A stretch of DNA of 64,000 nucleotides, from NCBI GenBank assembly GCA_965279525.1, contig CBDIIB010000005.1:128001-192000 (forward strand), written 5' to 3'. The notes under the pieces were generated by a model. That model ran no database searches and was not told the origin of the DNA. It saw only the letters and a program-made list of their open reading frames with translations. This document shows positions 1-64,000 of this stretch, piece after piece (position 1 is the first letter of the stretch; each line of letters begins with the position of its first letter). This stretch comes from Tagaea sp. GTDB lineage: Bacteria > Pseudomonadota > Alphaproteobacteria > CACIAM-22H2. Made by a program: the position numbers and the translations under genes.

Positions 1-2
1 AG

Positions 3-491
3 GTGATCAAATTCAAAAGCCAGCCCTGCGGGTTCGAAAATCGGGAAAAGCGCGAGAAGGCCTACTACCGCAATCCGGAAATTCCGGACAGCGCCGCGCC
101 GAAGTTCCTGCGGCAGGCATTGAAGTCGAGCATGGAAACCGGCTCGCCCTGCATGGAGTTCCTCGTCCAGATCGGCGTGGAACCGATGAGCGTCGAGGAT
201 GCCAAGACCGAATGGTCGCCCGAGATAGCGCCGTTCCAGAAGGTCGCCACGCTCCGTTTTCCCGAAGGCCAGAACTTCGACACGCCCGAACAGAACCTCG
301 CCTGCGAAGACATGGCGTTCGACCCCTGGCATGCCTCGGTCGAGCACCAGCCGCTCGGCGCGCTGAACCGCATCCGCAAGGAGGTGTATCAGCGGATCAG
401 CAGTTTCAGGCGGGCCGGCAACCGGGCATCCCAGCAAGAGCCGCCAGCCTTCCAGCTCGACCAGTGCAGCAATGGACTCTGGCGGCGCTGA
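3..491 (+). CDS. Catalase-like heme-binding family protein, C-terminal part (5' end probably outside the window)
   Basis: 'MSVEDAKTEW...PFQKVATL..P.GQNFD...ACEDMAFDPWH...HQPLGALNRIRKEVY' resembles the C-terminus of short catalase-like proteins, including the RxxxY heme-ligand motif. Confidence 0.7.
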   Translation: MIKFKSQPCGFENREKREKAYYRNPEIPDSAAPKFLRQALKSSMETGSPCMEFLVQIGVEPMSVEDAKTEWSPEIAPFQKVATLRFPEGQNFDTPEQNLACEDMAFDPWHASVEHQPLGALNRIRKEVYQRISSFRRAGNRASQQEPPAFQLDQCSNGLWRR

Positions 492-554
492 CCCGGCCGT
501 CGAGCAGCACGCTGAGCGCGACGAGGTCGCGGCGGACCTCGTCGTCCACGGGTG

Positions 555-968
555 CTACGCTTTCGGGATGACGCCGCGCCGGCGCAGGATCTCGATTTCC
601 TCTTCCGTCCCGCCCTGCTCGGCGCCGCGTTCGCGGATCAGGAAGGCCGGGCGGTTGGAGATCACGCGCAGTTCCTTGACCGCCTTGCGCGGCAGCGGGA
701 TGCGCGCGTCCTTGCAATAAGAGATAAGGGCGGCGGCCACCTCGTTGGCGGTGAATTTGCGCGCGACGATGCCGCCATCGTCCTTTTCCAGGTGCAGCGA
801 CAGCGTGATCTCGTCGGCATCGAGCACGAGGCGCGTGATCTGGCCCACCGGCAGCGGCTTCTTGCGCATGCGCGCGAAGGCGCCGATGGCGCGCACGAGT
901 TCGCTTTCCCGGAAGAAGATCAACCGGTATTCCCACACACCCGGCGGCAGGCCCGCGGCTTTGCTCAC
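555..968 (-). CDS. Hypothetical protein, 137 aa, paralog of the upstream gene
   Basis: GTG at 968 overlaps the TGA of 965..1333 (GTGA coupling); GC3-rich codons; shares EYRxIxF and AAAxIxxCKxxxIxLPxKxxK motifs with its neighbour. Confidence 0.7.
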   Translation of the reverse strand: MSKAAGLPPGVWEYRLIFFRESELVRAIGAFARMRKKPLPVGQITRLVLDADEITLSLHLEKDDGGIVARKFTANEVAAALISYCKDARIPLPRKAVKELRVISNRPAFLIRERGAEQGGTEEEIEILRRRGVIPKA

Positions 969-1333
969 GCGGCCCGCTTGGCGAGTTCGAGCGCCAGGAA
1001 TTCCGGTGCTTCGGGGCCGGCGATATGCACGACCAGCGCGAGCTTGCTGTCGAGCAGGTAGGTCTCCTTGGTCGACTTCAGCGGCAGCCGGATGCCCTTG
1101 TCCTTGCACATCAGGATCATCGCCGCCGACAGCGAGGCGCGGTCGAAGCGGTAGCGCTCGGGCCGTCCGTCCTTGGCCGCGAAGATGAGCTCGCAGTTCA
1201 GCGTCTCGGGATCGATCTTGAATTCTTCGGGCTGGCGCACGGGCACGGCCACGCCGCGCTTGCGCTGGTAGCTGACCAGCCCTTCGCGCACGTCGCGCCA
1301 CGTGAAAAGGATGCACCTGTACTCGCTCGCCAT
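965..1333 (-). CDS. Hypothetical protein, 122 aa
   Basis: ATG start, typical codon bias, homologous to the downstream ORF. Confidence 0.75.
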   Translation of the reverse strand: MASEYRCILFTWRDVREGLVSYQRKRGVAVPVRQPEEFKIDPETLNCELIFAAKDGRPERYRFDRASLSAAMILMCKDKGIRLPLKSTKETYLLDSKLALVVHIAGPEAPEFLALELAKRAA

Positions 1334-1408
1334 CGCACCGGGTCCGGGGTCGTCAGGGCTTGTCGGCTCTGACTAACCCGGAAAACCCCCGGATGCAACG
1401 GGGCGGCG

Positions 1409-4400
1409 TTATTCGGCCGGGGTCGCGGCCGGCGGCACGGCCTTGCTCTTGCGCGCCATGCCGCGCACCACGACGTAGAACACCGGCGTCAGGAACAGCC
1501 CGAACAGCGTGACCCCGAGCATGCCCGAGAACACCGCGGTACCCAGCGACTGGCGCATTTCGGCCCCGGGGCCCGTCGCCGTGACGAGCGGGACCACGCC
1601 CAGGATGAAGGCGAAGGCCGTCATCAGGATGGGGCGCAGGCGCAGGCGGCACGCCTCGACCACCGCGGCGATGGCGTCCTTGTTGTCGTCCTCGAGCTGG
1701 CGGGCGAACTCCACGATCAGGATGGCGTTCTTGGCCGCAAGGCCCACCAGCACGATGAGGCCGACCTGCACGAGGATGTTGTTGTCGAGCCCGCGCACCA
1801 TCACGCCGGCAAGGGCCGACAGCACGCTCATCGGCACGATCAGCACGATCGCGAACGGCATGCCCCAGCTTTCGTACTGGGCGGCGAGTGCCAGGAACAC
1901 GAACACCACCGCGAGGATGAAGATATAGGTCGCGGTGTTGCCGGTGAGCTTCTCCTGGTAGGCAAGCTCGGTCCATTCGTAGCCGATGCCCTGCGGCAGC
2001 ACTTCGTTGGCGACCTGCTCGATCGTCGCGATCGCCTGGCTCGACGTGATGCCGGGGGCGGCGGCCGCCTGGATGGGCACCGAGATATACGCGTTGTAGC
2101 GCTGGACGAGATCGGGACCGGTCGTGTCGCGGATCTCGGCGAGCGTGCCCAGCGGCACGAGTGCCCCCGTCGCCGAACGCACGCGCAGGCGCGCGATGTC
2201 CTCGCGGTCGAGACGGAAGCCGTTGTCGGCCTGTGCACGCACCTGGTAGACGCGGCCGAACGCGTTGAAGTCGTTCACGTAGGCCGTGCCCAGATTGTAC
2301 TGGAGCGTTTCGAAGATGTTGCCGATCGGCACGTTCAGGATCTGCGCCTTCGTGCGGTCGATCTCCAGATAGATCTGCGGCGTGCTGGACGAGAACGTCG
2401 TGAACACACCCACGAGGCCCGGCGTCTGCCGCAGCCGGCCGATCAGGTCCTGCGAGGCGGCAAGCACGCGGCCGACGTCGTTGCCGGTGCGCTCCTGCAG
2501 CTGCAGCTTGACGCCGCCCAGCGAGCCGATGCCGGGAACCGACGGCGGCGGGATCGCGATGATGAAGGCTTCCTGGATCTGCTGGAGCCGGCCGAAGAGC
2601 TGGCCGACGATCGCCATCGACGGCAGCCCGTCGCGCACGCGCTCGGCGAACGGCTTGAAGCCGGCGAAGATGACGGCGGCATTGGGCGAGTTGGTGAAGG
2701 TCGCACCCGAGAAGCCGGCGAAGGCGACGGCATCCTTGACGCCGGGAGTGGCCTGCATGATCTCGGAGGCGCGGCGCACGACCGCGTCGGTGCGTTCGAG
2801 CGACGCGCCGTCGGGCAGCTGGATGGCCACGATCGCGTAGCCGCGGTCGAGCGGCGGGATGAAGCCGGTGGGAACGGTCATGCCGATCCACGCGGTGGCG
2901 GCACCCAGTGCCACGTACACGCCCAGCATCAGCGCCTTGCGCCGCACGAGGATGCCGGTTGCCTTCGCGTAGCCGTCACCCATGCGGTCGAAGCCGCGGT
3001 TGAAGATGCCGGCGGCCTTGCCGGCGAGCTTCGCCACGGGATTGGTCGGCACATGATGCGGGTCGTGCTTCTTGAGCATGATCGCCGCGAGTGCCGGAGA
3101 AAGCGTGAGGGAATTGAACGCCGACAGCACCGTGGCGACCGCGATGGTCGCGGCGAACTGGCGGTAGAACTGGCCCTGCAGCCCCGGCACGAAGGCCGAC
3201 GGGATGAACACGGCCGACAGTACGACCGCGATGGCGATGACGGCGGTTCCCACCTCGTCCATCGTCGTGTGCGCGGCATCGCGCGGGGTCATGCCCTCGG
3301 CGATGTTGCGTTCCACGTTCTCGACCACGACGATCGCGTCGTCGACGACGATGCCGATCGCCAGCACCATGCCGAAGAGCGTGAGCACGTTGAGCGAGAA
3401 GCCGAACTGCAGCAGCACCGCGAACGTGCCGATCAGCGACACCGGGATCGCGAGGATCGGGATCAGCGCCGCACGCCAGCTCTGCAGGAAGACGAGCACG
3501 ACGAGGGCGACGAGCAGGATCGCCTCGATCAGCGTGGTGTAGACCGCGGTGATCGATTCCTGGATGAAGCTCGTCGGGTTGTAGACGACCTGGTAGTCGA
3601 CGCCGACGGGGAAGTTCTTCTTGAGCTCGGCCATGCGCCCGAGGATCGCGTCGGCGGTGGCGAGCGCGTTGGAGCCCGGGCGCTGGAACACCGCGAGCGC
3701 CACGGCGGGCTTGCCGTTGAGGTAGGAGTTCGTGACGTATTCCTTGGCACCCAGTTCGAGGCGCGCGACATCGCCCACGCGCACGAGCCGGCCGCCGTCG
3801 CCCGAGCGGACGATCACGTCGCGGAACTGGCGCAGGTCGTCGAAGCGGCCCTGCGTTGTGACCGCAAGCTGGAACGCGGCCCCTTCCGAGGGCGGGGTGC
3901 CCAAGGCACCGCCCGAGACCTGCACGTTCTGTTCGCGGAGTGCGCGCACCACGTCGCCGGCCGAAAGGCTGTAGCTGGCGAGCTTGTCGGGGTCCATCCA
4001 CACGCGCACGGCGTATTCGCGCGCACCGAACACGATGAGGTCGCCCACGCCCTCGATGCGCAGCAGCTGGTCGCGGATGCGCAGCAGCGCGTAGTTCGAG
4101 ATGTAGAGCTGGTCGTAGCTGTCGTCGGGCGAGAGCATGTGCACGACCAACATCAGGTCGGGCGAGCTCTTCTGCGTGGTGATGCCCAGGCGCCGCACTT
4201 CCTCGGGCAGGCGCGCGGTCGCGATCTGCACGCGGTTCTGGACGAGGACCTGCGCGTTGTCGAGATCGGTGCCGGCCTTGAACGTGATGGTCAGCGACAT
4301 CGAGCCGTCGGCCGTGGCGTAGGACGACATGTAGAGCATGTCTTCCACGCCGTTGATTTCCTGCTCGAGCGGCGTTGCCACCGTCGCGGCGACGGTCTGG

Positions 4401-4567
4401 GCATCGGCGCCGGGATAGCTCGCGCGCACGACGATCGTGGGCGGCGCGATCTCGGGATACTCGGCCACGGGAAGCTGGGTGAACGCGATGGCGCCCAGGA
4501 TGACCGTGATGATCGACAGCACCGACGCGAAGATCGGATGGTCGACGAAGAAATGGGTGAAACGCAT
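1409..4567 (-). CDS. RND efflux transporter permease subunit (HAE1 family, MexF/BepE-like)
   Basis: 1052 aa; 'LPVAEYPEIAPPTIVV', 'AIGIVVDDAIVVVENVER', 'GLAAKNAILIVEFA', 'RLRPILMT' motifs; GGAG RBS. Confidence 0.97.
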   Translation of the reverse strand: MRFTHFFVDHPIFASVLSIITVILGAIAFTQLPVAEYPEIAPPTIVVRASYPGADAQTVAATVATPLEQEINGVEDMLYMSSYATADGSMSLTITFKAGTDLDNAQVLVQNRVQIATARLPEEVRRLGITTQKSSPDLMLVVHMLSPDDSYDQLYISNYALLRIRDQLLRIEGVGDLIVFGAREYAVRVWMDPDKLASYSLSAGDVVRALREQNVQVSGGALGTPPSEGAAFQLAVTTQGRFDDLRQFRDVIVRSGDGGRLVRVGDVARLELGAKEYVTNSYLNGKPAVALAVFQRPGSNALATADAILGRMAELKKNFPVGVDYQVVYNPTSFIQESITAVYTTLIEAILLVALVVLVFLQSWRAALIPILAIPVSLIGTFAVLLQFGFSLNVLTLFGMVLAIGIVVDDAIVVVENVERNIAEGMTPRDAAHTTMDEVGTAVIAIAVVLSAVFIPSAFVPGLQGQFYRQFAATIAVATVLSAFNSLTLSPALAAIMLKKHDPHHVPTNPVAKLAGKAAGIFNRGFDRMGDGYAKATGILVRRKALMLGVYVALGAATAWIGMTVPTGFIPPLDRGYAIVAIQLPDGASLERTDAVVRRASEIMQATPGVKDAVAFAGFSGATFTNSPNAAVIFAGFKPFAERVRDGLPSMAIVGQLFGRLQQIQEAFIIAIPPPSVPGIGSLGGVKLQLQERTGNDVGRVLAASQDLIGRLRQTPGLVGVFTTFSSSTPQIYLEIDRTKAQILNVPIGNIFETLQYNLGTAYVNDFNAFGRVYQVRAQADNGFRLDREDIARLRVRSATGALVPLGTLAEIRDTTGPDLVQRYNAYISVPIQAAAAPGITSSQAIATIEQVANEVLPQGIGYEWTELAYQEKLTGNTATYIFILAVVFVFLALAAQYESWGMPFAIVLIVPMSVLSALAGVMVRGLDNNILVQVGLIVLVGLAAKNAILIVEFARQLEDDNKDAIAAVVEACRLRLRPILMTAFAFILGVVPLVTATGPGAEMRQSLGTAVFSGMLGVTLFGLFLTPVFYVVVRGMARKSKAVPPAATPAE

Positions 4568-4582
4568 GGGCTGCAGGCTCCC

Positions 4583-5734
4583 TTAGCGCTTGGCCGGAAG
4601 GTCGACGCGCTGGGGCGTGACCTTGCCGCCGGGGCGCACGCGCTGGAGCCCGGCGATGACGATCGTCTCGGAGCCGTCGAGACCGTTGCGGATCACGCGG
4701 TAGCCGTCGATGCGCGGGCCCGGGCGCACGAGGCGCACGGCCACGTCGCCGTTCTCGGCCACCACCCACACGAGGCGGCGGTCCTGGTCGGACGAGATCG
4801 CCTCGTCGGGGACGAGCACGGCTTTATAGGCGTTGGAACCGGGCACGCGGATGCGCCCGAACAGGCCCGGCGTGAGGAGCGCGTCCTTGTTCTCGAACGT
4901 CGCGCGCGCGCGCATCGTGCCCGACGCCGGGTCGATGCGGTTGTCGAGGAACTCCATGCGACCCTTGCGCGGCAGATCTCGCTCGTCGAGGAGCCCTGCG
5001 AACACCTCGAAGCCGCCGAGATCGCGGCCCGAGGGCCGGTTGCCGTCGGCGGTGTTGCGCGTGTAGGCGATGAACGAACGCTCGTCGATGTCGAAATAGA
5101 AATGGATCGGGTCGGTCGACACGACCGAGGCGAGCAGCGTCTGGTCGGCGGCCACGAGATTGCCTTCCGACACGAGCTTGCGCCCGATGCGCCCGGTGAT
5201 CGGGCTGCGGATCTCGGTGAACCCCAGATTGAGGCGGGCGGATTCGAGATCGGCGCGCAGGCCCGCGATGTCGGCCTGCGCCTGCTGGAAGGTCTGGCGG
5301 GCCTGTTCGAGCTGGCGCTCGGGCGCGTTGCCCGAGCGCGCGAGACGCTCGTAACGGTCGAGGTCGCCGCGCGCGAAATCGACGCGCGTCTGGGCGGCGT
5401 TGACGGCGGCGGTGGCGCGCGCATACGTCGCGGCGTAGGGGCGCTTGTCGATGACGAAAAGCAGCTCGCCTTCCTTGACGATCTGGCCGTCGCGGAACTT
5501 CACCTGTTCGAGATATCCCGAGACGCGCGCGCGCAGGTCGACCGAGTCGACCGCATCGAAGCGGCCGGTGAACTCGTCCTGCTCGATGATTTCCTTGACC
5601 ACCGGCTTGGCGACCGTGACGGGCGGCGGGCCGGGCGGACCGCCCTGCGCCATCGCGTCGTCCGCGAAAATCGGCGAAGCGAGCGCCATCGAGGCGCCGA
5701 GCAGCGCCGTCGCAAACCGGTTCCGGATTGTCAT
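4583..5734 (-). CDS. RND efflux periplasmic adaptor (membrane fusion protein)
   Basis: 'VDLRARVSGYL', 'LFVID.RPY', 'IRSPITGRIG', 'IDPASGTMRARA'; start reassigned to ATG 5734 (MTIRNRF... signal peptide). Confidence 0.93.
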   Translation of the reverse strand: MTIRNRFATALLGASMALASPIFADDAMAQGGPPGPPPVTVAKPVVKEIIEQDEFTGRFDAVDSVDLRARVSGYLEQVKFRDGQIVKEGELLFVIDKRPYAATYARATAAVNAAQTRVDFARGDLDRYERLARSGNAPERQLEQARQTFQQAQADIAGLRADLESARLNLGFTEIRSPITGRIGRKLVSEGNLVAADQTLLASVVSTDPIHFYFDIDERSFIAYTRNTADGNRPSGRDLGGFEVFAGLLDERDLPRKGRMEFLDNRIDPASGTMRARATFENKDALLTPGLFGRIRVPGSNAYKAVLVPDEAISSDQDRRLVWVVAENGDVAVRLVRPGPRIDGYRVIRNGLDGSETIVIAGLQRVRPGGKVTPQRVDLPAKR

Positions 5735-5914
5735 TGTGCGGTCCCCGAACGATCCCCCGATCTGTCTGGCGACATGGCGTGCCACTGCGCCGGGGGAATA
5801 TCGCAGTGCAGCATTGGACCAAATATAGGAATGGTCCACGGCAAAACTCAAGCGTGCCGCACAGAAATTAATTGCGACTTTTCATCATCGAATTGAAACA
5901 TAACGACAAAGGAA

Positions 5915-5944
5915 CGCCCGGTGCGGGGGACCTCGCACCGGGCG
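5915..5944 (-). terminator. Intrinsic terminator-like hairpin after the small secreted protein gene
   Basis: 11-bp inverted repeat CGCCCGGTGCG/CGCACCGGGCG followed on the minus strand by TTCCTTTGT. Confidence 0.6.
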
Positions 5945-5963
5945 CCTGTCGTTCGGGCGGAGC

Positions 5964-6173
5964 CTAGTTCTTCTTCGGCTCGGCCTTCGTCTCGGTCGCC
6001 TTCGCGGCGGGGGCGTGCGCCTTGTCGTCGACCTTGCCGGCGGGCTTGGCCGGCGCCTGTGCGGTGACGGCGGGCTTCGCCGGGGTGGCCGGCGTCGCCG
6101 GCGTTGCCTGCGCGAACGCGATCGACGGGGCGGCGAGCGACAGGGCCAGGGCGAGTGCGGCGAACTTCTTCAT
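5964..6173 (-). CDS. Small secreted Ala/Pro/Lys-rich low-complexity protein
   Basis: MKKFAALALALSLAAPSIAFA signal peptide, GGAG RBS, PAT/PAK repeats. Confidence 0.85.
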   Translation of the reverse strand: MKKFAALALALSLAAPSIAFAQATPATPATPAKPAVTAQAPAKPAGKVDDKAHAPAAKATETKAEPKKN

Positions 6174-6327
6174 CGAGAGTCTCCGGTTTTCTAGAGCCGG
6201 CGGCACCAAGCCGCCTCTCTTCCGGACAATGCGCGAGGGCAGCGGGCTATTCCGCGCTCAATTTCGGCATCTTCGTGGCATTTGTCCCGAGGTGAAAACG
6301 TTCAGGCGAAAAAATCAGCCCTCGCCG

Positions 6328-6534
6328 TCAGGCGAAAAAATCATACGTCTTGCCGACGCCGAATTCGACGAGCTCGGGCGCCTGGATGCGCGGCGGATCG
6401 AAGAACGAGCGCGGCGACCACGGCTGCGTGTTGAACGCGGCGGCGGCGGTGCCGGCCTCGTAGGACGGGGTCGTCGAGATGTAACCCGAGGGGCCACCCC
6501 CGAAACCGGTGGCGGCGGTGATCGAACCAGCCAT
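6328..6534 (-). CDS. Small hypothetical protein, 68 aa
   Basis: GGAGAG RBS before ATG; GC3-rich codons; ends in GVGKTYDFFA. Confidence 0.65.
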   Translation of the reverse strand: MAGSITAATGFGGGPSGYISTTPSYEAGTAAAAFNTQPWSPRSFFDPPRIQAPELVEFGVGKTYDFFA

Positions 6535-7260
6535 GAGCTTTCTCTCCAGTGGCGAAACGTTCGCGGTTCTCGCGAGGTACGGACTTTATAGCACGGAGCA
6601 CCTGGACTGGCAAAAGCCCCGAAAAATCGAGGCCCCGCCGCCCGTCCGCCCGCGGGGCGGATGGGGCATTGGCGGGGCCCGCTTTGCTTTACGGCCTCGG
6701 GGACCGGCCGTTACGCCGGTAGCCCTTCGGCCCGCCCGCGGCACAAACGCTCGGGCGGATCGTGCCGATATCGCCGTCGGGCGGGGCGGGGTCTTGCCGC
6801 AAGGGCGGCTTCGGGGGGTTCGGCATCGCGATCCCGGGTCCCGGAAATCCGCAGCTGTGACGAGACGCCCGATCCGTCCGCGAAAGGCAGCGTCGGCGGC
6901 GCTTGACGTCCATCTTGTGCGCCGGCCTGAAGAAAATCGGATAGGACCGGTGCTTACTGGCTCTTCGGTGGAGTCATGTCGTTTTCGGACACCTCCCCGT
7001 TCGGGTTGCCGATCCGTTTTGCGTCCCTGCCCCGCGACCTCGTGGAGGAGCGTGCGGCGCCGGGGCGCCCGGCCGTCATCGGCGGCCGGTGTCGAATGCG
7101 GATGGATCGGCTTCGCACGCGACAGGAAGACGCTAGCACGAAATCGCGCCCGTTTGGAGTCCGGCGATTCGGAATTTTAGATATATATAGTGTTTATTAT
7201 TAACCGTGCGGCGTCACACGGGACTCACAATTTTTAAGCATCACGTACTACAATGAGAGG

Positions 7261-7647
7261 ATGCTTCCGCGCCTCTGCGTCCTGCTCCTGGCCCTGTGCG
7301 TCCTTGCCGGCGAAACGCATGCGCGGCCCGACTGCCGCGCCATCGACGGCGACACGATCGCGTGCGGCAAGCAGCACGTGCGCATCGTCAATGTCGATAC
7401 GCCGGAGCTGGGTGCGGGTGCGCGCTGCCCGGCCGAAGCGGCCCTCGCCGAACGCGCGCGCCGCTTCACCGCCGAGCAGATCGCCGGCACGAATGTCGAG
7501 ATCCGCCCCGACCCGAAGCGCCCGCACGACCGCTGGGGCCGCACGCTCGCGCGCGTCATCGTCGACGGAATCGATCTTGGCGAAGCGCTGGTCGCCGCCG
7601 GCCTCGCGCGCGCATGGGACGGCAGGCGCCGGCCGTGGTGCCCCTAA
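7261..7647 (+). CDS. Thermonuclease (SNase-like) family secreted nuclease
   Basis: Signal peptide; 'IDGDTI', 'VRIVNVDTPE', 'DRWGRTLARV', 'LVAAGLA' motifs. Confidence 0.9.
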   Translation: MLPRLCVLLLALCVLAGETHARPDCRAIDGDTIACGKQHVRIVNVDTPELGAGARCPAEAALAERARRFTAEQIAGTNVEIRPDPKRPHDRWGRTLARVIVDGIDLGEALVAAGLARAWDGRRRPWCP

Positions 7648-7653
7648 GCCCCG

Positions 7654-7731
7654 TCAGCGCCAGAAGATGATGATCAGGATCACGATCGGAAGCGGGATGC
7701 CGAGGAGCCAGAGAAGTACGCCGCGTCCCAT
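7654..7731 (-). CDS. 25-aa hydrophobic small membrane protein MGRGVLLWLLGIPLPIVILIIIFWR (absent from the ORF track)
   Basis: AGGAG RBS at 7740-7744, ATG 7731, TGA 7654-7656, GC3-rich codons, single TM-like stretch. Confidence 0.8.
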   Translation of the reverse strand: MGRGVLLWLLGIPLPIVILIIIFWR

Positions 7732-7842
7732 GATTTCGACTCCTGCTGCCTGAATTCGTCCGCCGGAAAATCGGCGTCGGCATCTGGTAGCAGGGAGCGG
7801 CGGGGCCGGAGAGGCCCGGAAACTACGCAGGCCGCGCGGCGA

Positions 7843-8235
7843 TCAGTAATAGGCGTCGCCGGTCAGGCGTTGCGAGATCCACCAGATGTTTCCGGCACCG
7901 TCGCGCACGCCGCCCTGCCGGTCGCCATAGGGCATGTCGCCGACCGCCATTTCGAGACGCGCGCCGGCGGCAAGGGCGCGGCGCATCGTCGCGTCCGCGT
8001 CGGCGACATAAAGATAGTAGGCCGCCGCCATCGCCGGATAGGCGGGCGTGGCGCCGCTGACCATGAAGTTCGAAGCGCCGATCGCGATCTGGGCGTTGGC
8101 GAGGCTGCCGTCCGGCCGGGCGGTCCGTCCGACCGTGACCGCACCGAACGCCCGTTCGAGGAACGCGATGAACGCGTCGGGATCGGCGACGAAGAAATAC
8201 GGGACCACGCTGGCGAAGCCGGGCGGAGCCGTCAT
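7843..8235 (-). CDS. VOC/glyoxalase (PhnB-like) family protein
   Basis: 'SVVPYFFV.D....IAFLERAFGA', 'YLYVADADATMRRALAAGA', 'DMPYGDRQGGVRDGAGNIWWI'. Confidence 0.9.
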   Translation of the reverse strand: MTAPPGFASVVPYFFVADPDAFIAFLERAFGAVTVGRTARPDGSLANAQIAIGASNFMVSGATPAYPAMAAAYYLYVADADATMRRALAAGARLEMAVGDMPYGDRQGGVRDGAGNIWWISQRLTGDAYY

Positions 8236-8253
8236 CGCGATTCAAGCCGGCAG

Positions 8254-8307
8254 GAGGAAAATGGCGCGCCCGAAGAGATTCGAACTCCTAACCCTCAGAT
8301 CCGTAGT
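8254..8307 (-). repeat. att direct repeat: displaced 3' half of tRNA-Arg plus 8 nt
   Basis: 54-bp exact copy of 12495..12548 (GAGGAAAATGGCGCGCCCGAAGAG...CAGATCCGTAGT). Confidence 0.95.
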
Positions 8308-8352
8308 TGATGTATTGGCATTGTTTCGGCGTTTCAGACCATTCGCCAAACG

Positions 8353-8715
8353 TCAACTAAGCCGATATTCGTACGACAAGGGCGAAAGCCGCTCGTCTTC
8401 GATTGCTCATACCCAACGTATATCGATGTCGGCACCAATGGCCGATGGCGTTTCGCCGTCGTGCCTCAAATCAATGTCGGTGACTAGAAAGTGTACGTTC
8501 TGGGAGTCGCGTTCACCATGTACGCGGACCTTATAGCGAGTGAGAATGATCGCAGCACTGGAGGTAGTCGTGCCCTTGACCTATGCAATAGCGATATTTC
8601 CATCTCTTGATAACTCAAGATCGTATGGCTTTTGCAATTTGACATCCCTTACATCGAAGCTCTGCTCCCTAAAGAAATCGACGACTAGAGCCCTTGCGCG
8701 CACCTCAACTGATAG
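8353..8715 (-). pseudogene. DUF3883 (NOV_C-like) PD-(D/E)xK nuclease domain relic
   Basis: Manual translation 'VEVRARALVVDFFREQSFDVRDVKLQKPYDLELSRDGNIAIA*VKGTTTSSAAIILTRYKV...FLVTDIDL...WV*AIEDERLSPLSYEYRLS*'; in-frame stops at 8581-8583 and 8407-8409; 5' boundary approximate. Confidence 0.75.
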
Positions 8716-8716
8716 A

Positions 8717-9589
8717 TTAGTTCTCGACTTCTCGTCGTAGCTGCCCCTTCACTCGATCACACACCATCAACAATTCATCTCTGTGATCGGGATAAAGCGC
8801 TTCGCGATCAACCATTGGGAAGTTGACACTGTTTTCCCAAAACTCACTTTTCCTAAATTTAAACTTCGCCACTAGCCGGCGACCGAAATCTACTTCGTAG
8901 TGGGAATACAGCTGCTTTTGGAGGAACTCTCCGAGCTCGGGATATTCCCCCAGTAGATATCCTTCCTGAAAGTGAGGGCGCAGTGCTTGGGGTGGACATA
9001 CGCCGGCAAGCCTAACAATTTGCAAACCGGCCTCGGCACTAGCTGTAACCACCCCACTCAAATTTGGGACACCTACAACAAAGATATAGCCATTTTTGTT
9101 GTCGCTATCGGAAGCAAACGACGCAGCGATCCGCAGTGAATGGGTCACATCCAGCAAGGGCGTTCTGCAAACTTCATAGTGCTGCAGGATTGACCATCTA
9201 AGAATTCGTTGTCTCTGCAAAAGTTTGAGGCCCGGAAAGCCATGAGTCTCGTACTTCGAAACAAGTTCAACCTCCGCTTCTGCCAAAATTGAAAAGCGGT
9301 CTTGCAATCGTGTTCCGCTCGGATTCAGGCCAATCCCCTTTCGTGGCCGAAATATCGTGGGCTTTAAAGTGGTACGGCCGCGTTGGTTGCGGAAATCATG
9401 ATTTTGGCCCCGATAAAGAAGCAGATAATCTCGATTTCTGAATTGTAATTCCGCAACCTTCTCTACCAACTCAGCGAACGAGCTAACAAACGCCGCTTTA
9501 CTTTCCCGTATTTCCAAACATTGCGCCTTGGCGATTTTGTCTTTGCGCCCGATAAACGTCCAAAGACTTTGATTACCAATTGTTTCCAT
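8717..9589 (-). CDS. FRG domain-containing protein
   Basis: 'LLYRGQ', 'LKPTIFR', 'LQHYEVCRTPLLDVT.S..IA..FA' FRG signature; AT-rich codons. Confidence 0.88.
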   Translation of the reverse strand: METIGNQSLWTFIGRKDKIAKAQCLEIRESKAAFVSSFAELVEKVAELQFRNRDYLLLYRGQNHDFRNQRGRTTLKPTIFRPRKGIGLNPSGTRLQDRFSILAEAEVELVSKYETHGFPGLKLLQRQRILRWSILQHYEVCRTPLLDVTHSLRIAASFASDSDNKNGYIFVVGVPNLSGVVTASAEAGLQIVRLAGVCPPQALRPHFQEGYLLGEYPELGEFLQKQLYSHYEVDFGRRLVAKFKFRKSEFWENSVNFPMVDREALYPDHRDELLMVCDRVKGQLRREVEN

Positions 9590-9828
9590 TTTTCTTACTC
9601 AACTGGAGGCTTGTCGTCTCTAGACTACAATCGTGTTTATATCTTTAAATGTCCCGCGGTTCAGCACGAAGCAATGTCGGCATTGGGTCGTTCCATATCT
9701 CCAAGAAAATAGATTCTACAAACACTCTCTCGAAGGATCGAGCGTATCAGCGAACGCCGCACAAATAAGCCCGCATTCGCCCCTCCAAATTGGCCAGAAT
9801 TTCCATTGGTCATATTCAAAATTATCGA

Positions 9829-12156
9829 TCACTGCCTCTCCCGAAGAGCGGAGAACATGCCACGAATGTCGTCGTCACTCATTTCGACGTTGGTATCCAC
9901 ACCGCGACTCTCAATGCGCCCGTCATCATCGCCATAGTCGGGTATCTCGTTTTGCGCGATTTCTTCATCGAGGCGTTGCAACTCATAATCAAGGCTTAAA
10001 TCAAATTCATTTGCCAGATCTTCCAGTGTGCTTTTAAGGGCGTGCATTTCATCTAACCCAGAGACACTATCGATATCTGCGAGTGCCCCTTGTCGTTGAA
10101 ATTCTTCAACCTGTGACTCTAGTTCTTTTTTCACCTCGTCGTTGGTAACCCCGGAGTCTCTATAGAAGCGAAGAAAGTTCAGCACATAGTCTGAGCTTGC
10201 ACTTTCTATTTCCGAGACGGCCTTAAGCAAATATGCATTGAGCAATTCACTCTTGATTGGAGGATCCATTTTTGTTTCGCCGTGAATCGCCTCGAGCACA
10301 TCGAGCAATCCGCCCTGATCAACGGCATGCTTGTCCCACTTTTGGATAAGGTACCTAGCGCAATCTATGGCTATCTCAAGGTACTTCTGATCCTTGAGAT
10401 GGGCCGCTACCTCAAAAAGGAAATCGACTTTCTCTTCGTAAGTATTGTCGACATGAATGTGTACTGTTGCCCCGGTAGAGGTTGTGCTTTTTGCGAGATT
10501 CGTTTTTCTAAACAGCTTTTCGATTACCTCGACGAAGCTAGACGGGGCGGTTTCGACGGACCGACGCAAGTGGCTATCGCCGTGCTGCAAGGCCAATCGG
10601 TAGAGGTTGACAATTTGTTTAAATCGAACGGCTGTACAAACTAGATCTTCGAAAGACTCGTTACCCTGCAAAAACAATTTTGAGATGAATTCTCGGATTG
10701 ACGGGCTCAGAAATTCGACTTGGTAGCGGCCATAGCGAAAGAAACCTCCATCAAGTTCTTTCAAGGCGTCCTGAAAGTCGTTGGCGGCCGTCGGAAAATT
10801 ATGTTTCTTCGACAAATGGCGATAATACCCGTCAAACACCGAACGCAATTCGGCGGCGGTTGCGCTTCCGAGTGAGTAGTAAACGAGAAGAGCATAGCGA
10901 GATGCGGTTGATATCTGCCGCCTATATGCGTGGGTCCAAATCTCTTCCGGATTGTCTAATAGCTTCTCGATGTATGCAGGATACTCAGCGGGCGGAACGC
11001 TATGCACCCTGTGCAGAGAACTAAGCCACTCTATTTGCCGAGGACTAAAATGCTCATGCGCAATAATCTTCAAAAAGAAATCATTCTGTAGAACGGCATT
11101 TCTATACTCCGGCGGCAGATCGCTGAAAAAAAGGTGATTAAATAAAATCTTGGCCCGCTGACCACGGGTATAATCTTCTAAGTTCAACACACATCGAGCG
11201 TCGATTATCTGACTGTGCGCGAATCGCTCGGAAAACTGGCGGGCACCCTGTAAAATGTGTTCTCTCGTAGTCAGCAGAAATCGTGAATGCTTTGAAGTTT
11301 TCACCATTTCCATAAACGAGATAATTTCGGAATCTTGATTGCGGCCGAAATACTCTGGTCGGTCACCTAAAAAGGTATGCCCCAAAAAATCATCAAAATA
11401 GAATATGCGTTTTGCATCAGGTTGAAATAGTCGCTTTCCCTCCACAATTTCGCCGGTAATAGCTACCGGCTCGTATCCGTTTGCCAAGTACTCAAACATT
11501 AAAATTTCAGCCAAAGTTGTCTTTCCGATCCCAGGGGGGCCAGAAATTACGACAACCTTCTCGCGATCAAGAATGTCCAGCGCGCGGGGCAAGGCACGAT
11601 TTTCTACAAATAGCGGCAACTTCCGCTTGATCCGCTCCACTTCAAATCGTGTCTGACAGATTTCAGCATTGTGCAGAGCTCGCTCGAGTACAAGCGAGCT
11701 CGTCAGCCATAGCTTTAAATGTCGTCGTTCAACATTCTCGTGCCGCGCAAGCAAAGAACCGATATCGTCGGAGCCATAAATGTCTTGCTCCGATTGAATG
11801 AATGGCGAGAGCGCTTTCAGAATCTTCGATTTGTTTAGTGCTGACAGAGAGACCGATGTAAAGACGACGTACCTGGTTGGTGCCAACTTTTTTATCTTTG
11901 GTAGTTCTATCTTTGACAAGTCGCGAAGCAATTTGTCGAAGCCTGATCCTAAGTAGTGCTTACATTGGATTATCGTGACCGACGGACTTGCACCACGGCG
12001 CTCTGATTTTGAATGCTTGGCATATCTAAGATCGATTCCTTGATCTCGGCCGACACGGAATGCTTCGATTGTGACACCCCACTCAGACTGAAGGAGATCT
12101 CGCGCTAATTCCTCTAAGTCGATTGGTGACAATTGAGCTAGGTCATACTTTGGCAT
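9829..12156 (-). CDS. Mrr-like restriction endonuclease fused to nSTAND3-type P-loop NTPase and helical C-terminal region
   Basis: N-terminal 'LEELARDLL...DQGIDLR...IIQCKHY'; Walker A GPPGIGKTT; Walker B 'IFYFDDFLG'; 'FLLTTR' STAND sensor; start set at ATG 12156. Confidence 0.85.
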   Translation of the reverse strand: MPKYDLAQLSPIDLEELARDLLQSEWGVTIEAFRVGRDQGIDLRYAKHSKSERRGASPSVTIIQCKHYLGSGFDKLLRDLSKIELPKIKKLAPTRYVVFTSVSLSALNKSKILKALSPFIQSEQDIYGSDDIGSLLARHENVERRHLKLWLTSSLVLERALHNAEICQTRFEVERIKRKLPLFVENRALPRALDILDREKVVVISGPPGIGKTTLAEILMFEYLANGYEPVAITGEIVEGKRLFQPDAKRIFYFDDFLGHTFLGDRPEYFGRNQDSEIISFMEMVKTSKHSRFLLTTREHILQGARQFSERFAHSQIIDARCVLNLEDYTRGQRAKILFNHLFFSDLPPEYRNAVLQNDFFLKIIAHEHFSPRQIEWLSSLHRVHSVPPAEYPAYIEKLLDNPEEIWTHAYRRQISTASRYALLVYYSLGSATAAELRSVFDGYYRHLSKKHNFPTAANDFQDALKELDGGFFRYGRYQVEFLSPSIREFISKLFLQGNESFEDLVCTAVRFKQIVNLYRLALQHGDSHLRRSVETAPSSFVEVIEKLFRKTNLAKSTTSTGATVHIHVDNTYEEKVDFLFEVAAHLKDQKYLEIAIDCARYLIQKWDKHAVDQGGLLDVLEAIHGETKMDPPIKSELLNAYLLKAVSEIESASSDYVLNFLRFYRDSGVTNDEVKKELESQVEEFQRQGALADIDSVSGLDEMHALKSTLEDLANEFDLSLDYELQRLDEEIAQNEIPDYGDDDGRIESRGVDTNVEMSDDDIRGMFSALRERQ

Positions 12157-12502
12157 TTGCAGCCACTTTCGTCCCAACAGTGTTTAGGCTAGTGCCAATA
12201 GATCAATACCCTGCGAGAGCTTCCATTTTTGAGGAGGTGGAGCCTCTGCATTTCAAATAATGATTGTAAAATCCGCCTCAAGTCCAGACGCTACTGAAAA
12301 ACAACAGTATGTGTGACAGGCACCCTCAAATCAGACTCGCCTGAACCTGTAAGCGCTTAAAGTCTCGCGACTCGAGGCGCTCCAGCCAGCACCAGCGGAA
12401 TTTAAGTATGGAATTGATCAACAACCGCGGAAAAGCGTGGTTGCATCCTGGTTGCTCGCAAGCCGGCCACCAGTAGGAAGCTTGCTAAGCTACTGAGGAA
12501 AA

Positions 12503-12579
12503 TGGCGCGCCCGAAGAGATTCGAACTCCTAACCCTCAGATCCGTAGTCTGATGCTCTATCCAGTTGAGCTACGGGCGC
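12503..12579 (-). tRNA. tRNA-Arg (anticodon ACG), CCA encoded
   Basis: 77-nt cloverleaf: acceptor GCGCCCG/CGGGCGC, D arm GCTC/GAGC, anticodon arm TCAGA-CTACGGA-TCTGA, T loop TTCGAAT. Confidence 0.98.
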
Positions 12580-12624
12580 GCTTTTTCGTCGGACGGCAGG
12601 CAGACCTGCCGGCGACGGGCGCGG

Positions 12625-12653
12625 ACACTAGTTGATCGATCCCGGGGGTGCAA
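12625..12653 (-). promoter_or_regulatory. sigma70-like promoter of tRNA-Arg
   Basis: Minus-strand TTGCAC-17 nt-TAGTGT, about 45 nt upstream of the tRNA. Confidence 0.55.
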
Positions 12654-12908
12654 GCGTTAATGGGCGGCGGCACCGCAGGTGCGAATGGCGAGTCCAAACC
12701 TGTGGAAAACCGGGGCAATTTCCGCCTTGTGCCGGGGGGTGGGCTTGGTTACGATCCGCCCGTAATTCCACAACGGTCCCAATGCCATCGCGTCAAAAGA
12801 CGAGGGCGTGGGAGAGTTGCCTCACAACCGCGCGAGTCCGATCCGGCCATGACGCTCAAGCTCCAAGGCCTAACGATGCGACCGCCTAGCCGACGATACG
12901 ACAACGAC

Positions 12909-14153
12909 ATGATCGCAACGACCGCCTACCAGCACCCGATCTCCCCGCGCGCCGCCAGGCTGCGCATCGCCAGCGTGGCCACTTGCCTCGCATTGGCGCT
13001 GTCGGGCTGCAATTTCATGTCGGAGGCGCTGTGGCCGTCGATCGGCGGCTCGCCTTCTTCGTCGGCCGCGCCCACGGTGCGCCAGGAAATCCCGCCCGGT
13101 CCGTCCGAGCAGCAGGCGCAGGGTTCGTCGTCGGTCGTGGCACCGTCGCGTTCGGCCGGCGCCATCGGCGCCCCGGACACCGGCCGCCTGCCCGGCGGCC
13201 AGCAGACGGCCGTAGGCGTGCGCGCGCAGCAGATGCGCAGCGAGCTTGGCAATCTCCAGGGTGCGGTCCAGCAGCGCGCCGGCTCGATCCAGCAGATGCG
13301 CGGCGACACGGTCGCCACCGCCCAGCGCTATTTCAATCTCGTCGCCGGCATCAATGCCCGCCTCCAGGTCGGCACCACGCCGGGCAACCCGATCCTGCAG
13401 GCCCAGTGGACGCAGGCCGCCTCCGAGCTCGACCGCCTGTCGGCCGAGATCGGGCGCCTGTCGCAGCTTTCCAGCTCCGTCGCGTCGGACGCGGCGATGG
13501 CCGCCTTCCTGCTCGACTCGACCCGTGCGGCCTATTCGCTGTCGGGTGCCGTCGAGGACGACCACCGCGCGCTGGCCCAGGTCGAAGACGAAGTGAACCG
13601 CACGGTCGTGTCGATCGACCGGCTGCTCAACGAGCTCAACGAGGATATCGGCCGCCAGTCGACCTACGCGAGCCGCGAGCGCTCGAACCTCAACGCGCTG
13701 TCGCTGGCCATCCGCAACGGCGAGCTGTTCGGCTCGGGCCTCAACAACCGCGCCTTCACGAACGTGTCGCCGTCGGACGGCAGCCCCGCCATGCTCGGCG
13801 TCGCCCCCGGTGCCTCGCCGCAGGCGCAGAACCCGGCCGCCGCCGCCGCGGGCCGCCGCCCGCTCGTCGTCATCCGCTTCGACCGCGCCAACCCGGCGTA
13901 TGAGCAGGCGCTTTACACCGCCGTCAGCCGCGCCCTCGAGCGTTCGCCCACCGCCAGCTTCGACCTCGTCGCCGTGGCCCCCACGCGCGGCGGGCAGAGC
14001 CAGGCGGCCCTCGCCGCCACCTCGGCACGCCGCCAGGCCGAGACGGTGATGCGCTCTCTCGCCGACATGGGCCTTCCGGCCCAGCGCATGACGCTGTCGT
14101 CGACCACGTCGGGCCAGACCCAGGCCAACGAGGTCCACGTCTACGTGCGTTGA
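12909..14153 (+). CDS. Hypothetical lipoprotein with long helical/coiled-coil region and degenerate OmpA-like C-terminus
   Basis: Lipobox LSGC; C-terminal 'VVIRFD...FDLVAVAP...RQAETVMRSLADMGLPAQRM...NEVHVYVR'; start uncertain. Confidence 0.75.
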   Translation: MIATTAYQHPISPRAARLRIASVATCLALALSGCNFMSEALWPSIGGSPSSSAAPTVRQEIPPGPSEQQAQGSSSVVAPSRSAGAIGAPDTGRLPGGQQTAVGVRAQQMRSELGNLQGAVQQRAGSIQQMRGDTVATAQRYFNLVAGINARLQVGTTPGNPILQAQWTQAASELDRLSAEIGRLSQLSSSVASDAAMAAFLLDSTRAAYSLSGAVEDDHRALAQVEDEVNRTVVSIDRLLNELNEDIGRQSTYASRERSNLNALSLAIRNGELFGSGLNNRAFTNVSPSDGSPAMLGVAPGASPQAQNPAAAAAGRRPLVVIRFDRANPAYEQALYTAVSRALERSPTASFDLVAVAPTRGGQSQAALAATSARRQAETVMRSLADMGLPAQRMTLSSTTSGQTQANEVHVYVR

Positions 14154-14686
14154 CGCCCGCGTCGCCTCACTTGAAGTTACCGGAAGGCCGCACCGTCTAC
14201 GCGACGTGCGGCCTTTCCTTTTCCGGCAAGTCGACGGCGGCACGCACCCTCGCGCACAGGCTCGGCGCCGAACTGATCGCGCTCGACGCGATCAACCACG
14301 AACGCGGCCTGCGCGGCGGCGACGGCATCCCCGACAGCGAATGGGAGAAGACCAGCGCCATCGCGATGGCGCGTCTGGCCGACGCGCTGCGCGCCGGCCG
14401 CGACGCCGTCGTCGACGACACGTTCTCGCACCGTTTCCTGCGCGAGCGCTGCCGCAAGGTCGCGGCCGAAAGCGGGGCGCGCTTCGTGCTGCTGTTTCTC
14501 GACACGCCGGTCGAGACCATCGCCGAACGGCGTGCCGCCAACGCCGCAGCACCGACGCGCCACGCGGTGCGCGACGAGGTCTTCGAACACCACCGCGCCC
14601 GCTTCGAGTTTCCGGGGCCCGACGAAAATCCGGTGCGCCTGACCACACCGGCCGAGTTCGAGGCGTGGCTGGCGCAGGCGTGCTAG
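14150..14686 (+). CDS. AAA_33-family P-loop kinase-like protein
   Basis: 'CGLSFSGKST', 'DAVVDDTF...RER', 'FEFPGPDE'; TTG overlaps the upstream stop. Confidence 0.8.
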   Translation: MTPASPHLKLPEGRTVYATCGLSFSGKSTAARTLAHRLGAELIALDAINHERGLRGGDGIPDSEWEKTSAIAMARLADALRAGRDAVVDDTFSHRFLRERCRKVAAESGARFVLLFLDTPVETIAERRAANAAAPTRHAVRDEVFEHHRARFEFPGPDENPVRLTTPAEFEAWLAQAC

Positions 14687-14733
14687 ATTCCGGACAAGAG
14701 GGCGGACCAACCGCCCGTTTCCCGGAGGAAGCC

Positions 14734-15492
14734 ATGCCCGTCCTGCGACGCCTGATCCCGTCCGCCGTCCTGCTCTGCCTCGCCGCCCTGCCGGTTCAAG
14801 CCGAAACCGTCATCGTGTTCGCCGCCGGTGCCGTGAAGGCCGCCGTCGAGCGGCTGGTCCAGCCGTACGAGGCCGCCGGCGCCGACCGCATCGCCGCGAG
14901 CTACGACACCGTCGGCGCACTGCGCGACCGCGCCCTTGCCGGCGAAGCGGTGCATGTCGTGCTGCTCAGCACGGCCGGCCTTGCCCCGCTCGGCGAGAAG
15001 GGAAAGCTCGTCGCGGGCGCGCGCGCGCATGTCGGGCGCACGGGCATCGGGCTTGCGGGTGCGAAAGGCCGCGTGGCACCCATCGATACGCCCGAACGCT
15101 TCGCGACGTTGCTGCGCGACGCCAAATCGATCGGCTACGCCGATCCCGCACGCGGGGCGACCGCCGGAACGCACTTCGCCAAGCAGCTTGCCGATCTGGG
15201 GCTTGCCATCCCGCTCAAGGACCGCCTCAAGGTGTTCCCGTTCGGCGTGGAAGCGGTCGAGGCCGTGGGGCGCGGCGAAATCGAGATCGCCGTCAGCCAG
15301 GCGACCGAGATCGTGGCGCATCCCGAGAAGGTCGCCTTCCTCGGCCTGTTCCCGGATCCGCACCAGCTGTGGACGCCCTATGAAGCGGCGATCGCGACCG
15401 ACAGTCCGGCCGCGCGCCGCTTCCTTGCACTCGTCGCCAGCCCGCAAGGCAAAGAGGCGTTCGCGAAGATCGGCTTCGAGGCGGCGAAGTAG
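14734..15492 (+). CDS. ModA-like ABC substrate-binding protein (orphan, no permease nearby)
   Basis: GGAGG RBS, signal peptide, 'VFAAGAVK', 'SIGYADP.RGATAG.HF', 'VGRGEIEIA'. Confidence 0.8.
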   Translation: MPVLRRLIPSAVLLCLAALPVQAETVIVFAAGAVKAAVERLVQPYEAAGADRIAASYDTVGALRDRALAGEAVHVVLLSTAGLAPLGEKGKLVAGARAHVGRTGIGLAGAKGRVAPIDTPERFATLLRDAKSIGYADPARGATAGTHFAKQLADLGLAIPLKDRLKVFPFGVEAVEAVGRGEIEIAVSQATEIVAHPEKVAFLGLFPDPHQLWTPYEAAIATDSPAARRFLALVASPQGKEAFAKIGFEAAK

Positions 15493-15502
15493 CGGGCCGG
15501 CA

Positions 15503-17986
15503 CTAGACCGCCCGCGCGAGCGGCCCGCTGACCAGCGTCTCGAACGCGCGCGCCATCCGGCCGGCATCGATCCGCGACTTGGCGCGCAGGCGCGCAGGCT
15601 CGCCGGCGCGCAAAGCGGCCAGTTCGCCGGGCGACGCGGCCAGCCGAACCGCTTCGGCCACGAACGATCCGTCGCTTTCGTGCGCGAGGCCGGGCCGTCC
15701 CGTCGCCGCCGCGAGCCACCGTCCGATCCGGCCGAGGCTGGTCGGCCCGACCCGGCTCACGACCGGCATGCCCAGGTGCAGGGCTTCGAACAGCGTCGTG
15801 CCGCCTGCGACCGGAAAGGTGCCGAGCACGATGTCGATATTCGAATAGCCGGCGAGATAGCCCGGCCAGCCGAAATGGTAGCGGATGTCGACGCGCGCGG
15901 GATCGATTCCGCAACGCGCGAACTGCGCGCGCACGCGGGCCGTCGCCGTCGGCTCGTCGGCCAGGCCGTTGCCCAGATAGAGACGCGAACCGGGTACGGC
16001 ATGCAGCACCGTGGCCCACAGCGCCACGCAAGCGTCGCTGATCTTGTAGAGGTTCGACAGCGATCCGAAGGTCGGATAGCCGTTCGCCAGCATCGGCGGC
16101 GGGCCGACGGGCGGCAGGCGCATGCCCTGCCCTTCCCAGGTCTCGGGTGCGAACACGTAGAGATCGCCCGGCAACCGCGCCAGACGGCCCGGGAAAGCCG
16201 CGTCGAGTTCCGGCGGATAGAGCGTGTCGGGTCCGATCGCCGCGTCGAAACAGGGATCGAGACTGGGTCCCGACATGTTGAACCAAGTCGCCTGCACCGG
16301 TGCCGGCCGATGGGCCACGCATGCCGGCGAATAGGGGGCGAGCGAGTCGTCGAGATCGACGAGCACGTCGAGTTCGCGCGCGGCGAGCGCTTCGTGCGCC
16401 TTCGTCCACGCCGGCGGCCTGTCCGCCGTCTCCGGCGACAGGACGCCGAGCTCGCGCACCGCGATCCGCGCCGGCAGCGCCTGGCGGATGTTGTCGAGCC
16501 GGTCGCCGAACAGCGACAGCAGCTCGATCTCGAGCGGGCCGTCGGCAAGTGCATGCAGGAACGGGATCATCAGGGCGGTGTAGTTCCGCGAGCCGAAGCA
16601 GCCGCTGACGAAACCCACGCGCGGGCGGGTCCCGCGCGCGGACCGCACCAGCGCTTGTGCCGGCGGGGGCATCAGGGCGCGGATGGTGCGCAGGCCCGCT
16701 TCCTTGGCCAGCGCCACGCTGCGGTCGTCGGCCCCGGTCGCGTACATTTCGAGATTGAGGACCAGACTCGCCACGCGCGGCGGCGGCGGCCCGTCGAAGC
16801 GCACGGCGCGCAGCGTGGCAAGCGCGCCGTCGATGTCGCCCACGCTCGACTGCGCATTCGACACATGCAGGGCGGCCCAGAGCCGCGCGTTGGGATCGCT
16901 TGAGCGCGCCAGCACGTCGCACATCGCGCCCACGCCTTCGGCATCGGCAAGCGAATAGACGACGCGCAGGATCTCGTTGGACAGTTCCGCATCGTCCGGG
17001 CGCGCGGCGACGAGTGCCAGCAGCACGTCGCGGTACGACCGCCGGGAACTTCCCGGGCTGGCGCGCAGGACGCGCAGCAGCCGCGCGCGCACGACCGGGT
17101 CGTCCGGTGCCCGGGCAAGGGCGGCGGCGGCCGGCCCCAATGCCGGCAGGTCGGGCGCGCACCGTGCCAGACAGAAATCCCGCAAGGCCGCGAAGGCGGC
17201 GGCCGGCGCTTCCTGCAGGACGATGTGTCCGGCCTGCGACAGCCGCAGCACGGCGAGGTCGTCGGGCACGCACGCGGCCGCGCGCGTCTCGTCCTCGCGC
17301 GTGAACAGCGCCGTCTGTTCGGTGCCCGTGTCGCCGTCCAGCCGCCCGCCCGTGAGGACGAGCACCCCGCCCGTCGCCGCGACATCGCCAAGGCGCCGCC
17401 ACCAGGCGTCGGGGTCGGCCTCGCGGATGAACCCGTCCCCTTCCATGTACGCCTCGAGGAACGCGTTGGCCCGGTAGCCGGCGATGCCCTTGCGCAGATG
17501 CGCGCGCGCATGCAGCTGTGCGGCGAGGGAAAGCGGCGGATCGACCAGCGCGAATCCGCGCACGCCGGCGAAATCCGGCCGGGCGGCCGCCGCCAGCGCC
17601 ACGATCCCGCCGAACGACTCGCCCAGCAGCAGGACCTCGCGGCCGGCGAGTTCCGCCGCGACGAGATCGGCGACATGGGCCGCGAACACCTCGACGCGCG
17701 CCGACACGGCGGGGCCGCTGCCGTTGAAGCCGGGCATGTCGACGAGCAGCAGGTCGAACGAGTCGGCGAGAAAGCGCGCGACATCGAACAGCGCCGTCGA
17801 CGGACGGAACGTGCCGGCGATGCCGACGATCGCCGGGCGTCCGCGGCCGGCCTTGCCGGTCACGAGAAAGCCGCAGGTCGTCCGTCCGTCGGCCTCGGTG
17901 CGGACCGGACGGATCCATGCCCGGCCGAACGGGACAGGCTGTGCGCGGGCCCGCCGGTCCGGCCTTGGATTCGCGACCTGATGCAA
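15503..17986 (-). CDS. Alpha/beta-hydrolase fused to GT41 (OGT/SPINDLY-type) glycosyltransferase domain
   Basis: 'VDMPGF', GESFG nucleophile elbow, 'AGHIVLQEAP'; C-terminal 'RVGFVS', 'RPAPVQATW', 'FGSLSNLYKIS', 'TFPVAGGTTLFEALHLGMPVV'; start (TTG 17986 after GAAGGGG) uncertain. Confidence 0.8.
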   Translation of the reverse strand: MHQVANPRPDRRARAQPVPFGRAWIRPVRTEADGRTTCGFLVTGKAGRGRPAIVGIAGTFRPSTALFDVARFLADSFDLLLVDMPGFNGSGPAVSARVEVFAAHVADLVAAELAGREVLLLGESFGGIVALAAAARPDFAGVRGFALVDPPLSLAAQLHARAHLRKGIAGYRANAFLEAYMEGDGFIREADPDAWWRRLGDVAATGGVLVLTGGRLDGDTGTEQTALFTREDETRAAACVPDDLAVLRLSQAGHIVLQEAPAAAFAALRDFCLARCAPDLPALGPAAAALARAPDDPVVRARLLRVLRASPGSSRRSYRDVLLALVAARPDDAELSNEILRVVYSLADAEGVGAMCDVLARSSDPNARLWAALHVSNAQSSVGDIDGALATLRAVRFDGPPPPRVASLVLNLEMYATGADDRSVALAKEAGLRTIRALMPPPAQALVRSARGTRPRVGFVSGCFGSRNYTALMIPFLHALADGPLEIELLSLFGDRLDNIRQALPARIAVRELGVLSPETADRPPAWTKAHEALAARELDVLVDLDDSLAPYSPACVAHRPAPVQATWFNMSGPSLDPCFDAAIGPDTLYPPELDAAFPGRLARLPGDLYVFAPETWEGQGMRLPPVGPPPMLANGYPTFGSLSNLYKISDACVALWATVLHAVPGSRLYLGNGLADEPTATARVRAQFARCGIDPARVDIRYHFGWPGYLAGYSNIDIVLGTFPVAGGTTLFEALHLGMPVVSRVGPTSLGRIGRWLAAATGRPGLAHESDGSFVAEAVRLAASPGELAALRAGEPARLRAKSRIDAGRMARAFETLVSGPLARAV

Positions 17987-18111
17987 TCGAGCCCCTTCAT
18001 CCTGCAGCGCTTCCGAAACGGCAACGCCAGACGCGGATGCTAGGGTGGAAAGCAACCTACAATCAGTTCATAAAAATTCTTTACTTAAAAGTTGTATATG
18101 CATGATATTTC

Positions 18112-18145
18112 TTGAAGTTGTATTCACGGAGTTCTATGTTGGTTC
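18112..18145 (+). promoter_or_regulatory. sigma70-like promoter overlapped by alphaproteobacterial LexA box
   Basis: TTGAAG(18112-17)-17 nt-TATGTT(18135-40); GTTC-TATGTTG-GTTC at 18131-18145 equals GTTC-N7-GTTC. Confidence 0.6.
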
Positions 18146-18147
18146 CC

Positions 18148-18330
18148 ATCCGGTCGTGCAAGCGGCCGGTGCGCTGTTTGACAAGTGAAAATGACTGTGT
18201 CGGACCCTTGCAACGGTTGCGCCGGGCGCGGTTGCAGTAACATCCGTTGAACTTCAACGGGATAAATACGCTACCGTTGCAGGTTGTAACGCGTTATGGG
18301 TCGACGCACTACAAAACAGCGCGAAAAAAC
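18148..18330 (+). ncRNA. Candidate structured non-coding RNA (unassigned family)
   Basis: GCAA tetraloop hairpin 18150-18169; nested stems 18171-79/18314-22, 18196-207/18298-308, 18208-17/18273-82, 18244-50/18254-60. Confidence 0.45.
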
Positions 18331-18408
18331 GCGCCGAGGTTACCTTCGTTCCGAATCAAGCGGTTAAACAGGTTACCGTCGCCTGTCGTAACCTGATGAT
18401 TTGCGGGT

Positions 18409-20013
18409 CTAGAACGTCGCCACCTGGCCGTCGCTGCGCGGGTCGGTCGCCCCTTCGAGCAACGCTTGGCCGCCGTCCTTGGCGGGCGTGCGCACGATCA
18501 TGCCGGCGTGGCCCATCAGGTCGGTGAAGTCGGGGGCGACTTCCAGATCGTGGCCCATGCCGCGCAACGCCGCGATGGTGCCGGCGGGGAAGCGGCTTTC
18601 GAGGCGCAGCTTCGTGGTGGCCGTTCCCCAGGTGCGGCCGAGCAGCCAGCGCGGCGCCGTCACCGCTTCCTGCGGCGCCATGCCGTAGAAGGCGTAGCGC
18701 GAGAACACCATGGCTTGCGTCTGCGGCTGGCCGTCGCCGCCCATCGTGCCGTAGACCATGCCGCGCCCGTCGTCGAAGCGCGCCATCGCGGGGTTGAGCG
18801 TGTGGAACGGCTTGCGGCCGGGACTGAGTTCCTGTGCCGCCCCCTTCTCCAGCGAGAACGACGTGCCGCGGTTCTGGAACAGGATGCCGGTGTCGCGCCC
18901 GACCACGCCCGAGCCGAACTCCCAGTAGATCGACTGGATGAAGCTCGCCATGCGGCCTTGCGCATCGATGCAGCCCATCCAGATCGTGTCGCCCTTCTTG
19001 GACGGCTGCGGCCACGGGGCGGCGAGATTCGGGTCGAACTCGGCGGCAAGCCTGGCGATGCGTGGCTCGGCGAGCAGGCTCTGCGCCTCCACATCCATGA
19101 AGGCCGGGTCCTTGACGTGCCGGTCGCGCACGCGGAAGGCAAGCTTGGTCGCCTCGACGAGCGCATGCACGTATTGCGGGCCGTCGCACGTTTCGGGTTT
19201 GAAGCGCGAGAACAGCGCCAGGATCAGCAATGCCGCCAGCCCCTGCGTGGGCGGCGTCATGTTGAAGAGCCGGGCGCCGGGCACGCCGACGGTCAATGGT
19301 GTTACCAGTTTGGCCTTGTGCCGGCGGTAGTCGTCGAGCGTCACCGGGCTGCCGGCGCGCGCAAGATCGGCCGCGATCGCCTCGGCAAGGCCGCCGCGAT
19401 AGAAGCTCTCGGTGCCCTCGCGCCCGATGCGGCGCAGCGTCTCGGCCAACGCCGCCTGCACGAAGCGCGTGCCCGGCTGCGGCACGGTGCCGCCCGGCAG
19501 GAACGCGGCGGCGAAGCCGGGGGCGGCCTCGCACTCCGCGCGTTTCTCGGTCGTGAAGCGCGTCTGGCTTTCGGTCGCGGGGAAGCCGTTCGCGGCGTAG
19601 AAGGCGCCGGGTTCGACGAGGCGCGAAAGCGGCAGCTTGCCGCCCAGCGTGCGCGACATCTCGAACGCCGCCCCCCAGCCCGACACGGTCCCGGCAACAG
19701 TGTTGGCCGCAAGGGGCCCGCGCGACGGGATCGTCTTGTGGCCCTGCTTCTTGTACCAGTCGGGCGAGATCGCGGAAGCCGCCGCCCCGCATGCATCGAT
19801 GCCCACGGGCTTGCCGTCGCCGCCATCGACCAGCCAGAAGCCGTCGCCGCCGATCGCGTTCATGTGCGGATAGACGACCGGGATCGTGGCCGCCATCGCG
19901 ATCATCGCCTCGAGCGCGTTGCCGCCCTCGCGCAGCACGTCGAGCCCGGCCTGCGAGGCCAGATGGTGGGGAGCGGTCGCCATGCCGCGATAGCCGCGCG
20001 GGGTGCTGAGCAT
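18409..20013 (-). CDS. Gamma-glutamyltransferase family protein, HpxW (oxamate amidohydrolase)/YwrD-like
   Basis: No signal peptide; 'VVYPHMNAIGGDGFW', 'GDTIWMGCID...SFIQSIYWEFGSG' (Thr nucleophile), 'KPFHTLNP', 'YGTMGGDGQPQTQ', 'DPRSDG'. Confidence 0.88.
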   Translation of the reverse strand: MLSTPRGYRGMATAPHHLASQAGLDVLREGGNALEAMIAMAATIPVVYPHMNAIGGDGFWLVDGGDGKPVGIDACGAAASAISPDWYKKQGHKTIPSRGPLAANTVAGTVSGWGAAFEMSRTLGGKLPLSRLVEPGAFYAANGFPATESQTRFTTEKRAECEAAPGFAAAFLPGGTVPQPGTRFVQAALAETLRRIGREGTESFYRGGLAEAIAADLARAGSPVTLDDYRRHKAKLVTPLTVGVPGARLFNMTPPTQGLAALLILALFSRFKPETCDGPQYVHALVEATKLAFRVRDRHVKDPAFMDVEAQSLLAEPRIARLAAEFDPNLAAPWPQPSKKGDTIWMGCIDAQGRMASFIQSIYWEFGSGVVGRDTGILFQNRGTSFSLEKGAAQELSPGRKPFHTLNPAMARFDDGRGMVYGTMGGDGQPQTQAMVFSRYAFYGMAPQEAVTAPRWLLGRTWGTATTKLRLESRFPAGTIAALRGMGHDLEVAPDFTDLMGHAGMIVRTPAKDGGQALLEGATDPRSDGQVATF

Positions 20014-20083
20014 GTGCCTGCCTTTGCCTGTGCTTGCTTTTGGAGCGGAGAGGTCTACGCTTTTCCTATCGGAGGGTCCGGCG

Positions 20084-20521
20084 ATGCGCAAAGAGTTTCT
20101 GGCCGCTTTCGTGGCGCTTTTCTGGGCTTTCGCCGCCCAAGCGCAGGGCATCCCGGCCCAGCGGATTCCCGACGCCGACGGCGCCGCGATCCGCTCGACG
20201 ATCGAACGCCAGGTCGACGCCTTCCGCGCCGACGACGGCGAGCGCGCCTTCGCCTTCGCCGACGACAACATCCGCGCGATGTTCGGCGATTCCGCCCGCT
20301 TCATGGCGATGGTGCGCGAGGGCTACGCGATGATCTACCGGCCGCGCGGCTTCGTCTTCGGCGAGGCCGAGGAGCGCGGCGACATCGTGGCGCAGATCGT
20401 CGAGTTCGACGGGCTCGACGGCACGTCGGCCGTCTTCCTCTACGAGATGCGCCGCCAGCCGGACGGCGGCTTCCGCATCGCCGGCGTCTATTTGTTGCGC
20501 GCACGCCGTCCGAGCGTCTAG
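20084..20521 (+). CDS. DUF4864-like secreted protein
   Basis: GGAGG RBS, signal peptide, 'IERQVDAFRADDGERAFAFA...FMAMVREGY.MIYRP...YEMRRQPDG.FRIAGV'. Confidence 0.8.
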   Translation: MRKEFLAAFVALFWAFAAQAQGIPAQRIPDADGAAIRSTIERQVDAFRADDGERAFAFADDNIRAMFGDSARFMAMVREGYAMIYRPRGFVFGEAEERGDIVAQIVEFDGLDGTSAVFLYEMRRQPDGGFRIAGVYLLRARRPSV

Positions 20522-20558
20522 AACGGGCCACGATCTGGCACCCCGGAGATCCCTGAAC

Positions 20559-21059
20559 ATGAGCGCTGCCGACGACACCTACCGCAAGATGTTCACTGTT
20601 TCCTGGCAGGAGCTGCACCGCGACTGCAAGGCGCTCGCCTGGAAGCTCGTCGCCGGCGGCCCGTGGCGCGGCATCGTGGCGGTCACGCGCGGCGGACTCA
20701 TCCCGGCGGGCATCATCGCGCGCGAGCTGGAGCTGCGCATCATCGACACGGTCTCGATCGCCACCTACGAGGGCCAGAAGATCGGCGACGCGTCGAACGT
20801 GCTGAAGCCGCTGGCGACGTCCACGCTCGACGCACCCGGCCCGCGCTGGCTCATCATCGACGACCTGGTGGACACGGGCGCCACCGCCAAGATCGTGCGC
20901 GCGATGCTGCCCGGCGCGCACTTCGCCACGGTCTATGCCAAGCCCGCCGGCAAGCCGATGGTCGACACCTACGTGACCGAGACGAGCCAGGACACGTGGA
21001 TCATGTTCCCGTGGGATACCGAGCCGCAGTTCGCGCGGCCCATCGCGGCGGCGAAATAG
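20559..21059 (+). CDS. gpt: Xanthine-guanine phosphoribosyltransferase
   Basis: 'VSWQELHRD', 'VTRGGLIPA', PRPP motif 'LIIDDLVDTGAT', 'SQDTWIMFPWD'. Confidence 0.93.
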   Translation: MSAADDTYRKMFTVSWQELHRDCKALAWKLVAGGPWRGIVAVTRGGLIPAGIIARELELRIIDTVSIATYEGQKIGDASNVLKPLATSTLDAPGPRWLIIDDLVDTGATAKIVRAMLPGAHFATVYAKPAGKPMVDTYVTETSQDTWIMFPWDTEPQFARPIAAAK

Positions 21060-21060
21060 A

Positions 21061-21813
21061 TCAGCCGCCCTCGGCGAGTTCCTCGAGGGCTTCGCGCTTC
21101 ACGATCTCGACGCGCGTCTGCTCGGGCAATGCGATCACGCCGTCCTTGCGCAGCTGCGTGAAGGTGCGGCTCACCGTCTCGATCGTCAGGCCCAGATAGT
21201 CGGCGATGTCCGACCGGCTCATCGGCAGCGGGAGCGGGCTTGCCGGCTGCCCGCGCGCGACGAGGCGGCGCGAGACCATCAAGAGGAAGCTCGCCAGCCG
21301 CTCGCGCGCGGTCTTGCGACCGAGCAGCAGCATCTGGTCCTGTGCCGCGACCAGTTCGTTGCCCGCCATCTCGAGCAGCCGGTGTTCGAGGTTGGGCAGC
21401 TCGTGGATCAGGGTTTCCATGCGCTGGCGCGGAAAGCGGCACATGCGCACCTTCGTCACCGCTTCGGCCGAATAGGCATAAGTCTTGTTGAGCGCCACGC
21501 CGAGGAAGTCGCCCGGGAACAGGAAGCCGGTGATCTGGCGCCGCCCGTCGGGCAGCAGCTTGTAGAGCTTGACCGCCCCTTCCACGACGTTCGACAGGTG
21601 CTCGGCCGGCTCGCCTTCCTGGAACAGCGTGGCGTGCGGGTCGAGGCGCACCACGGTCGTGATGGTGCGCAGGCGCGACAGCTGGTCGGGCTCCAGCACG
21701 TCGCACACGCTCGTCTCGCGGATCGCGCAGTCGTCGCACGGGGATTCGTGGATCTTGAGCCGGTCGACCGGTGCAGGCTTTGCTGCCGCTTGTCCGCGGG
21801 GCTGGATCGACAT
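21061..21813 (-). CDS. O2-sensing Crp/Fnr-family regulator (FnrL/FnrN/AadR-like)
   Basis: N-terminal C-X2-C-X7-C (CDDCAIRETSVC) plus central Cys (RMCRF); HTH 'DIADYLGLTIETVSR'; start set at ATG 21813. Confidence 0.9.
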   Translation of the reverse strand: MSIQPRGQAAAKPAPVDRLKIHESPCDDCAIRETSVCDVLEPDQLSRLRTITTVVRLDPHATLFQEGEPAEHLSNVVEGAVKLYKLLPDGRRQITGFLFPGDFLGVALNKTYAYSAEAVTKVRMCRFPRQRMETLIHELPNLEHRLLEMAGNELVAAQDQMLLLGRKTARERLASFLLMVSRRLVARGQPASPLPLPMSRSDIADYLGLTIETVSRTFTQLRKDGVIALPEQTRVEIVKREALEELAEGG

Positions 21814-21919
21814 CTTTGGCGTGTCCCTTCGCATGCCGGCGAATACCCCTCGATAATGGACGTTCGGCTGGGTCGGCACAAGTGGTGAACCGTTCGGCAG
21901 CCGGCGGCGTAGAACGGAC

Positions 21920-22570
21920 ATGAAGCATTTTCCGACGATTCCGGCCCTGTCCGCCGCCCTCTGCCTCTTCGCAGCCCTGCCGGCGGCGGCCGACAGCCGC
22001 ACGCTCGCCTTCGACGTGCTGCGCGAGGGCTCGCCCATCGGCACGCATGTCGTGTCGATCCGCACCAGCGGCCCGCGCACCGAGGTCTCCATCGAGATCG
22101 ATCTCGAGGTCCGTTTCGCCTTCCTGACGGTCTACCGCTACACGCACCGCTCGCGCGAGACGTGGTCCGGCGACCGGCTCGAAGCGCTCGAGGCGGCGAC
22201 CAACGACAACGGCACGCGCACCAATGTCGCGGCGCGCGCGGCACCCGACGGGATCGCCGTCGACGGCAGCGCCGGGCGCTACGTCGCCCCCGTCGACACC
22301 TATCCGACCAGCTACTGGCGGCGCGACAAGGTCCGCCGCACGCAGCTCCTCGACACGCAGAGCGGCAAGCTCGTGTCGGTGCGCAATACGGGGCTTGGTG
22401 CGCGCGACATGCCGGTCGACGGTGCCGCACAGCCGGTCGAGGTCTATCGCGTCGACGGCGAGCTTGCCGCCGAGGTCGGCTATGCCGCCGACGGCAGCTG
22501 GGCCACGCTCGCGTTCGAGGCGCGCGGGGCGCGCATCGACTACGTCCGCCGCACGACGTCGGGCGGTTGA
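21920..22570 (+). CDS. DUF6134-like secreted protein
   Basis: Signal peptide; 'FDVLREGSPIGTH', 'YRYTHRSRETW', 'TNDNG', 'PTSYW', 'LLDTQSG'. Confidence 0.75.
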   Translation: MKHFPTIPALSAALCLFAALPAAADSRTLAFDVLREGSPIGTHVVSIRTSGPRTEVSIEIDLEVRFAFLTVYRYTHRSRETWSGDRLEALEAATNDNGTRTNVAARAAPDGIAVDGSAGRYVAPVDTYPTSYWRRDKVRRTQLLDTQSGKLVSVRNTGLGARDMPVDGAAQPVEVYRVDGELAAEVGYAADGSWATLAFEARGARIDYVRRTTSGG

Positions 22571-22580
22571 TTCATATCAA
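22567..22580. promoter_or_regulatory. FNR/FixK (anaerobox) binding site
   Basis: TTGAT-TCAT-ATCAA, a perfect TTGAT-N4-ATCAA consensus, 0.75 kb from the fnr-like gene. Confidence 0.85.
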
Positions 22581-22616
22581 GGCGGCGCTGGCCGTACGCG
22601 TCCATCCTCGGCCACG

Positions 22617-23159
22617 ATGTCCGCAAGCTCCGTCCAGCCATCCGAGGGGCCGGCCACTCCCGGCCGGAAGTTCGCCGTAAGGCATCTGCGCGGCGCCGAC
22701 GTGCTGAGCGCGTTCCCGCTCGCAAGGCTCGCCGCCGGCCACCTGACGCTTGCCGAATGGCTGCGCTTCGCCGAGGCGATGGGCGCCGAGCCGCCCGGCG
22801 CCAGGCGCACCCGCCGCGCCGCCGGTGCCCGGGTCGAGCACGGCCTGCTGGCGCTCGAAGACGCGCGCGGCTACCTGCAGGCTTTCTGCAGCTTCGCCGT
22901 GCGCCCGGATCTCGCCGCCGGGCGGCGGCTGGATATCGACAACATTGTTACCCTCGACCTGATCGACAGCGAGAGCCCAGCCGGCGAGCTTATCGGTTCG
23001 ATCGAGAAGCTGGCGCGCGACCTCGACTGCCCGGCCTTCGCGATCCGCCTGCCGCCCGGCCGGTCGGCGGCCGGTGCGGGCCGCCATGCGCTGGAAGCAC
23101 TGCTCGGGTCGACTCACGATCAGTCGGGCGTATACCGCCTCGTCGGCGCGGCGAAATAG
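22617..23159 (+). CDS. Hypothetical protein, possibly degenerate GNAT fold
   Basis: 'AFPLARL...LAEW..FA', 'GLLALEDARGYL', 'IEKLARDLDC'; immediately downstream of the FNR box. Confidence 0.65.
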   Translation: MSASSVQPSEGPATPGRKFAVRHLRGADVLSAFPLARLAAGHLTLAEWLRFAEAMGAEPPGARRTRRAAGARVEHGLLALEDARGYLQAFCSFAVRPDLAAGRRLDIDNIVTLDLIDSESPAGELIGSIEKLARDLDCPAFAIRLPPGRSAAGAGRHALEALLGSTHDQSGVYRLVGAAK

Positions 23160-23267
23160 CGCCCGACTTCCGGCGATCGGGGCCACTCGTCTCTTGCCCT
23201 CGCATGCTCCAAGCGCCTAGATTCCGGGCCTTGTGTGGTGGCAGGGACACAGGGTTCACGGCCATCG

Positions 23268-25079
23268 ATGGATCAGGACAGCGCCCCCGTGAACACCGGC
23301 TTCCCGGCAGCGTCGCGCATCATCCCGTTCGACCGCCCGGCCTTCGGGCTGGCGGTGGCGTTCTTCCTTTCGGTTTCGCTGGGCGCGTTCGCCCAGGCCC
23401 CGCGCCCGCAGCCCGAAGGCCCGACCGGCGTCGCACCGCCGCGCGCGACCGTCCTTGCCGACCGCCACATGGTCTCGGCGGCCAATCCGATCGCGGCGGA
23501 TGTCGGCCGCCAGGTCCTGCGCCAGGGCGGCAGCGCCGTCGACGCGGCGATCGCCATGCAGATGGTGCTGACGCTCGTCGAGCCGCAGAGCTCGGGCATC
23601 GGCGGCGGCGCGTTCCTCGTCCACTACAACGCGGAAGCGAAGAAGATCGAGACCTATGACGGGCGCGAGACGGCACCTGCCGCGGCGCGCGCCGACATGT
23701 TCCTTGGCGCGGACGGCAAGCCGCTGCCCTTCGCGAAGGCGGCGATGGGCGGCCACGCGGTCGGCGTGCCGGGGCTCGTCGGCATGCTGACGCTCGCGCA
23801 CGACGATCACGGCCGGCTGCCCTGGGCGCGCCTGTTCGAGCCGGCGATGCGTCTTGCCACCGACGGCTTCGCGATCTCGCCGCGCCTGCACCAGCTCGTG
23901 TCCGACACGCCGCAGCTCAAGGAGTTCCCGGGCACGCGCGAATACTTCTTCGACGCCGACGGCAACCCCAAGGCGGCGGGCGCACGCCTGGCAAACCCCG
24001 CCCTTGCCGAAACGATGCGCATCATCGCCAACGGAAGTGCGCCGGCCTTCTACAATGGCGGGCTTGCCCGCGCGATGGCGCGCGCGGTCGCCAACAACGG
24101 CACGCCCGGCACGCTGACAGTCGACGATCTCAAGGGCTACAAGGCCGTCAAGCGCGAGCCGGTGTGCGGCGCCTACCGCCAGTACAAGGTCTGCGGCATG
24201 GGTCCGCCGTCGTCCGGTGGCGTCGCGATCGCGCAGATCCTGGGCATGATCGAACGATTCGACCTGCGCCAGATGGGGGCCAACTCGCCCGCCGCGATCC
24301 ACGTGCTGGCCGAATCCGAGCGGCTCGCTTTCGCCGACCGCGCGCGCTATCTCGCCGACGCCGATTTCGAGCCGGCACCGCTCGCCAAGCTACTCGACCG
24401 CAAGTACCTCGCCCAGCGCTCGAAGCTGATCAGCCAGGAGCGCAGCATGGGCCGCGCCGAACCCGGACGCTTCCAGCGCGCCGCGATGCGCGCCCCCGAC
24501 ACGACGAGCGAGCTGCCGGCGACGACGCATTTCTCGGTCGTCGACGGGGCCGGCAACGCGGTCGCGATGACTTCGTCGATCGAGCAGGCCTTCGGCAGCC
24601 GCGTGTTCGTGCGCGGCTTCCTGCTCAACAACCACCTGACCGATTTCGCTCTGAAGCCGCGCGACGGCGACGTGCCCAACATCAACCGCATCGAGCCCGG
24701 CAAGCGGCCGCGCAGCTCGATGGCGCCCACCATCGTCGTCGACCGCGAAGGAAGGCTCGTGCTGACGATCGGCTCGCCCGGCGGCCCGCGCATCATCCCT
24801 TACGTGGCGCAGGCCATCGTCGCCTCGCTCGACTGGGGCCTCGACATCCAGAAGGCGCTGGCCCTGCCCCACGCGCTCAACATGAACGGGGCGACCGAGC
24901 TGGAGCGCGACACCGCCATCGCGGCAATCGCGCCCGAGCTGCGGGCGCTGGGCCACGAGGTGACGCTTGCCAGCCATACCAGCGGCCTGCATGCGATCCA
25001 GATCATCCGCCGCCAGGGCAAGACCCAGCTTGCCGGCGGGGCAGACCCGCGCCGCGAGGGCGAGGCGCTGGGCGACTAG
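23268..25079 (+). CDS. ggt: Periplasmic gamma-glutamyltransferase
   Basis: 'LVEPQSSGIGGG', 'YDGRETAP', 'TTHFSVVD' (Thr nucleophile), 'KRPRSSMAP', 'GSPGG', 'ADPRREG'. Confidence 0.92.
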   Translation: MDQDSAPVNTGFPAASRIIPFDRPAFGLAVAFFLSVSLGAFAQAPRPQPEGPTGVAPPRATVLADRHMVSAANPIAADVGRQVLRQGGSAVDAAIAMQMVLTLVEPQSSGIGGGAFLVHYNAEAKKIETYDGRETAPAAARADMFLGADGKPLPFAKAAMGGHAVGVPGLVGMLTLAHDDHGRLPWARLFEPAMRLATDGFAISPRLHQLVSDTPQLKEFPGTREYFFDADGNPKAAGARLANPALAETMRIIANGSAPAFYNGGLARAMARAVANNGTPGTLTVDDLKGYKAVKREPVCGAYRQYKVCGMGPPSSGGVAIAQILGMIERFDLRQMGANSPAAIHVLAESERLAFADRARYLADADFEPAPLAKLLDRKYLAQRSKLISQERSMGRAEPGRFQRAAMRAPDTTSELPATTHFSVVDGAGNAVAMTSSIEQAFGSRVFVRGFLLNNHLTDFALKPRDGDVPNINRIEPGKRPRSSMAPTIVVDREGRLVLTIGSPGGPRIIPYVAQAIVASLDWGLDIQKALALPHALNMNGATELERDTAIAAIAPELRALGHEVTLASHTSGLHAIQIIRRQGKTQLAGGADPRREGEALGD

Positions 25080-25121
25080 CGCTTGCATTCGCGAGGCGAG
25101 ACGCGCAGTTTCCCGCCCGCA

Positions 25122-26312
25122 ATGACCGACGCCCTCCCGACCATCCTGCTCCAGCCCCAACGCCACAAGCGCCTGCGCGCCGGCCATCCGTGGGCTTTCT
25201 CCAACGAAATCCAGATGGACAACGCCGCCAAGGCGCTGCCCAAGGGTTCGCTCGTGCGGCTGTCGGCCAGCCACGGCGAGCCGCTGGGAACCGCGTTCTT
25301 CAACGCCCACACGCTGATCGCGGCGCGCATCGTGGAACGCGATGCCGCCAAGCCGATCGACGCGGCATGGTGTGCGGCACGCCTCAAGTCGGCGCTGGCA
25401 CTTCGCGAACGGCTCTATCCGGGCGGCTTCTACCGGTTGGTCCACGCCGAAGCGGACGGGCTGCCGGGTCTCGTCATCGACCGATACGGCGACACGCTCG
25501 TCGTCCAGCGCAATGCTGCCGGCATCGAGGTGATCTGGCCGCAGCTCCTCGAGGCGATCGACGCGGTGCTGGCACCCAAGGCGATCGTGCTGCGCGACGA
25601 TTCGTCCGCGCGCACCTTCGAAGGCCTGCCGACGAGCGCGAGCACGCTGCGCGGCACGCTCGACGGGCCGATCCCGCTGCTGGAAAACGACGCTAGGTTC
25701 CTCGCCGACGCGACCGGCGGCCAAAAGACCGGCTGGTTCTACGACCAGCGCGACAACCGCCGCGCGGTCGCCGCCGTATCGGCGGGTGCGCGCGTGCTCG
25801 ACCTCTATACCTATGCCGGCGGCTTCGGCGTGCTGGCCGCGATCGCTGGTGCGGCCCAGGTCACGATGGTCGACCGGTCGGACACGGCACTTGGCCTCGC
25901 GCGTCACGCGGCGGAAGCCAACGGCGTGACGGGAAAGTGCCGCTTCGAGAAGGCCGAGATCTTCGCGCATCTGGAAACGCTGGCGGAAGCGGGCGAACGC
26001 TACGACGTGGTCGTCGCCGATCCGCCGGCCTTCGCCAAGTCGCGCAAGGACGTGCCGACGGCGCTGAAGGGCTATCGCAAGCTCGCGCGCATGTCGGCCG
26101 AGCTCGTCAGCCCGGGCGGCTTCCTGCTTGCGGCTTCCTGCTCGCACAACGTGACGCCCGAGCATTTCCTCGAGGAAACCGCGCGCGGCATGGCCGATGC
26201 GGGACGCACCGGGCGCATCGTGCGCGCCGCCGGTGCCGCGGGCGACCACCCGCTGCATCCGCACCTTCCCGAAAGCGCCTACCTGAAGGCACTGCTCTTC
26301 GCCGTCGACTGA
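25122..26312 (+). CDS. RlmI-like class I SAM-dependent rRNA methyltransferase
   Basis: PUA-like 'GHPWAFSNE', 'HAEADGLPGLVIDRY', 'GQKTGWFYDQRDNR', 'DPPAFAK', 'SCSH', 'PESAYLK'. Confidence 0.9.
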   Translation: MTDALPTILLQPQRHKRLRAGHPWAFSNEIQMDNAAKALPKGSLVRLSASHGEPLGTAFFNAHTLIAARIVERDAAKPIDAAWCAARLKSALALRERLYPGGFYRLVHAEADGLPGLVIDRYGDTLVVQRNAAGIEVIWPQLLEAIDAVLAPKAIVLRDDSSARTFEGLPTSASTLRGTLDGPIPLLENDARFLADATGGQKTGWFYDQRDNRRAVAAVSAGARVLDLYTYAGGFGVLAAIAGAAQVTMVDRSDTALGLARHAAEANGVTGKCRFEKAEIFAHLETLAEAGERYDVVVADPPAFAKSRKDVPTALKGYRKLARMSAELVSPGGFLLAASCSHNVTPEHFLEETARGMADAGRTGRIVRAAGAAGDHPLHPHLPESAYLKALLFAVD

Positions 26313-26313
26313 A

Positions 26314-27747
26314 CTAGAACGGCAGGCGGAACAGGAAGCGCACCAGCTTTCGCGTGCGCGGCGAGAACAGCTTGGGCGCGAAGAAGGCGCCGGCCGCGCG
26401 CTTGCCGGCCTCCGACAGCGTGGGATAGGGCGCCACGAAGCCCGCCATCGCCGACAGCTTCAGGCCCTGCGCTACCGCCATGGTCCAGGGTGCGATCAGT
26501 TCGCCCGCATGGGCCCCCACGATGGTGGCACCCTGCACGCGGCCTTTGGCATCGGTCACGATCTTGACGAAGCCCTCGGTCTCGCCGGTCGCCTGCGCGC
26601 GGTCGTTCTCGAAGAACGGCCAGCGCGCAAGCCGCAATTCGATGCCGGCTTTCTGCGCTGCCGCTTCGGTAAGGCCGACCTGCGCCAGCTCCGGGACCGT
26701 ATAGGTGACCCACGGGATCGCCTTGGCATCCGCCTTCGCGCGCATGCGGAAACACAGGTTGCGGATCGCGATGCCCGCGTGCCAGCCCGCCACATGCGTG
26801 AACTGCAGTCCGCCCGCCACGTCGCCCAGCGCCATGACGTTGCGGTTGGTCGTGAAAAGCCGCGCGTCGACGGCAATACCCTTGGGACCGGCCGCGATCC
26901 CCGCAAGCTCCAGCCCGAGCCCGTCGACATTCGCGGCGCGCCCCGCCGCCAGCAGGATGTGCGAGCAGGCGATCTGGGTCTCGGCCCCGGCAGCATCGGC
27001 GACGACTGCGACTGTCGCCACGGCATGGCGCTCGATGCGCAGGACCTTCGCCCCTTCGCGTACATCCACGCCATCGCGGCGCAAAGCGGCGCGCACGATC
27101 GCGACGGCCTCGGGGTCGTCCTTCGGCATCAGCGTTGCGGCCTCGACCAGCGTGACCCGGGTGCCCAGCCGCGCATGCGCCTGCGCGATTTCGCAGCCGA
27201 TCGGCCCGCCGCCGATCACCAGCAGGTGGTCCGGGCGCGCGTCCAGCTCGAACACCGTCTCGTTGGTCAGGTATGGGACCGCGTCCAGCCCCGGGATCGG
27301 CGGCACGAAGGGCCGGCTGCCGGTCGCGACGACGAACTTGCGTGCACGGATCGTGAAGTTCCCGGCCTCGACGGCCGTCGGCGAGACGAAGCGCGCCCGC
27401 GCCTCGATGACGCGCACGCCAAGGCCGGTAAAGCGCGCGACCGAATCGTTGGGTGCGATCGCCGCGATGGTCCGGCGGACATGTTCGCGCACGGCGGCAT
27501 AATCGACGACGGGTGCGCCGGGGACACGCACGCCGAAACGGCCGGCTTCGCGCACCGCGTGCGCCGCCGCGGCCGCCGCGATCAGCGCCTTGGACGGCAC
27601 GCAGCCATAGTTGAGGCAGTCGCCACCCATCTTGTGGCCTTCGCACAGCACGACCTTGAGGCCGAGCTGCGACGCGCCTGCGGCGACCGACAGGCCGGCG
27701 GAGCCCGCCCCGATGACGCACAGGTCGACGTCAAGCTGTTCGCTCAT
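26314..27747 (-). CDS. Flavoprotein disulfide reductase (LPD/MerA-like family)
   Basis: GAGSAG, redox-active 'GGDCLNYGCVPSK', GGGPIG; ATG overlaps the upstream TGA. Confidence 0.9.
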   Translation of the reverse strand: MSEQLDVDLCVIGAGSAGLSVAAGASQLGLKVVLCEGHKMGGDCLNYGCVPSKALIAAAAAAHAVREAGRFGVRVPGAPVVDYAAVREHVRRTIAAIAPNDSVARFTGLGVRVIEARARFVSPTAVEAGNFTIRARKFVVATGSRPFVPPIPGLDAVPYLTNETVFELDARPDHLLVIGGGPIGCEIAQAHARLGTRVTLVEAATLMPKDDPEAVAIVRAALRRDGVDVREGAKVLRIERHAVATVAVVADAAGAETQIACSHILLAAGRAANVDGLGLELAGIAAGPKGIAVDARLFTTNRNVMALGDVAGGLQFTHVAGWHAGIAIRNLCFRMRAKADAKAIPWVTYTVPELAQVGLTEAAAQKAGIELRLARWPFFENDRAQATGETEGFVKIVTDAKGRVQGATIVGAHAGELIAPWTMAVAQGLKLSAMAGFVAPYPTLSEAGKRAAGAFFAPKLFSPRTRKLVRFLFRLPF

Positions 27748-28463
27748 GCCGGCGGCTCCTTCCTGAAACGCGCGACGGCCACCGGCACCAGCGCCAGTGC
27801 CGCAAGGGCCAGCAGCGGCAGCAGCACGGGTGCGGACAGGATGATGCCGAGGTCCGGGCGTTCGCCGCGGTCGAACACGCTGCCAAGGCCGGCCCCGACC
27901 GACGCGAACACGAAGGTGCCCGGCAGGATGCCGAAGAACGTGCCGATCACGTAGACGCGCAGTGAAACGCCGAGAAAGGCGGGAGCGAGATTGACGAGAA
28001 AGAACGGGAACGCCGGCACGAGGCGCAAGACCAGCAGGTACGACAGCGCGTTCTTGCGGAAGCCCGCTTCGAGGCGTGCCAGCGACGGGCCGGCCTTGGC
28101 GCGCAGCGCGTCGCCAAGTGCGGTGCGTGCGGCAAGGAACAGAAGCGTGGCACCGACCGTCGCCCCGACCACGGCAAGCGTACCGCCGACGAACGTGCCG
28201 AACAGGAATCCGCCGGCAAGCGTGGCCACCGCCCCGCCCGGCAGCGAGCCCGCGACGACGACGATGTAGGCGGCGACGTAGAGCAGGGCCGCGAGTAGCC
28301 GGTTCGCTGCCGCCCAGTCGAGCAGCAGCGCCCGGTTCTCGGCCAGCGCCTCGAACGTCACGTATCGCTGGAGGCCGGTCGCGAAGAACAGCACCAGCCC
28401 CAGCCCGATCGCGGCAAGCGGGGCGAAGCGCCAGACGCTGCGGTTGGCCAAGGGCTCGGTCAT
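27744..28463 (-). CDS. TVP38/TMEM64 (DedA superfamily, VTT domain) membrane protein
   Basis: 'SLPGGAVATLAGGFLFG', 'LRLVPAFPFFLVNL', 'GILPGT'. Confidence 0.9.
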   Translation of the reverse strand: MTEPLANRSVWRFAPLAAIGLGLVLFFATGLQRYVTFEALAENRALLLDWAAANRLLAALLYVAAYIVVVAGSLPGGAVATLAGGFLFGTFVGGTLAVVGATVGATLLFLAARTALGDALRAKAGPSLARLEAGFRKNALSYLLVLRLVPAFPFFLVNLAPAFLGVSLRVYVIGTFFGILPGTFVFASVGAGLGSVFDRGERPDLGIILSAPVLLPLLALAALALVPVAVARFRKEPPA

Positions 28464-28572
28464 GGCGGGAATCTCGCTGTTTGCGCCGTTTCGGGCGCCA
28501 GACCGGCAAGGTTACGCGCGCGCGCGGGAAAAACGCAATCAACACGCTGACTTGCAAGGAAAATCGGGTCGA

Positions 28573-28601
28573 TTGACGCAAGGGGACGGGGTCTGTATAA
28601 C
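28573..28601 (+). promoter_or_regulatory. sigma70 promoter of the rpmH operon
   Basis: TTGACG-17 nt-TATAAC upstream of rpmH. Confidence 0.7.
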
Positions 28602-28642
28602 CGCCGCTCGTTTTGCCGGAATTCGGATTTGGAGATCACGTC

Positions 28643-28777
28643 GTGAAGCGCACTTACCAGCCCAGCAAGCTCGTCCGCAAGCGCCGGCACGGCTTCCGCT
28701 CGCGCATGGCGACCGTCGGTGGCCGCAAGGTCCTGCAGCGTCGTCGCGCCAAGGGCCGCAAGCGCCTGTCGGCGTAG
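28643..28777 (+). CDS. rpmH: 50S ribosomal protein L34 (absent from the ORF track)
   Basis: [53 protein letters not shown]. Confidence 0.98.
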
Positions 28778-28842
28778 CGCCACCCCGGCGCCGGCGGCCC
28801 GCATTCGGGTGCCGCGACGAGGGGCGCCGGAAAGGAATCGCA

Positions 28843-29190
28843 ATGCCGATCGCGCTCGAGCGCCTGAAGACGCGGAGCCAGTTCCTCGCGGTCGCGGCCA
28901 CGCGCCGCAAATGGGCGGCCGACGGCCTCGTGCTGCAGGCCCGCCCGCGCGCCGACGGCACCGCGCATGTCGGCATCGGCTTCACCGCCACCAAGAAGGT
29001 CGGCAACTCGGTCGTGCGCAACCGCGCGCGCCGGCGCCTGAAGGAAGCCGCGCGCATCACGCTTTCGCGCACCGGTACGGCCGGATGGGACTATGTCGCC
29101 ATCGCGCGCGCGGCCACGCCCGACATCCCGTTCCTGCGCCTCGTCGCCGATTTCGAGGCGGCCGTTGCCCGGCTGGCGCGCACGCCATGA
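28843..29190 (+). CDS. rnpA: Ribonuclease P protein component
   Basis: 'GFTATKKVGNSVVRNRARRRL' RNR motif; synteny with rpmH. Confidence 0.95.
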   Translation: MPIALERLKTRSQFLAVAATRRKWAADGLVLQARPRADGTAHVGIGFTATKKVGNSVVRNRARRRLKEAARITLSRTGTAGWDYVAIARAATPDIPFLRLVADFEAAVARLARTP

Positions 29191-29426
29191 TGGTACGTCT
29201 CCTCGATGCGGCAATCGTCGCCTACCAATGGACGCTGCGCCCGGTCCTGGGCGCCAACTGCCGCTACATGCCGAGTTGCTCTGAATACGCCCGCGACGCG
29301 CTGCGCGAGCACGGTGCCTTTGCCGGCAGTGCGCTTGCCGCACGCCGCATCTGCCGATGCCACCCGTGGGGCGGCTTCGGATTCGATCCCGTCCCGCCAC
29401 GTTCCGGCGATCTCCCGCGTTTTTGA
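29187..29426 (+). CDS. yidD: Membrane protein insertion efficiency factor
   Basis: 'CRYMPSCSEYA', 'RICRCHPWGG.G.DPVP'. Confidence 0.95.
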   Translation: MMVRLLDAAIVAYQWTLRPVLGANCRYMPSCSEYARDALREHGAFAGSALAARRICRCHPWGGFGFDPVPPRSGDLPRF

Positions 29427-29441
29427 GACATCGAAACAGTC

Positions 29442-31238
29442 ATGCAGAACTTCGACCAGAAGAACCTGATCCTCGCCATCGTCATCGCCATCGCGATGGT
29501 CCTCGGTTTCGAGTTCCTCTACAACCAGCCGCGCGTCGCCCAGCAGCGCGCCGAGGCCGAGCGGCGCGCCGCCAGCGAGCAGGTCGCCGCACCCGCCGGC
29601 ACGACGCTTCCCGCACCGGGTGCCCCCGGCGTATCGGTCGGCGCCCCGCCGGTCCCCGGCAGCACCGCGGCAGGTCTCCTCGCCCAGGCGAACCCCGACC
29701 GCAACGCCGTGCTCGCGCGCGAAGCGCGCGTGACGATCGACACGCCCGTCGCCGCCGGCTCGATCTCGCTCAAGGGTGCGCGGATCGACGACCTGCGCCT
29801 GACCAAGTACCGCGAGACGGTCGAGCGCGATTCGCCTTCCGTCGTCCTGCTGTCGCCGCAGGGTGCTTCGGAGCCCTATTTCGCCGAGTTCGGCTGGGTC
29901 GCGGCCGCCGGCACGCCTTCCCTGCCGACCGCAGATACGGTGTGGACGGCCGACCGCACGACGCTGACGCCGGCCAACCCGGTCACGCTCAGCTGGGACA
30001 ACGGCCGGGGCCTGCGCTTCGAGCGCAAGATCTCGATCGAGGACGACTACTTCTTCCGGATCGACGAGAGCGTGACGAATACCGGCACCGAGCCCGTGGC
30101 GCTGCACGGCTACGCGCTGGCAAGCCGCATGGGCACGCCGGTCCTCGGCGGTTTCTACATCCTGCACGAGGGCCCGATCGGCGTGCTGAAGGACGTGCTG
30201 CAGGAGCCGGCCTATTCCGACCTGCGCGAGAAGCGCGAGATCAAGAGTGCTTCCAGGGGCGGCTGGCTCGGCTTCGTCGACAAGTACTGGCTCGTCGCCG
30301 TCGTGCCCGACCAGACGCGCGAGAACAACGCGCGCTTCATGCATGTGGCCGTCGCCGGCACCGACCGCTACCAGGTCGACTATCTGGGGCCGGCGCAGAC
30401 CGTCGCCCCGGGTACGACCGCCGGGCAGACCACGCGCCTGTTCGCCGGTGCCAAGGAAGTGCGCCTACTCGACGCCTATGCCGAACGCCACGCGATCCCG
30501 CTGTTCGACCGCGCGATCGATTTCGGGTGGTTCTACTTCCTGACCAAGCCGATGTTCCTGGCGCTCGAATGGCTCTATGCGGCGCTGGGAAATTTCGGCC
30601 TCGCCATCATCGCGCTGACGATCGTCATCAAGCTGCTGTTCTTCCCGCTCGCCAACAAGTCGTACAAGGCGATGGCGAAGATGAAGCTGCTGCAGCCCGA
30701 GATGGAGGCGCTGAAGGCCAAGTTCGGCGAGGACCGCCAGCGCATGTCGCAGGAGATGATGCTCCTCTACAAGCGCTCGGGCGCCAATCCGCTGTCGGGC
30801 TGCCTGCCCATCATCATCCAGATCCCGGTGTTCTTCGCGCTCTACAAGGTGCTGTTCGTCACCATCGAGATGCGCCACGCGCCGTTCTACGGCTGGATCC
30901 GCGATCTTTCGGCACAGGATCCGACGACGCTGTTCAACCTGTTCGGCCTGATCCCGTGGACCGTGCCATCGTTCCTGCCCGTGCTCGGCATCTGGCCGAT
31001 CATCATGGGCGTCACGATGTTCCTGCAGCAGAAGCTGAACCCGCAGCCGGTCGACCCGATCCAGGCCAAGATGTTCCTGGCCCTGCCCTTCGTGTTCACG
31101 TTCATGCTGGCCTCGTTCCCGGCGGGTCTCGTCATCTACTGGGCGGTCAACAACACGCTGTCGATCCTGCAGCAGTGGGTCATCATGAAGCAGATGGGCC
31201 AGGCCAAGCCCCCGCCGCCGGCCAAGGCCAAGGCGTGA
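29442..31238 (+). CDS. yidC: Membrane protein insertase YidC
   Basis: 'IDFGWF', 'GNFGLAII', 'NPLSGCLP', 'WIRDLS..DP', 'FPAGLVIYW..NN'. Confidence 0.97.
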   Translation: MQNFDQKNLILAIVIAIAMVLGFEFLYNQPRVAQQRAEAERRAASEQVAAPAGTTLPAPGAPGVSVGAPPVPGSTAAGLLAQANPDRNAVLAREARVTIDTPVAAGSISLKGARIDDLRLTKYRETVERDSPSVVLLSPQGASEPYFAEFGWVAAAGTPSLPTADTVWTADRTTLTPANPVTLSWDNGRGLRFERKISIEDDYFFRIDESVTNTGTEPVALHGYALASRMGTPVLGGFYILHEGPIGVLKDVLQEPAYSDLREKREIKSASRGGWLGFVDKYWLVAVVPDQTRENNARFMHVAVAGTDRYQVDYLGPAQTVAPGTTAGQTTRLFAGAKEVRLLDAYAERHAIPLFDRAIDFGWFYFLTKPMFLALEWLYAALGNFGLAIIALTIVIKLLFFPLANKSYKAMAKMKLLQPEMEALKAKFGEDRQRMSQEMMLLYKRSGANPLSGCLPIIIQIPVFFALYKVLFVTIEMRHAPFYGWIRDLSAQDPTTLFNLFGLIPWTVPSFLPVLGIWPIIMGVTMFLQQKLNPQPVDPIQAKMFLALPFVFTFMLASFPAGLVIYWAVNNTLSILQQWVIMKQMGQAKPPPPAKAKA

Positions 31239-31882
31239 GCGAAGCGCCCGCCTATACGCCCGAAGCGGTCGAGGCGGCGCGCAAACTGTTCGTGGGCCCC
31301 TGCGAATTCGTCGCGGGTGCGGCGAACCTCGACGCGATCCCGAAAGCCGACATGCCGGAAGTGGCGATGGCCGGCCGCTCGAACGTCGGCAAGTCGAGCC
31401 TGATCAACGCGCTGGTCGGGCGCGGGCGCACCGCGCGCGTGTCGCGCCATCCCGGCCGCACGCAGCAGATCAACTTCTTCGCGCTCTCGTGGCGCATGGC
31501 GCTGGTCGACATGCCGGGCTACGGCTACGCGGCCGTGTCCAAGCAGACCAAGGCGACGTGGAGCGACCTCATCGTCGGCTACCTCAAGGGCCGCCCGACG
31601 CTGCGCCGGGCAATGGTCCTGGTCGATTCGCGCCACGGCATCAAGGACAGCGACCGTGCGCTCTTCAAGCTGCTCGACGAGGCGGCCGTCGGCTACCAGC
31701 TGGTGCTGACAAAATGCGACGCGCTGGGCGCCTCGGGCCTCAAGGCGCGCATCGCCGAAGTCGGCGCCGAGATCTCGGGCCACGTCGCCGCACACCCCGT
31801 CGTCATGGCGACGTCGGCGGAAAAGGATACCGGGATCGCCGAACTGCGCGCCGAACTGGCGACCCTCGCGCGCCCGGCCTGA
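31235..31882 (+). CDS. engB: Ribosome biogenesis GTPase EngB/YihA/YsxC
   Basis: 'GRSNVGKSSLIN', 'PGRT', 'DMPGYG', 'TKCD'; GTG overlaps the yidC stop. Confidence 0.95.
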   Translation: MSEAPAYTPEAVEAARKLFVGPCEFVAGAANLDAIPKADMPEVAMAGRSNVGKSSLINALVGRGRTARVSRHPGRTQQINFFALSWRMALVDMPGYGYAAVSKQTKATWSDLIVGYLKGRPTLRRAMVLVDSRHGIKDSDRALFKLLDEAAVGYQLVLTKCDALGASGLKARIAEVGAEISGHVAAHPVVMATSAEKDTGIAELRAELATLARPA

Positions 31883-31939
31883 AACCGGTATAAACGCCGA
31901 CCTTCCGAATCCAGCCGGCCGACACCAGCGGAATCGCCC

Positions 31940-32830
31940 ATGACCCCGACCGACGATCCCCAGACCATCGCCCGCATCCTGTCGCAGGCCCTGCCCTACA
32001 TGCGCGAGTACAACGGCGAGTACATCGTCGTGAAGTACGGCGGCCATGCGATGGGCGACGAGCGTCTGGCGGCGGAGTTCGCGCGCGATATCGTGCTGCT
32101 GAAGCAGGTCGGCATGAATCCGATCGTCGTCCACGGCGGCGGCCCGCAGATCGGCGCGATGCTCGAGCGCCTCAAGGTCAAGAGCGAGTTCATCGACGGC
32201 CTGCGCGTGACCGACGCCGCGACGGTCGAAGTCGTGGAGATGGTGCTTTCCGGCACCATCAACAAGCAGATCGTCACGTCGATCAACCAGGCCGGCGGCA
32301 AGGCCGTCGGCCTCTCGGGCAAGGACGCCAACTTCCTGACCGCGCGCAAGGTGACGCGCACGAAGAAGGATCCCGATTCGAACATCGAGCGCGTGCTCGA
32401 TCTGGGATTCGTCGGCGAGCCCGAGCACATCGATCCCTCGCTGCTCGACAATTTCGAGAAGTCCGACATCATCCCGGTGATCGCCCCCATCGGCGTCGGC
32501 CGGGACGGTGCCACCTACAACATCAATGCCGATACGGTCGCAGGCGCCGTCGCCGCGGCGATGAAGGCCTCGCGGCTGCTGCTGCTGACCGACGTCCGGG
32601 GCGTTCTCGACAAGAACAAGAACCTGCTGCCCGACCTCACGGCCGCCCAGGTGCGCGCACTGATCGCGGACGGAACGATTTCGGGCGGAATGATCCCGAA
32701 GGTCGAGACGTGCCTGCTCGCGGTCGACGGCGGTGTGGAAGGTGCCATCATCCTCGACGGCCGGGTGCCGCACGCCACGCTGCTCGAGATCTTCACCGAC
32801 ACGGGCGTCGGCACGATGATCAAGGGCTAG
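31940..32830 (+). CDS. argB: Acetylglutamate kinase
   Basis: 'VKYGGHAM', 'VHGGGPQI', 'GLRVTD', 'NINADT', 'GGMIPKV'. Confidence 0.97.
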
Positions 32831-33618
32831 CGCCGCGACGCGCTGAGGATTGCCCCGCGCGCGACCAGCGTGTCGGGTTCGACCGCCACGCGCAGTTCGC
32901 AGGCCCGCCACAATTCGCCGAGCGATCCGGCCTCGGCCGCGGCACGGGCCGCCTCGACATAGCCCCGATAGCGCAGCGTCCCGCCGCCCAGCGTCAGGCG
33001 CACGGGATTGAACAGGTTCACGAGCGTGGCAAGCCCGCGCCCGAGCGCCGCACCCGCATCGGCCACCAGCCGTTCCGCCCCGGCATCGCCGGACGCGAGC
33101 CGGCGGTGAAGTTCCGCCGGCGTGCCGCCGGACGCGCGCAGCAGGGCCGCACCCGACGCGAGCTGGTCGAGCGTGCGCCCGTCCGGCGCCGCCGGGATCG
33201 AGCCGAGCTCGCCGGCATGGCCGCCGGCTCCTTCGAGCTTGCGGCCGTCGACCAGAAACGAAGCGCCGATGCCCGTGCCGACCATCACGACCCCGGCGGT
33301 CGCACCCGCCGGAAGATCCGCGGAATCGGCAACGAGTGCGGCGCTCGCGTCGTTGATGACCACACCGGGAAGCCCGAGGGCGGCAAGCGGCCGCCAGCCG
33401 CCGATCAGCGGCAGCACATCCGAAAGCACGACCGTGTCGCCCGCCACGAGCCCCGGGATCGCGATGCCCAGTGCAGCCGTGCCGGCCGGCAGGCAGCCGG
33501 CGATGTGCCGTTCGAGTTCGGCCGGCGTAGCCGCCGGCCCCGTCGGCACGTCGAGCACGATCCGGCCGTCGACGACAACGCGAAGCTTCGTTCCGCCGAG
33601 ATCGGCGCCGGCGATCAC
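32827..33618 (-). CDS. ROK family sugar kinase-like protein
   Basis: 'ADLGGTK', 'GIAIPGLV', 'NDASAA', 'GTGIG', 'AGELG'; GTG 33618 overlaps the upstream TGA. Confidence 0.85.
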
Positions 33619-34895
33619 GCCCCGAAGAAATCCAGCTGCCACTTGAGTTCTTCTTCGGTCAGCGGCCAGCCTTCCCACTTGGTGCCGGTCAGCACGCTCT
33701 TGGGCGGCAGAGACAGCGTCTTCTGCTGGATGGCGATCGCGGTCGGCAGCTTGAGCTTGGCCTTCCAGACCGCCGCGATGATGCCCTTGGCCGAGCGCGA
33801 CGTCAGGATCTTGTCGATCGCTTCGGCGCGCGTCCCGCCCAGTTCGGCGAGTGCCAGCTTCACGAACAGCTTCTCGCCGTTCTGTGCCGCCGCCGTCACG
33901 GCGGCATCGTCGAGCTTCTTCTCGCGCTTGAGCCGCTTGACCTTGTCGCCGACCGTCTCGCCGTCACCGTTGCCCCCCGGGCCGTTGGCCCAGTTGGGAT
34001 CGGCAACGGCGCGCTTCTTGGTGTCAGCGCCGCCGGCGGCCTCGGCGATGCGCTTGCGCACTTCGGCCGTCACGGCATCCTTGGTCGCGGCATCCAGATC
34101 GGGGCGAGCGGCCAGGCGCTGGGAAAGCGCGTCGGCCACGAAGGCCGCGATCTTGATTGCCGCACTGTTGGGCAGACGCGGCCGGTCGACGAGACCGCCA
34201 TGCCATTGCGTGCGCGAGGGCGCGCGGTCGACGATCAGGTCCAGCGTCTCCTCGCGGATCTGCGCCGACGCGTTGCCCAGCAGCGTCGTGACGGCATCGA
34301 TGTCGTCGACCGCGACGATGGCATCCGAGATCGTCTCGGTGACCTGGCTGCGGCGTGCAACGGCCGAGAGGGCGCCCTCGGGGTGCTTGCCGCGGATGAT
34401 CTCGAGCAGGTCTTCGTCGGTGAGCAGCGGCGAGAACTGCAGGACGGGGCTGGCGACCGCAAGTTCGGTATCGCGCGCAAGCTGGCGGATCAGGTCGGCC
34501 GGAGCGTCGGGAACGTCCTTCAGCGTCTCGGCGACGACGGCACGGATGCGCGTCGCGGTATCCTTGGCGAGCACCTCGAGCGTCTGCATGACGCGCGTGC
34601 GCGCGGCATCCTGCTCGCCGGGCTTCAGGTCGGGCAGAAGCTGCTGGACCTTGCCGGCAAGCCCGGCGCGCACTTCCTCGCTCTGGTCGCGCGCGAGCTT
34701 GAGGTTGGCGTGGAACGGCGAAGCGGCATTCGCCGCCACCGCCTCGCGCACCGTCGGGTCGATGTCCTCGGTGAGGTAATAGAGGATCTCCGGGCGCACG
34801 TCGGTGCGCCGTGCGAGATTCGTGCGCACGTAGACGTCGGGATCCTGCAGCAGGCGCTTGGCGGATTCGTATTCTTCTTCGGTCTGTGGCGTCAT
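33615..34895 (-). CDS. DUF2336 domain protein (HEAT-like repeats)
   Basis: 'LARD....VR..LA', '[21 protein letters not shown]', '[15 protein letters not shown]'. Confidence 0.85.
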
Positions 34896-34912
34896 GGCCC
34901 TGTCGTTCGGCT

Positions 34913-36634
34913 TCAGGTCGGAGATGCTTTGGGCGCGGGCGCCAGGGCGTAGTTGCCCTTGCCGCGCCGTTTGACTTCGTACATCGACTCGTCGCCGCGC
35001 TGCAGCAGCTCGTCGACGGTTTCCGGGCGCCTGGGATCGTGGACCGCCACGCCCACCGAAAAGCCGAGCGGCTTTTCCGGGCTTGCCGAGACGGGGACGA
35101 GGTCGCTGCGCAGTTCGAGGATGTGCCTGGCCTTGGCGACCGCACCTTCCTCGTCGGTCATGTCGAGCCAGAGGGCGAATTCGTCGCCGCCCAGCCGCGC
35201 GACCAGATCGTTGGCGCGCGTGGCCTTGCGCAGCGTGCGCGCCACGGCCTTCAGCGCCGTGTCGCCCGCCTGGTGGCCGAGGATGTCGTTGACGGCCTTG
35301 AAGTTGTCGAGATCGACATAGACGAGCGAACCCGGCGTGCCCGAGCGGCGCGAACCGGCAAGCCTTGCCCCCAGTTCGGAAACGAAGCGCCGGCGGTTGA
35401 GAAGGCCGGTCAGCGCGTCGGTCGAGGCCTGCCGGTCGAGCGCTTCGAGAACGTCGAGCTGGGCATGCGCGATGCCGAGCTGGGCGGCCACTTCCGTCAG
35501 CACGGCGCGCTCGCCGTCGGTCCACGCGTCGCCGTCCGAAGCACGGAACAGCGCCACGAGCCCGTTGATCTTGTGGCGGAACGCCGTCGGGATCACGAGT
35601 GCACGGCCGTCGGCACTGGTCAGCTCGACAAGCGCATCCGCACCTTCGGCCTGCGGCCGGTCGAGGCGCAGCTTGGCCTCGAAGCGCCGCTCGATGTCGA
35701 GGCCCGCCGGAATCGGCCCGCCATGCGTCGCACCAGCCTCGAAATCGGGCCGGCCGTCGGCATCGTCGATCACGCGCCAGATGGCGCAGCCCGCCCCCAG
35801 CGCGTTCGCCGTCTCGCTCGCCGCGGCGCGCAGCATGGCGGCGGCTTCCATCTCGTCGCGCACCGCGCGCACGATATGCGCGATCAGGCGTTCGCGGTTG
35901 CGCGCTTCGGCAAGTTCCGCCTCGCGCTCGCGCGTCTCGGTCACGTCGCGGGCAAGGCCGCGCGCCCCCTTCCAGTTGCCGTCGGCGGCGAACAGCGGCA
36001 CGGCCGAGATCTGCACGCACGCGTCGTTGCCGTCGGCGCGACGGACCCACTGCTCGGTCTGCTCGATGGGCTTGCGCGTCAAGAACGGATCGGCGACCGA
36101 AAGATCGTCGGGATCGATCGCGAACACGTCGGGCCGGCGACCCAGCAGGTCGTCGGCGCGCCAGCCAAGTGCTCCCTGCGGCGAGACGAACGCGAAATTG
36201 CCGGCGGCGTCGGTCTCCCACGCGAAGTCGCTCGAGACCTCGACGATGTCCTTGTAGCGCCGGCGCGAGTCCGCCAGCGCGTTGCGCATGTTGGCGGCAA
36301 GGCTGACGTCGCGCGCCAGGATCAGCACGCTTTCGCCGGCCGGCACCAGGCCCACGTCGAGCGTGACGGGGGCGGCGCTGCCGGGGACCACGACCGTGTC
36401 GAGACGGGCCGATCCGCCGTGCAGAATGTCCGCCGCGACGGCGGCGAGGTTGCCGGTGCGCGCTTCGAACTCGCCCAGCATCGCGCGCGCGGCGGAATTG
36501 GCGCTCAGCACCGTCCCGTCGGTCGCGAGGCGCGCAGCAGGGCCCGGCCAGTCGGCGACCAGACGGTCGAATCCGTCGGCCGAGTCCGGCAACGGGCGAA
36601 GGTGCCGCTTGGCGTCTTTTGGGGTCGCGGTCAG
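34913..36634 (-). CDS. PAS/GAF sensor diguanylate cyclase
   Basis: PAS '[14 protein letters not shown]', '[10 protein letters not shown]', '[14 protein letters not shown]', RxxD I-site (RAND) and GGDEF; start uncertain (36634 CTG or 36592 TTG). Confidence 0.88.
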
Positions 36635-36808
36635 GGGTTCCGGCCTTTCATCGAAGGGCGGGAGGATAGCCCGGCGCGGCGAGCGCTGCCAAGGCGTGCT
36701 GACACCCGACCGGACGCGAATAAGGCGAGATTGACAGCGGCACCCGCACGGCCCATTTTCCGGTCCCGCCCGACCTTTTCCCCCACCCGAAATCACCGGA
36801 AACCGACG

Positions 36809-37657
36809 ATGAGCCTTGCCAATTTGCAAACGACGATCGACCGGGCCTGGGAAGGCCGCGCCGAACTCGGCCTCACGACGAAGGGCGAGGTCCGCGAGGC
36901 GGTCGACGCGGCACTTGCCGCACTCGATGCCGGCGAGGCGCGCGTGGCCGAACGCAAGGACGGCAAGTGGATCGTCAACCAGTGGCTCAAGAAGGCGGTC
37001 CTGCTGTCGTTCCGCCTCAACGACAACATGCTGATTTCCGATGCGCCCGGCGGCGCTTCGTGGTGGGACAAGGTGCCCTCGAAGTTCGTCGGCTGGACGG
37101 CCGAGCGCTATCGCAAGGCCGGCTTCCGCGCCGTGCCCGGTGCGGTCGTGCGCCACTCGGCCTTCATCGCGTCCAACGCGATCCTGATGCCGTCGTTCGT
37201 CAATGTCGGCGCCTATGTCGACAGCGGCACGATGGTCGACACGTGGGTGACCGTCGGCTCCTGCGCGCAAATCGGGAAGAACTGCCACCTTTCGGGCGGT
37301 GTGGGCATCGGCGGCGTGCTCGAGCCGCTGCAGGCCGAGCCCGTGATCATCGAGGACAACTGCTTCATCGGCGCCCGTTCCGAAGTGGTCGAGGGCGTGA
37401 TCGTCGAGGAAGGCTCGGTCCTGTCGATGGGCGTGTTCATCGGCCAGTCGACCAAGATCGTCGACCGCAACACCGGCGAGATCCACATGGGCCGCGTGCC
37501 CGCCTATTCGGTCGTCGTGCCCGGCAACCTGCCCGGCAAGCCGATTCCCGGCGGCAACGGCGAGCCCGGCCCGTCGACCTACTGCGCCGTCATCATCAAG
37601 CGCGTGGACGAGAAGACGCGCTCGAAGACGTCGATCAACGACCTGCTCCGGGCCTGA
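36809..37657 (+). CDS. dapD: Tetrahydrodipicolinate N-succinyltransferase
   Basis: '[16 protein letters not shown]', 'DKVPSKF', hexapeptide repeats, 'KTSINDLLR'. Confidence 0.97.
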
Positions 37658-37662
37658 CGCGC

Positions 37663-38826
37663 GTGGTCGACGCGCTCGAGTTCGCCCGCGACCTGATCCG
37701 CTGCAAGTCGGTGACGCCGGCCGATGACGGCGCGCTGGGCACGCTCGAGAAGCGGCTCAAGGCGCTGGGCTTCGCGTGCCACCGGCTCAAATTCTCGCAG
37801 GACGGCACGCCGGACGTCGACAATCTCTATGCGCGCATCGGCACGGCGGCGCCGCATTTCTGCTTCGCCGGCCATACCGACGTCGTGCCCCCCGGCAATC
37901 TCGCGGGCTGGACGGTCGATCCCTTCGCCGCCGAGATCCATGACGGGTTCCTCTACGGGCGCGGTGCGGTCGACATGAAGGGCTCCATCGCCGCGTTCGT
38001 CGCGGCGGCCGCCCGCTTCCTGGGTGCGCGCAAGGGCGACCTGCCCGGCTCGATCTCGCTGCTGATCACCGGCGACGAGGAAGGCCCGTCGATCAACGGC
38101 ACGATCAAGGTGCTCGACTGGCTGGCCAAGCGCGGCGAGAAGCTGGACGCGTGCGTGGTCGGCGAACCCACCAACGAGACCGTGCTGGGCGATATGGTGA
38201 AGATCGGCCGGCGCGGCTCGGTCAACGCCACGCTGGTCGCCAAGGGCGTGCAGGGCCACGTCGCCTATCCGCACCTTGCCGACAATCCCACCCACCACCT
38301 GATCCGGCTGCTCGCCGACCTGACGGCAAAGCCGCTCGACGAAGGCAACGCGCATTTCCAGCCTTCCTCGCTGCAGGTGACGACCATCGATGTCGGCAAC
38401 CCGACCGAGAACCTGATCCCGGCCGAGGCGCGTGCCCGCCTCAACATCCGCTTCAACGACGTGCACACGTCGAAGTCGCTCCTCGACTGGATCGCGTCGC
38501 GCATCGCGGCCTCGGGCTCGAAGATCGAGATGACGAGCCGCGTGTCGGGCGAATCCTTCATCACGCCGCCCGGGGCCCTCTCCGATCTCGTTTCCGGTGC
38601 GGTCGAGAAGGTGCTGGGCCGCAGGCCGGCCCTCTCCACGACCGGCGGCACCTCCGACGCGCGCTTCATCGTGCGCCACTGCAAGACGGTCGAGTTCGGC
38701 CTTGTCGGCCGCACGATGCACAAGACCGACGAACGCGCCGCCGTCGCCGACATCGCGGCGCTGTGCGACATCTACGGCCACATGCTCGACGGGTTCTTCG
38801 CACCGCCGCCTGCGCCCCGGGCCTAG
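37663..38826 (+). CDS. dapE: Succinyl-diaminopimelate desuccinylase
   Basis: 'FAGHTDVVP', 'GRGAVDMKG', 'TGDEEG', 'VGEPT', 'GRRGS', 'GGTSDARF'. Confidence 0.96.
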
Positions 38827-38828
38827 GG

Positions 38829-39407
38829 ATGGCGCTCGCCCGTCTCGTCGCCGGACCGATCAACGGGCTGATGCGCGTGCTGCGGGGCGACCGGGCGGGC
38901 CTCGATCTGATGGGGGCCGCAAGCCGGGCGGGCTGGATCGCGTCGTTCGTCATTCCGGGCCTCCTGCTCGCCCCCGCCTATGGCTGGATGACGATGCGCC
39001 GTTTCGCCGACGTGGAGTTCGAGCCCGAGTTCGTGCCGACCTTCACGATCGAGGCGATCGGCTACGTCATCGGCTGGACGGCGTTTCCGGTGCTGTCGCA
39101 TGCGATCTGCCAGCGCATCGGCAAGCCCGTCGACTGGTTCGGCTACATCGCGGCCTATAACTGGGCCAACGTCCTGCAGATCGCGTTCTACGTGCCGGCC
39201 GCCCTGCTCGGCACGTTCGACGGCGTGCCGCCGCTGCCGCTGTTCCTGGTCGGCGTCGTCGCGGTGAGTGCGGCGATCGCCCTCCATTTCCGGGTGGCAC
39301 GCGTCGTGCTGGAGATCGCCCCGGTCCAGGCGCTGATGCTGGTCGCGGTCGACCTCGCCGTCGGCCAGATCATCTCGCGGCTGGTGGACCGGCTGCACGC
39401 CATCTAG
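38829..39407 (+). CDS. Hypothetical inner-membrane protein
   Basis: Multiple hydrophobic segments, 'YIAAYNWA'; 2 bp after dapE. Confidence 0.75.
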   Translation: MALARLVAGPINGLMRVLRGDRAGLDLMGAASRAGWIASFVIPGLLLAPAYGWMTMRRFADVEFEPEFVPTFTIEAIGYVIGWTAFPVLSHAICQRIGKPVDWFGYIAAYNWANVLQIAFYVPAALLGTFDGVPPLPLFLVGVVAVSAAIALHFRVARVVLEIAPVQALMLVAVDLAVGQIISRLVDRLHAI

Positions 39408-39420
39408 GGAGCAAGCAACC

Positions 39421-40527
39421 ATGCGCGCGATCGTCGAACGCCTGCCGATGCGCGACCCCGCCGACATGTCGGCGCTGAAGGCGGCATTCGCTTCGGGCCG
39501 CCTCGATCCGGCCGGCATCGTGGCGATTCTCGGAAAGACCGAGGGAAACGGCTGCGTCAACGACTTCACCCGCGGCTACGCCACGCTGGCGATGAAGCTC
39601 GCGTTGGCTGAGGCGACCGGCGCCACGCCCGCCGAAATCGGCGCACGCGTCGCCCTCGTCATGTCGGGCGGCACCGAGGGCGGCCTCAGCCCGCACATGA
39701 TCGTGTTCGCCGTCGTCCCCGACGCTGGTGCCAAACCATCGGGCAAGCGGCTGGCGATCGGAACCGGTTTCACGCGCGAATTTGCCGCATCCGAAATCGG
39801 CCGCAAGGCGCAGATCGACGCGACGGCCACGGCCGTGCGCGAAGCGATGGCCAAGGCCGGCATCGCCGAGGTGCAGGACGTGCACTACGTGCAGGTCAAA
39901 TGCCCGCTGCTGACGGCCGAGCGCAGCGAGGGGCACGACGTGGTGTGCGTCGACACCTATGAATCCATGGCCTATTCGCGCGGCGCTTCCGCGCTCGGCG
40001 TGGCGGCAGCACTTGGCGAGATCGACGCGCGGCAGGCGACCGACGCCGCCGTGTGCGCCGACTGGTCGCTGCATTCCGGTGTCGCCAGCACGTCGGCCGG
40101 CATCGAGCTGATGCGCAACGAGATCATGGTGCTGGGCAATTCCGCCGCATGGACCGGCGAGCTTGCCGTCGCGCACCGCGTGATGAAGGACGGCATCGAT
40201 TCACCTGCCTTGTGGGCCGCCCTCGCCGATCTCGGCATTTCCGGCAACGGCCAGCTCGACGACGCCGCGCGCGGACGCATCGCCGCCGTGCTCGCCAAGG
40301 CCGAGCCGCCGCATGGCGGCACGATAAGGGGGGCCCGCCACATCATGCGCGACGACAGCGACATCAACGCCACGCGCCACGCGCGGGCACTGGTCGGCGG
40401 CGTGCTCGCCGGTGCGGTCGGCGACACGCGCCTGTTCGTGTCGGGCGGGGCGGAACACCAGGGCCCCGACGGCGGCGGCCCGGTCGCGGTGATCGGGCGG
40501 GTACAACCCTCACCCCGCGACCTATAG
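39421..40527 (+). CDS. Ring-opening amidohydrolase of the cyanuric acid hydrolase/barbiturase (AtzD) family
   Basis: 'GKTEGNGCVNDFTRG', 'MSGGTEG', 'VQVKCPLL', 'SMAYSRGASALG', 'STSAG', 'FVSGGAEHQGPDGGGPVAVI'. Confidence 0.92.
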   Translation: MRAIVERLPMRDPADMSALKAAFASGRLDPAGIVAILGKTEGNGCVNDFTRGYATLAMKLALAEATGATPAEIGARVALVMSGGTEGGLSPHMIVFAVVPDAGAKPSGKRLAIGTGFTREFAASEIGRKAQIDATATAVREAMAKAGIAEVQDVHYVQVKCPLLTAERSEGHDVVCVDTYESMAYSRGASALGVAAALGEIDARQATDAAVCADWSLHSGVASTSAGIELMRNEIMVLGNSAAWTGELAVAHRVMKDGIDSPALWAALADLGISGNGQLDDAARGRIAAVLAKAEPPHGGTIRGARHIMRDDSDINATRHARALVGGVLAGAVGDTRLFVSGGAEHQGPDGGGPVAVIGRVQPSPRDL

Positions 40528-40610
40528 GTCGCGCCTCTCCCGCAAGCGGGAGAGGGGACAAGACCGGTGCGATCCCCTCTCCCCTCCGGGGAGAGGGTTA
40601 GGGTGAGGGG
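40507..40610. repeat. REP-like palindromic doublet element (CCCTCACCC...CCTCTCCC...GGGAGAGG type)
   Basis: Terminal inverted CCCTCACCC/GGGTGAGGG; hairpins 40534-40555 and 40575-40597; 18-bp palindrome 40516-40533. Confidence 0.75.
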
Positions 40611-40673
40611 TGTGTATTTAATACGACCAAAAATCGTAATTGATTTTTTGCCAACCATAGGTATACTTGCTGT

Positions 40674-40850
40674 CACGTGCTCTTTGACATCGTGAATGGA
40701 ATGTCGAAGCCGGTGGCGTGTGCTCGCAAGGGTGCGCTCCACCGGGACGGGAAACCTTGCTTGACGGTAAAGTGATTCGTCGCCGTCAACGTCACCTTGA
40801 ACGAATTCAAGACGTTGCGAGTTGACGGTCGCCTCCCGTCAACTCAATTT
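40674..40850 (+). ncRNA. Candidate structured non-coding RNA (unassigned family)
   Basis: TTGATT-16 nt-TATACT promoter (40640-40667); TGCTCTTTGACA at 40678; five consecutive hairpins, the last (40819-40845) followed by AATTTT. Confidence 0.45.
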
Positions 40851-41593
40851 TGCGGCGGATAATCCACGCGCACGAGATAGAGCCCCTGCGGCGGGGCGGT
40901 CGGACCGGCGACGCGGCGGTCGCGGGCGGCGAGTGCTTCGGCGATGTCCTCAGGCTTCCAGCGGCCTTCGCCGACCAGCTTCAGCGAGCCCATCATGTTG
41001 CGCACCTGATGGTGCAGGAACGCGCGCGCCTCGACCCACGCCGTGATCTCGCCGCCTTCGCGCCGGATGTCGAGGCGTTCGAGCGTGCGCACCGGGTTCT
41101 TCGCCTGGCAGCCGGTGGCGCGGAAGCTCGTGAAGTCGTGACTGCCCTGGAGGAACGCGGCACCAGCGCGCATCGCATCCACGTCGAGCGGTTTGCCGAC
41201 ATGCCACACACGTCCCTTCTCGAGCACGGGCCGCGCGCGCCGGTCGTAGATCCGGTAGAGATAGACGCGGTGGATGGCCGAGAAGCGCGCGTGGAAGCGC
41301 CTGTCGACTTCCTCCACCTCCACCGCCTGCGCGCCGAACGGCTTCAGGTGCCAGTTGAGCGCCTCGCGGATCTTCAGCGCGTCCCAGTCCTTGTCGAGAT
41401 CGACATGTGCCACCTGCCCGATCGCGTGGACGCCCGAATCCGTGCGACCCGCCGCGACGGTCGCGACCGGATGGCCGACGAACTTGGCGAACGCTTCTTC
41501 CACGGCCTGCTGCACGCTGAAGCCGCTGATCTGGCGCTGCCAGCCGACGAAGCCGCCGCCATCGTATTCGAGCGTCAGCTTGTAGCGCTTCAT
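40844..41593 (-). CDS. truA: tRNA pseudouridine(38-40) synthase
   Basis: 'EYDG..F.GWQ.Q', '[10 protein letters not shown]', 'FHARFSA', '[10 protein letters not shown]', 'APPQGL'. Confidence 0.96.
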
Positions 41594-42501
41594 GCGGCGA
41601 GATCCGTGCCCACGGGAAGCGGATAGCCGCGAAGCAGCGCATCGGCGTCCATCGGTGCGCGTCCCGCGCGCTGCACGCGCGTGAGCTCGAGCGCGTCGGT
41701 CCCGCACGCGACGACGAGCGGGGCCGCGACGATCCGGCCCGGCACGCCGTCGGCTGCCGCGACCGCGCGCGCCCCCAGCACCTTGAAGCGCTCGCCGCCA
41801 TGCGCGAACCACGCCCCCGGGAAGGGGTCGAAGGCGCGGATGCGGCGCGCAAGCAGTTCGGCCGGCTGGCGCCAGTCGATCCGCGCCTCGTCCTTGTCGA
41901 GCTTGCGCGCGTAGGTCGCCCCGTCGCCCTGGATCTCGGGCACCAGCGTGTCGAGTTTCGCGAGCGCTTCGACGATGGCTTGCGCTCCCAGCGGGGCGAG
42001 TTCGTCGTGCAGCGAACCGCCTGTGGCGTTCGGCATGATGGGCAACACGCGCTTCAGCAGCATCGGGCCGGTATCGAGGCCGGCTTCCATCTGCATGATC
42101 GTGATGCCGGTCTCGCCGTCGCCCGCTTCGATCGCGCGCTGGATGGGGGCCGCCCCGCGCCAGCGCGGCAGCAGCGAAGCATGGATGTTGAGGCAGCCGC
42201 GCCTGGGTGCATCGAGCACGGCCTGCGGCAGGATCAGGCCATAGGCCGCGACCACGGCGACGTCGAGCGCGAGGGAAGCGAACTCGGCCCGCGCTTCGGG
42301 TGCCTTGAAGTTCACCGGATGGCGCACCTGAAGCCCCAGCTCCAGGGCGCGTGCATGCACGGGGCTCGGCACCTCGTGCTGGCCGCGGCCGGCCGGGCGC
42401 GGCGGCTGGGAGTAGACGCACGCGATCTCGTGCCCGGCTTTGGCCAACGCGTCGAGAGCTGCGACCGCGAAGGCCGGCGTGCCCATGAAGGCGAGGCGCA
42501 T
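41590..42501 (-). CDS. fmt: Methionyl-tRNA formyltransferase
   Basis: 'FMGTP.FA', '[16 protein letters not shown]', 'GLDTG'. Confidence 0.97.
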
Positions 42502-42510
42502 GGCGGCCGG

Positions 42511-43029
42511 CTACTCGGCGGCCTTCAGCCGCTGGGCCTTCTGCACCTTGCGCAGGATCATCGTGCGCTTGAGCGCCGAGAGATGGTCGACGAACAGCAC
42601 GCCTTCGAGATGGTCCATCTCGTGCTGGATGCACACGGCGAGCAGGCCGTCGCAATCGATCTCCTGCACCTTGTCGTTCTCGTCGCGATAGCGCACGCGC
42701 ACCTGCTTGGGACGCTCGACCTCGGCATACTGGTCGGGGACCGACAGGCAGCCCTCCTCGCACGGCACCGTTTCTTCCGACGCCCAGACGATCTCCGGGT
42801 CGACGAACTTGCGGGGGCTGGCCGCCTCGTCGTCGCGCGCGAGGTCCATGACGACGATGCGTTTGGAAACACCGATCTGAGGTGCGGCCAGGCCGATGCC
42901 GTTGGCGGCGTACATCGTCTCGACCATGTCGTCCATCAAGGCGCGCACGGCGTCGTCGACCTTGCCGACGGGCTTGGCCTTCGCCTTGAGGCGCGGATCG
43001 GGGGCGACGAGGACTTCACGGACTGCCAT
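42511..43029 (-). CDS. def: Peptide deformylase
   Basis: 'GIGLAAPQIG', 'EGCLS', 'QHEMDHL'. Confidence 0.98.
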   Translation of the reverse strand: MAVREVLVAPDPRLKAKAKPVGKVDDAVRALMDDMVETMYAANGIGLAAPQIGVSKRIVVMDLARDDEAASPRKFVDPEIVWASEETVPCEEGCLSVPDQYAEVERPKQVRVRYRDENDKVQEIDCDGLLAVCIQHEMDHLEGVLFVDHLSALKRTMILRKVQKAQRLKAAE

Positions 43030-43138
43030 AGCCGGTCAATTAGGGCCTCGCCCGGCACGGGTCAAGCGGCCTTGGCGGTCCGGAGCGGGCGGGGTAACGT
43101 TCCCGCCCGATCGCCTGGAATTTCCGGAGAACCGACCG

Positions 43139-44020
43139 ATGACCGCCGCGGAACGCCTGCGCACGCTGCTTGCCGAACCGACCTTGCACGCCATGCCCGG
43201 CGTGTTCGACGCGCTGTCGGCCCGGATCGCCCGCGAGGCCGGCTACCGGCTGATGTTCATGAGCGGCTTTGCCGTTTCCGCCGTCCGTCTCGGCCAGCCC
43301 GACGCGGGGCTGCTCTCGATGGGCGAGATGCTGGATTCGCTGCGCGGGTGCATCTCGGCGGCCGGTGACGTGCCCGTGCTTGGCGACGGCGACACGGGCT
43401 GGGGCAACGCGCTCAACGTCCAGCGCACGGTCGAGGAATATGCGCGCGCCGGGTCCGCCGCGATCATGCTGGAAGACCAGGTCAGTCCCAAGAAGTGCGG
43501 CCACACCAAGGGCAAGCAGGTCATCGCGCGCAAGGAAGCGCGCCTCAAGATCCGGGCGGCGGCCGAGGCGCGCGATGCGCTGCGCGCTGCCGGCCGCGGC
43601 GACATCCTGATCCTGGCGCGCACCGACGCGCGCGCGGTCCACGGCTTCGACGAGGCACTCCAGCGCTGCAAGGATTTCGTCGATGAAGGGGCCGACATCA
43701 TCTTCCTCGAAGCGCCCGAGAGCGTGGACGAGATGAAGCGCTTCTGCCGCACGATCCCGCGCCCATGCCTTGCCAACATGGTGTTCGAGGGCAAGACGCC
43801 GGTCCTGCCTGCGGCGGAACTGCAGGAGATCGGCTACCGGCTTGCCGTCTATCCGGTCGTCGGCCTTACGGCGGTCATCGCCGCGTTGCGCCAGGCCTTC
43901 GCGGCCGTCGTGCCGGGAAGCACCGTGCCGCAGCCGCCGCACCTTACCTTTCCTGAACTGCAGGAAGCGGTCGGCTTTCCGGATTATTGGGCGCGCGAGA
44001 AGCGCTTCGCGGCCGACTAA
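43139..44020 (+). CDS. Isocitrate lyase/PEP mutase family enzyme
   Basis: 'FDALSAR', 'DGDTGWG', 'LEDQVSPKKCGH', 'ARTDA', 'GADIIFLEA'. Confidence 0.88.
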   Translation: MTAAERLRTLLAEPTLHAMPGVFDALSARIAREAGYRLMFMSGFAVSAVRLGQPDAGLLSMGEMLDSLRGCISAAGDVPVLGDGDTGWGNALNVQRTVEEYARAGSAAIMLEDQVSPKKCGHTKGKQVIARKEARLKIRAAAEARDALRAAGRGDILILARTDARAVHGFDEALQRCKDFVDEGADIIFLEAPESVDEMKRFCRTIPRPCLANMVFEGKTPVLPAAELQEIGYRLAVYPVVGLTAVIAALRQAFAAVVPGSTVPQPPHLTFPELQEAVGFPDYWAREKRFAAD

Positions 44021-44787
44021 CGTTCAACCGCGTCGAGCGTGCGCGGAGAGCCGACCGCCGGGTGCCACGACCAGCCGAGTGCGGCCGAATAGCGCCGCTC
44101 GGCGCGCGCCTGGCAGAACCACAGCGGCGGTGCCGAGATCGGCCGCCCGTCCTGCACCATGCGGCCTTGCGACGTGCAGCTCTGCGCCACGGTGAAGCCC
44201 TCGCAGCTTGCCGCCTGGCCGGTCTCCGGACATTCGCGCGCCTCGCCCACCACCTCGAACGTCTCGCGCACGTCCCAGCGGCCGAAGCGCTGGGCCGCGT
44301 TGATCCTGCCGCCGGGGAAATACCAGCCTTCCTGCAGCACGTAGCTGACCGTCAGCGTCTTTCCCGGTGCGAGCGGGAAAAGGCCGCCTTCGACGGCGTC
44401 GATGCGCGCGATCCACGTGGCGCGGTCGCTCAGGCCCGGCAGCCGCGCATCGTCGGTGCGCGCGAGGAACAGGAGCCCGCCCAGCGCCACCGCGAAGGTC
44501 CGCTCGGCCTCGCCGGCGGCGGCGGCCAGCGAAAGGCGCACCTTCGTGATGCCGTCGGCATGCGCCACGATGCCGAGCGCGTTCTCGCTGTTGCCGATGC
44601 GGTCGTACCGGATTGCGCGGAAGGCCGGGGCGGGTGCGCCGGCAAACTCGGGATGGGTCCGGACGAACGACGCGACGGCCGCCGGCAGGCCCGGCGGGCC
44701 GAACGAAGCGAGGAAGTCGGCCGTCTCGTCGGCCATCGCGAGCGACGGCAGCAGGGCCAGCAGGGCTGCGAAGGCGGACCGGATCAT
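44017..44787 (-). CDS. Hypothetical secreted protein
   Basis: Signal peptide MIRSAFAALLALLPSLAMA; GC3-rich codons; four Cys in the C-terminal half. Confidence 0.65.
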   Translation of the reverse strand: MIRSAFAALLALLPSLAMADETADFLASFGPPGLPAAVASFVRTHPEFAGAPAPAFRAIRYDRIGNSENALGIVAHADGITKVRLSLAAAAGEAERTFAVALGGLLFLARTDDARLPGLSDRATWIARIDAVEGGLFPLAPGKTLTVSYVLQEGWYFPGGRINAAQRFGRWDVRETFEVVGEARECPETGQAASCEGFTVAQSCTSQGRMVQDGRPISAPPLWFCQARAERRYSAALGWSWHPAVGSPRTLDAVER

Positions 44788-44816
44788 GGCACGCACTCTA
44801 GCACCCCCGCTCGCGG

Positions 44817-45155
44817 CTAGAAGAGCTTGCCGCCGTCGGGCACCGCGACGGACGGGCCGACCAGCACGACCGCCCCGTTCGCGTCGGGAAAGCCAAGTGT
44901 GAGCACCTCGCTCATGAACGGGCCGATCTGGCGGGGCGGGAAATTGACGACCGCCGCCACCTGCCGGCCCATCAGCGTCTCGGGCGTGTAGTGGACCGTG
45001 ATCTGGGCCGAGCTCTTCTTGATGCCGATCGCGGGTCCGAAATCGATGCGCAGCTTGAAGGCGGGCTTGCGCGCCTCGGGGAAGGGTTCGACGCCGACGA
45101 TCGTTCCGACCCGGATATCGACGCGTTCGAAGTCGGCAAACGTGATCTCGGCCAT
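44817..45155 (-). CDS. csaA: tRNA-binding/secretion chaperone CsaA
   Basis: 'DFERVDIRVGTI', 'KKSSAQIT', 'VVNFPPRQIG..MSEVLTLG'. Confidence 0.92.
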   Translation of the reverse strand: MAEITFADFERVDIRVGTIVGVEPFPEARKPAFKLRIDFGPAIGIKKSSAQITVHYTPETLMGRQVAAVVNFPPRQIGPFMSEVLTLGFPDANGAVVLVGPSVAVPDGGKLF

Positions 45156-45173
45156 GTCCTCTGGTCCCGCGCA

Positions 45174-45208
45174 AAAGAAAAAGGCCCCGGCGGATCCGCC
45201 GGGGCCTT
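45174..45208 (-). terminator. Intrinsic terminator downstream of phasin
   Basis: 28-bp palindrome AAGGCCCCGGCGGATCCGCCGGGGCCTT followed by a T-rich tract on the minus strand. Confidence 0.8.
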
Positions 45209-45243
45209 CTCAATAGCGCAGGCGGGGCGTGCCCGCGAAGCGC

Positions 45244-45693
45244 TTACTTCTTCTTGGCGATGACCGTCTTGATCTCGTCGAGGCTGTCGGCGACGCGCTT
45301 CTGGACGACGTCCATGGCTTCGGTCTGCGACTTGGCGACGAGTTCGGCCAGCTCGCGCATGTTCTGCACGGCGCGCTGGAAGGCGTCCTTGACGATCTCG
45401 GTCTGCTTGGCGGCCTTCTCTTCGGGGCTGCCGGCGGCCATCACTTCGCGCATCGCGCTCGAGGCTTCTTCCATCATCGAACGGAAGATCTCGCTCTGGC
45501 GGCGGGCGATCGCCTGCATGCTCTCGACGGCGAGCTGGTTGGCCTGGGCGAGCGCTTCGATGTTCTTGCGCTGCGTGGCGACCACGCCTTCCATGTCGAC
45601 GGCGGCGAACTTGAAGTCGCCCATCTGCTTGGGCATCTCGAACATCTTGGCAAAATCGAAATCACCGAACGGCATCTTGTTTCCTTTCAGCAT
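45244..45693 (-). CDS. Phasin (PHA granule-associated protein)
   Basis: 'QRKNIEALAQANQLAVE.MQAIARRQ.EI', 'RELAELVAKS..EA.DV...RV..SLDE'; start 45693 or 45675. Confidence 0.9.
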   Translation of the reverse strand: MLKGNKMPFGDFDFAKMFEMPKQMGDFKFAAVDMEGVVATQRKNIEALAQANQLAVESMQAIARRQSEIFRSMMEEASSAMREVMAAGSPEEKAAKQTEIVKDAFQRAVQNMRELAELVAKSQTEAMDVVQKRVADSLDEIKTVIAKKK

Positions 45694-45818
45694 GGCGGGC
45701 GCCCTTTCGCGACACGAGTTCCGTAGTTCAGCGCGCGAGGGCACGCCAAATGACTGCCCGGATAATGGTCACTTGTGGCCTTCCGGTCAAGGAAAATTGT
45801 GCGGTGCAGCAAAAACTT

Positions 45819-46454
45819 CTAGGCGGCTACCCGCGCCTTGGAACCATTAAGAAATGCCGGTAAATTCGATGTTAGCGCTTCCAGCCGGCCCAACGACTTG
45901 TCGAGGCTTGCCATTGTTTTTGCTGCATCTGCGCTCTCGTCGTCGAGCCAGACCCGGAACGTGCCCAAATAGACGGCAGCTAAGGCTTTGATCTTCAAAG
46001 GGCCGAGGGGCAAGCGCGGACTGACTCCCGCAGCCTCGGCGAGCCCCGCCATCGACTTCATGCCGCCGGGCACCAGGCACAGGGCGGCCAGAGGATCGCG
46101 GCCCAGATCGGCAAGGATGCCGCGGACGGCCGCCTTGTGCGGCCCCAATGCATCGAAGCGCCGCATGATCAGGTCGAACAGCCGGTCCTTGACCGAGCCG
46201 TCGGCCTCCACCGGTGCGGCCAGCATGGCGGCATCGACGCGCCGCCCGAACGAAGCGAGCAGTGCCGTCTTCGAGGTCGCGTGCTGGCGCAGCTCGGACA
46301 CCGGCATGCCGGCCTCGGCGGCGATGTCGGCTAGCGAGATTTCCGACCAGCGGCGCGAACCCGCCAGGCGAAGCATCGCATCGAGTGCGGCTTCCGCCGG
46401 ATCGGCGGCGGGCGGTGCTTCTTTGGATCCGGTGCGCGAACGCTTGGCTGCCAT
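45819..46454 (-). CDS. TetR/AcrR-like transcriptional regulator
   Basis: 'SLADIAAEAG' HTH, 'DRLFDLIMRRFDAL', 'WLDD..D..KTMA.LD..L'. Confidence 0.8.
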   Translation of the reverse strand: MAAKRSRTGSKEAPPAADPAEAALDAMLRLAGSRRWSEISLADIAAEAGMPVSELRQHATSKTALLASFGRRVDAAMLAAPVEADGSVKDRLFDLIMRRFDALGPHKAAVRGILADLGRDPLAALCLVPGGMKSMAGLAEAAGVSPRLPLGPLKIKALAAVYLGTFRVWLDDESADAAKTMASLDKSLGRLEALTSNLPAFLNGSKARVAA

Positions 46455-46529
46455 CGCTGCCTCCCTGGAGCATTCCCTCCCACAGAGTTAGGGCGGCCGG
46501 GGTCCCCAGTCAATCAGCGGGGGCGTCAA

Positions 46530-47363
46530 TCAGCGGGGGCGGACCCGCGAGCGCTCGGCGATGTCGCGGATCCCGTCGGCCGAGGCGCCCGCGATCTCGA
46601 AGGCGAGTTCGGCCCATTGCCGGTCGAGGATCTGCACGGGCACGGGGTTCTGCATGTCGACGCGGCCAAGCTCGGCACCGCCGGCATCGCGCACGCGCCA
46701 GTTCACGCTGACGCGTCGGGTCTCCGGACCGGCATTGCCGATCGTCACGGTGCCGACGACGGCGATCACGTCGGGGCCGGCCGCATCCACGATCCGCAGG
46801 CCCGCGCGTTCGAGATGGAAGGCAAGGCTGCGCACGAGCGCCAGTCCGCCGTCGCCCGGTGCGCCGGCGACGCTCTCGACATGGATCGCCGGCAGGGTAC
46901 GCGCCAGTGCGGCTTCGGGCTTGATCGCGTTGACGATCGCCTGCGCGATGGGCCGGGCGACCGCGTCCCACGCCTCGGGCCGGTCGGGGGAGGCCGGGAA
47001 GCCGGTCTCGGCGCGGGGATCGGCAAGCGACGTGCCTTTGGCATCGACGAGGTTGGCCATCACCTGCACGCGCCCGGCCTGAATCTCGGCCTGCAGGTCG
47101 AGGATCAGGCTCTGCGGATTGCCGGCCTTCACGTTGGCCGGCACGTCGAGATCGCGCAGCGCCTTCGCCACCGCCTCGGCGAGGGCACGCGACGGCGCAT
47201 CCGCAAGGCCGAAAGCCGGCGGCACGATGATGCCGCCGAAATCCGTCAGGCGCAGCAGCGGATTTTCCGCGAGCTCCTTGTCGTCGGGCTGGAACGGGCG
47301 CGGCAGCGGCCCGCACGCGGCCAGCGCCAGTGCCGCGGCAAGCACGACGATCAGGCGAAACAC
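46530..47363 (-). CDS. Hypothetical lipoprotein
   Basis: GTG start, lipobox LAAC, 'CGPLPRPFQ'. Confidence 0.75.
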   Translation of the reverse strand: MFRLIVVLAAALALAACGPLPRPFQPDDKELAENPLLRLTDFGGIIVPPAFGLADAPSRALAEAVAKALRDLDVPANVKAGNPQSLILDLQAEIQAGRVQVMANLVDAKGTSLADPRAETGFPASPDRPEAWDAVARPIAQAIVNAIKPEAALARTLPAIHVESVAGAPGDGGLALVRSLAFHLERAGLRIVDAAGPDVIAVVGTVTIGNAGPETRRVSVNWRVRDAGGAELGRVDMQNPVPVQILDRQWAELAFEIAGASADGIRDIAERSRVRPR

Positions 47364-47417
47364 GAGACGACCAGTCCGGCAATCAGGATCAGCAGGAAGA
47401 TGAGCATATAGGGCATG

Positions 47418-48191
47418 TCAGCCGTCCAGCACGATGGCCGACAGGCCGCGCCCGTAGTCGGGTTCGCTTCGAAGGCAGCTGCGCCGGTAGCTGAAGAACC
47501 GGTCCGGCTCGCCGCACGTGTCGTTGGGAAGCGAATGGATCTGGCGCAGGCCCGCCAGGCGCAGGCGCCCGCCGGCATAGCCGCGCAGGTCGAACATCCA
47601 GCGCCCGTCGTTGCGCGAGGGCGCGAAGTAGCGCGCGTTGTTCTCGTCCTCGGCGAGGAACGGGGCCGGAAACTCGGGGCCGACCTCGTAGGAGCGCTGC
47701 GCGATGCATGGGCCAATCCCGGCATGGACGCGCGTGCGCTCGGCACCCAATGCTGCCATCGCGTCGAGCGTGGTTTCGAGCACGCCGCCGATGGCGCCCT
47801 TCCAGCCCGCATGCGCTGCCCCGATCACGCCTGCCTTGGGATCGCAGAACAGCACCGGCACGCAGTCGGCCGTCAGGATGCCGAGCACCACGCCGGGCGT
47901 CTTCGTCACGAAGGCATCGGCCTTCGGGCGCTCGGCGTCGGGCAGCGGTGCTTCCAGCGTCACGACCGCGCGGCCATGGACCTGGTAGAGCGTGGAGAGG
48001 CTTTCCGCCGGCATGTCGATCGATTCCATCGCCAGCGCCCGGTTCCGGCGGACCGCCCCGGCGTCGTCGCCCGAACCGAGGCCGCAATTGAGCGACGAAT
48101 AGAGCCCCGTGCTGACGCCGCCCTGGCGCGTGAAGAAGGCATGGCGCATGCCGTCGAGATCGTTGAGCGGGCCGAGCGTGACGAGCGACAT
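47418..48191 (-). CDS. pgeF: Peptidoglycan editing factor PgeF/YfiH (laccase-like domain, purine nucleoside phosphorylase)
   Basis: 'HAFFTRQGGVS', 'QVHG', 'TADCVPVL', 'AHAGWKG', 'IGPCI', 'FFSYRR'. Confidence 0.92.
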   Translation of the reverse strand: MSLVTLGPLNDLDGMRHAFFTRQGGVSTGLYSSLNCGLGSGDDAGAVRRNRALAMESIDMPAESLSTLYQVHGRAVVTLEAPLPDAERPKADAFVTKTPGVVLGILTADCVPVLFCDPKAGVIGAAHAGWKGAIGGVLETTLDAMAALGAERTRVHAGIGPCIAQRSYEVGPEFPAPFLAEDENNARYFAPSRNDGRWMFDLRGYAGGRLRLAGLRQIHSLPNDTCGEPDRFFSYRRSCLRSEPDYGRGLSAIVLDG

Positions 48192-48196
48192 CGAGT

Positions 48197-49282
48197 TCAA
48201 CCTTCGAAGCCGGGCGGTGCCCCGGCAGCGGCCGGCGCCTGGAGCGCCACGACCTTGAACAAGGTGCCCATTTCGCGTTCGTCGAGCAAGCGCCGGCTCG
48301 CGTCGGCAATGTTGCGCGCCGTGCGCGGATCGGCATTGCGTGCAAGCACGGCAAGCCGCGCATGGATTCCGATGCGGCGCAGGAAATCGCCCTGCCCGAC
48401 CGGCCCGAAGGCGGCGACACCCACTGCGCGAGCGGCGTCGGCGAGGCGCGGGAAATCCACATGCGCCGTGAGATCGCATTCGCCGGGTGTGTCGAACACG
48501 CCCGCCTTCGCGTGCCGGCGCACGGCCTGCAGCGTGTCGCCCCAGCCCGAACGTGCGGTGCCGTAGTCGACGAACAGCGCGGCCCCGCCGGTCTTCGCGA
48601 GCCGGCGTGCGATGGCGGCCGCGATGTCGAGGGCCGCCGGGCAGACCTCGACCACGGCGCCGTCGGGCGCGTCGGCGATCTGGGTCTGCGAAAGTGGCGG
48701 TGCTGCGGCCACATCGCCGTCAGCGAACGCGAAAGCACCGGCTTCAAGCGTGACGACGCGCTCGCGCCATGTCGATCCGCGGCGCACGAACTGGCGCACC
48801 GGCAACGCGTCGAAGAATTCGTTGGCGACGAGGAAGATCGGCGCATCATCCGGCACGTCGTCGAACGAGGCGTGGAAGACCGGTTCCGCGCGCGCCAGCC
48901 GCTCGCCCTGCACGGCGCGCAAGGTGCGCGAGATTTCCACCAGATGCAGCTTCGCCGCCGACGCGAACGCGGGCAGCGCCCTGGCGGTCGCACGCAGCGC
49001 ATCGTCCATCAGCGTGCCGCGCCCCGGGCCGAGCTCGACGAGGTTTGCGTGCGCGGGTGCTCCCAGCATCTGCCAGCGTTCGGCCAGCCACAGGCCGAGC
49101 ATTTCGCCGAAGGCCTGCGAGATTTCCGGAGCCGTCGTGAAATCGCCTTCGGCCCCCAGCGGCACACCGTCGCGGTAGTAGCCGTGCTCGGGATCGGCAA
49201 GGCAGGCTTGCATGTAATCGTGGACCGTCATCGGTCCGGCCGAGGCGATGCGCGCCGCAAGACGCGGCCCCAGTCCGCTCAC
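48197..49282 (-). CDS. MidA/NDUFAF7-family SAM-dependent methyltransferase
   Basis: 'GYY....LG..GDFTTAPEISQ.FGE', 'ELGPGRGTL', 'ANEFFDALP', 'DLTAHVDF', 'MGTLFKV'. Confidence 0.92.
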   Translation of the reverse strand: MSGLGPRLAARIASAGPMTVHDYMQACLADPEHGYYRDGVPLGAEGDFTTAPEISQAFGEMLGLWLAERWQMLGAPAHANLVELGPGRGTLMDDALRATARALPAFASAAKLHLVEISRTLRAVQGERLARAEPVFHASFDDVPDDAPIFLVANEFFDALPVRQFVRRGSTWRERVVTLEAGAFAFADGDVAAAPPLSQTQIADAPDGAVVEVCPAALDIAAAIARRLAKTGGAALFVDYGTARSGWGDTLQAVRRHAKAGVFDTPGECDLTAHVDFPRLADAARAVGVAAFGPVGQGDFLRRIGIHARLAVLARNADPRTARNIADASRRLLDEREMGTLFKVVALQAPAAAGAPPGFEG

Positions 49283-50070
49283 GCGCGGCCCTTCGACGTG
49301 ACGACGAGCCACAGGCCGGCCGCGATCATCGGCAGCGACAGCAGCATGCCCATCGTCAGCGGCCCGAGCAGATAGCCCAGATGCGCGTCCGGCTCGCGGA
49401 ACAGCTCGCCCACGCAGCGCGCAAGCCCGTAGCCCGCGAGGAAAACGCCGGCAAGCATGCCGGGCCGGTCGCAGACCCGCGGATTGCGCGCCAGCACGAA
49501 CAGCAGCGCGAACAACGCCAGCCCCTCGAGGCCCGCCTGATAGATCTGGCTCGGGTGACGCGCGACCGGGCCGCCATGCGGGAACACCATCGCCCACGCG
49601 ACGTCCGGGGCTTCGCGCCCGAACAGCTCGCCGTTGATGAAGTTGGCCACGCGCCCGAAGAACAGTCCGATCGGCACGACGCAGGTGACCATGTCGCCGA
49701 TGCGGTAGAGCGGCAGGTCGTTGCGCCTGGCGAACAGCACGATCGCCAGGATCACGCCGAGCATGCCGCCATGGAAGCTCATGCCGCCGCGCCACAGCAT
49801 CAGCGCTTCGAGCGGCTCGGACAGGTAATAGAGCGGCTTGTAGAACAGCACGTAGCCGAGCCGCCCGCCCAGGATGATGCCGACCGTCACCCAGACGACG
49901 AAATCGTCGAGCTGCTCGCGCCCCATGGCGCGCAGCCGGCCGGCGTTGAGATATGCGGCATAGCGCCAGCCGCCGACGATGCCCGCGATGTAGGCGAGCG
50001 CGTACCAGCGGATCGCGATCGGGCCGATCTCGAAGGCGATGGGATCGATGGCGGGGAACGAAAGCGCCAT
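49279..50070 (-). CDS. lgt: Prolipoprotein diacylglyceryl transferase
   Basis: 'IRWYAL.Y', 'GGRLGY', 'GGMSFHGG', 'GR.ANFINGEL.GR', 'RHPSQIY'. Confidence 0.97.
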   Translation of the reverse strand: MALSFPAIDPIAFEIGPIAIRWYALAYIAGIVGGWRYAAYLNAGRLRAMGREQLDDFVVWVTVGIILGGRLGYVLFYKPLYYLSEPLEALMLWRGGMSFHGGMLGVILAIVLFARRNDLPLYRIGDMVTCVVPIGLFFGRVANFINGELFGREAPDVAWAMVFPHGGPVARHPSQIYQAGLEGLALFALLFVLARNPRVCDRPGMLAGVFLAGYGLARCVGELFREPDAHLGYLLGPLTMGMLLSLPMIAAGLWLVVTSKGRA

Positions 50071-51060
50071 CTAGACGTACGGATCGTCGGTGGCGAGATG
50101 GTCGCGCACGTAGCGGCGCACGCCCTCTTCCAGATCGGTGAAGGGCTTGGCGTAGCCCGCCGCGCGCAGGCGGCCGGTGTCGGCTTGCGTGAAGTACTGG
50201 TACTTGTCGCGGATCGCCTCGGGCGTGTCGCGCCACGCGATGTTGGCGTTCTTGCCCAGCGTGCCGTAGACGGCGGTGGCAAGATCGAGGAACGAGCGCG
50301 CCTTGCCTGTGCCGAGGTTGAACAGGCCCGAGACCTGCGGGTTGGCGCGGAACCACAGCATCGCGTCGACCACGTCGCCGACCCAGATGAAGTCGCGCGT
50401 CTGCCCGCCGTCGGGCACGTCCTTGCGGTGCGAGCGGAACAGCGGGAACGCCTCGCCCTTCGCGGCCGCCGGGAAGATCTGGTGCACGACCGAGCGCTGT
50501 GCGCCCTTGTGGTATTCGTTGGGTCCGTAGACGTTGAAGAACTTGAGGCCGACATGCTGGCGCGGGCGCCGCGTCTTGCGGTCCTTGAGCGTCGCCGCGA
50601 TGCGCCGGTCGACGAGCAGCTTCGACCAGCCATAGGGATTGAGCGGCTGGAGTTTCGCCAGCGCTTCGGGTGCCGGATCGTCGACGAAGCCGTGCTCGCC
50701 GCCGCCATATGTGGCTGCCGACGACGCATAGACCAGCGGCACGCCCGCTTCGGCGCACCAGTCCCACAGGTCGAGCGTGAGGCGCACGTTGCTGCGTACG
50801 ATCGCGTCGACGTCGGTCGCGGTCGTGTCGGAGATGGCGCCCATGTGGAACACCGCCTCGACCTTGCCCTTGCGGCCGGCGAGAAAGGCGAACAGGTCTT
50901 CCGGGCGCACCACGTCGTCGAGCCGGCGCTTGGCGATGTTGCGCCACTTGTCGCCGCCGCCCAGCCAGTCGACGCACACGAGCGACGACGCGCCCTGCGC
51001 TTCCAGCCCCGCCAGGAGATTGGAGCCGATGAACCCTGCCCCGCCGGTGACCACGATCAT
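50071..51060 (-). CDS. hldD: ADP-L-glycero-D-manno-heptose 6-epimerase
   Basis: 'VTGGAGFIGSN', 'YASSAATYG', 'PLNPYGWSK', 'FNVYGPNEYHKG', 'KYQYFTQAD'. Confidence 0.95.
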   Translation of the reverse strand: MIVVTGGAGFIGSNLLAGLEAQGASSLVCVDWLGGGDKWRNIAKRRLDDVVRPEDLFAFLAGRKGKVEAVFHMGAISDTTATDVDAIVRSNVRLTLDLWDWCAEAGVPLVYASSAATYGGGEHGFVDDPAPEALAKLQPLNPYGWSKLLVDRRIAATLKDRKTRRPRQHVGLKFFNVYGPNEYHKGAQRSVVHQIFPAAAKGEAFPLFRSHRKDVPDGGQTRDFIWVGDVVDAMLWFRANPQVSGLFNLGTGKARSFLDLATAVYGTLGKNANIAWRDTPEAIRDKYQYFTQADTGRLRAAGYAKPFTDLEEGVRRYVRDHLATDDPYV

Positions 51061-51149
51061 GGAACGACCCGCTCGCGAAATGCAGTGCGGTTATAGGCGC
51101 TGGCCTCCGGAACTTGCAACTCGACGGCCCCCGCCGCCATAATGCCGGC

Positions 51150-51422
51150 ATGCAGACCGACAACCGCATCCTCGACGACCTTTCGCGCGCCGCGACCGGT
51201 GCCATGTCCGCCCTTGGTGCTGTCCGCCAGGAGGTCGAGGCACAGGCCCGCCTCGTGGTCGAGCGCTGGCTGCAGACGCAGAACCTCGTCGCGCGCGACG
51301 AGTTCGAGGCCGTGCGCGAGATGGCGGCCAATGCCCGCATCGAGAATGAACGCCTTGCCGAACGCCTTGCGGCGGTCGAGGCCGAACTCAAGATGTTGAA
51401 GAGTCCGCAGCAAGCCGGCTGA
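51150..51422 (+). CDS. UbiK/BMFP-family accessory factor
   Basis: 'NRILDDL.R....A', 'LVARDEFEAVREMA..AR.ENE.L..RL..VE'. Confidence 0.85.
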   Translation: MQTDNRILDDLSRAATGAMSALGAVRQEVEAQARLVVERWLQTQNLVARDEFEAVREMAANARIENERLAERLAAVEAELKMLKSPQQAG

Positions 51423-51629
51423 CCCCGCATTTGGCGGTCGCAAGCGGTATTCGGGAGTCGCGACCGCATAATCTTGGGGATGGTTGCGAAATTTCATTGC
51501 CCGCTTGACTCGCCTTTGGCACCCTATAGCTAGTGGTTCCGCGTCGAGTCGCACCCAGCATCTTCCCTGATGGGGTCGGCTGGCGGGGAGCCCGCAAGAC
51601 GAATTTGCGTCAGTAGGAGGCCCCAGGGC

Positions 51630-52136
51630 ATGGCCGACGTCTCGGTACACCAGACTTCCGAAGCCGCCGCAAATCCTCTCGACATCATCGAAGAAATCGT
51701 CACCGCCAACGAGTGGCCGTTCGACCGCTCCGCGGAAGAAGAACTGGTCGCCCAGGTTCCGGGACGGTGGTGCGACTATCGGGTCTATTTCGCGTGGAAC
51801 GAGGACATGAGCGCGTTGCACTTCTCGTGCGCGCTCGATCTCAAGCTTCCCCGCCATCGCCGCCAGGTCGTGACCGAACTGCTGATGCTCGCCAACGAGA
51901 AGCTGTGGCTCGGCCATTTCGACCTGTCGGGCGACGACGGCCTGCCGACCTTCCGCCATGCGGTCCCCCTGCGGGGTGCGCGCGGCGCCACGGTCGAGCA
52001 GATCGAAGATCTCGTCGACGTGGCGCTGACCGAGTGCGAGCGCTTCTACCCGGCGTTCCAGTACGTCGTGTGGGGCGGCAAGGACCCGGCCGAAGCGGTC
52101 GCGGCCGCGTGCCTCGAGCCGATGGGCGAAGCCTAG
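51630..52136 (+). CDS. YbjN domain protein
   Basis: AGGAGG RBS; 'NPLDIIE', 'NEKLWLGHFDL', 'CERFYPAFQYVVW.GK', 'GEA'. Confidence 0.88.
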   Translation: MADVSVHQTSEAAANPLDIIEEIVTANEWPFDRSAEEELVAQVPGRWCDYRVYFAWNEDMSALHFSCALDLKLPRHRRQVVTELLMLANEKLWLGHFDLSGDDGLPTFRHAVPLRGARGATVEQIEDLVDVALTECERFYPAFQYVVWGGKDPAEAVAAACLEPMGEA

Positions 52137-52148
52137 GCGACCAAGCAG

Positions 52149-52961
52149 ATGTCGGGAACGAACGTATCGATCCTGCTGGTCGGCTGCGGGAAGATGGGCG
52201 GCGCCATGCTGCAGGGCTGGCGACGCGAACCCGGGCTTGGCCCTTTTGCCGCGGTCGAGCCAGGCGGCGCGCCCGAATTCGAGAACGCCGCCGACGTGAC
52301 CGTCGTGCGCAGCGCCGATGACCTCCCGGCGGGCTTTTCGCCAAGCGTCGTCGTGTTCGCGACCAAGCCGCAGGTCATGGACCAGGTCGCACCGGCCTAT
52401 AAGCGCTTTGCCGCCACCGCGCTTTTCGTGTCGGTCGCGGCCGGCAAGACGATCGCGTATTTCCGCCATCATCTGGGCGCCAGCGCCGCCATCGTGCGCG
52501 CGATGCCCAACACGCCCGCCGCCGTCGGCCGTGGCATCACTGTGGGCTGCCCCACCGCCGACGTGACGCCGGCCCAGCGCGCGGTCGCCGACAAGCTGCT
52601 GCGCTCGGTGGGCGCGGTCGAATGGGTGACCGACGAAGGGCTGATCGACGCCGTGACGGCCGTTTCGGGCTCGGGGCCGGCCTACGTGTTTCTGCTGGCC
52701 GAGGCGATGGCCGCGGCCGGCGCCAAGGCCGGGCTGCCGGCCGACCTTGCCATGCGCCTGGCCCGGGCGACGGTTTCGGGGGCCGGCGAGCTTCTCCGCC
52801 AGGCCCCTGAATCGGCCGAACAATTGCGGAAAAACGTGACTTCCCCGAAGGGTACGACCGCCGCCGCCCTCGAAGTGCTGATGGCGCCGGACGGGTTCGG
52901 GGTGCTGCTGGAAAAGGCAATCGACGCTGCGGCAAAACGCTCGCGTGAGCTTGCCTCCTAG
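52149..52961 (+). CDS. proC: Pyrroline-5-carboxylate reductase
   Basis: 'GCGKMG', 'RAMPNTP', 'TAVSGSGPAY', 'VTSPKGTT'. Confidence 0.96.
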   Translation: MSGTNVSILLVGCGKMGGAMLQGWRREPGLGPFAAVEPGGAPEFENAADVTVVRSADDLPAGFSPSVVVFATKPQVMDQVAPAYKRFAATALFVSVAAGKTIAYFRHHLGASAAIVRAMPNTPAAVGRGITVGCPTADVTPAQRAVADKLLRSVGAVEWVTDEGLIDAVTAVSGSGPAYVFLLAEAMAAAGAKAGLPADLAMRLARATVSGAGELLRQAPESAEQLRKNVTSPKGTTAAALEVLMAPDGFGVLLEKAIDAAAKRSRELAS

Positions 52962-53111
52962 CGGGTAGACAGACCCCCCCGACGCTGTTATTTTCCGCGC
53001 CTTCCTGCGCTCCGGGTCCCGCCCGGCGGTCGCGGGAATTGTGTTTCTAGGCGTCCTTTCAAGACCTTGAGCAGGCCCAACGCGACGGGCAGGCGACGGC
53101 GGAACAGACCG

Positions 53112-54044
<933 letters not shown>

Positions 54045-54121
54045 GGGCAGGAAACCGGAAAGACCGGCGCGCGGCACCCCTGGAGGCCGGCGGCGGAACC
54101 CACGCTAGAGGAGAGAGTACT

Positions 54122-54874
54122 ATGTCGACTTCCAACAAGCTCGCGGCGACCGCGAGAGAGCGGGCTGGGAAAGGGGCCGCCCGCGCCACACGTCGCGACG
54201 GCCGCGTGCCGGGCGTGATCTATGGCGACAAGGCTGCCCCCACGCTGATCTCGCTCGATCCGCGCGACATCATGCGCGAAGCCTCGAAGGCCGGGTTCTT
54301 CACCCGCCTCTACGACATCGAGGTTTCGGGCAAGACGCATCGCGTGCTGCCGCGCGACGTGCAGTTCCACCCGGTGAACGACAAGCCGGAGCACATCGAC
54401 TTCCAGCGCGTGGGTGCCTCCACCCGCGTGCGCGTCGAAGTGCCGATCAAGCTCGAGAACCTCGACAAGTCGCCGGGCGTCAAGCGCGGCGGCGTCGTCA
54501 ATCTCGTGCGCCACGAGATCGAGGTGTGGGCCAATCCGGGCACCATCCCGTCGCGCATCGTGATCGACATGGCCGGTCTCGACATCGGCGATTCGGTGCA
54601 CATCAACGCGATCGCGCTTCCCGAGGGCGTGAAGCCCACGATCGCGCGCAACTTCACGGTCGTGGCGCTGCGCGCCCCGTCGGTGTCGAAGGCGGAAGAA
54701 GAGAAGCCCGCAGCAGACGCGGCAGCCGCAGCGGCTCCCGCCGCAGGCGATGCCAAGGCAGCTCCGGGTGCGGCTCCGGCCGCCGGCGCCAAGGCGGGCG
54801 ATGCCAAGGCTGCGGCTCCGGCCGCGGCGGCAGGTGCCGCCAAGGCCCCTGCCAAGCCGGCCGCCAAGAAGTAA
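54122..54874 (+). CDS. rplY: 50S ribosomal protein L25/Ctc
   Basis: '[20 protein letters not shown]', 'RDVQFHPV....HIDF', 'PGVKRGG'; Ala/Lys-rich tail. Confidence 0.96.
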   Translation: MSTSNKLAATARERAGKGAARATRRDGRVPGVIYGDKAAPTLISLDPRDIMREASKAGFFTRLYDIEVSGKTHRVLPRDVQFHPVNDKPEHIDFQRVGASTRVRVEVPIKLENLDKSPGVKRGGVVNLVRHEIEVWANPGTIPSRIVIDMAGLDIGDSVHINAIALPEGVKPTIARNFTVVALRAPSVSKAEEEKPAADAAAAAAPAAGDAKAAPGAAPAAGAKAGDAKAAAPAAAAGAAKAPAKPAAKK

Positions 54875-54910
54875 GGCGGACGGTCCAGCACGCATTTCGG
54901 GGTCCGGGCC

Positions 54911-55495
54911 ATGAAGCTCCTCGTCGGGCTTGGCAATCCGGGCCCCGAATATGCGGGCAACCGCCACAATGTCGGCTTCCACGCCGTCGACCGCATCGCC
55001 GAACGCTGGCGCTTCGGTCCGTGGAAGAAGCGGCTGGGCGGAATGACGGCCGAGGGCGACATCGTCGGCCATCGCGTCGTTGCGCTGAAGCCGCTCACCT
55101 ACATGAACGAGTCCGGCCGCTCGGTCGGCGAGGCGAGCCGCTTCCTGAAGATCGTGCCGGGTTCGGTCTTCGTGATCCACGATGAGCTCGACCTGCCGCC
55201 GGCGAAGATCCGCACCAAGACGGGCGGCGGCAATGGCGGGCACAACGGGCTGCGCTCGATAGACGCGCACCTCGGCACGAAGGACTATCGCCGCCTGCGC
55301 ATCGGCATCGGTCATCCGGGCGACAAGGACCTCGTGTCGGATTACGTGCTGCATGATTTCGGCAAGGGCGACCGGCAGTGGCTGGCTCCGCTCCTCGACG
55401 CGATCGCCGAATCCTGCGCCATGTTCCTCGACGGGAACGAGGCGGGTTTCATGAACAAGGTCGTGCGCCTGACCGCACCGCCAAAACCGGACTGA
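54911..55495 (+). CDS. pth: Peptidyl-tRNA hydrolase
   Basis: 'VGLGNPG..Y..NRHNVGF', 'KP.TYMNESG', 'HDELD', 'GHNGLRS'. Confidence 0.97.
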   Translation: MKLLVGLGNPGPEYAGNRHNVGFHAVDRIAERWRFGPWKKRLGGMTAEGDIVGHRVVALKPLTYMNESGRSVGEASRFLKIVPGSVFVIHDELDLPPAKIRTKTGGGNGGHNGLRSIDAHLGTKDYRRLRIGIGHPGDKDLVSDYVLHDFGKGDRQWLAPLLDAIAESCAMFLDGNEAGFMNKVVRLTAPPKPD

Positions 55496-55507
55496 AGGAC
55501 GAACGAC

Positions 55508-56608
55508 ATGGGTTTCCGCTGCGGTATCGTCGGCCTGCCGAATGTCGGCAAGTCGACCCTGTTCAACGCGCTGACGGCCACGGCCGCCGCAGCGGCGGCG
55601 AACTATCCGTTCTGCACGATCGAGCCGAACGTGGGCCGCGTGCCGGTTCCCGACGCGCGCCTCGACAAGCTCTCCGAACTCGGCAAGTCGCAACGCACGG
55701 TGCCGACCCAGCTCGAGTTCGTCGACATCGCCGGCCTCGTGCGCGGGGCGTCGAAGGGCGAAGGACTGGGCAACCAGTTCCTCGGCCATATCCGCGAGGT
55801 CGACGCGATCGCACACGTGCTGCGCTGCTTCGAGAACGGCGACATCGTCCACGTGGAGGGCTCGATCGATCCGATCCGCGATGCCGAGACGGTCGAGACC
55901 GAGCTGATGCTTGCCGACATGGACAGCCTCGACAAGCGCCTGCCCAACCTCCAGAAGAAGGCCAAGACCGGCGACAAGGAAGCCAAGGCGCAGATCGAGA
56001 TCATCGAGCCGATCCTTGCCGCGCTGCGCGAAGGCAAGCCCGCGCGCACGTTCGTGCCGGCACCCGAGCAGCGCGAGACGCTGCGCCTTCTCCAGCTCCT
56101 GACCGCCAAGCCCGTCCTCTACGTGTGCAATGTCGAGGAAGAGAGTGCGGACAAGGGCAACTCGCTGTCCGCCAAGGTCGCCGAGATGGCCAAGCGCCAG
56201 GGCGCGCGCTCGGTCGTGATCTCCGCCGCGATCGAGGCGGAAATCTCGCAGCTCGCCTCGGCCGAGGAGCGCGCGGGATTCCTTGAATCGCTGGGCCTCA
56301 AGGAAACCGGCCTCACGCGCGTGATCCGCGCGGGTTACGAACTGCTCGGCCTGATGACGTTCTTCACCGTGGGGCCGAAGGAGGCGCGCGCCTGGACCGT
56401 GCATGCCGGTGCGAAGGCCCCGGAAGCCGCCGGCGTCATCCACACCGATTTCGAGCGCGGCTTCATCGCCGCCGAGACGATCGCCTACGCCGACTATGTG
56501 GCGCTGGGCGGCGAAGCGGGTGCCAAGGAAGCCGGCAAGGCCCGCACCGAAGGCCGCGACTACAAGGTCGCCGACGGCGACGTGTTCCTGTTCCGGTTCA
56601 ATGTTTAA
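55508..56608 (+). CDS. ychF: Redox-regulated ATPase YchF
   Basis: 'GIVGLPNVGKSTLFNA', 'NYPFCTIEPN', 'DIAGLV.GASKGEGLGNQFL', 'FRFNV'. Confidence 0.97.
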   Translation: MGFRCGIVGLPNVGKSTLFNALTATAAAAAANYPFCTIEPNVGRVPVPDARLDKLSELGKSQRTVPTQLEFVDIAGLVRGASKGEGLGNQFLGHIREVDAIAHVLRCFENGDIVHVEGSIDPIRDAETVETELMLADMDSLDKRLPNLQKKAKTGDKEAKAQIEIIEPILAALREGKPARTFVPAPEQRETLRLLQLLTAKPVLYVCNVEEESADKGNSLSAKVAEMAKRQGARSVVISAAIEAEISQLASAEERAGFLESLGLKETGLTRVIRAGYELLGLMTFFTVGPKEARAWTVHAGAKAPEAAGVIHTDFERGFIAAETIAYADYVALGGEAGAKEAGKARTEGRDYKVADGDVFLFRFNV

Positions 56609-56617
56609 GACTGTTCA

Positions 56618-57361
56618 CTAGATGATGTCGGCAACGATGCGCGCGAGGCGTTTGCGCACTTCCTCGGCGATCTGCGCCTGGCTGACATTGCGCCCGCCGG
56701 CATAGACGGCAATGTGGGTGCGCACGAGCTGTCGGAACGGGCGAAGCTCCGTCTCGCGTTCTTCCAGGCGCGGGCTGTCGGAGAAGGTGATCGTGCGCTG
56801 TGTCGTGCCCGAGCGCGTATCGAGGATGCCGACCGATACCTCCGCGACGACGATATAGGTGTCCTTGGTCGCGAACGTGCCGGCGACGGCGCCCAGCGTG
56901 GCGCCGGACAGCAGGCCGATGGCGGTTCCTTGCGACACGCTCGAGGCGCGTCCGGCGACCGCACCCGCCGCCCCGCCCAGGAACGCGAACTCGGTGCTGT
57001 AGTTGACCGAAATCTGGCTCGAACGCAGCACGTTGAGATCGACGCGCACACCGAAATCCTCGCCGTCGGTCGGCTGGAAGCCCTTGCCGGCATAGGAGCC
57101 GCGCAGCTGGCCCGCGAAGGCACCCATGTCGAAGGCCATATCGCCCGACGTGTTGCGCGTGACCACGCGCAGACGCCGGTTGCGGAACTGCGTGGCGTCA
57201 ACGACGAGGCTTTTCTCAACGATCGAGCCATAGGCAAGCCCCGTCGCCGGGTCGACGACGGCACCCTGCGGCGCGCCCGGCGCGCAGGCCGAAAGAGCCA
57301 GCGCGATTGCCGTCGCGATCAGCGGGAGGTGACGACGGTGATGTTCTTCTCGCGCAGCCAT
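56618..57361 (-). CDS. TraT-like outer-membrane lipoprotein (complement resistance/surface exclusion family)
   Basis: Lipobox LSAC; 'RNTSGD', 'KGF', 'NVL', glycine-zipper 'GGAAGAVAG...GATLGAVAG', C-terminal 'LARIVADII' parallel the TraT layout. Confidence 0.7.
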   Translation of the reverse strand: MAAREEHHRRHLPLIATAIALALSACAPGAPQGAVVDPATGLAYGSIVEKSLVVDATQFRNRRLRVVTRNTSGDMAFDMGAFAGQLRGSYAGKGFQPTDGEDFGVRVDLNVLRSSQISVNYSTEFAFLGGAAGAVAGRASSVSQGTAIGLLSGATLGAVAGTFATKDTYIVVAEVSVGILDTRSGTTQRTITFSDSPRLEERETELRPFRQLVRTHIAVYAGGRNVSQAQIAEEVRKRLARIVADII

Positions 57362-59577
57362 TCGAGGACCTCGCTGTAGTGGACTGTGAAGTTCAGGTTC
57401 TCGGCACCCGGCCCGTTATCGCCCCAGCTCACGACGCTGACGACCCGGTCGCCCATGAAAACCGGCCCGCCCGAGTTGCCCGGGCTGGTCGCGGCATCGA
57501 TCTGGATCTGGCGGACCGGCTTGCCCATCCGCGGACCATGCATGCGCATCTCCCGGACGGCGCTGACGACGCCGCGCGTGACGGAGAATTCATGGCCGCG
57601 CGGATGGCCGATCACTTCGACGGTCGATCCGAGATCGAGCCGCTGGCCGTCGTAGAAACGCACGGGCTTTCCGCGCGCCTGCACGCGGATCAAGGCCAGA
57701 TCGACGCGGACATCCACCGCTTCGACCCTTCCGAACGTCTCGAGTCCGTTCGACATCTTCATTTCCACGATCTTCCGGTCTCCGACGACGTGATGGTTCG
57801 TAAGCACGAGATCGGGCGCAATGAAGAATCCCGAACCGGAGCTGCCCGGCAGGAAAATCCGCACCACGCTTTCCATCCGCGCGTCGGTCGTGCGGCTGTC
57901 CTGGATCTTCGTCGTCTCGAAGCGCGCGAGTGTCGTGTTCTTGTCGCGCTGCAGATCCTCGCGCAGGGCGACAAGGGATACGAGCTTCTGTGCCCGCCCC
58001 TGCTGCTGCAGATAGTGGCCGACGAGTTGGGACATCGGCATCTTCATCGGGGCCGTCTCCCAGTCGACGACCTCTTTTTCGGCATGGCCGTCAGCTGCGT
58101 GCCGGTCGCGCTCGGGATCGTTGCGGTCGATGTCGTAATTGACGCGGAACTGCTGGTTTTCCGTGATGTCGAAGGATGACTTGACGTAAGTCCCAGCCTT
58201 GCGGTCGATCACGTAGTAGTTGACCGTCATCGCGCGCGATCCGTCGACCCGGGCGCGCTTGAATTGGTATTCCTCGATGACCGGAACAACGATCCGCTGC
58301 GGCGTGTTGCGCAGCTTTCCCATCGATTCCTCGACCTTGTTCCGTGCCGACGTCGTTCCCACGATGTCCGACAGGCCCGTGAGGAACGCGCCCAGCGGAC
58401 TGCCTGCGCTGCGCAGGCTGTTGAGGTTCGCCTGCATCTGCGCCTGCTGGTGGGCCATCTGGGCATTCTGCACTTCGACGCGGACCAGGTCGTATTCCGG
58501 GTTCGCTTCCTGGCGCGTGCCGACCTGCCGGCGCGAGACGATGCCTTCCATCCCGCTGACGCGCCGGTTGACGCGGGCAAGCGCCACATCGAACACGACG
58601 AGGAAATCGTCCTCGGCCGCCTCGAACGCGCGGTCGAGTTCGACCTTCTTCGCGTCGAACGGCAGGTCGATGTCGATCTCGGCCGGGAACTCGATCTGGC
58701 CGGCGCGCAGCAGCGTCTGGCTCGTCGCCTGCACGAAGCCCACACGTATTCCATCGAGCTTTTGCGGCGCGAGACCGGCCGCCCGCACGGCTTCCACACC
58801 GGCCATCGCGGCACGCAGGCTGCCAAGCGGTGCGCCGGACGCACGGGCATACGCGCGGGCAAGCAGCCCCGCGACATCGGTTTCATTCTCCGCCGCCAGC
58901 GCGCTGGCAGCCGACAGGGTTCCGACGAAGCGCGACAGGTCGGACGGTGACGCGCCCTCAAGGCGCGTACGCAAGGTTCCGTCGAGGCCCGCGCGCAGGA
59001 CTGCCTGGGCGTCGACCGGAACGGGATAGAGCGCGAAGAAGCCGGGTTCGGCGAACGGATCGAAGGCCGTGAAGGCGCCGGGAGCGCCCTGGACGAGGCG
59101 CGCGGTCACGTCGGCATGTAGCGCACGAAGCTCCCCGACCAGCGTTGTCGCGAACTCCGGCAGCGCCAGCAACGCCACGCCGTCGTGCCGCTCGAGGGCA
59201 GCCTGCGCCTGCGCGAGCGCCGCGCGCAGCTCGCCCCAGCGCCCCGGATTGCCAGCGAGCTTGTCGAGGTCGGCAAGGCCTGTATGCGCGGCCTGCATTT
59301 CCGGCCCGATCGTCTGCAGCAGGCCATCGGCGGCCGCCTTCAGCGCTGCCGCGTGGCGGATGCGCCGTTCCGGCCCGAAGAAGGCCGGATGGTCGGCAAA
59401 GACGCGCGCGGCGGCTTCGTGCTCGCCTGCCTTGACGAGATCCTCGAGGTGCTGGCCCTGATTGTAGAAGATCGAATAGCTGACCGGCGCCGGCCCCTGC
59501 CCGCCGGTCGTGAGCTGGTCGGGCTGGCAGCCCGCGAGCAGAAAAAAACCCAGAAGAGCAATCGTCCGAGAGCGCAT
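57319..59577 (-). CDS. Large lipoprotein with C-terminal trypsin-like (S1) serine protease domain
   Basis: Lipobox LAGC; 'GSGFF', 'TNHHVV' (His), 'DLALI' (Asp), 'PGNSGGP' (Ser); no PDZ domain. Confidence 0.85.
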   Translation of the reverse strand: MRSRTIALLGFFLLAGCQPDQLTTGGQGPAPVSYSIFYNQGQHLEDLVKAGEHEAAARVFADHPAFFGPERRIRHAAALKAAADGLLQTIGPEMQAAHTGLADLDKLAGNPGRWGELRAALAQAQAALERHDGVALLALPEFATTLVGELRALHADVTARLVQGAPGAFTAFDPFAEPGFFALYPVPVDAQAVLRAGLDGTLRTRLEGASPSDLSRFVGTLSAASALAAENETDVAGLLARAYARASGAPLGSLRAAMAGVEAVRAAGLAPQKLDGIRVGFVQATSQTLLRAGQIEFPAEIDIDLPFDAKKVELDRAFEAAEDDFLVVFDVALARVNRRVSGMEGIVSRRQVGTRQEANPEYDLVRVEVQNAQMAHQQAQMQANLNSLRSAGSPLGAFLTGLSDIVGTTSARNKVEESMGKLRNTPQRIVVPVIEEYQFKRARVDGSRAMTVNYYVIDRKAGTYVKSSFDITENQQFRVNYDIDRNDPERDRHAADGHAEKEVVDWETAPMKMPMSQLVGHYLQQQGRAQKLVSLVALREDLQRDKNTTLARFETTKIQDSRTTDARMESVVRIFLPGSSGSGFFIAPDLVLTNHHVVGDRKIVEMKMSNGLETFGRVEAVDVRVDLALIRVQARGKPVRFYDGQRLDLGSTVEVIGHPRGHEFSVTRGVVSAVREMRMHGPRMGKPVRQIQIDAATSPGNSGGPVFMGDRVVSVVSWGDNGPGAENLNFTVHYSEVLEWLREKNITVVTSR

Positions 59578-59713
59578 CGAATCCTCGCATCGAGAAATGC
59601 ACCCTTTGATTATACTTTGTTCACCTCCCGTTTAAATGGTTTTATGAGAAAATACATACGTATTAAGATTGTGTCTTTGGGTAAAGCACCACGCCGGCCC
59701 CGCCCTGGTCGTG

Positions 59714-60343
59714 CTAGCGAAGCGCAGCGAGGATTTTCGGGTCGTTGAGCAACATCTCCAGCTTTGCGCGGAACGCCGGCGGCACCGCTTCCTTGGCGTG
59801 GGCAGGCGGATTGAAGGCGTTGCCGCCGAGATCGTCGCGGCCGGCAAGGTTGCTGTCCGTCAGCACCCGCCCGGTCCTGTCGAAGACCGTCGCGTTCAGG
59901 TCGTAGAGCAGCGCCGTCGCCACGTACGTGTCCGACTTCCATTCCCGGATGGTGAGCAGCAGCGCGCGGTCGCGCCCGACATCCAGCAGCGCCCGGTGCG
60001 AGTCCGTCACGCCCTGCCCCGGCGCGATCGGCACCTCGGTGGCGTCGACACCCTTGGTTTTCAGGGCCGCAACGACGGCCTTGCCGAAATCGGTGGCCAG
60101 CGGATTGCCCGAAGCGGTCGTCACGTTGAACGGATTGCCGAAGCCGCCGCGCGACAGGCCGGCGAAATTCTCGGCCTTGTCCTTGTCCTTGTCCAGCACA
60201 TAGGGACGGCGATCCTGCACGCCGACGGCGGTGCTGGCCGCGGACTGCATGGCGAGTTGCGGCACGACACCGTAATCGTGCTGGTTGCCGACGGCACAGG
60301 CGCCAAGGGAAAGCGACAGCAGGCAAACGAGTATTCTCTTCAT
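59714..60343 (-). CDS. YajG-like lipoprotein
   Basis: GGAGG RBS, lipobox LGAC, 'VGVQDRRP', 'RGGFGNPF', C-terminal 'LLNDPKILAAL'. Confidence 0.65.
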   Translation of the reverse strand: MKRILVCLLSLSLGACAVGNQHDYGVVPQLAMQSAASTAVGVQDRRPYVLDKDKDKAENFAGLSRGGFGNPFNVTTASGNPLATDFGKAVVAALKTKGVDATEVPIAPGQGVTDSHRALLDVGRDRALLLTIREWKSDTYVATALLYDLNATVFDRTGRVLTDSNLAGRDDLGGNAFNPPAHAKEAVPPAFRAKLEMLLNDPKILAALR

Positions 60344-60567
60344 GCGGCCTCCGGAGGGTGCGTGCAAATCCAAGTAGTCACTGGATAGTGCATCTAACCG
60401 AAGGCGGCAAAAAAGCGGAAAAGGCGAACGGAAACGACGCAACCCCGGAAAAAAGCGAGCAAAGATTGCATTTCGAAGCCGGAATCCCGGCAGTCCACGA
60501 CGCTTGCCCGACTCGGGGCGCGGCTTGCATAGTTGGCCGCGACCGGGAAAGAACAACAGGGAAACGA

Positions 60568-61242
60568 ATGGGCCACCCCATCGAGTTGACGGCGAGCGAC
60601 GGCCACACGTTCCAGGCTTGGCGGGCGGACCCGCCGGGCAAGCCGAAGGCCGGGATCGTCGTGGTCCAGGAGATTTTCGGTCTCAACGAGCACATCCGGA
60701 AGATGGCCGACGGCTTCGGCTATGACGGCTATCTGGCCATCGCGCCCGCCCTGTTCGACCGGGTGAAGCCGGGCCTCGAGCTTGGCTATGGCGAGGACGA
60801 CATCGCCAAGGGGCGCGAGCTGCGCGCCAAGGTGCCCACGCACAAGGCGCTGGCCGACATCGCGGCTTCGGCGCTGGCCCTCCAGCGGGCGGGCTGCATC
60901 AAGATCGCGGTCGTCGGCTATTGCTGGGGCGGCACGCTCGCCTGGCTTTCGGCCACGCGCGTGACGGGCCTCAACGCGGCGATCTGCTATTACGGCGGCG
61001 GCGTCGCCCAGCACGTGGACGAGCCGGCGCGCTGCCCGGTGCTGTTCCATTTCGGCGAGACCGACGCCTCGATCCCGATGACGGATGTCGAGAAGATCGG
61101 CCGCTACCAGCCGGACACCGACCTGTTCGTCTATCCGGCGGGCCACGGCTTCGCGTGCGACGCGCGCGCGTCGTTCGACAAGCCGTCGGCGGACAAGGCG
61201 CGCGAGCGCACGCGCGAGTTCCTGCGCCGGCACGCCGGCTAG
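60568..61242 (+). CDS. Dienelactone hydrolase family protein
   Basis: 'QEIFGLN.HIR', 'GYCWGG' (Cys nucleophile), 'FGETD', 'AGHGF'. Confidence 0.93.
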   Translation: MGHPIELTASDGHTFQAWRADPPGKPKAGIVVVQEIFGLNEHIRKMADGFGYDGYLAIAPALFDRVKPGLELGYGEDDIAKGRELRAKVPTHKALADIAASALALQRAGCIKIAVVGYCWGGTLAWLSATRVTGLNAAICYYGGGVAQHVDEPARCPVLFHFGETDASIPMTDVEKIGRYQPDTDLFVYPAGHGFACDARASFDKPSADKARERTREFLRRHAG

Positions 61243-61246
61243 GGCA

Positions 61247-62101
61247 TCACGCTTCCACGAAGCTGAGGGCGACACCGCCGGCCTCTTCGGAGGGCAGGTG
61301 GAGCGCATCCGTGCGGTCGCGGTCGAAATCCACGCCGCCGGCTTTCAGTGCCGCCTGGCATGCGGCGAGCGAACGCACCTTCAGCGTCATGCCGGCAAGG
61401 CCCATGCGCACGGGTTCGTCCGGGCCGACGGCCGGATGCAGGAACGTCATGTCGTGCGGCTTGGCGAACAGCACGAGCCCTGCCCCCTTGCCCCAGCGCA
61501 CGGCAAGCGTGTCGTCGGTAGGCACGGCCGAGCCGAGACCGAAGACGCGCTCGTAGCCGTCGGTCAGCGACAGCGGATCCTCGACGATGCAGGTGAGGCT
61601 CGCGACGGCGCACGCGGTGTTGGCATGCGCCATCCATTCCGGCCGCCAGACCGCGTCGCGCATCAGGTGCTGGGTGACGAACGGCTTGATGCCGCCGGGC
61701 CATGGCGCTTCCGGCATCGCGAGCGCGAATTTGAGCTCGATGGCCCCTTCGGGCAGTTCGAGCAGCCGGCCGAGATCGCGCCGCGCGTGCGGCTGGCCGC
61801 GCGAAGCAAGCCACGCCGCAGCCGCATCGGCATCGTCGGCGGCGAGTGCAAAGCCCAGCAGTCCGTCGCCCTGCGCCGCAAGCATCGCACCCAGGCCGTT
61901 ATCGAAGCCGGCCGGATCGACCATGCCGAGCAGTTCGAGATAGTCGCGCTCCAGCATGATGCAGTAGTTGCCGGTCCCCCAGCCCTTGTGGCGGCCGCGC
62001 GGCGTGAGCGTGAAGCCGAGCCGCGCCCACAACGCGCGCGCACCTTCGAGATCGCCCGTGCCCAGGATCACATGGTCGAGGCCGTCGATGGGTCCGATCA
62101 T
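61247..62101 (-). CDS. VOC (Glyoxalase_3-like) family protein
   Basis: 'LDHVIL...DL..A...W.RLGF.LTP.G.H..GT.N', 'YLELLG', 'H.N.A'; ATG overlaps the upstream TGA. Confidence 0.85.
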   Translation of the reverse strand: MIGPIDGLDHVILGTGDLEGARALWARLGFTLTPRGRHKGWGTGNYCIMLERDYLELLGMVDPAGFDNGLGAMLAAQGDGLLGFALAADDADAAAAWLASRGQPHARRDLGRLLELPEGAIELKFALAMPEAPWPGGIKPFVTQHLMRDAVWRPEWMAHANTACAVASLTCIVEDPLSLTDGYERVFGLGSAVPTDDTLAVRWGKGAGLVLFAKPHDMTFLHPAVGPDEPVRMGLAGMTLKVRSLAACQAALKAGGVDFDRDRTDALHLPSEEAGGVALSFVEA

Positions 62102-64000
62102 CGCAAGGCCGCGGCGATGTTGCCGCCGTCGACCGTGAGGATGGCACCGGTCGTGGCGCGCGCCAACGCGAGCGACACGAAGCCCTGCGCCACGTCGCCG
62201 GCCGTGACCTCGCGGCCCAACAGGTTGCCGCCCATGTAGTCGCGCTCGGTGAGGCCCCGCGCCTTCGAGCGGCTGGCGATCATCGCGTCGGTCAGCAGGC
62301 CCGTGCGGATGCGGTCGGCATTGATGCCGTTGGCGCGGATGCCGATGGCGCCATAATCGACCGCGTACTGGCGCATGAGGAACAGTGTTGACGCCTTGGG
62401 CAGCCCGTAGGGGCCGAAATCGGGGCCCGGATTGACCGCCTGCTTGGAGACGTTGAACAACAGGCACCCGCCCGTGCCCTGCGCCTTCATCACGCGCACG
62501 GCGTTCTGCGCCACATGCTGGTGGGCGAAGAAGTTCAGCTCGAAGCTCTCGCGCAGCACCTTCTCGTCGACCTCGCCGATGCGGCCCTGCCAGGCGGCCC
62601 CGGCATTGGACACGACGATGTCCACACCGCCGAAGCGCGCGGCCGCCGCATCGAACGCGGCGCGCACGTCGGCGCCTTGCGTGACGTCGCAGGCAAGCCC
62701 GAGCCCGCCGAATTTCCGCGCGATCGCCTGGGCCGAAGCCCCGTCGCGGTCCAGCACGACCACTTCGCAGCCTTCCGCCGCGAAGGCCGCGACCGACGCC
62801 GCCCCGATGCCCGAACCGCCGCCGGTGACGACCACGACATGCCGCTGCAGGCGCTTCTCGGCGGACTTGCCGAGCTTGGCCTGTTCGAGCGACCAGTATT
62901 CGACGTCGAACAGGTCGGCCTCGGTCACGCTCTCGAAGGTGCCCATCGCTTCCGCGTCGGCGATGGCGGCCGCCGCGTTGTCGACGAGGTCGCCGGCGAT
63001 CTTCGCGTCCTTGGCGGTAATGCCGGCACAGAAGGCGCCGATGCCGGGGACCAGCACCACGCGCGGGCTGGTATCGAGGATCTTCTTGATGCCGCCCACG
63101 CGGCTGTTGTTGCGCGCGAAATAGTCGCGGTACTCGGCGTCGTAGGCATCGCGCGCCTGCTTCACCGCGGCGGCGAAGCCCGGCAGGTCGTCGGCGCGCG
63201 GGGCCACCGGGACCAGCATCGGCTTGCCCTTGGTGCGGATCACATGGTCGGGCGTGATGACGCCGGACCGCGCGTAGCGCGAAACTTCCGTGCCATTCAC
63301 GAAGTTCATCACGGCCGGGCCGTCGCGCAGTTCCATGACGAAGCGCTTGTGCGAGCCCTCCTCGCCCGGGAGGGCGAGCACGCCGCGCACGATGGGGGCG
63401 ATCTGGGCGGCCGTCGCGAGCTTCGCGGGCAACGCGACGGATGCGAACACCTTCCGCCCGGCCTTTGCGATACGCGCCTCGGCAAGGCTGACCAGCTCGA
63501 TCATCCGGTCGTAGCTGTCCTTCGCGGTCGGCCCCCACGCGAAGATGCCGTGCTTGTGCAACACGAGCCCGTCGGCCTTGGGGTGCTGGGCCGCCACCTC
63601 GCCCGCCTTCTTGGCCAGCAGGAAGCCCGGCATCACGTAATCGACGACGGGGGCGCGCTCGCCATAGACCTCGCGCAGCAGGTCGATGCCGTTGGCATGG
63701 TCGGAGACCGACAGCACCGCGTTGGCATGCGTGTGGTCGATGAACTTCGCCGGCAGGAAGGCGTGGAACAGCGTCTCGACCGACGGGTTGGGCGCACCGG
63801 CATCCAAGAGGTTCAGGCGCTGGAAATTGACCATGTCCTCGTCGGTGAGGGCGGAAAGCTTGGTGAGCTTGCGCAACGGGTCGAGGCGCACGGCCGGCAG
63901 GCCCGGCGGCTCGATGGTGCCCATGTCCCAGCCCGAGCCCTTGACGCACAGCACGTCGACGTCTTCGCCGAGCGTGTCCTTCATGCGCGTCTTGACCGAC
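62098..64000 (-). CDS. Bifunctional class II aldolase/short-chain dehydrogenase (RhaD-like), 5' end outside the window
   Basis: 'VKGSG', 'PSVET..H', 'HTH', 'HG', 'TPDHVIRTK', 'EYWSLEQAKL', SDR 'TGGGSGIG', 'NAG', 'YGLPK'. Confidence 0.92.
   Translation of the reverse strand, partial: SVKTRMKDTLGEDVDVLCVKGSGWDMGTIEPPGLPAVRLDPLRKLTKLSALTDEDMVNFQRLNLLDAGAPNPSVETLFHAFLPAKFIDHTHANAVLSVSDHANGIDLLREVYGERAPVVDYVMPGFLLAKKAGEVAAQHPKADGLVLHKHGIFAWGPTAKDSYDRMIELVSLAEARIAKAGRKVFASVALPAKLATAAQIAPIVRGVLALPGEEGSHKRFVMELRDGPAVMNFVNGTEVSRYARSGVITPDHVIRTKGKPMLVPVAPRADDLPGFAAAVKQARDAYDAEYRDYFARNNSRVGGIKKILDTSPRVVLVPGIGAFCAGITAKDAKIAGDLVDNAAAAIADAEAMGTFESVTEADLFDVEYWSLEQAKLGKSAEKRLQRHVVVVTGGGSGIGAASVAAFAAEGCEVVVLDRDGASAQAIARKFGGLGLACDVTQGADVRAAFDAAAARFGGVDIVVSNAGAAWQGRIGEVDEKVLRESFELNFFAHQHVAQNAVRVMKAQGTGGCLLFNVSKQAVNPGPDFGPYGLPKASTLFLMRQYAVDYGAIGIRANGINADRIRTGLLTDAMIASRSKARGLTERDYMGGNLLGREVTAGDVAQGFVSLALARATTGAILTVDGGNIAAALR

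Follow-up and report, generated by a model that had tools for sequence, protein, structure and literature searches.

The Avs proteins of bacteria are among the systems closest to the locus analyzed here; their common layout consists of an effector, a STAND NTPase and a C-terminal sensor in one polypeptide. In Avs4, the effector is an N-terminal Mrr-like nuclease (Mrr-like nuclease-STAND-TPR). Avs5 proteins contain the Pfam family nSTAND3 (PF20720; bioRxiv 10.1101/2025.07.08.663546), and activation by filament formation has been described for EfAvs5 (PMC11897194). For FRG domains, a place in the ADP-ribosyltransferase (ART) superfamily and a possible role as NADase effector have been put forward (PMC9503650). 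Many other candidate systems have been catalogued, among them 145 PDC systems described as untested in their source preprint (bioRxiv 10.1101/2024.01.29.577857). The window analyzed here, a stretch of 64,000 nucleotides from a Tagaea sp. contig, contains a low-GC islet with a gene for an Mrr-nuclease/nSTAND3 NTPase (hereafter the STAND protein) and a gene for an FRG-domain protein (Table 1). The two genes are neighbours and probably represent two independent defence cassettes, not a two-gene system.

Table 1. Features of the islet and its tRNA-Arg(ACG) integration site; positions are those of the window.
Feature	Position	Strand	Basis or remark
Islet	8254-12548		4.2 kb, low GC, in 3' end of tRNA-Arg(ACG)
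Distal 54-bp direct repeat, att-like	8254..8307	.	duplicate of tRNA-Arg 3' part plus 8 nt
Decayed NOV_C (DUF3883)-like PD-(D/E)xK fragment	8356..8715	-	broken by one TAG and one TGA
FRG-domain protein, 290 aa	8717..9589	-	ORF; Pfam FRG; METIG start
Intergenic spacer, 239 bp	9590..9828	-	
Mrr-nuclease/nSTAND3 NTPase, 775 aa, PADLOC PDC-S73 family	9829..12156	-	ORF, PADLOC, Pfam, alignment
C-terminal domain, residues 441-775, presumed sensor	9832..10836	-	helical, acidic, fast-diverging
nSTAND3 P-loop NTPase core, residues 183-344	11125..11610	-	Pfam PF20720
Mrr-like PD-(D/E)xK nuclease module, residues 1-165	11662..12156	-	Mrr_cat at 7-70
Non-coding low-GC stretch 5' of STAND gene, within islet	12157..12494	-	
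Proximal 54-bp direct repeat	12495..12548	.	overlaps 3' part of tRNA gene
tRNA-Arg, anticodon ACG, integration target	12503..12579	-	ARAGORN

A sequence-only reading of this locus had described two intact, co-oriented genes for proteins of 775 and 290 aa, 239 bp apart, and both open reading frames were confirmed on the minus strand. The STAND open reading frame extends over 9829..12177 and would encode 782 aa from a TTG; with the ATG at 12156 as start codon, the product has 775 aa. This shorter length is supported, because homologues start at the residue aligned with this ATG. Pfam recovered the nuclease domain Mrr_cat (E 4e-8, 33.8 bits vs a cut-off of 21) and the nSTAND3 NTPase (E 8.1e-47, 159 bits vs 27), and the motifs that had been picked out by eye are invariant in 25 aligned homologues, i.e. 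D38-x-G40-I41-D42 and Q64-C65-K66 of the nuclease, the Walker A motif G206..G209-I-G-K212-T-T214, the Walker B residues D255-D256, and T296-T297-R298. Residues 3-164 match PADLOC models of Argonaute-associated proteins (E 4.2e-35). A comparison of the profile with the PDB by sequence gave P-loop matches only (best E 0.011); by structure comparison of the model, the NTPase core shows an AAA+/STAND fold, and Foldseek ranks Avs4, Avs5 and Avs3 highest among PDB structures, with E values from 5e-8 to 4e-7. No Avs model was among the 10 PADLOC families matched at E <= 0.1.

In the AlphaFold2 model (mean pLDDT 79.2), the C-terminal domain consists almost wholly of helices; it is acidic, with a D+E content of 19.1% in residues 441-775 and of 29.1% in residues 690-775. 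It matches no Pfam repeat family at E <= 0.1 and contains no recognised TPR, Sel1 or PPR repeats, in agreement with the earlier description of a helical, acidic C-terminus without evident repeats. Its divergence is pronounced: residues 441-735 share 26.7% identity with homologues vs 58-61% for the N-terminal domains. Among 1.84 billion representatives, 186 hits to the C-terminal domain were found, all of the same architecture, and a search of the ESM Atlas with residues 400-775 returned unnamed clusters only. The presumed sensor region, which had been called unusual, is a non-repeat helical domain that occurs only in this architecture.

The STAND protein thus looks like a nuclease switch of the NLR/Avs type. 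In such a switch, the private, fast-evolving C-terminal domain would recognise a phage-derived trigger, the nSTAND3 NTPase would then drive ATP-dependent oligomerisation as in Avs proteins, and oligomerisation would join the N-terminal Mrr-like PD-(D/E)xK domains, leading to DNA cleavage and abortion of the infection. Alternatively, the protein might be an NTP-dependent restriction enzyme which senses DNA directly (e.g. modified phage DNA) in a manner similar to the type IV systems Mrr and McrBC, instead of a protein-sensing NLR-like switch. The presence of the Mrr_cat nuclease domain, the occurrence of restriction-modification (R-M) genes among the neighbours at some loci, and the RefSeq label 'restriction endonuclease' carried by homologues are consistent with this explanation. 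However, neither Mrr_N nor any other DNA-binding family was matched in the STAND protein with Pfam, the NTPase belongs to the STAND and not to the McrB type, and with 19-29% D+E the variable C-terminal domain has a strongly acidic character that disfavours DNA binding. DNA sensing is therefore unlikely, and we favour a switch of the NLR/Avs type.

Along its whole length, the STAND protein matches the PADLOC profile of the family PDC-S73 (E 2e-155, 517.5 bits, residues 1-768 on positions 1-749 of the 752-residue model), and its gene is thus a candidate defence gene of a catalogued family which may well confer a defence phenotype. A full-text search of the literature found no paper mentioning the name PDC-S73. 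The gene, like the FRG gene, is conserved, and we found 1246 relatives of the STAND protein; the gene is present in a single copy in the whole genome and was found in none of the 20 further genomes of this genus. STAND homologues lack a conserved neighbour: even the largest cluster of neighbouring genes is represented at 3 of 33 loci only. Yet known or candidate defence genes are frequent in their vicinity: at 15 of 32 loci the nearest four or fewer open reading frames within 5 kb include a PADLOC hit at E <= 1e-15, and at 17 of 32 they include none (124 proteins were scanned; the giant open reading frames L023:13774-21237 and L014:10032-15638 were left out). These neighbourhoods, together with the combination of Mrr_cat and nSTAND3 and the Foldseek matches to Avs proteins, support the NLR-like effector-STAND-sensor layout that had been proposed from the sequence.

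Homologues of the STAND gene are also found on 3 predicted viral contigs and on 32 plasmids, 22 of which are conjugative, and in plasmid pAt2 the homologue directly follows repABC. This distribution, as well as the location of the genes analyzed here on a tRNA-inserted islet, would also fit genes that serve the mobile element by addiction, post-segregational killing or the exclusion of competing plasmids, and not by defence against phages. No antitoxin-like partner is conserved beside either gene, however; defence-island neighbourhoods are found at 15 of 32 chromosomal loci, and members of the FRG subfamily occur within R-M operons (see below). A role restricted to the mobile element is thus very unlikely, and an anti-phage function of both genes is the preferred explanation.

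The assignment of the smaller protein to the FRG family, also made by the sequence-only reading, was confirmed. Pfam FRG (PF08867) was found at residues 58-165 (E 4.8e-9, 37.4 bits vs a cut-off of 25), the homologues start at the same METIG in the alignment, and R60-G61-Q62 of the FRGQ motif as well as the QHY motif that had been noted (Q136-H137-Y138) are invariant in 28 sequences. Of the 1657 relatives found, most of the best 120 are 53-62% identical. The protein matches the PADLOC candidate PDC-S15 weakly (best E 2.4e-8, 31.7 bits, residues 30-174 on positions 40-164 of the 276-residue model), and its matches to this candidate are confined to the N-terminal half. Weak matches to PDC-S15 were also obtained for 28 of 28 members of the FRG subfamily tested (best E 2.4e-11), which indicates that the subfamily is not specifically modelled in PADLOC. 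The protein has a Pfam FRG match above the cut-off in common with the PDC-S15/FRG candidates, but existing PADLOC models detect its subfamily of ~285 aa only weakly.

With respect to function, the FRG protein is a predicted NAD-targeting enzyme of ART fold, in line with the published place of FRG in the ART superfamily; it would most likely consume NAD+ or ADP-ribosylate a target during infection. The invariant residues R60, S151 and E209 are proposed as candidate catalytic residues. The FRG profile found no meaningful relative in the PDB by sequence, and an AlphaFold2 model from 28 sequences (pLDDT 54.4) was too poor to judge the ART fold.

The genomic context of the FRG subfamily is informative. 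An hsdM gene lies directly downstream at 21 of 47 loci and an hsdR gene directly upstream at 15 of 42, with both present at 13 of 36, and an FRG homologue on an annotated plasmid is found in the same order, hsdR-FRG-hsdM. Members of this subfamily thus often lie inside type I restriction operons, flanked by hsdR and hsdM, at roughly a third to half of the loci; such nesting in type I R-M operons is the kind of context that, according to the PDC preprint, yielded PDC candidates. In contrast to this habit of the subfamily, the FRG gene in the window lies outside any R-M operon and thus represents an orphan cassette.

The sequence-only reading had gone further and suggested that the STAND and FRG proteins possibly work together as a two-gene system. 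In such a system, FRG might be a second effector or might modulate the STAND sensor. The genes are indeed co-oriented, and the 239-bp spacer between them contains neither a promoter-like nor a terminator-like site, so that co-transcription is possible. Scanning of the islet as a whole found 2 promoter-like sites vs a mean of 4.7 in shuffled sequences and 6 terminator-like sites vs 4.9, which is uninformative on operon structure, and no consensus promoter was found in the non-coding DNA 5' of the STAND gene. An open reading frame of 52 aa within the spacer (9661-9819) was rejected as a gene, as nothing similar was found at other loci and its GC pattern is not that of coding sequence. In the sole other known copy of the exact genes, 96% identical for STAND and 90% for FRG, each protein is encoded on a single contig of 7291 bp, and the pair appears to be kept together there. 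Functional cooperation within the lineage of this islet is thus conceivable; being close kin, however, this copy is not independent evidence for pairing.

Several other comparisons argue against a joint system. No FRG gene is adjacent to the STAND homologue at any of 33 loci from species-representative genomes (0/33); one locus has an FRG gene of another subfamily ~8.5 kb away on the opposite strand, and apparent FRG hits at two loci (L038 and L016) were rejected because they are located on other contigs. Conversely, a STAND gene was found at none of 80 FRG-subfamily loci from metagenomes; 2.5 kb or more of upstream sequence was available for 42 of these loci and as much downstream sequence for 43. 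An FRG-domain gene is present in 2 of the 20 genus genomes, and both lack a STAND homologue. In the class, the search for FRG genes at E <= 1e-10 gave 0 of 400 other genomes, too few for counting co-occurrence. Among the plasmids and viral contigs listed, none is shared by the two genes, with 20 of the 32 STAND plasmid records lying outside this listing. In addition, PDC-S73 is a single-gene candidate in PADLOC, and the usual partners of the FRG subfamily are type I R-M genes. A two-gene system is thus quite unlikely, because each gene has its own catalogued candidate family and the two do not travel together elsewhere.

The findings that had been named in advance as speaking against the pairing include homologues that never co-occur and a match of the pair to an already named system. 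The first is largely what we observed, and the second applies to each gene separately. The statement that no named system has this combination therefore holds for the pair as such, which is unnamed, and not for its parts, as both families are already catalogued as candidates: the STAND gene as PDC-S73 over its full length and the FRG gene, by a weak match, as PDC-S15. It is highly improbable that, in the lineage of this islet, the FRG enzyme has been re-wired to the STAND nuclease to form a new pair that joins DNase and NAD-targeting effectors under the control of one sensor, carried by a cassette which lacks an integrase and is moved in trans by tRNA-Arg integrases. Proximity within a small island is not enough to turn two genes into one system, and the tempting reading of these genes as partners is corrected here in favour of two independent cassettes.

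The islet itself has the properties of a tRNA-inserted island, including repeats of the tRNA 3' end, a deviant composition and variable occupancy in relatives, but it lacks an integrase of its own. The two 54-bp direct repeats are 100% identical and spaced by 4241 bp. The GC content between them is 46-48% vs 61-74% in all other 1-kb bins of the window, and no integrase-like gene is among the open reading frames listed for this interval. No part of the islet is covered among the matches listed in 30 relatives. The tRNA-Arg(ACG) site is empty in one relative (G011), is occupied by a different insert of ~2 kb between two repeat copies in another (G017), and in a third (G012) a tyrosine integrase adjoins a copy of the 54-bp repeat; in this genus, the site is thus a place of turnover for different small cargoes. 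Four sequencing runs, all from one study, contain the islet, and no RNA run with the islet is listed. Downstream of the FRG gene, the decayed fragment matches Pfam NOV_C when its stop codons are read as X (E 0.0021, 18.5 bits, below the cut-off of 22.1); its codon-position GC pattern is still coding-like, and nothing comparable was found close to FRG or STAND homologues at the other loci retrieved. Taken together, the islet was likely acquired by horizontal transfer; besides one decayed gene it holds two anti-phage candidates, each probably a single-gene system independent of the other, and no integrase.

Compared with known systems, the STAND protein has the general layout of Avs proteins. 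Avs4 (PDB 8dgf) is its top Foldseek match (E 5.4e-8); its chains are, however, twice as long (~1540 residues), only 11% of the residues aligned by Foldseek are identical, and there is no profile match. With Avs5 (EfAvs5, PaAvs5), of which the structures 9jap (E 7e-8) and 9nc9 (E 2e-6) are among the best Foldseek matches, the STAND protein has in common the nSTAND3 NTPase and a tripartite layout in which the NOD lies between an effector at the N-terminus and a sensor at the C-terminus. In contrast to Avs5, whose effector is a Sir2 NADase, the STAND protein contains an Mrr-like nuclease and has no Sir2 match, and its C-terminal domain is confined to its own family and lacks recognised TPR, Sel1 or PPR repeats. 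The type IV enzyme Mrr consists of Mrr_N and Mrr_cat, whereas the STAND protein contains only Mrr_cat, located at the N-terminus and fused to a STAND NTPase. No structural difference is apparent from PDC-S73, a computational candidate whose homologues have a fixed length of ~770 aa, an identical architecture and no conserved partner. PDC-S73 thus represents a compact and abundant family that combines an NTPase of the Avs5 type and a nuclease effector with a private, non-repeat sensor that evolves about two times faster than the remaining protein, and these properties recommend it as a tractable candidate in the search for a new phage trigger.

Re-examination bore out the coordinates and gene descriptions of the sequence-only reading, in which an Mrr-nuclease/nSTAND3 NTPase (the STAND protein) and an FRG-domain protein had been proposed to act together against phages. 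The 775-aa start of the STAND protein is supported by 24 homologues that begin at an aligned M-P/S-R-Y. Pfam models placed Mrr_cat at residues 7-70 (E = 4e-8) and nSTAND3 at residues 183-344 (E = 8.1e-47) of the STAND protein and an FRG domain at residues 58-165 (E = 4.8e-9) of the FRG protein, all exceeding the curated cut-off. The nuclease motif (D38-x-G-I-D42, Q64-C-K66) and the NTPase motifs (Walker A with K212, Walker B D255-D256, T296-T297-R298) that had been read by eye are invariant in 25 aligned sequences, and the FRGQ (R60) and QHY (136-138) motifs of the FRG protein in 28. An AlphaFold2 model of the STAND protein (mean pLDDT 79.2) agrees with the earlier description of a helical C-terminus, residues 441-775 consisting of helices and two short hairpins; the region is also acidic as described, D and E making up 19.1% of residues 441-775 and 29.1% of residues 690-775. 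No match to repeat families was found in the STAND protein with Pfam.

The STAND and FRG genes are cargo of a small foreign islet. The GC content is 46-48% at ~8.5 to 12.5 kb, against 61-74% in all other 1-kb bins of the 64-kb window, and the overlap of one copy of a perfect direct repeat with a tRNA gene is a signature of site-specific integration into the tRNA 3' end. No integrase was found between the repeats. The gene remnant following the FRG gene is interrupted by a TAG stop at the expected E of the E-x-K motif and a TGA stop further along; it keeps a coding-like codon-position GC pattern, and its decay is therefore probably recent. Its name is tentative because the match to Pfam NOV_C (E = 0.0021) is under the cut-off.

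Features of the islet and its surroundings (window coordinates)
Feature	Position	Strand	Remarks
ORF	7253-7753	+	no Pfam match
ORF	7823-8245	-	no Pfam match
Direct repeat, other copy	8254-8307		54 bp, perfect
Decayed gene remnant	8356-8715	-	120 codons, directly after FRG stop codon; like NOV_C/DUF3883 nuclease-fold (PD-(D/E)xK) domain
FRG ORF	8717..9589	-	290 aa; METIG start common to homologues
STAND-FRG spacer			239 bp
STAND ORF	9829..12177	-	ATG at 12156, giving 775 aa
Direct repeat, tRNA-overlapping copy	12495-12548		54 bp, perfect
tRNA-Arg(ACG)	12503-12579	-	sole tRNA gene in window

In a DNA search of 30 relatives, 18 of them from the same genus, the matches listed cover the flanks and the tRNA and never the islet. 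A family search detected the STAND gene in none of the 20 other genomes of the genus and an FRG-domain gene in two (both ORFs of ~250 aa), neither of which carries a STAND homologue. The tRNA-Arg(ACG) gene is a recurrent insertion site in this genus, with differing occupants: the site is empty in G011 (L131), in G017 (L128) two copies of the repeat enclose a different insert of ~2 kb whose ORFs belong to no Pfam family, and in G012 (L129/L130) a repeat copy adjoins a tyrosine integrase (Arm-DNA-bind_3 and Phage_integrase domains). Since an integrase is absent between the repeats and the site varies among relatives, the islet is either a remnant after integrase loss or a passenger moved in trans. 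An IS4/5-type transposase fragment is located near the tRNA in G012. The region at 7170-8254, which joins the conserved left flank to the distal repeat, is high in GC; in G011 and another relative, G007, the distance from this flank to the tRNA is just 355-670 bp, so the region appears to be absent there and may also be variable.

The suggestion that STAND and FRG form a two-gene system was not supported by a co-occurrence check run in both directions. Sampling one genome per species yielded 39 STAND loci, 33 of them with a clear homologue; none of the 33 had an adjacent FRG gene, and searching the STAND loci with an FRG-subfamily profile gave no match, even with filters off. With the Pfam FRG model, FRG-domain genes were found in 12 of the 35 whole genomes behind the STAND loci, only one of them inside a fetched 10-kb flank (L025), where it is encoded on the opposite strand, ~8.5 kb downstream, and represents a different, 227-aa subfamily. 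Conversely, a STAND homologue was present at 0 of 80 metagenome loci with FRG homologues 50-62% identical (flanks of at least 2.5 kb upstream in 42 and downstream in 43). STAND and FRG also showed no overlap among the plasmid and viral-contig records listed (12 of the 32 STAND plasmid records). Near-identical copies are known for both (96% identity for STAND, 90% for FRG); as both were found on one 7291-bp contig apiece, of the same source class, they probably represent this islet in a closely related genome and are not independent evidence for pairing. A true two-gene system, with the genes adjacent here and presumably in that relative, is thus quite improbable given the loci surveyed; most likely, STAND and FRG are two independent cassettes.

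The neighbours of FRG homologues clustered as type I R-M genes, identified via Pfam (N6_Mtase and HsdM_N; ResIII, HSDR_N and EcoEI_R_C; Methylase_S). Of the 47 loci with sufficient flank, 21 have hsdM directly downstream of FRG; hsdR is directly upstream at 15 of 42, and both flank it at 13 of 36, usually with gaps of a few bases. On the Paracoccus plasmid NZ_CP067132.1 (L133) the order is type I R subunit, FRG, methyltransferase, NucS-domain protein and S subunit; this operon thus has two embedded genes, FRG in the R/M gap and a NucS-domain endonuclease in the M/S gap. In its usual home FRG may be co-expressed with the type I R-M system; in the window it is orphaned, outside such an operon. 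All 28 members of the subfamily match the models of PDC-S15, a PADLOC single-gene phage defence candidate, weakly (best E = 2.4e-11). FRG has been described as an ART-superfamily domain with the potential to serve as an antiviral effector, perhaps as an NADase (PMC9503650), and the FRG protein is predicted to be, probably, an NAD+-consuming or ADP-ribosylating effector.

The STAND protein matches another such candidate, PDC-S73, end to end (E = 2e-155); a full-text literature search found no mention of PDC-S73. Among 7999 candidates scored, 1246 matched the family at E <= 0.001, and relatives among the matches listed are 41-51% identical, the 96% copy aside. Residues 440-775 alone gave 186 matches (53 at E <= 1e-10) in a search of 1.84 billion representatives; the full-length proteins among them are all ~755-790 aa and match at ~430-770, the others being shorter and of unclear completeness. 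The family has one fixed architecture. Against 23 homologues, the Mrr module averages 57.8% identity and the NTPase 61.4%, whereas residues 346-440 average 49.7% and residues 441-735 26.7%. This is consistent with a recognition domain that evolves fast, attached to a conserved engine. STAND homologues have no conserved neighbour at 33 loci (the largest cluster, an OLD-like ATPase, occurs at three), and their neighbourhoods are defence-gene-rich: a PADLOC match at E <= 1e-15 lies within the nearest four or fewer ORFs at 15 of 32 loci (none at 17), including OLD/GajA-like, type IIG/III/IV R-M, CBASS cyclase, AbiLi, PD-T4-3 and several PDC candidates. Of 32 plasmids with homologues, many rhizobial, 22 are conjugative, and on the Agrobacterium conjugative plasmid NZ_CP048577.1 (L134, 3838-6126) the gene directly follows repA-repB-repC; on several other rhizobial plasmids the homologue is found within the first 7-22 kb of the sequence record. 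These positions hint that a location close to the replication module may be favoured. A place after repABC would suit genes serving element maintenance, a role that we regard, beside these defence-rich neighbourhoods, as highly improbable.

The proposal of an NLR-like nuclease stands as far as the layout is concerned (Mrr_cat, nSTAND3, Avs-like Foldseek ranks) and is not supported for the pairing with FRG. Foldseek against the PDB ranked portal-bound Avs4 first (8dgf_B, E = 5.4e-8), with EfAvs5 (9jap_A, E = 7.3e-8) and Avs3 (8dgc_A, E = 3.5e-7), then SAMD9 and the AVAST5 filament (9nc9), and eukaryotic NLRs after them; TM-scores are just ~0.2 because domain arrangements differ. The modelled fold thus appears to be a STAND/AAA+ NTPase that by Foldseek is closest to Avs proteins, and says nothing firm on the C-terminal domain. 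The mode of action of the STAND protein is probably that of an Avs protein. Going by domain content and Avs precedents, the C-terminal domain private to this family would detect a phage product, the nSTAND3 module would drive ATP-dependent assembly, proximity would activate the Mrr-like nuclease domains, and DNA cleavage would abort infection. The Mrr-like nuclease domain could also belong to a DNA-sensing, NTP-dependent restriction enzyme; with an NTPase of the STAND type and a strongly acidic C-terminal domain, this seems unlikely.

The kind of candidate seen here is already catalogued, and the window adds another member. The PADLOC PDC entries are 145 single- and multi-gene candidates, explicitly untested, that were drawn from genes lying inside BREX, DISARM and type I R-M loci (bioRxiv 10.1101/2024.01.29.577857). 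Mrr-like REase domains are listed among the effectors of NTP-dependent conflict systems (PMC7159879). STAND residues 3-164 (window 11665-12150) match the PADLOC Argonaute-associated models Aga_TIR-PNTD1-PNTD2 (E = 4.2e-35) and Aga_REase-TIR-PNTD1-PNTD2 (E = 2.6e-26), and the effector module therefore appears to be common to STAND and short-pAgo systems. EfAvs5 is reported to be activated via filament formation, with T7 gp1.7 as the activator (PMC11897194). Avs5 proteins are described as combining Sir2, a Pfam nSTAND3 domain and C-terminal repeats (bioRxiv 10.1101/2025.07.08.663546); on that description nSTAND3 is common to Avs5 and the STAND protein of the window, whereas Sir2 and the C-terminal repeats are features of Avs5.

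Follow-up and report, generated by a model that had tools for sequence, protein, structure and literature searches.

The locus at 18112-18408 of the window (the whole 64,000-nucleotide stretch of Tagaea DNA analyzed here) belongs to a dispersed family of small units in which a boxA identical or nearly identical to that of the rRNA operon (rrn) leader heads a strongly self-pairing cargo. With moderate confidence, we interpret it as a Nus/boxA-led non-coding RNA gene of about 260 nt, one resident copy of that family. The units share a layout: an AT-rich upstream region and sigma-70-type promoter, a hairpin in some subfamilies (including that of this locus), boxA, a variable linker, one or two conserved self-pairing modules, and a U-rich tail. 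A preliminary description of the same DNA, made from the sequence alone, had proposed an SOS-induced RNA of about 180 nt folded into nested helices. Every motif that it listed lies where it was placed, and its core, a promoter-led non-coding unit with a hairpin and boxA leader, is supported; SOS control, the outermost helix, and the length of about 180 nt are not.

All parts of the unit are described here on the plus strand. It opens with a sigma-70-type promoter at 18112-18140 (−35 TTGAAG at 18112-18117, a 17-nt spacer, and −10 TATGTT at 18135-18140), from which a transcription start near 18147 is predicted. A boxB-like 8-bp hairpin with a GCAA tetraloop (18150-18169; arms CCGGTCGT and GCGGCCGG, joined by six Watson-Crick and two G-U pairs) stands directly 5′ of the extended boxA, GCGCTGTTTGACAAGTGAAAATG, at 18171-18193 (core 17-mer 18173-18189; GCGCTGTTTGACAAGTGAA is 18171-18189). 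Cargo domain 1, a rod-like hairpin termed the type I module, spans 18194-18309 (model match 18209-18304, nhmmer core 18223-18290), and its closing stem (18195-18207/18298-18308) is variable in sequence. Cargo domain 2, the type II module, spans 18310-18394 (model match 18311-18406, nhmmer core 18329-18394) and contains CTACAAAA, a small hairpin GCGCG-AAAAAA-CGCGC (18319-18334), a GGTTAC-loop hairpin, and AGGTTAC...GTAACCT (18370-18394). The U-rich tail GATGATTTGCGGGT (18395-18408) adjoins the stop codon of the convergent gene and is presumably a weak termination region; similar tails, GATGATTTGCGG or ATTGTTT..., come after most family copies. Because two cargo modules are present here, the conserved unit reaches about 18408 rather than 18330, the 3′ limit given in the preliminary description.

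Rfam 15 covariance models gave no match to the locus, either across the whole window at the gathering threshold or in 17900-18500 at E values up to 10, and none of the units at 20 paralogous loci matched at the gathering threshold. The only Rfam matches, a tRNA and a SAM-alpha riboswitch, lie outside the units. A 19-codon frame from an ATG at 18191 was considered as a small peptide and rejected because none of five orthologues keeps this ATG.

On sequence grounds, the boxA is real and of the rrn type. Its 17-mer occurs once in the window against 0.00 expected (100 shuffles), and a reversed boxA pattern used as a control gave no hits in 61 genomes. The locus 17-mer, GCTGTTTGACAAGTGAA, differs at 2/17 positions (15/17 identical) from the boxA of the genome's own rrn leader, GCTCTTTGAAAAGTGAA, itself 226 nt 5′ of the 16S start, and it is identical at 17/17 positions to the rrn-leader boxA of a congener (G005). 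In positional orthologues boxA is invariant but for one A/G column. At up to three mismatches this genome has 19 boxA hits, 16 of them followed by a module; the other three are the rrn leader, a further promoter-boxA unit with a different cargo, and a poor in-gene hit. The match to rrn leaders bears out the earlier reading of a hairpin and boxA leader, and more strongly than the sequence alone could tell.

In Baniulyte et al. 2017 (PMC5725501), the gammaproteobacterial boxA consensus is given as GYTCTTTAANA, from a survey that left out non-coding RNAs. The locus boxA comes close to this consensus, itself gammaproteobacterial, with departures at positions 4 and 8. At position 4 it has G where the E. 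coli consensus has C, and that paper describes an E. coli C4T/T6C boxA mutant as losing function (PMC5725501); the objection is mitigated by the rrn-leader boxA of G005, which has G at this position too. The boxB-like hairpin is kept in orthologues with changed sequence (2/8 pairs changed on both sides, 74% of cells paired), and the 5′ 49 nt fold at −17.4 kcal/mol (z −1.95). This hairpin is present here, in the orthologues, and in the TTCCTATGATAGGA promoter subfamily; the main promoter subfamily has no room for it. Two further roles for boxA were considered and set aside. Its TTGACA is not followed by a −10 at 16-18 nt downstream in the copies read, as a second promoter would be, and a pairing of its CUGUUUGA with UUAAACAG of the type II module, recovered by RNAalifold in 6/6 orthologues, shows no covariation.

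The family is multicopy and narrowly distributed. This genome holds 16 units composed of promoter, boxA, and structured module cargo, and a 17th with a different cargo. Cargo modules of about 72-96 nt occur here in 24 copies by nhmmer (a second model, R1, returns the same 24), and cargo length ranges from 85 to 205 nt across the 16 units. Of 20 genus genomes, 14 have both the boxA 17-mer and the module, most with 11-19 boxA copies each and together with roughly 350 module copies; in the remaining 6 we detected neither. Beyond the genus, modules are present in 0/20 genomes of other genera and the boxA 17-mer gives a single hit in 1/40. As far as these genomes indicate, only a subclade of a single genus (Tagaea, Rhodospirillales) carries the family. 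Among the loci fetched, 18/24 module copies have a positional orthologue in other species, which argues that copies are resident rather than recently mobile, and the unit linked to the neighboring gamma-glutamyltranspeptidase gene (ggt) was found in seven other genomes. Supplementary files aside, our search found no published description of a boxA-led non-coding unit family.

These copies could also represent a mosaic intergenic repeat that acts as DNA, in the manner of BIME/REP, RIME, or Correia elements, its modules spread and reshuffled by recombination or a mobilizing enzyme. Under this explanation, a promoter-like piece, a boxA piece derived from the rrn leader, and palindromic modules would owe their persistence chiefly to roles at gene ends, as bidirectional terminators, insulators, or protein-binding sites; the promoter and boxA would be fossils carried along with them, yielding no RNA that has a function of its own. 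We regard it as possible rather than probable. The dispersed, multicopy occurrence of the units fits it, as do their variable cargo length and mosaic module order (type I precedes type II here and follows it at C4:818674-818835), and another G-rich repeat adjoins several units. Conversely, the positional orthology of 18/24 copies and the retention of boxA at rrn-leader identity in 11-19 copies per genome count against it, as does the outcome for PF01797 (Y1/RAYT transposase), which has no match in this 97%-complete genome, with control genomes giving hits. Terminal inverted repeats and target duplications were not identified at the units, where internal palindromes are present; in congeners without the family, other sequence lies at the ggt 3′ end and far-side synteny differs, so no boundary or duplication is readable there. 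The preliminary description had itself counted a DNA repeat or element remnant against its reading. This applies in part, because the locus is one of about 16 copies, but promoter conservation and positional orthology argue that the unit is more than a dead repeat.

Promoter conservation is a family-wide property. Across 60 family units, at least 8/12 promoter-hexamer positions match in 48 (vs. 14% of shuffles) and at least 9/12 in 33 (vs. 2%), and the end of the −10 clusters 16-20 or 30-31 nt before boxA. Read from sequence with predicted starts, boxA thus stands just downstream of promoter-like hexamers, at a fixed distance, in 48/60 units. The locus promoter itself is left uncalled by a simple sigma-70 scan at a threshold of 9/12 (8/12 by hand count). 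In the 6/6 aligned positional orthologues, this window included, the −35 TTGAAG is invariant and the −10 keeps a TA...T-like form; similarity begins at the −35 and stops at the tail. That hexamers and spacing are kept well above shuffles over 60 units, and are kept in these six orthologues despite unalignable upstream flanks, counts against their being fossils of a repeat.

Comparison of the same sequences bears on the proposed SOS control. In the preliminary description, GTTC-N7-GTTC (GTTCTATGTTGGTTC, plus strand, 18131-18145) was read as an alphaproteobacterial LexA box through which LexA represses an SOS-induced small RNA, or else as a control site of the divergent alpha/beta-hydrolase and GT41-like gene (minus strand, 15503-18055; PF13844, PF00561, and PF12146; 850 aa as the longest frame, start uncertain). 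Like an established LexA site, this match has a perfect pattern and overlaps a −10, and the box type is valid in this genome: the promoter of lexA itself carries GAAC-taaaata-GAAC, the recA upstream region carries GAAC-N7-GTAC, and the spacer TATGTTG resembles the TATTTTA of the lexA site at 5/7 positions. Unlike such a site, it is neither conserved nor more frequent than chance. The window has one match against 2.23 expected (at least one match in 86/100 shuffles) and the genome 73 against about 66 expected from base composition, so that only its place over the −10 is notable. Both half-sites are kept in 0/5 aligned orthologues (L002 keeps the first only), the second being one substitution away from an ATTCC that the orthologues conserve, and the pattern occurs on either strand in just 1/60 family units. 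The box looks like a chance match, a lineage-specific coincidence, and SOS control in either form appears very unlikely. A textbook-perfect LexA box over a −10 can evidently be coincidental, which comparison with orthologues and paralogues reveals.

The cargo folds strongly. Domain 1 alone (18194-18309) reaches −50.9 kcal/mol (z −4.25), a value matched by 0/200 shuffles, and 18146-18340 folds at −77.5 kcal/mol on the plus strand (z −2.4) and −67.0 on the minus strand (z −1.6). Across 101 module copies, 76% of cells are paired, compared with 29-45% in slid controls, and the paired share, double-change cells, and covariation score are reached by 0/500 shuffles, which are not phylogeny-aware. Helix P2 has 36% of its cells unpaired and pairing registers vary between copies; we consider module covariation modest. 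The central palindrome co-varies across species (GGTTAC-C-GTAACC, GGCGAC-G-GTCGC, and GGTTGC-G-GCAACC), and in six orthologues of the locus the closing stem of domain 1 has changes on both sides in 6/10 pairs, with 66% of cells paired.

The nested fold originally proposed survives in its inner part. The inner helices are plausible and appear in the minimum-free-energy fold. The outer 9-bp helix would pair 18171-18179 (GCGCTGTTT) with its perfect reverse complement at 18314-18322 (AAACAGCGC) and thereby bury boxA; in the orthologues its 3′ partner varies against an invariant boxA, with no compensatory pairs, and RNAalifold fails to recover it. Taken whole, that fold is marginally above shuffles in six orthologues (33/500 reach its paired share), for which the RNAalifold covariation term is unfavorable (+2.01).

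Evidence for the transcribed strand is thin. Six sequencing runs contain all or part of this stretch and none of them is recorded as RNA; four of these yielded contigs alone, probably from DNA, and were uninformative as to strand, transcript ends, or level. G-U cells outnumber A-C cells in 3/4 helices (33:18, 76:34, and 40:27), and helix P1 has 36 G-U and 39 A-C cells. Of 102 module cores, 55 fold better as the plus strand and 47 as the minus strand, with a mean difference of −1.2 kcal/mol (p about 0.05, the copies being non-independent). The 16 cargos of this genome, of which 9 have z below −2 (a rough figure, from mononucleotide shuffles), split 8 to 8. Folding energy is therefore not decisive for assigning the strand, and the want of a clear bias is in keeping with a repeat that acts as DNA, as are palindromes with a 1-nt center and GTNNC-type words every 10-11 nt. 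Palindromes and word spacing of this kind suit a DNA-binding protein equally well.

Many units face a convergent gene. As the preliminary description had it, no long open reading frame lies downstream of the locus and the next gene is convergent: the minus-strand frame at 18409-20304 (631 aa, stop TAG at 18411-18409) is ggt (Pfam PF01019, E 6.9e-125). A terminator scan of 17800-18600 called a sole site, on the minus strand at 18336..18317 followed by TTTTG, where shuffles average 1.1 sites. It falls in a terminator-like minus-strand hairpin, CGGCGCG-TTTTTT-CGCGCTG followed by TTTTGTAG (18310-18336), which likely terminates the ggt mRNA. The plus-strand end, AGGTTAC...GTAACCT followed by GATGATTTG, is a weak terminator candidate (a 7-bp A/U-rich stem, an 11-nt loop, and an interrupted U-tract) that the same scan left uncalled. 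Several features of these gene ends would also suit a mosaic repeat. The module ends within 25 nt of the stop of the convergent gene at 11/22 loci in this genome and within 40 nt of it in 22/73 units elsewhere, the equivalent ggt 3′ end of G005 has an ordinary bidirectional terminator in place of the unit, and we found no common function among the genes adjoining the units.

Convergent placement raises a further explanation, that the units are programmed antisense or read-through promoters from which RNA polymerase, made Rho-resistant by boxA, would run past the weak tail and on into the gene opposite (ggt at this locus), repressing that gene by transcriptional interference or a long antisense RNA. 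A convergent gene is faced by 17/22 loci in this genome and by 39/67 scorable units elsewhere, the plus-strand terminator is weak, and boxA counters Rho, the normal suppressor of antisense transcription (PMC5725501; PMC5540618). Against it, 5/22 units here and 28/73 elsewhere face a gene in the same direction, the would-be targets have no common theme, and strong conservation of the 3′ module and tail points to transcripts that stop at a defined place. We consider this explanation improbable.

If the locus is instead a boxA-led RNA gene, the plus strand would be transcribed from about 18147 to about 18405, yielding an RNA of about 260 nt without coding potential. Its 5′ boxA, with the boxB-like hairpin, would recruit NusB/NusE and other Nus factors as at rrn leaders, allowing RNA polymerase to complete a structured, untranslated RNA without Rho-dependent termination and possibly aiding the folding of the cargo. 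Transcription would stop in the type II module, which in its minus-strand reading would provide the hairpin and U-tract for the convergent ggt mRNA. Use of that minus-strand terminator would leave the ggt 3′ UTR and the plus-strand RNA complementary to each other over some 95 nt at their 3′ ends. The NusB/E decoy role suggested in the preliminary description may apply. Against the model, a short RNA has no obvious need of antitermination.

Extending this model to the family is more tentative. The genus subclade may run 11-19 "mini-rrn" units per genome, each combining a strong promoter and rrn-identical boxA, often with a boxB-like hairpin, with a Nus-modified, Rho-resistant non-coding RNA; the cargo is built of repeated GTNNC-type words and palindromes. 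In place of such cargo, some units of G005 have arrays of 5-8 ATGTCGCG words; this genome has no arrays of that type (0 clusters of at least three TGTCGCG words). The RNAs could titrate NusB/S10, with their level coupled to ribosome synthesis. They could also be sponges for a nucleic-acid-binding protein, or could base-pair through the module with the 3′ UTRs of about a dozen convergent genes that carry the antisense module. Nus antitermination through boxA is usually associated with rRNA operons, lambdoid phages, and a few individual genes or CRISPR leaders. In this family, more than 10 small promoter-bearing non-coding units per genome are headed by an rrn-identical boxA, at positions conserved across species. 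If the extended model is correct, these units would form a new class of antitermination-dependent small RNAs and would bring a dispersed set of non-coding RNAs into the domain of Nus factors. They would also offer a natural system for studying the role of boxA on short untranslated transcripts, whether in Rho protection, folding, or factor titration.

Several known systems share part of this anatomy. BIME/REP, RIME, ERIC, and Correia elements likewise combine short, palindrome-rich modules in varying ways and are dispersed at the ends of genes, and some mosaic intergenic repeats, Correia elements for example, carry promoters. The present units differ from these repeats in that the genome has no RAYT gene and there is no conserved 5′ GTAG beside the hairpin, the motif being CTAC on the strand on which it stands before the hairpin; they also differ in being positionally conserved between species and in bearing an rrn-type boxA. 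Multicopy alphaproteobacterial sRNA families in Rfam (such as AbcR/ar15 and ar35 "cuckoo") also comprise paralogous non-coding genes with their own promoters and a conserved stem-loop domain. The present family stands apart from those in Rfam, none of whose models it matches, and we know of no AbcR/ar15- or ar35-type family that starts with boxA.

The rrn leader itself (boxB-boxA-boxC, bound by NusB/NusE/NusA/NusG/SuhB) is matched in the order of promoter, hairpin, and boxA at the locus and in the 17-mer, two positions from that of the same genome and identical to that of a congener. In this copy the leader segment just 3′ of boxA also pairs with a trailer after domain 1, which recalls the rRNA leader-trailer helix (PMC10250234). 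In contrast to rrn operons, the units contain no rRNA and have cargos of 85-205 nt, they number 16-17 against one 16S gene found in the assembly, and many have boxA about 10 nt from the predicted start, without the hairpin. No boxC was identified in them, and Nus binding is here a prediction. Finally, boxA elements outside rrn operons, on specific transcripts, offer a parallel in the suhB 5′ UTR, rpsJ, other genes, and the leaders of CRISPR arrays, the last reportedly the work of Stringer et al. in eLife in 2020. In these cases one element precedes a gene or array, whereas the units described here are dispersed, number more than 10 per genome, and combine a promoter of their own with a conserved non-coding cargo.

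The 353-bp G+C-poor spacer between an alpha/beta-hydrolase plus GT41-like gene (15503-18055, minus strand) and the gamma-glutamyltranspeptidase gene ggt (18409-20304, minus strand) houses a unit that is best read as one member of a resident family of small non-coding genes. Direct reading of 17700-18700 finds all motifs of the preliminary description in place on the plus strand: a -35 TTGAAG (18112-18117), a -10 TATGTT after a 17-nt spacer (18135-18140), a GTTC-N7-GTTC pattern (GTTCTATGTTGGTTC, 18131-18145), an 8-bp hairpin of six Watson-Crick and two G-U pairs with a GCAA loop (18150-18169), and the boxA stretch GCGCTGTTTGACAAGTGAA (18171-18189); 18314-18322 is the exact reverse complement of 18171-18179. 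The gene layout is also as described, the unit diverging from the hydrolase-GT41 gene and converging on ggt because both neighbors lie on the minus strand. The 3′ end proposed at 18330 is too early: a type I module is followed here by a type II module, so that the unit runs to 18408. Rfam matches nothing in the window except a tRNA gene (12506-12579, minus strand).

BLAST of the spacer against its own genome and relatives returned dozens of matching places. In the window's genome, iterated nhmmer detected a ~72-nt module 24 times, including a tandem pair in the window (18223-18290 and 18329-18394); a covariance model trained on 101 copies recovered the same 24 (window placements 18209-18304 and 18311-18406). 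Copies printed with their flanks share an AT-rich start, a TTGACA-like -35, a -10 and, in some, a hairpin, followed by GYGCTSTTTGACAAGTGAATATG, a linker ranging from ~10 to ~90 nt, then one or two modules and a tail, ATTGTTT... or GATGATTTGCGG. Type I modules read GGTTGC-ACGAAG...GTTGCAGTAAC...AACTTCAAAGGGATAAATA..., and type II modules comprise CTACAAAA, a small hairpin with an A-rich loop, GGTTAC, and ...ATCAAnGGnTTAAACAGG...; type I precedes type II in the window unit, and the order is reversed at C4:818674-818835 (C3, C4, and C5 are contigs of this genome). Searching the genome for the boxA 17-mer at up to three mismatches gave 19 matches: 16 with a module downstream, one in the rrn leader, one in a further promoter-boxA unit with other cargo facing a convergent EAL-domain gene, and one poor in-gene match.

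The unit with other cargo, at C5:1675633 (+; fetched locus L128:234-386), has the promoter TTGACT-17-TATAAT, boxA, and a cargo of ~135 nt in which GTCGC/GTCAAC/GTTGAC words abound; it reaches as far as the stop of the EAL-domain gene. A module copy without upstream boxA lies at C5:193110-193171 (-), ~1.1 kb past the window's right end, with a coding-like upstream flank and positional orthologues in loci L027, L072, and L077. In the congener G005, four boxA-led units (loci L113, L121, L124, and L126) carry, in place of the module, arrays of ~5-8 (A)TGTCGCG-like words spaced roughly 11 nt apart and ending in AAATTTTGCGG; no such arrays were found in the window's own genome. TGTCGCG was once proposed as a SciP motif in Caulobacter, according to a paper that also voices doubt about its specificity (PMC4083442). 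A separate G-rich repeat, GGGAGAGGG(T/C)TAGGGTGAGGG, often behind a short palindrome (ctcccgc..gcgggag), occurs outside the window at C5:1053625, C5:1471389, and C4:24998 and in loci L059, L064, L074, and L039; it immediately precedes several units and, in the opposite orientation, follows one.

As far as sequence goes, the boxA proposed in the preliminary description is genuine. Its degenerate 17-mer (core 18173-18189) matches once in the window versus 0.00 expected. The leader of the sole 16S gene detected in the assembly (start C5:1864411) carries GCTCTTTGAAAAGTGAA 226 nt upstream, identical to the window 17-mer at 15/17 positions, and in G005 the corresponding 16S leader has GCTGTTTGACAAGTGAA, a full match to the window boxA. 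The gammaproteobacterial consensus is GYTCTTTAANA (Baniulyte et al., PMC5725501); that boxA survey, as described there, left non-coding RNAs aside. One 16S (one primer site; Rfam match) in a 5-contig assembly compares with 17 non-rRNA boxA units, and rRNA operons may be collapsed. The boxA (CUGUUUGA or CUCUUUGA) is also complementary to the conserved module stretches UUAAACAG and UCAAAGGG (window 18173-18180 with 18364-18372; module consensus TCAAAGGG). RNAalifold predicts pairing with the first, UUAAACAG, in 6/6 orthologues; because this comes without covariation, the complementarity may be low-complexity coincidence, or may represent an anti-boxA.

Judged from sequence, the unit promoters look real. 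Scored against TTGACA-16/18-TATAAT, 48 of 60 units (the 62 distinct boxA matches without that in the rrn leader and that inside a gene) reach 8/12 or better and 33 reach 9/12 or better, compared with 14% and 2%, respectively, of shuffled upstream regions. The distance from the -10 end to boxA clusters at 16-20 nt or 30-31 nt; the window unit belongs to the latter class, and the hairpin fits in that gap. Among six positional orthologues downstream of ggt, similarity starts at the -35, with TTGAAG kept in 6/6, a -10 that remains TA...T-like, and boxA invariant save one A/G column, while sequence upstream of the -35 is unalignable. One promoter subfamily (C4:24998, C4:174776, C5:1711015, and C4:1187648; loci L061, L065, L070, L071, L073, and L078) has the palindrome TTCCTATGATAGGA over its -10 (TAGGAT), a candidate operator for some repressor; another has GGAACGGGTTCC between -35 and -10.

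The preliminary description took the GTTC-N7-GTTC pattern for a LexA box and proposed SOS control. As a type, the motif is valid for this organism, where lexA (C3:576055-576804, minus strand) has a perfect GAAC-taaaata-GAAC over its own promoter and recA (C4:673645-674607, minus strand) has GAAC-aaaactg-GTAC upstream; both could seed a search of the genome for SOS regulon members. The pattern itself occurs once in the window versus 2.23 expected (at least once in 86/100 shuffles) and 73 times genome-wide versus about 66 expected from base composition. Both half-sites are kept in 0/5 aligned orthologues, the pattern appears on either strand in 1/60 units, that of the window, and the -35/-10 spacer, the expected operator place, is the least conserved promoter part. 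The window box is thus most likely a chance match, and SOS control of the unit is unlikely.

The nested helices proposed earlier are reproduced by the plus-strand minimum free energy fold of 18146-18340 (-77.5 kcal/mol, z -2.4; minus strand -67.0, z -1.6), but the outer helix pairing boxA is unsupported by orthologues, with 0 compensatory pairs, variation on the 3′ side only, and no recovery by RNAalifold from the six; the covariation term of the RNAalifold result is unfavorable. Across these, the earlier fold pairs 79% of cells, a share equaled by 33/500 shuffles. The type I closing stem (18195-18207/18298-18308) shows changes on both sides in 6/10 pairs, but just 66% of its cells pair, and domain 18194-18309 folded alone reaches -50.9 kcal/mol (z -4.25). 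In the 101 module copies, four helices pair about 76% of cells versus 29-45% with the partner slid by 1-3 columns, and 0/500 shuffles match the observed paired share, double-change cell count, or covariation score, although both controls ignore kinship of copies. Co-varying examples include ATCCC/GGGAT versus AAGCC/GGCTT, and the central palindrome varies as GGTTAC-C-GTAACC, GGTTGC-G-GCAACC, and, in G005, GGCGAC-G-GTCGC. Since relatedness is ignored, unpaired cells are numerous, and copies differ in pairing register, this points to module structure with moderate covariation support.

Strand evidence for a plus-strand RNA is weak. G-U versus A-C cells stand at 33:18, 76:34, and 40:27 in three helices and 36:39 in the fourth, and folding energy favors the plus strand in 55/102 cores and 8/16 cargos. 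With strand tests this indecisive, the main rival explanation stays plausible: a mosaic repeat acting at the DNA level, whose promoter and boxA would be inert passengers. Under the preferred reading, a family of small non-coding genes, transcripts would open with a Nus-loading site of the rrn type, followed by structured modular cargo, and the window copy would yield an RNA of ~260 nt.

Units tend to sit at gene ends. By a crude gene caller using third-position G+C, a convergent gene lies ahead of the unit at 17/22 loci in the window's genome, and at 11/22 no more than 25 nt separate the module end from the convergent stop; in the window, the nhmmer core ends 15 nt from the ggt stop and the tail abuts TAG. 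Among 73 units elsewhere, 39 face a convergent gene (stop within 40 nt in 22/73), 28 an open frame running the same way (many of these are probably artefacts of calling frames from stop to stop), and 6 neither. No common function was found among the convergent genes, which include FliG, SoxZ, TctA, malate synthase, a MiaB-like enzyme, and a CHASE2 cyclase. The sole terminator-like site in a scan of 17800-18600 is the minus-strand hairpin at the type II module start, which is G+C-rich and followed by UUUUGUAG; on the plus strand, the fold of the window unit contains a weak AGGUUAC...GUAACCU hairpin and then an GAUGAUUUG tail. If each stops at its hairpin, ggt mRNA and the plus-strand RNA would be complementary over ~95 nt. 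One fetched locus also contains a SAM-alpha riboswitch (L103:3862-3937, minus strand; C5 near 1396114-1396189) scoring 36.5 bits versus the Rfam gathering score of 36.

The family is narrowly distributed. The boxA 17-mer is present in 14/20 genus genomes, at 11-19 per genome in most and fewer in more fragmented assemblies, with 0 matches in the other six; outside the genus, 1/40 genomes has a single match, and the reversed pattern, as a control, gave none in the genomes scanned. Those 14 genomes are precisely the ones in which the module model gives matches, at 11-34 copies each; the remaining six have none, nor do 20 genomes from other genera. Across 185,579 species genomes, a pattern scan places the module solely in Tagaea sp. 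records or unclassified MAGs (labelled Rhodospirillales, Azospirillum, or Telmatospirillum). Positional orthologues exist among the fetched loci for 18/24 module copies, and 7 other genomes share the ggt-linked unit. The ggt 3′ end has other sequence in congeners that lack the family, namely an abutting convergent gene (G009 and G020) or an AT-rich spacer (G001 and G018); in G005, where the family occurs at other places, it has an ordinary bidirectional terminator.

We found no published description of such a family in the literature searched, supplementary files aside. A unit would work like an rrn leader, with a putative Nus role, yet lies outside any rRNA operon. Units resemble suhB and other single non-rRNA boxA elements, of which CRISPR leaders are another case, but are multi-copy with their own promoter. 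Their mosaicism and gene-end position recall BIME, RIME, and Correia repeats, whose hallmarks they lack (no RAYT gene was found in the window's genome); unlike such repeats, they are positionally conserved.
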